Shown: piece by piece, positions 1 through 4,059 of the stretch
How positions within the stretch are numbered: the stretch's first letter is position 1
How the letters are laid out: each line of letters opens with the position of its first letter
Virus record (IMG/VR): IMGVR_UViG_2695420714_000014
Reading direction: 5' to 3' (one strand)
Source of the DNA: a virus
Taxonomy: Duplodnaviria; Heunggongvirae; Uroviricota; Caudoviricetes
DNA: 4,059 bases
Program-made: the position numbers and the translations under genes
The notes under the pieces: model-generated
What the model saw: only the letters and a program-made list of their open reading frames with translations
What the model was told of the DNA's origin: nothing
The model's database searches: none

Positions 1-1
1 A

Positions 2-268
2 TACTCGAGGGAATTAGCCGATGCGAGAGCTGAAAATGAAACTCTGCGTGCTGATGTTGCCGCTGGTCGTAAGCGCCTGCGGATCAACGCCACCTGCTCC
101 GGTACCGTGCGTGAAGCCACCGGCACCTCCGGCGTGGATAATGCAACCGGCCCCCGACTGGCAGACACCGCTGAACGGGATTATTTCATCCTCAGAGAAC
201 GGCTGATGGCAATGCAGAAGCAACTGGAAGGAGCACAGGAATATATCCGTACCCAGTGTATACCGTGA
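2..268 (+). CDS. Rz: Rz i-spanin (inner-membrane spanin subunit), C-terminal fragment; 5' end lies outside the window
   Basis: Hand translation of the frame starting at position 2 gives ...LADARAENETLRADVAAGRKRLRINATCSGTVREATGTSGVDNATGPRLADTAERDYFILRERLMAMQKQLEGAQEYIRTQCIP*, stop TGA at 266-268. This closely matches my recollection of the lambda Rz C-terminus (...ADTAERDYFTLRERL..MQKQLEG.Q.YI..QC). Not in the ORF track because there is no in-window ATG start. Confidence 0.85.
   Translation, partial: YSRELADARAENETLRADVAAGRKRLRINATCSGTVREATGTSGVDNATGPRLADTAERDYFILRERLMAMQKQLEGAQEYIRTQCIP
21..206 (+). CDS. Rz1: Rz1 o-spanin (outer-membrane lipoprotein spanin subunit), nested in the +1 frame inside Rz
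   Basis: 61-aa ORF MRELKMKLCVLMLPLVVSACGSTPPAPVPCVKPPAPPAWIMQPAPDWQTPLNGIISSSENG. It has a signal peptide with a lipobox-like LVVSAC (Cys20) and a proline-rich mature part, and closely resembles recalled lambda Rz1 (..CVKPPPPPAWIMQPPPDWQTPLNGIIS..). GAGG at 7-10 is a plausible Shine-Dalgarno. The true start could instead be the internal Met at 36. Confidence 0.85.
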   Translation: MRELKMKLCVLMLPLVVSACGSTPPAPVPCVKPPAPPAWIMQPAPDWQTPLNGIISSSENG

Positions 269-589
269 TGTTTTGTTATGAAGGTGTTACTGGTAACGTT
301 AAGGTAATTTAACAAAGAGTCAGTTCCGGACTTTATAGTGTGCTCAGTTCATGGCCAAAAACGATTTCTGTGATAAATATTTTGAATATTATTTACAGGT
401 AAATGGAGTGGGGCACATGGATAGAAATATTACAATAGAGAATGAAGTATATGCCCGTATTGTATGGGCAGAGAAGGCAAAAACACGGTAATTCCGTGTG
501 TTGCCATGATACCTGATTGGCAGAATAGTTGTTTGGTTTTGAGTATATAGTCAGCGTTTTTTGTTCAGTAATTGCTCCCTCAAAAAATA

Positions 590-700
590 ATAAAATAAGG
601 TGATTATTTTTGTTTATTATTTAGTTTTTTTTGTGTGTTGTTTTATTGTTTTTGCGTGGTTTGTTTTTTATTGTTATTTCATTAAGGGAAGGTAAATTCA
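590..700. repeat. Phased T-tract, AT-rich low-complexity region upstream of the PerC-like gene
   Basis: Runs of T interspersed with G. Direct repeats ttgttttattgtt (638-650) and ttgttttttattgtt (661-675), with a related tttttgtttattattt at ~607-622. This composition is typical of intrinsically curved or H-NS-targeted DNA upstream of horizontally acquired genes. Confidence 0.5.
671..698 (+). promoter_or_regulatory. Candidate sigma70 promoter for the PerC-like gene (-35 TTGTTA at 671-676, 16-bp spacer, -10 TAAATT at 693-698)
   Basis: Hexamers each match consensus at 4 of 6 positions, with a T-rich UP-element-like tract upstream. The predicted transcript start is ~30 nt before the ATG at 734. 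Sequence-only prediction. Confidence 0.25.
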
Positions 701-733
701 GGATGGCAGTCTGTAGATAATCGGAGGTCACTT

Positions 734-1048
734 ATGCTACATGATCACGTGGCAGAATGTCTGGAGAAAAAAGGACTGTACCGGAGAGCAGCTGAACGAT
801 GGGCAAAAGTGATGGTACAGCTAAGTGATGACCAGAAAAGAAAAGTGGCGGCACAGAAACGAGCAGAGTGTTTGCGTAAGGCGCGCCGGACTCCGGTTTC
901 ACCGGTGAACCTGACCGAAATAAAACAAGCGGTCAACAGACTACATTCTGAGTTGGGAATGGGATTTGAAGAGCGGCGGGTATTCCGACGATATAAAGGG
1001 ACAGGAGAACAGAATACGTCCGGAAACGCGCGGTCAAAAAAATGCTAA
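734..1048 (+). CDS. PerC-family transcriptional regulator (Pch-like), 104 aa
   Basis: ORF MLHDHVAECLEKKGLYRRAAERWAKVMVQLSDDQKRKVAAQKRAECLRKARR... The N-terminal EKKGLYRRAAERW motif matches the conserved (E)EKGL(W/Y)RRAA.RW motif I recall for PerC of the EPEC EAF plasmid and the prophage-borne Pch homologues of EHEC. Strong RBS GGAGG at 723-727, 6 nt before the ATG. Size (104 aa) fits Pch-type proteins. Family assignment is from memory, not a search. Confidence 0.6.
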   Translation: MLHDHVAECLEKKGLYRRAAERWAKVMVQLSDDQKRKVAAQKRAECLRKARRTPVSPVNLTEIKQAVNRLHSELGMGFEERRVFRRYKGTGEQNTSGNARSKKC

Positions 1049-1084
1049 AAAATATCTGAGAGAGTTATTGCCTGTTACCATAAG

Positions 1085-1111
1085 AAAAAGCGACTTTAGT
1101 GGTCGCTTTTT
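1085..1111. terminator. Bidirectional rho-independent terminator between the convergent PerC-like and YlcI-like genes
   Basis: Perfect 10-bp inverted repeat aaaaagcgac (1085-1094) / gtcgcttttt (1102-1111) around a 7-nt loop. The GC core stem GCGAC/GUCGC is followed by a U-run on either strand. It lies 37 nt after the PerC-like stop and 19 nt after the YlcI-like stop. The GC stem is short, so strength is probably moderate. Confidence 0.5.
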
Positions 1112-1129
1112 GTGTCATATATAAGTCGT

Positions 1130-1354
1130 TTAAGTAAACCTGTCTGAACAGGTGCTCTGGTCGTGTTTGTCTTTGTTGGGTACAAATTGAGAATATTTTT
1201 CATTAATTAATCTTCTTCTGCAGGCTTCAATAACCCACGCTGAAAAATTACCTGAACCTTTCAGGTCAAGAGCGATGTTAATTTGTTCAATTATCTGGTT
1301 TGGAAATCGGATGTTGCGGGTTGTTGTTCTGCGGGTTCTGTTCTTTGATGACAT
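1130..1354 (-). CDS. YlcI/YnfO-family small protein (DUF3950), 74 aa
   Basis: ORF MSSKNRTRRTTTRNIRFPNQIIEQINIALDLKGSGNFSAWVIEACRRRLINEKYSQ... This resembles my recollection of E. coli K-12 DLP12 YlcI and Qin YnfO, which sit immediately upstream of the noh (Nu1-homologue) genes in the opposite orientation, exactly the arrangement here. Function unknown; the basic N-terminus followed by an IRFP beta-strand-like segment hints at a ribbon-helix-helix-like DNA binder (speculative). Confidence 0.65.
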   Translation of the reverse strand: MSSKNRTRRTTTRNIRFPNQIIEQINIALDLKGSGNFSAWVIEACRRRLINEKYSQFVPNKDKHDQSTCSDRFT

Positions 1355-1509
1355 AATGTTGCCCCGTATTCAGTGTTGCTGATTTGTATTATCTGAAGTT
1401 GCTTTTACGCTAATTTGATGCAGATCAATTAATACGATACCTGCGTAATAATTGATTATTTCTCGTGGTTTGATGGCGTACACACATGTCGTGATAAACC
1501 TCATGTAGA

Positions 1510-1524
1510 TGATAATTATTATCA
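1510..1524. promoter_or_regulatory. Perfect 7-1-7 palindrome TGATAAT-t-ATTATCA (Fur-box consensus) upstream of cosQ
   Basis: Bases 1510-1524 read tgataat t attatca, an exact match to the 7-1-7 Fur-box consensus TGATAATnATTATCA. The 17-bp span 1509-1525 is palindromic except for its central base. That the sequence matches is certain; that it is a functional Fur or other protein site is not. Confidence 0.3.
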
Positions 1525-1531
1525 TTTTCGT

Positions 1532-1538
1532 GGGTCCT
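1532..1538 (+). other. cosQ (terminase nicking-termination element)
   Basis: GGGTCCT lies 24-30 bp upstream of the cosN nick, the same sequence and offset I recall for lambda cosQ. The flanking sequence (gggtcctttccggcgatccgacaggttacg) matches my recollection of the lambda right end. Confidence 0.55.
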
Positions 1539-1556
1539 TTCCGGCGATCCGACAGG

Positions 1557-1578
1557 TTACGGGGCGGCGACCTCGCGG
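1557..1578. other. cosN (terminase nicking site), with the 12-nt cohesive end GGGCGGCGACCT at 1562-1573
   Basis: The sequence ...gacaggttacg|gggcggcgacct|cgcgg... matches the lambda cos junction as I recall it (right end ...GACAGGTTACG, left end GGGCGGCGACCTCGCGG...). Predicted nicks are top strand between 1561 and 1562, bottom strand between 1573 and 1574. The Nu1 start codon is 190 bp downstream of the left end, versus 191 in lambda. Confidence 0.85.
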
Positions 1579-1611
1579 TTTTTCACTATTTATGAAAATT
1601 TTTCAGGGAAA

Positions 1612-1725
1612 ATCGTGTCGGTACTTCTCGAATATAACTTTTTGTTTTTCTTTAATATTGCATCCGTAAAGGTCCGACATGAAAGTGTCCGAAAATGCCT
1701 TTTTCTGGCGTTTTCATGTCGGGCC
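1612..1725. promoter_or_regulatory. cosB-like terminase small-subunit binding region: three R-like repeats plus an I1-like AT-rich tract
   Basis: Related motifs at 1612-1622 (atcgtgtcggt, direct), 1671-1682 (ggtccgacatga, inverted) and 1714-1725 (tcatgtcgggcc, direct). The reverse complement of the middle site matches the third site at 11 of 12 positions. Offsets from the left genome end (~51, ~110, ~153) and the direct/inverted/direct pattern mirror lambda R3, R2 and R1. The AT tract 1631-1660 (aatataactttttgtttttctttaatattg) resembles the lambda I1 IHF-site region at the equivalent position. Confidence 0.6.
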
Positions 1726-1750
1726 TTGTATTTGATAATGGGTTGTTTTC

Positions 1751-2299
1751 ATGAAGGTTAATAAAAAGAGGCTTGCCGAAATTTTCAACGTGGACCCGCG
1801 GACGATTGAACGCTGGCAGTCTCAGGGACTCCCTTGCGCCTCCAAAGGTAGTAAGGGCATTGAATCTGTATTTGATACTGCCATGGCAATTCAGTGGTAT
1901 GCGCAGAGGGAAACTGATATCGAAAACGAAAAGCTCCGCAAAGAACTGGACGATTTGCGTGCGGCAGCGGAGTCAGATTTACAACCCGGCACCATTGACT
2001 ATGAACGCTACCGGCTCACAAAAGCGCAGGCAGATGCGCAGGAACTGAAAAATGCCCGTGAAGACGGAGTAGTGCTGGAAACTGAACTGTTTACCTTCAT
2101 TCTACAACGTGTGGCACAGGAGATTTCGGGGATACTTGTGCGTGTGCCGTTGACATTACAGCGTAAATATCCGGACATTTCACCATCACACCTTGATGTG
2201 GTGAAAACTGAAATCGCGAAAGCCTCCAATGTTTCAGCTAAGGCCGGTGAAAACGTGGGCGGGTGGATCGATGATTTCAGACGCGCAGAAGGCAGCTAA
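1751..2299 (+). CDS. nu1: Terminase small subunit Nu1 (gpNu1 homologue), 182 aa
   Basis: [106 protein letters not shown]... aligns along most of its length with recalled lambda gpNu1 (MEVNKKQLADIF...RTIQNWQEQGMP...KG.E...D.A..I.WYAERD.EIENEKLR...[29 protein letters not shown]...), including the N-terminal winged-HTH DNA-binding region. The C-terminal ~25 aa diverge from lambda. Confidence 0.95.
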
Positions 2300-4059
2300 T
2301 GCAGCCGGTGCGATAGCTACAGGGCTTTTATCTCTCATTATTCCTGTTCCACTGACGACAGTTCAGTGGGCCAATAAACATTATTACCTTCCTAAAGAGT
2401 CGTCTTATACCCCGGGGCGGTGGGAAACACTGCCGTTTCAGGTTGGCATCATGAACTGTATGGGCAACGATCTGATTCGCACGGTTAACCTGATTAAATC
2501 TGCCCGTGTTGGTTATACAAAGATGTTGCTGGGAGTGGAGGCTTATTTTATTGAGCATAAATCACGCAACAGCCTTCTTTTTCAGCCCACGGACTCAGCT
2601 GCTGAAGATTTTATGAAATCTCATGTTGAGCCAACGATAAGGGATGTTCCTGCATTGCTGGAGCTGGCTCCATGGTTCGGAAGAAAACACCGCGATAATA
2701 CGCTCACCCTGAAGCGTTTTTCCTCCGGTGTGGGTTTCTGGTGTCTGGGGGGAGCGGCAGCAAAAAACTACCGTGAAAAATCCGTGGATGTGGTTTGTTA
2801 TGACGAGCTTTCCTCGTTCGAACCGGATGTTGAAAAAGAGGGTTCGCCAACCCTGCTGGGGGATAAACGTATTGAGGGCTCTGTATGGCCAAAATCCATT
2901 CGCGGCTCGACGCCTAAAATCAAAGGCTCCTGCCAGATCGAAAAAGCCGCTAACGAGTCGGCACATTTCATGCGTTTTTATGTGCCCTGTCCGCACTGTG
3001 GGGAGGAGCAGTATCTGAAATTTGGCGATGATGCCTCGCCTTTCGGTCTTAAGTGGGAGAAGAATAAGCCAGAAAGTGTTTTCTACCTTTGTGAGCATCA
3101 TGGCTGTGTGATCCATCAGTCTGAGCTTGACCAGAGTAACGGGCGGTGGATCTGTGAAAACACGGGCATGTGGACCCGTGACGGCCTGATGTTTTTCAGC
3201 GCCCGGGGTGATGAAATTCCGCCGCCGCGCTCCATCACTTTCCATATCTGGACGGCGTACAGTCCGTTCACCACCTGGGTACAGATTGTCTATGACTGGC
3301 TGGATGCACTGAAAGATCCCAACGGCCTGAAAACCTTTGTGAACACCACGCTGGGCGAGACCTGGGAAGAGGCTGTGGGCGAAAAACTCGATCACCAGGT
3401 ACTGATGGATAAGGTTGTGCGTTACACGGCGGCGGTGCCTGCCCGGGTGGTTTATCTGACGGCGGGCATTGACTCGCAGCGAAACCGTTTTGAGATGTAT
3501 GTCTGGGGATGGGCTCCGGGAGAGGAAGCCTTTCTGGTGGATAAAATCATCATTATGGGGCGTCCCGATGAGGAAGAGACGCTGTTACGTGTGGATGCGG
3601 CGATCAACAAAAAATACCGCCATGCAGACGGAACCGAAATGACTATTTCCCGTGTCTGCTGGGACATCGGGGGGATCGATGGCGAAATCGTTTATCAGAG
3701 GTCAAAAAAACACGGTGTTTTCCGGGTGCTGCCGGTAAAAGGCGCATCTGTCTATGGCAAGCCGGTGATCACCATGCCAAAAACCCGCAATCAGCGGGGC
3801 GTGTATCTGTGTGAAGTGGGGACGGACACCGCAAAAGAAATTCTCTATGCCCGTATGAAAGCCGATCCCACGCCTGTGGATGAAGCCACGTCGTATGCCA
3901 TCCGTTTTCCTGATGATCCGGAGATTTTTTCGCAGACAGAGGCGCAGCAACTGGTCGCGGAAGAGCTTGTGGAGAAGTGGGAAAAAGGAAAGATGCGTCT
4001 GCTGTGGGATAACAAAAAGCGGCGTAACGAAGCGCTGGACTGCCTGGTGTATGCCTACG
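2271..4059 (+). CDS. A: Terminase large subunit A (gpA homologue), N-terminal 596 codons; 3' end lies outside the window
   Basis: Hand translation from ATG 2271 (frame 3) runs to the window end with no stop: [57 protein letters not shown]...[15 protein letters not shown]...VDVVCYDE...[26 protein letters not shown]...[14 protein letters not shown]...[17 protein letters not shown]...[12 protein letters not shown]...YLTAGIDSQ...[12 protein letters not shown]. It is collinear with recalled lambda gpA, and Y46, K76 and E179 fall at the same residue numbers as the lambda ATPase-centre residues. The start overlaps the nu1 stop by 29 bp, as in lambda (~26 bp). Not in the ORF track because it has no in-window stop. 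Confidence 0.95.

Follow-up and report, generated by a model that had tools for sequence, protein, structure and literature searches.

A group-1 pch gene, allele pchA, closing the late operon of a phage-21-like lambdoid prophage

We analysed a stretch of 4059 nt of viral DNA (the window) and conclude, with a probability of about 0.92, that the open reading frame (ORF) at positions 734–1048 is a group-1 pch gene (pchA), an accessory gene that closes the late operon of a phage-21-like lambdoid prophage and encodes a PerC-family protein, which would act by the published anti-silencing mechanism. The gene, its location and its function are already published and annotated, and the copy in the window shows no departure from the known gene. 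An entry for the protein already exists in RefSeq (WP_001303878.1, 'PerC family transcriptional regulator'), UniRef names it 'PchABC family transcriptional regulator', and an exact-sequence look-up located it on at least 1000 contigs in a public protein collection.

Gene content and coordinates

In the window the late lysis genes of a lambdoid prophage meet its packaging genes. Table 1 lists the features together with the evidence for each of them.

Table 1. Features of the window with their positions, strands and supporting evidence.
Feature	Position	Strand	Evidence
Rz, 3' part (i-spanin; last gene of the lysis cassette)	2–268	+	Pfam Phage_lysis PF03245, E = 9.7e-37
Rz1 lipoprotein (o-spanin), in another frame inside Rz	21–206	+	61-aa ORF, lipobox-like LVVSAC
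46-aa ORF, conserved in phages	351–491	+	Full-length match to phrog_2157, E = 2.7e-37
pch upstream region, presumed regulatory region and 5' leader, AT-/T-rich	492–733	+	Identical to Sakai Sp4
pch, pchA allele, 104-aa PerC-family regulator	734–1048	+	Pfam PerC, E = 3.8e-44
Hairpin AAAAAGCGAC-N7-GTCGCTTTTT	1085–1111	both	Lies between pch and the ylcI-like gene
YlcI/YnfO-family (DUF3950) small gene, convergent with pch	1130–1354	−	Pfam DUF3950, E = 1.3e-17
cosN cohesive-end sequence GGGCGGCGACCT, phage-21-type cos	1562–1573	+	Phage 21 genome records start at 1562
Nu1 / phage 21 gp1, small terminase subunit	1751–2299	+	Pfam Phage_Nu1, E = 3.4e-81
gpA / phage 21 gp2, 5' part of large terminase subunit	2271–4059, leaves window	+	Matches phage 21 terminase large subunit

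The 3' part of Rz covers positions 40–125 of the 126 positions of the Phage_lysis model, and PGAP reports a 'lysis protein' at the same place in the closest public genome (NZ_CP145657.1). The annotation of the Rz1 ORF reads 'lipoprotein precursor' (ECs_1093) in E. coli O157:H7 Sakai; other genomes list it under 'Rz1 family lipoprotein'. The 46-aa ORF sits between Rz and the AT-rich stretch 5' of pch; we found neither a Pfam or NCBIfam match for it nor a PGAP CDS at this place in NZ_CP145657.1. The YlcI/YnfO-family gene, located between pch and cos, is annotated in NZ_CP145657.1 and also matched NCBIfam YlcI_YnfO_N (E = 1.6e-8) and phrog_949 (E = 6.4e-31). In addition we observed a weak PHROG match of this gene to HicB-like antitoxins (E = 0.0099).

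The phage 21 records that begin at the cosN sequence are OL657228.1 and X02501.1, which carry cos and IHF-site annotations there. Across the packaging genes the DNA identity is 99.1–99.5% to the complete phage 21 records (M81255.1 and OL657228.1) and 98.5–99.3% to two shorter phage 21 records. PGAP reports the large terminase subunit as a CDS at 22271–24199 of the stretch fetched from the closest genome (L001). The Rfam scan of the whole window returned a chance-level match only (E = 0.6; 22.9 bits, where the gathering score is 60), and no tRNA genes were found in the window. The preliminary description, which was made from the letters alone, had placed the regulator between the lysis cassette and cos. 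The annotation gives the same order, with Rz and Rz1 upstream of the gene and cos, Nu1 and gpA downstream.

Sequence identity of the regulator

The ORF is intact and runs from the ATG at 734–736 to the TAA at 1046–1048. It had been described as a 104-aa ORF with the PerC/Pch signature, and we found this signature (EKKGLYRRAAERW) at amino acids 11–23 of the product. The N-terminal motif of the PerC family, KGLYRRAAxRW, is located at amino acids 12–23, and the length of the product agrees with the family size of ~90–110 aa. A profile-HMM comparison with Pfam PerC (PF06069), which the preliminary description had suggested as a check, resulted in a score of 149.3 bits compared to a cut-off of 22.6 bits (E = 3.8e-44). 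The match spans residues 1–89 of the protein and positions 1–89 of the 90 positions of the model and is far beyond chance. In PHROGs the ORF matched phrog_994 (E = 1.4e-45). Ten residues (A7, L10, E11, G14, R17, R18, A19, A20, R22 and W23) do not vary between Pch, EPEC PerC and the homologues from Salmonella, Klebsiella and Pantoea.

An alignment to the Pch proteins had been proposed as a second check. The product is identical to PchA (ECs_1091) of the Sakai prophage Sp4 at 104 of 104 amino acids, and the DNA of the ORF shows zero nucleotide differences to Sakai pchA. Over positions 1–1200 of the window we detected two differences to Sp4, at positions 282 and 1063, both of which are outside the ORF. 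The three group-1 genes pchA, pchB and pchC differ from each other only at coding positions 16, 172 and 183 (PMC5931665). As these positions distinguish the three genes and the ORF is identical to Sakai pchA, it is a group-1 pch gene and represents the pchA allele. A group-2 or group-3 pch identity is excluded by the 100% identity to PchA.

[quoted passage not shown] Some PerC-family members have little or no effect on ler, with PchD and PchE being reported as minimal activators (PMC5931665, PMC6265319), and plasmid homologues with 35–48% identity exist in Salmonella, Klebsiella and Pantoea. However, the 100% identity of the ORF is to PchA, a group-1 protein, and not to a member of group 2 or group 3, and EPEC PerC is just 47% identical to its product. 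The identity to PchA refutes the paralogue reading, to which we assign practically no probability.

Distant PerC-family genes with 35–39% identity were also encountered on conjugative plasmids of Salmonella (L007, 1462–2545) and Klebsiella (L008, 863–1773). One of the plasmid genes precedes a plasmid hha by two genes, and another one directly follows a plasmid ssb. The neighbours of these genes suggest a wider role of the family in the interplay between mobile elements and H-NS.

Occurrence in genomes and phage records

The best match for the whole window was the chromosome of E. coli S1-IND-01-A (NZ_CP145657.1; human stool source, 4.9 Mb), with an identity of 99.9% over all 4059 nt. In this genome the genes are arranged in the order Q, esterase, holin, lysozyme, Rz and pch, all on one strand. 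Past pch we can see the ylcI-like gene on the opposite strand, followed by terminase, head and tail genes, and the element around pch looks like a complete lambdoid prophage.

Among 5426 complete E. coli genomes the 315-nt pch ORF was present with an identity of at least 99% in 673, with a median of three copies per genome, and 687 of the 688 records with pch reached this level of identity. In the same set ler was found in 697 genomes with one copy each. In 507 complete genomes at least 80% of the window matched at a single place, which shows that the arrangement Rz-pch-cos-terminase is common. The laboratory strain E. coli ML35 (NZ_CP025747.1) displays the same Rz-PerC-cos-terminase arrangement with 97% identity. 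By contrast, a tblastn search of 50,697 deposited phage records returned pch in one record only, a fragment of 1.6 kb that came from a lysate of O157:H7. Among sequenced phage isolates there seem to be almost none with pch, although the prophage in S1-IND-01-A looks complete.

LEE status of the host

In order to detect the LEE we extended the window by 1.5 kb of the Sakai LEE1 (ler and downstream sequence) and searched again with the extended query. At the places already matched, a longer query can cause merging or loss and nothing else, and thus an extra place must be LEE1. S1-IND-01-A went from four matching places to five. Of the 30 records that matched the window best, 29 showed the same gain of exactly one place; in the other record the number of places was unchanged because two window places had merged. 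In ML35 the number of places rose from six to seven with LEE1 added to the query, implying that this strain carries LEE1 as well.

The annotation of S1-IND-01-A agrees with this result, listing tir, map (as a pseudogene), a gene of the Tir-chaperone family, escQ and escP at 2.80 Mb. The closest public genome is LEE-positive. The preliminary description had allowed for a host that has no LEE, in which case the target of the regulator would have been an open question. As the closest genome carries the LEE, this scenario does not arise there: a LEE-less host is rejected for S1-IND-01-A by both the gained LEE1 place and the annotated LEE genes. The host of the window itself was probably a LEE-positive E. 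coli.

Mechanism and transcription of pch

The preliminary description had stated that PerC and Pch proteins activate ler and through it the LEE, which agrees with the literature on the identical protein (PMC4764244, PMC5931665). Each of the three group-1 Pch proteins activated a ler-lacZ fusion in K-12 at least 4-fold (PMC5931665). According to Iyoda and Watanabe 2004, as reported in PMC4456613, group-1 Pch is needed for full LEE expression and adherence in EHEC. Fukui et al. [quoted passage not shown] Pch displaces H-NS and StpA from the LEE1 promoter, which de-silences ler, and it also enhances the Ler-dependent activation of the other LEE operons (PMC4764244). As the activation requires prior repression and the H-NS occupancy drops, Pch is an anti-silencer and not a classical activator (PMC4764244). 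According to the literature on the identical protein, Pch has no recognisable DNA-binding motif. Fukui et al. further refer to an observation, unpublished, in which PchA failed to co-precipitate with H-NS (PMC4764244). The known inputs upstream of pch are LrhA and the Lrp/butyrate/LeuO pathway (PMC4456613).

For the gene in the window we would expect the following sequence of events. Pch would associate with the AT-rich LEE1 promoter region and with other horizontally acquired loci, where it would lower the occupancy of H-NS, StpA and Hha. LEE1 would be de-silenced as a consequence and ler switched on, and Pch and Ler would co-activate the remaining LEE operons. The gene itself may be transcribed by two routes: in the lysogen from its own regulatory region, and upon induction by read-through of the Q-antiterminated late transcript. 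We infer both routes from the gene order, and the read-through from pch being oriented like Q, holin, lysozyme and Rz.

Pch, encoded by what would be the final gene of the late transcript, could alternatively be a general anti-H-NS factor that lifts the silencing of AT-rich phage or prophage DNA at induction, so that the phage benefits first and the activation of the LEE is a by-product. The gene is located directly 3' of the late operon and reads in the same direction, the levels of group-1 pch transcripts increase at a late time after SOS induction (PMC5931665), the chromosomal sites bound by Pch include many outside the LEE (PMC4764244, PMC4456613), and on conjugative plasmids PerC homologues are encoded beside ssb or near hha. 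On the other hand, the number of genomes with pch (673) is close to the number with ler (697), and a LEE1 match was gained in 29 of the 30 genomes with pch that are closest to the window, both of which fit selection on host virulence. Moreover, a gene serving the phage itself is at odds with its presence in a single fragment among 50,697 phage records. We consider a primary benefit to the phage highly improbable and retain the published action of Pch on the LEE as the preferred reading.

Pch is a master switch of attaching-effacing virulence, and its carriage on mobile lambdoid prophages explains how the regulation of the LEE is wired to phage biology and the SOS response. Both the role as a master switch and this wiring are already established for the exact pchA sequence.

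Composition and expression signals

The preliminary description had located the ORF in an AT-rich island. This is correct for the flanks but not for the ORF itself. Windows of 200 nt showed a GC content of 27.5–38.5% across positions 201–800 (with 27.5% at 501–700) and of 36.5–40.5% across 1001–1800. The pch ORF is at ~50% GC, as are the neighbouring genes, compared to 27–40% for its flanks. The strong ribosome binding site noticed earlier is present: the Shine-Dalgarno (SD) sequence GGAGG is located at 723–727 with a spacer of 6 nt to the ATG.

In the promoter scan we detected one weak sigma-70-like site upstream of pch, at 501–529, and the number of such sites in this region was not above the expectation from shuffled sequences. 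The translation of pch is reported to be limited by an anti-SD element within the coding sequence, which the small RNA DicF relieves (PMC7769764). We folded positions 690–930 in search of such an SD/anti-SD pairing. The fold was no more stable than those of shuffled sequences (z = −0.53) and the SD of pch paired weakly with nt 760–764, so that the published anti-SD element receives no independent support from the fold.

Downstream of pch the hairpin at 1085–1111 consists of a perfect 10-bp stem. Its RNA folds with −14.7 kcal/mol on the plus strand (z = −5.3) and with −11.2 kcal/mol on the minus strand (z = −6.6), and none of 200 shuffled sequences folded as stably. The hairpin was missed by the consensus terminator scan. 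It resembles a bidirectional intrinsic terminator.

We also considered that the copy in the window could be effectively silent or redundant, a passenger that is kept by prophage linkage and makes no regulatory contribution. In O157:H7 PA20 the contributions of the three copies are unequal: after SOS induction pchA reached ~8 RPKM compared to ~91 RPKM for pchC (PMC5931665). No strong promoter was detected upstream of pch in the scan, and the upstream region is AT-rich and thus of the type of DNA that is selectively bound by H-NS (PMC4764244). However, the ORF, the SD sequence and the 730 nt upstream are all intact and match the functional pchA locus of Sakai almost exactly. The near-perfect conservation in 673 genomes indicates either selection or a very recent spread, and a deletion of pch lowers LEE expression in EHEC (PMC4456613). 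We regard a silent copy as quite improbable.

Predicted structure and possible ANR kinship

A search of the PDB sequences with Pch matched no chain at E-values up to 1. Retrieval of Pch homologues gave 16 close clusters with 70–100% identity, and the alignment used for the structure was shallow with eight sequences. On this alignment AlphaFold2 produced a model with a mean pLDDT of 69 and a pTM of 0.33. It consists of five helices (residues 2–12, 15–28, 32–51, 60–73 and 78–87) and a disordered basic tail. A Foldseek comparison of the model with the PDB returned nothing useful (best E = 8.5) and no fold could be assigned from it.

We observed a resemblance to the ANR family, which comprises small three-helix anti-activators such as Aar of EAEC and Rnr of EPEC whose partners are AraC-type regulators and H-NS. 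In NCBIfam, four other PerC-family proteins had the ANR model NF033650 as their top match, and for Pch it came second, where the matching part is the N-terminal region of amino acids 1–52 (window 734–890), below the cut-off. The E-values were 0.046 for Pch, 0.0017 for EPEC PerC, 0.0098 for the Salmonella plasmid homologue, 5.3e-5 for the Klebsiella plasmid homologue and 0.002 for the Pantoea plasmid homologue, with essentially the same alignment register in all five proteins. The scores ranged from 13.6 to 23 bits and were all under the family cut-off of 32 bits. The ANR signature A-x3-E-x7-A-x3-W...C (PMC4983702) aligns without gaps to A7, E11, A19, W23 and C46 of Pch, a spacing which is shared with Aar, where A14, E18, A26 and W30 correspond to the first four of these residues.

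The resemblance is suggestive because ANR proteins are reported to bind H-NS (PMC5570504, PMC10148876), and both ANR and PerC/Pch proteins affect virulence genes that are silenced by H-NS. There are also clear differences: ANR proteins have 44–67 aa and repress virulence regulons, whereas Pch has an additional C-terminal half and activates. A comparison of two six-sequence alignments (PerC against ANR) with hhalign resulted in P = 0.11 and a probability of 0.5%, and in the reciprocal scan no ANR member matched Pfam PerC even at E-values up to 10. The sub-cut-off scores, the hhalign result and the missing reciprocal match speak against homology, and we do not assign Pch to the ANR family. That the conserved N-terminal three-helix half of PerC/Pch might be distantly related to the ANR (Aar/Rnr) module, as judged from sequence comparison, appears to us rather unlikely. 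If the kinship were true, Pch could act on H-NS complexes at least in part via protein contacts with H-NS-family or other regulators, and less in the manner of a conventional sequence-specific DNA-binding activator.

Comparison with known systems

The PerC protein of EPEC, which is encoded on the EAF plasmid pMAR2, belongs to the same Pfam family as the Pch protein of the window. The two have the N-terminal motif in common, and R36 and C46 are invariant as well in the six-sequence alignment. The reported target of EPEC PerC is the LEE1/ler promoter, as for Pch (PMC4764244). They differ in sequence and size, with 47% identity over amino acids 2–88 and lengths of 89 aa for PerC and 104 aa for Pch. 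PerC is plasmid-borne and part of the perABC operon with perA and perB, whereas Pch is prophage-borne. Furthermore, under many conditions EPEC can express the LEE without PerC, while pch is required in EHEC (PMC4764244).

With lambda bor and other late-region morons pch shares the slot between Rz/Rz1 and cos. The preliminary description had pointed to this as the place where lambda carries bor, and in related phages such as PhiR57_1 we did find bor at the same slot, between Rz and Nu1. As for other late-region morons, the base composition of the pch region differs from the adjoining phage genes and a terminator-like hairpin follows the gene. Of the features expected of an autonomous moron we observed the hairpin, the AT-rich flanks and one weak promoter-like site, the latter at a frequency also seen in shuffled sequences. 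The products are of a different nature: bor encodes an outer-membrane lipoprotein, whereas pch encodes a cytoplasmic regulator and is read in the direction of the late operon.

The closest known system is the group-1 Pch set of the O157:H7 strains Sakai and EDL933, which comprises PchA, the protein encoded in the window, and the near-identical PchB and PchC. Like the group-1 genes, pch of the window lies in a lambdoid prophage downstream of the lysis genes. The similarity to pchA of Sakai Sp4 extends to the 730 nt upstream and the 150 nt downstream of the gene, which contain the two base differences in total, and includes Rz/Rz1 on the upstream side and the terminator hairpin on the downstream side. 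The arrangement further along differs. In Sp4 (L002, 32131–39827) the segment from the lysis genes to pchA lies between IS629 and ISEc8 and has the opposite orientation with respect to the terminase genes. Unlike Sp4, the window shows an uninterrupted succession of Rz, pch, the ylcI-like gene, cos, Nu1 and gpA with packaging of the phage 21 type. We label the locus as pchA on an uninterrupted Rz-pch-cos-terminase late region with phage-21-type packaging genes.

Follow-up and report, generated by a model that had tools for sequence, protein, structure and literature searches.

A predicted Fur operator beside cosQ in a lambda-type prophage of Escherichia coli

Published Fur sites of K-12 prophages and their position at cos

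Strong clusters of Fur sites have been described upstream of two prophage genes of E. coli K-12, nohB and nohA (Chen et al., 2007; PMC2189734). The nohB site (the gene, located in DLP12, is now named nohD) reached 25.3 bits at position 579824 of U00096.2 and ranked third in the genome-wide table, while the nohA site in the Qin prophage reached 22.3 bits at position 1634624, 233 bp upstream of the gene. Both were described as clusters of 25–28 bp composed of three to four overlapping sites (PMC2189734). An oligonucleotide with the nohA site was gel-shifted by 150 nM Fur, and nohA was classed as a potential promoter under a permissive 4-bit model (Chen et al., 2007; PMC2189734). According to the citations given in the same paper, nohB had been found with a Fur titration assay (Stojiljkovic et al., 1994) and a nohA fragment had been obtained by in vivo selection (Vassinova and Kozyrev, 2000). 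Later work classed nohA as Fur-repressed (Myers et al., 2013), and nohB is listed in reviews among the Fur-regulated genes. Transcriptional control is the reading of the noh sites that is taken in the Fur-regulon literature.

Among the subsites of the lambda-type cos site, cosQ was defined as 7 bp by the Feiss laboratory (PMC4669245), and only cosQ, cosN and I2 were named as requirements for termination (PMC4669245, PMC4856287), I2 being located between cosN and cosB (PMC4856287). Here, we analysed a 4,059-nt stretch of phage DNA (hereafter the window), which matches a prophage in the chromosome of E. coli S1-IND-01-A with 100% identity and in which a Fur-box palindrome lies directly beside cosQ. 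A sequence-only reading of the window was not aware of a role for this palindrome. Comparison with K-12 corrected that view. The DLP12 palindrome (NC_000913.3, 580594–580608) is identical to that of the window, with 27 bp identical around it, and lies 6 bp from cosQ with its centre 233 bp upstream of nohD. The Qin palindrome (NC_000913.3, 1636593–1636607) is identical to that of lambda and likewise lies 6 bp from cosQ, with its centre 233 bp upstream of nohA; one central, non-specified base distinguishes the Qin and lambda boxes from the window box. Between the two genome versions the coordinates shift by 1976 and 777 bp, and each shift is the same for the gene as for the site. Since the K-12 palindromes fall at the coordinates of Chen et al. 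(2007), the published nohA and nohB Fur sites are the cos-adjacent palindrome, and the element is thus already known, with the gel shift of nohA and the cited in vivo titration or selection for the two sites as experimental background.

The words “cos” and “prophage” are both missing from Chen et al. (2007; PMC2189734), and a search for Fur combined with cos site, cosQ or terminase retrieved no open paper making the link, which appears to be undescribed in the open literature searched. As the element itself already stands in the Fur-regulon literature, the main yield of the present analysis is the correction of the view that no role had been described. Possibly new are the recognition that the nohA and nohB Fur sites make up the left margin of the lambda-type cos module, that such a site is present in lambda too, and that the box is an optional cassette rather than a packaging signal.

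Two minor points concern the published K-12 data. Table 4 of Chen et al. (2007) puts the nohB site at −133, while the coordinate given there, 579824, is 233 bp upstream of the gene; the value −133 is probably a typographical slip or reflects a different start annotation. In addition, a ChIP-seq summit obtained with an FNR antibody is located at Qin position 1634625 of U00096.2 (about 1636600 in NC_000913.3), 1 bp from the nohA Fur site (Myers et al., 2013). The spacing of the Qin box, TGAT-N7-ATCA, is unlike the FNR motif TTGAT-N4-ATCAA. Ten FNR peaks coincide with Fur sites (Myers et al., 2013), and such peaks may reflect something other than FNR binding.

Sequence of the Fur box and its surroundings in the window

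The palindrome TGATAATTATTATCA agrees with the 7-1-7 Fur motif TGATAATNATTATCA at 15 of 15 positions, as the sequence-only reading had proposed, and is the sole exact match in the whole window. When up to three mismatches were allowed, four matches were found against 0.17 expected, a number that was reached in none of 200 shuffles; the four include the box and a match overlapping it. On the minus strand, positions 1529 to 1511 match the classical 19-bp Fur consensus GATAATGATAATCATTATC at 17 of 19 positions, and two overlapping matches (16/19 and 15/19) are present on the plus strand. The four hexamers of the array at 1505–1529 score 3, 6, 6 and 5 out of 6. On the basis of the overlapping consensus matches and the hexamer array, the site is therefore a cluster of approximately 25 bp, which fits the size of 25–28 bp published for nohA and nohB. 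The box thus shows the sequence characters by which Fur operators are recognised (the 19-bp consensus, the 7-1-7 motif, or at least three GATAAT hexamers), and Fur very probably binds it. The earlier placement next to cosQ was right, while the accompanying distances of about 8 bp to cosQ and about 38–52 bp to the cosN nick were each off by one: the gap to cosQ is 7 nt, and the box lies 37–51 bp upstream of the top-strand nick.

Table 1. Coordinates of the features in the window
Feature	Position	Strand	Basis or remark
Rz end, with embedded Rz1	..268	+	Rz frame
PerC-family regulator	734–1048	+	Pfam PerC, E 4e-44
DUF3950 (YlcI/YnfO family) gene, diverging from the box	1130..1354	-	Pfam DUF3950, E 1e-17
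Extended Fur-site cluster GTAGAT-GATAAT-t-ATTATC-ATTTTC	1505..1529		four hexamers
Core 7-1-7 Fur box TGATAAT-T-ATTATCA	1510..1524		exact match
cosQ (GGGTCCT), packaging-termination subsite	1532..1538	+	identical to lambda cosQ
cosN cohesive-end sequence GGGCGGCGACCT	1562..1573	+	top-strand nick 1561/1562, bottom-strand nick 1573/1574
I2 and cosB region (terminase small-subunit binding)	1574..1750	+	position, similarity to lambda left end
nu1, terminase small subunit (Nu1 family)	1751..2299	+	Pfam Phage_Nu1, E 3e-81
A, terminase large subunit gpA	2271..4059, cut by window end	+	Pfam GpA_ATPase and GpA_nuclease

The cos features of the window (Table 1) were anchored on phage records: GGGTCCT is annotated as cosQ in the phage 434 record OL657227, and the linear records of lambda, 434, phi80 and N15 end at ...GTTACG or show the 12-nt overhang there, which places cosN. 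The nu1 gene is the ortholog of nohA and nohD, the target named in the Fur literature, and the centre of the box lies 234 bp upstream of it. The window therefore shares with the two K-12 sites a box centred 233–234 bp upstream of a Nu1-family gene and 6–7 bp left of cosQ. It differs from DLP12 and Qin in being a prophage that looks intact, has complete nu1 and A genes and comes from another E. coli strain, and the cos-adjacent setting differs from the published treatment of the nohA and nohB sites as promoter sites of K-12 genes.

With classical Fur operators such as those of iucA, fhuF, ryhB and fepD-entS, the window box has in common a consensus-level sequence, an array of several hexamers and an occasional duplication. 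Those operators consist of 19-bp boxes, 7-1-7 motifs or hexamer arrays that overlap a promoter, whereas the window box overlaps no recognisable promoter and is located at the edge of a phage packaging site, not before an iron-metabolism gene. A host Fur operator on a lambdoid prophage is also known from Stx1 phages, in which a Fur box at the stx1 promoter makes the toxin iron-regulated. That box is found at another locus, between Q and the lysis genes and ahead of stxA1, and the promoter under its control is defined.

Other identities of the palindrome were examined and rejected. As a structural hairpin, it would have an all-AT stem of 7 bp with a folding energy of −3.4 kcal/mol (z −1.4), and 17 of 200 shuffles fold equally well. 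An intrinsic terminator was dismissed owing to the weak all-AT stem, and a terminator scan called none at the box. Neither is it an IHF site, I2 or R4, as no match to WATCAANNNNTTR with at most one mismatch occurs at 1500–1540 and I2 is on the far side of cosN.

The region between the lysis genes and cos contains further features. An ORF for an Rz1-type lipoprotein (MRELKMKLCVLMLPLVVSAC..., with lipobox) is located at 21–206 on the plus strand in the +1 frame of Rz, the usual spanin arrangement. The gene for the PerC-family transcriptional activator forms a moron that separates the lysis genes from cos. Upstream of it, at about 560–700, is an unusual tract of about 140 bp that is G/T-rich and dense in T-runs, and downstream, at about 1088–1112, are a hairpin and a T-run. 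Homologues of the DUF3950 protein are annotated as YlcI/YnfO in E. coli genomes.

Conservation beside cosQ and relation to the cos subsites

As stated in the sequence-only reading, lambda has a near-identical palindrome at the same place: TGATAATCATTATCA is found at 48452–48466, within gatgataatcattatcac. The box or close variants occupy this place also in 434, phi80, N15, HK225, an Stx1a phage and several PhiR phages. The DNA further left of the box is unrelated among these phages, and BLAST matches of divergent phages to the window start exactly at the first base of the box. Conservation was quantified with a survey pattern that fixes only cosQ and cosN (GGGTCCTTTCCG-N14-TACGGGGCGG) and leaves the box unspecified, thereby avoiding ascertainment bias. 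Scans with this pattern gave 120 IMG/VR loci and 31 GTDB genome loci, which after removal of duplicates corresponded to 136 distinct sites in 38 clusters of unrelated left flank.

A box with at most three mismatches was present in 25 of the 38 independent left contexts and absent from the other 13. The conservation among cos phages that the sequence-only reading had suggested was borne out for phages and many prophages alike. In the 25 box-bearing clusters, it always ended 3–7 bp from cosQ (mode 5), and the hosts included Escherichia, Citrobacter, Kluyvera, Kosakonia, Buttiauxella and Dryocola. Information content among the 25 representatives was 1.3–2.0 bits at the Fur-informative positions (1–5, 7 and 9–14) and fell to 0.74–0.82 bits at the central N, at position 6 and at the outer position 15. 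Conservation across the 25 contexts extended to the flanks TGyAA (left) and TTT (right), giving a block of approximately 24 bp in which these flanks complete the outer hexamers of the Fur array. Within the 60-member lambda-type cluster, the box varied less than its surroundings, with a minor-allele fraction of 0.023 as against 0.051 for the left flank and 0.108 for the spacer that separates the box from cosQ. Palindromic covariation was uninformative: the outer T/A pair is changed to C/G in N15-type boxes, but many sites alter one arm only. The 86-bp segment comprising box, cosQ and cosN occurs, unannotated, in 3821 of 5426 complete E. coli genomes (approximately 70%), with up to seven copies per genome.

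Two contexts have more than one box within 75 bp left of cosQ. In L153, a Buttiauxella MAG, two perfect TGATAATCATTATCA boxes are 26 bp apart, and in L133 (Citrobacter meridianamericanus), a second Fur-like box is located upstream of the cos-proximal one. Such duplication is typical of Fur operators.

Six GTDB contigs assigned to non-enteric taxa (L134, L136, L138, L144, L145 and L149; Chromatiales, Oceanobacillus, Pseudomonadales, Leeuwenhoekiella, Neobacillus and Shewanella) are 100% identical to the right end of lambda over 173–300 bp, and one Shewanella contig is 48,542 bp long. These are almost certainly contamination of the assemblies with lambda control DNA.

The box might have no selected function in the phage, being a hitchhiking or recombination-boundary sequence, or the site of another protein, to which Fur binds incidentally. 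Its dispensability in one third of the contexts and the mosaic junction between box and cosQ in some phages are compatible with this. We nevertheless consider it very unlikely, given that conservation tracks the Fur motif position by position in 25 unrelated contexts from several genera, that the most frequent variants are the exact Fur consensus, that the box is duplicated in L153 and L133, and that the hairpin is weak and the site has no IHF consensus. The feature is real and under selection, and its identification as a Fur box is correct.

The box adjoins the lambda subsites cosQ, cosN, I2 and cosB (R3-I1-R2-R1) and is inherited together with them, at the left edge of the block that lambda, 434, phi80 and N15 have in common; in the phi80 record it is included in a 55-bp feature under the name “cosQ; aka R4 region”. 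Unlike those subsites, it is missing from one third of otherwise intact cosQ/cosN contexts and from satellites, and it is not on the list of required elements of the Feiss laboratory (PMC4669245, PMC4856287). The cos constructs of that laboratory span lambda 48446–182 and always include the box (PMC4856287), and therefore provide no test of it.

A lambda-type cos subsite would be present wherever cosQ and cosN occur, and would co-vary with, or be required by, the terminase type. Neither was the case for the box. Nu1 and gpA genes are located downstream in most of the 13 box-less contexts. Several of these share a terminase type with box-bearing sites, as seen on comparing L015, L026 and L061 with L028, and L024, L042 and L049 with L005. 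Across the survey contexts, presence of the box correlated neither with terminase type nor with the orientation of the left gene. In the L005-type flank, an unrelated segment of about 75 bp, reaching right to cosQ, takes the place of the box segment, and no relocated Fur box was detected within −600 to +300 of the box-less cos sites.

L021 and its relatives, which make up the largest box-less group, are islands at tRNA-Pro with a length of about 11 kb that encode an integrase, a primase, SSB, a major capsid protein and decoration proteins and have no large terminase gene, which is a PICI-like satellite layout. The PICI-like L164, an island of E. coli STEC2018-607, is also located at tRNA-Pro, between yejM and yejO; a PerC-family gene was observed in this island as well. 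In the satellites, cosQ, cosN and I2 hardly differ from those of the phages, and at the position of the phage box, directly against cosQ, they have a terminator composed of a GC hairpin and a T-run (L021, 4120–4160). PICI satellites are packaged by the lambda-like terminase of a helper and are delivered in helper virions (PMC9026076). The box-less phages and satellites therefore indicate that cutting, termination and injection do not require the box. Moreover, the spacer between box and cosQ varies by 4 bp, and with it the box turns by approximately 140 degrees with respect to cosQ. Such variation speaks against the box taking part in a stereospecific contact with a protein at cosQ.

The earlier suggestion of an uncharacterised part of cos could consequently not be upheld for an obligatory element, and it is likely that the box is not an obligatory cos subsite. 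Its absence from 13 contexts, including satellites and sites with the same terminase types, points instead to an optional Fur operator attached to the cos–terminase module. A weaker form of the packaging hypothesis is that Fur, or another protein bound at the box, assists as a host factor in packaging or in the handling of DNA ends, for instance by slowing the translocating terminase shortly ahead of cosQ or by binding to the right chromosome end, which is injected first. Such a factor would suit the fixed position 3–7 bp left of cosQ irrespective of what lies further left, the homology of divergent cos phages that starts exactly at the box, and the incompletely understood nature of cosQ-dependent termination (PMC4856287). 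The same box-less contexts with shared terminase types (within the 13 of 38), the helper-packaged satellites, the 4-bp variation in spacing, and the 7-bp cosQ and short list of termination requirements (PMC4669245, PMC4856287) make it improbable.

Possible outputs of the operator

A consensus scan for sigma-70 promoters found none overlapping the box on either strand, and manual inspection of −10/−35 combinations at the box on both strands was also negative. The sole promoter-like site found was at 1711–1739, beside the nu1 start. In lambda, 434, DLP12, Qin and the window, a DUF3950 gene points away from the box and starts at a distance of 156 bp. This arrangement would allow the box to act as the operator of a leftward promoter for an adjacent gene expressed in the prophage, here the DUF3950 YlcI/YnfO gene. 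In about 16 of the 25 box-bearing contexts, on the other hand, the main ORF of the left flank is co-directional; in N15 and phi80 this ORF stops at the box or within it. At the box itself, no promoter consensus is present, and 156 bp to a start codon is far for a Fur site that occludes a promoter. We regard a leftward operator as an unlikely explanation. The sequence-only reading had envisaged an operator for divergent transcription into the moron region, which fails in general for the same reason of co-directional left ORFs but may apply in lambda-type contexts such as the window, where the DUF3950 gene is present. From the co-directional left ORFs, it also follows that the function travels with the right-hand, cos–terminase side.

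Taken as a whole, an optional iron-responsive Fur operator beside cos, with a transcriptional output, is our preferred explanation, which we hold to be reasonably probable. The palindrome would be the core of a high-affinity operator, in which an array of about 25 bp with four GATAAT-type hexamers would offer room for at least two Fur dimers. The lambda-type cos–terminase module would have this operator as an optional cassette on its left edge, and the site is the ortholog of the experimentally identified Fur sites of nohB/nohD (DLP12) and nohA (Qin). Fe2+-Fur would be bound to the site in cells replete with iron and would leave it under iron limitation. The likeliest output would be that of an operator or roadblock for non-antiterminated transcription where the lysis/moron region meets cos-nu1-A, possibly with an additional effect on the divergent DUF3950 gene in lambda-type contexts. 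The terminator found at the same spot in satellites may be a loose functional analogue of such a roadblock. Q-antiterminated late transcription should pass the box regardless. Control of the transcription entering cos-nu1-A, as the specific output, is put forward tentatively. The tight placement at 3–7 bp from cosQ across unrelated left flanks is unexplained by a purely transcriptional role.

The box could alternatively be a Fur decoy, whereby, during lytic growth, hundreds of replicating phage genomes would draw Fur away and so relieve the repression of iron uptake in the host, TonB-dependent receptors included. Fur is present at thousands of molecules per cell, a number against which one cluster per genome at about 100–200 copies is small, and a decoy has no need for a fixed position by cosQ. 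The cluster does rank among the strongest in K-12, and orthologous fragments were recovered by in vivo Fur titration on multicopy plasmids, according to citations in Chen et al. (2007; PMC2189734). Overall, we attribute only a slight probability to titration as the function of the box.

A broader reading would be that host iron status, via Fur, gates a phage process, with lambda-like cos phages carrying for this purpose one of the strongest Fur operators of the E. coli pan-genome at the junction of the lysis/moron region and the packaging/structural operon, at the chromosome end that enters first. Candidates for the gated process are the passage of transcription into the cos–terminase region in lysogens, the relative expression of lysis and morphogenesis functions, how efficiently cosQ-dependent termination works, and Fur titration by replicating DNA. 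This generalisation is speculative and we consider it rather doubtful. Were terminase expression or packaging gated by Fur, the production of phage would depend on the iron status of the host, a matter of interest for Stx and other lambdoid prophages in pathogenic E. coli that live in iron-poor hosts.

The box also has coding properties. Its first bases, TGATAA, provide two in-frame stop codons on either strand. In N15 (L003, about 600–614), the annotated gene 59 ends inside the box, and its homologue in phi80 (L002) ends 9 bp before it.

Follow-up and report, generated by a model that had tools for sequence, protein, structure and literature searches.

Phages lambda and 21 are the classical pair with which terminase specificity domains and cosB recognition have been mapped. 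Each of the two packages its own DNA more than 1000-fold better than that of the other (PMC4669245). Recognition, and with it discrimination between lambda and 21, depends on base pairs 56 and 59 of R3 and on residues 20 and 24 of TerS; E24 of lambda clashes with the G:C pair at bp 56 of the phage 21 R3 (R3-21) (PMC4669245). N15, which we compare here by its published description, has a lambda-like cosQ, cosN, and terminase family together with a simple cosB, comprising a single R3 and lacking I1, R2, and R1 (PMC4669245).

Here, we analyze a 4,059-nucleotide stretch of DNA (the window) from IMG/VR record IMGVR_UViG_2695420714_000014. Along its entire length, the window is 99.9% identical to part of the chromosome of Escherichia coli strain S1-IND-01-A (NZ_CP145657.1), where the prophage copy is followed by a complete set of lambda-like head genes (W, portal, protease, D, E, FI, and FII). 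Judged by its sequence, the window is the circularized cos junction of an integrated lambdoid E. coli prophage, with lysis genes, cos, and terminase genes. The cos subsites appear in the order cosQ, cosN, I2, R3, I1, R2 (inverted), and R1, followed by gene 1 and gene 2:

1532-1538, + strand: cosQ (GGGTCCT), the packaging-termination subsite; identical to cosQ at OL657228.1 42902-42908 and to that of lambda
1562-1573, + strand: cosN, the 12-base cohesive end GGGCGGCGACCT with flanking nick sites; identical to bases 1-12 of OL657228.1
1579-1610, + strand: I2, an AT-rich, bent segment that separates cosN from R3 (bp 18-50 of the mature left end); identical to phage 21
1611-1626, + strand: R3 of cosB, AATCGTGTCGGTACTT, putative TerS (gp1/Nu1) binding site; identical to "cosB R3" at OL657228.1 50-65
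1635-1647, - strand: I1 of cosB, putative site where IHF binds and bends the DNA, flanked by R3 and R2; identical to "cosB I1" at OL657228.1 74-86
1650, + strand: an added C in the I1-R2 spacer; M81255, X02501, and OL657228 lack it
1669-1684, - strand: R2 of cosB, reverse strand TTTCATGTCGGACCTT, putative TerS site in the opposite orientation to R3 and R1; identical to "cosB R2" at OL657228.1 107-122
1712-1728, + strand: R1 of cosB, TTTCATGTCGGGCCTTG, putative TerS binding site; identical to "cosB R1" at OL657228.1 150-166
1736-1748, - strand: I0, an IHF-like site with one mismatch to the IHF consensus, overlapping the Nu1 ribosome-binding site (1740-1743)
1751-2299, + strand: TerS gene, equivalent to phage 21 gene 1 and lambda Nu1, 182 aa; Pfam Phage_Nu1, E = 3.4e-81
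2271-4059, + strand: TerL gene, equivalent to phage 21 gene 2 and lambda A, first 596 codons, ending at the window edge

The order and identity of these subsites and of the terminase genes were read from sequence identity with annotated records. Bases 1-12 of the phage 21 genome OL657228.1 are annotated as the nicking subsite, and GGGCGGCGACCT is also bases 1-12 of lambda. The older phage 21 record M81255 labels the cosQ bases as a putative R4, and it annotates an IHF "I2 site" at the position of the I2 spacer, whose role in lambda has been described (PMC4856287). The reverse strand of I1, AAACAAAAAGTTA, fits WATCAANNNNTTR with one mismatch. I0 has counterparts in the "IO site" of M81255 and in "IHF binding sequence 3" of X02501. 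Two terminator-like matches, at 1560-1575 and 1704-1723, overlap cosN and R1 and were taken as by-products.

The locus belongs with lambda-like cos and terminase systems. A Phage_Nu1 TerS and a GpA TerL lie directly downstream of cos, and both the conserved cosQ heptamer and a 12-base cohesive end are present. TerL carries the Pfam domains GpA_ATPase (E = 7.5e-57) and GpA_nuclease (E = 6.9e-69), and these matches, like that to Phage_Nu1, are all far beyond the curated cut-offs.

The R-site repeats of the window stand out clearly from chance. The exact 9-mer TCRTGTCGG, which we used instead of the looser CATGTCGG with up to one mismatch, occurs exactly three times in the 4059-base window, at 1613-1621 (+), 1674-1682 (-), and 1714-1722 (+). 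Only 0.05 occurrences are expected by chance, and none of 200 shuffles reached three. The looser pattern gave a weak signal, with seven matches against 3.0 expected and 3 of 200 shuffles reaching seven. R2 is paired with R1 in an imperfect inverted repeat of 27 nt (81% complementarity). With base 1 of the cohesive end set at window 1562, the R cores of the window lie at 53-60 (+), 113-120 (-), and 154-161 (+). The CGTTTCC cores of lambda lie at 53-59 (+), 114-120 (-), and 155-161 (+). The offsets thus differ by at most 1 bp, and all three orientations are shared. An earlier note on this DNA, made from the letters alone, had described three R-like repeats at the lambda R3/R2/R1 offsets and in the lambda orientation pattern but with a different core, and our counts and offsets bear this out. 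It had also matched cosN and cosQ to lambda, and both GGGCGGCGACCT and GGGTCCT are indeed identical. A simple cosB of the N15 type was rejected: the window has three R boxes and I1, and its cosB is fully tripartite.

With lambda, the window shares its general architecture, cosQ, the cohesive end, an IHF site between R3 and R2, the protein families, and the domain order. The differences lie in the elements that determine specificity. The R core is of the CATGTCGG type in the window but CGTTTCC in lambda, and in the cos alignment the R boxes of the window do not match those of lambda. The recognition helix reads RTIERWQS in the window TerS and RTIQNWQE in lambda Nu1. Thus, neither the CGTTTCC core nor the RTIQNWQE helix with its E24, which mark the lambda packaging-specificity class, was found in the window. 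Identity to lambda Nu1 is 51% overall, 45% across residues 21-40, and 15% across residues 161-180; identity to lambda A is 67% overall, 33% across residues 1-30, and 47-80% elsewhere. The divergence that the earlier note reported in the helix, in the Nu1 C terminus, and in the first 30 residues of A is therefore real, but its description of the remainder as highly similar overstates a moderate similarity (51% and 67%). Its proposal that DNA sites and protein specificity domains co-vary holds: the cosB R sites, the TerS helix, the TerS C terminus, and the TerL N terminus all differ jointly from lambda.

Aligned with phage 21 rather than lambda, the same elements are nearly identical. Phage 21 was the best match in a megablast search with window 1500-2320 (98.7% to M81255, 99.6% to X02501, and 99.6% to OL657228.1). 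Across window 1562-4059, there are 12 differences from the phage 21 genome OL657228.1 in 2498 bases (99.5% identity). Phage 21 records annotate cosN, I2, R3, I1, R2, R1, and the I0 site, and the R3, I1, R2, and R1 sequences of the window are base-for-base the same as the sites annotated in M81255, X02501, and OL657228. From cosN to the Nu1 start codon, the window departs from phage 21 at a single point, the C at 1650, which lies in a T-run between I1 and R2.

The terminase proteins agree equally closely. Nu1 and phage 21 gp1 share 181 of 182 residues, among them all of residues 1-161, and the only change is A162S, a conservative substitution. All 596 residues of A are identical to gp2, with all nine nucleotide differences being synonymous. 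The segments through which the two subunits interact are thus cognate, with TerL residues 1-596 being those of gp2 and the C-terminal part of TerS being that of gp1 except for A162S. Residues 1-54 of TerS, the DNA-binding domain, are identical (54/54) to chain A of PDB entry 7LWR, a 54-residue molecule named "Terminase, small subunit". Our literature search found no paper describing 7LWR, and we use the entry on the basis of sequence identity and its molecule name.

The positions known to discriminate lambda from 21 agree with phage 21. At bp 56 and 59, R3 has G and G in both the window and phage 21, and T and C in lambda. TerS residues 20 and 24 are E and S in the window, as in phage 21, and Q20 and E24 in lambda. 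The window also shares with phage 21 its cos subsites, their order, and the cosN-R3 distance, while R2 and R1 are shifted by +1 bp by the C at 1650. Every feature of the phage 21 class that can be read from sequence was found, and the sole reservation is this 1-bp spacer difference. We conclude that the packaging module is essentially identical to that of phage 21, and that its packaging specificity is almost certainly that of the textbook phage 21 class. The C at 1650, or A162S in the C-terminal part of TerS, could in principle alter efficiency.

The earlier note had implied a new packaging-specificity class, distinct from those of lambda, phage 21, and N15. An R-site core and a TerS helix unlike those of lambda would fit such a class. 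However, the R sites, I1, the TerS DNA-binding domain, and the TerS-TerL interface are all identical to phage 21 except for A162S, and the lambda and 21 specificities have already been termed "well-characterized" (PMC4669245). A new class has practically no chance of being correct, and we rejected it on sequence identity with phage 21. Where the note drew on phage 21 as an analogy only, the sequence is a member of the phage 21 class itself. The note held that identity with an already characterized specificity class would make the feature known rather than new. With R3, I1, R2, and R1 all identical to phage 21, one difference among the 182 residues of Nu1, and none among the 596 of A, this is what we found. 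Comparing Nu1, A, and cosB with both phages, as the note had proposed, gave divergence from lambda and near identity with phage 21. The feature is already known: the window adds one more natural example of the phage 21 module.

The mechanism of such modules has been established for lambda and phage 21 (PMC9026076 and PMC4856287), and for the copy in the window we infer it from that work. IHF, bound at I1, would bend the DNA and bring R3 and R2 face to face. The winged helix-turn-helix domains of TerS would then dock as a dimer on R3 and R2 across the bend, with residues 17-24 of the recognition helix reading the CATGTCGG-type core. The TerS C terminus would hold the TerL N terminus, placing TerL to nick cosN 12 bp apart and produce the 12-base ends. 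The complex would stay on the cosB-bearing end, dock on a prohead, and translocate the DNA to the next cosQ-cosN. Lambda terminase would not use this cosB, nor would phage 21 terminase use that of lambda, since the bases at bp 56 and 59 of the R site and residues 20 and 24 of the helix differ in concert.

The prophage setting raises the question of whether the module is a decayed remnant, in which cos and the terminase genes no longer function. The window derives from a bacterial chromosome rather than from virion DNA, and many E. coli prophages are defective. However, both reading frames are intact, every cos subsite is intact, and a complete head gene set lies downstream. Across the two terminase genes, we count 10 synonymous substitutions and one nonsynonymous substitution relative to phage 21, a ratio that indicates purifying selection. 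Decay is therefore very improbable, and an intact phage 21-class module is the reading that we retain.

The extra base at 1650 places R2 and R1 1 bp further from R3 than in phage 21, toward the lambda offsets. To place it in context, we examined 37 IMG/VR contigs with a 21-type cosB, chosen by an exact I1-R2 pattern. The I1-R2 spacer has the phage 21 length in 30 of these contigs and is one base longer in the other seven (T in four, C in three). In the same contigs, the sequence from cosN through R3 is invariant in all 34 that are complete over it, and R1 is invariant in 33 of 37. The spacer thus carries a natural 1-bp length polymorphism, which looks like the product of slippage. A 1-bp change is probably tolerated (PMC4669245).

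A different reading is that the module is of the phage 21 class but with an altered cosB geometry, such that packaging efficiency or IHF dependence is changed relative to laboratory phage 21. The C at 1650 would shift R2 and R1 by 1 bp, or about 34 degrees of twist, relative to R3 and so change the IHF-bent platform on which R3 and R2 are docked. Several observations are compatible with this. None of the three phage 21 records has the base, natural contigs retain both spacer lengths (30 without the extra base and 7 with it), and the R2 and R1 offsets of the window are intermediate between those of phage 21 and lambda. In lambda, yield and the requirement for IHF change when the spacing in cos is altered (PMC4856287 and its reference 34), but these published data concern the cosN-R3 distance and not I1-R2. 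Furthermore, the extra base is either C or T within a T-run, as neutral slippage predicts. We therefore regard an altered geometry as improbable, and it is likewise doubtful that the longer I1-R2 spacer is a functional allele rather than neutral slippage. If it were, the spacer allele would alter the helical phase of R2 and R1 with respect to R3 and thereby adjust how strongly 21-type cos sites of wild prophages depend on IHF or how efficiently they are packaged.

Modules of the phage 21 class are widespread. The 21-type cos segment is present in 599 of 5,426 complete E. coli genomes (about 11%). An exact-pattern scan of the genome contigs for the I1-R2 segment gave no match. Among the IMG/VR contigs, at least eight different right-end sequences adjoin an identical cosN-cosB21. 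E. coli prophages thus carry this packaging module very commonly, joined to many different right ends. In one of the IMG/VR loci (among L009-L045), unrelated sequence replaces cosN through the left half of R3, with the joint at GGTACTTCTCGAATA, as if a 21-type cos had been rearranged or truncated.

The window is itself an example of this mosaicism. Its segment 1207-1561 is 86% identical to the lambda right end, while the right end of phage 21 matches only 1504-1561 (58 bp). To the left of cosQ, the sequence is thus lambda-like and not 21-like, which suggests a mosaic joint formed by recombination at the conserved cosQ-cosN. The genes of this part of the window are:

1-268: C terminus of Rz; Pfam Phage_lysis, E = 9.7e-37
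21-206, + strand: Rz1-like open reading frame, out of frame inside Rz
734-1048, + strand: PerC-family transcriptional activator gene, 104 aa; Pfam PerC, E = 3.8e-44
1130-1354, - strand: YlcI/YnfO family (DUF3950) gene, convergent with the PerC gene

The PerC and YlcI genes occupy the interval from the lysis genes to cos, which in phage 21 holds bor and other genes. The place of the PerC gene is that of bor in both lambda and phage 21. In EHEC, PerC homologues encoded by prophages (Pch) are known to regulate the LEE virulence island. The 5' part of the YlcI/YnfO gene overlaps the stretch that aligns to unannotated DNA near the lambda right end. The Rz1-like open reading frame is proline-rich and has an apparent lipoprotein signal, LVVSAC (both judged by eye). 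It is unannotated in the 99.9% identical NZ_CP145657.1, and an "Rz1 family lipoprotein" is annotated in other genomes. Between Rz and the PerC gene, positions 268-733 are AT-rich and apparently non-coding, with long T-runs at about 540-700. The matching RefSeq chromosome has no annotation there, and the 46-codon open reading frame at 351-491 has no Pfam match.

The value of recognizing the module lies mainly in correct annotation, and it matters little beyond that. A GTG-initiated open reading frame of 48 codons (1615-1761, + strand) lies wholly over cosB, running from R3 to the Nu1 start codon, and some RefSeq genomes have a "hypothetical protein" annotated under the cosB segment. This call is very probably a spurious open reading frame on a protein-binding DNA site.
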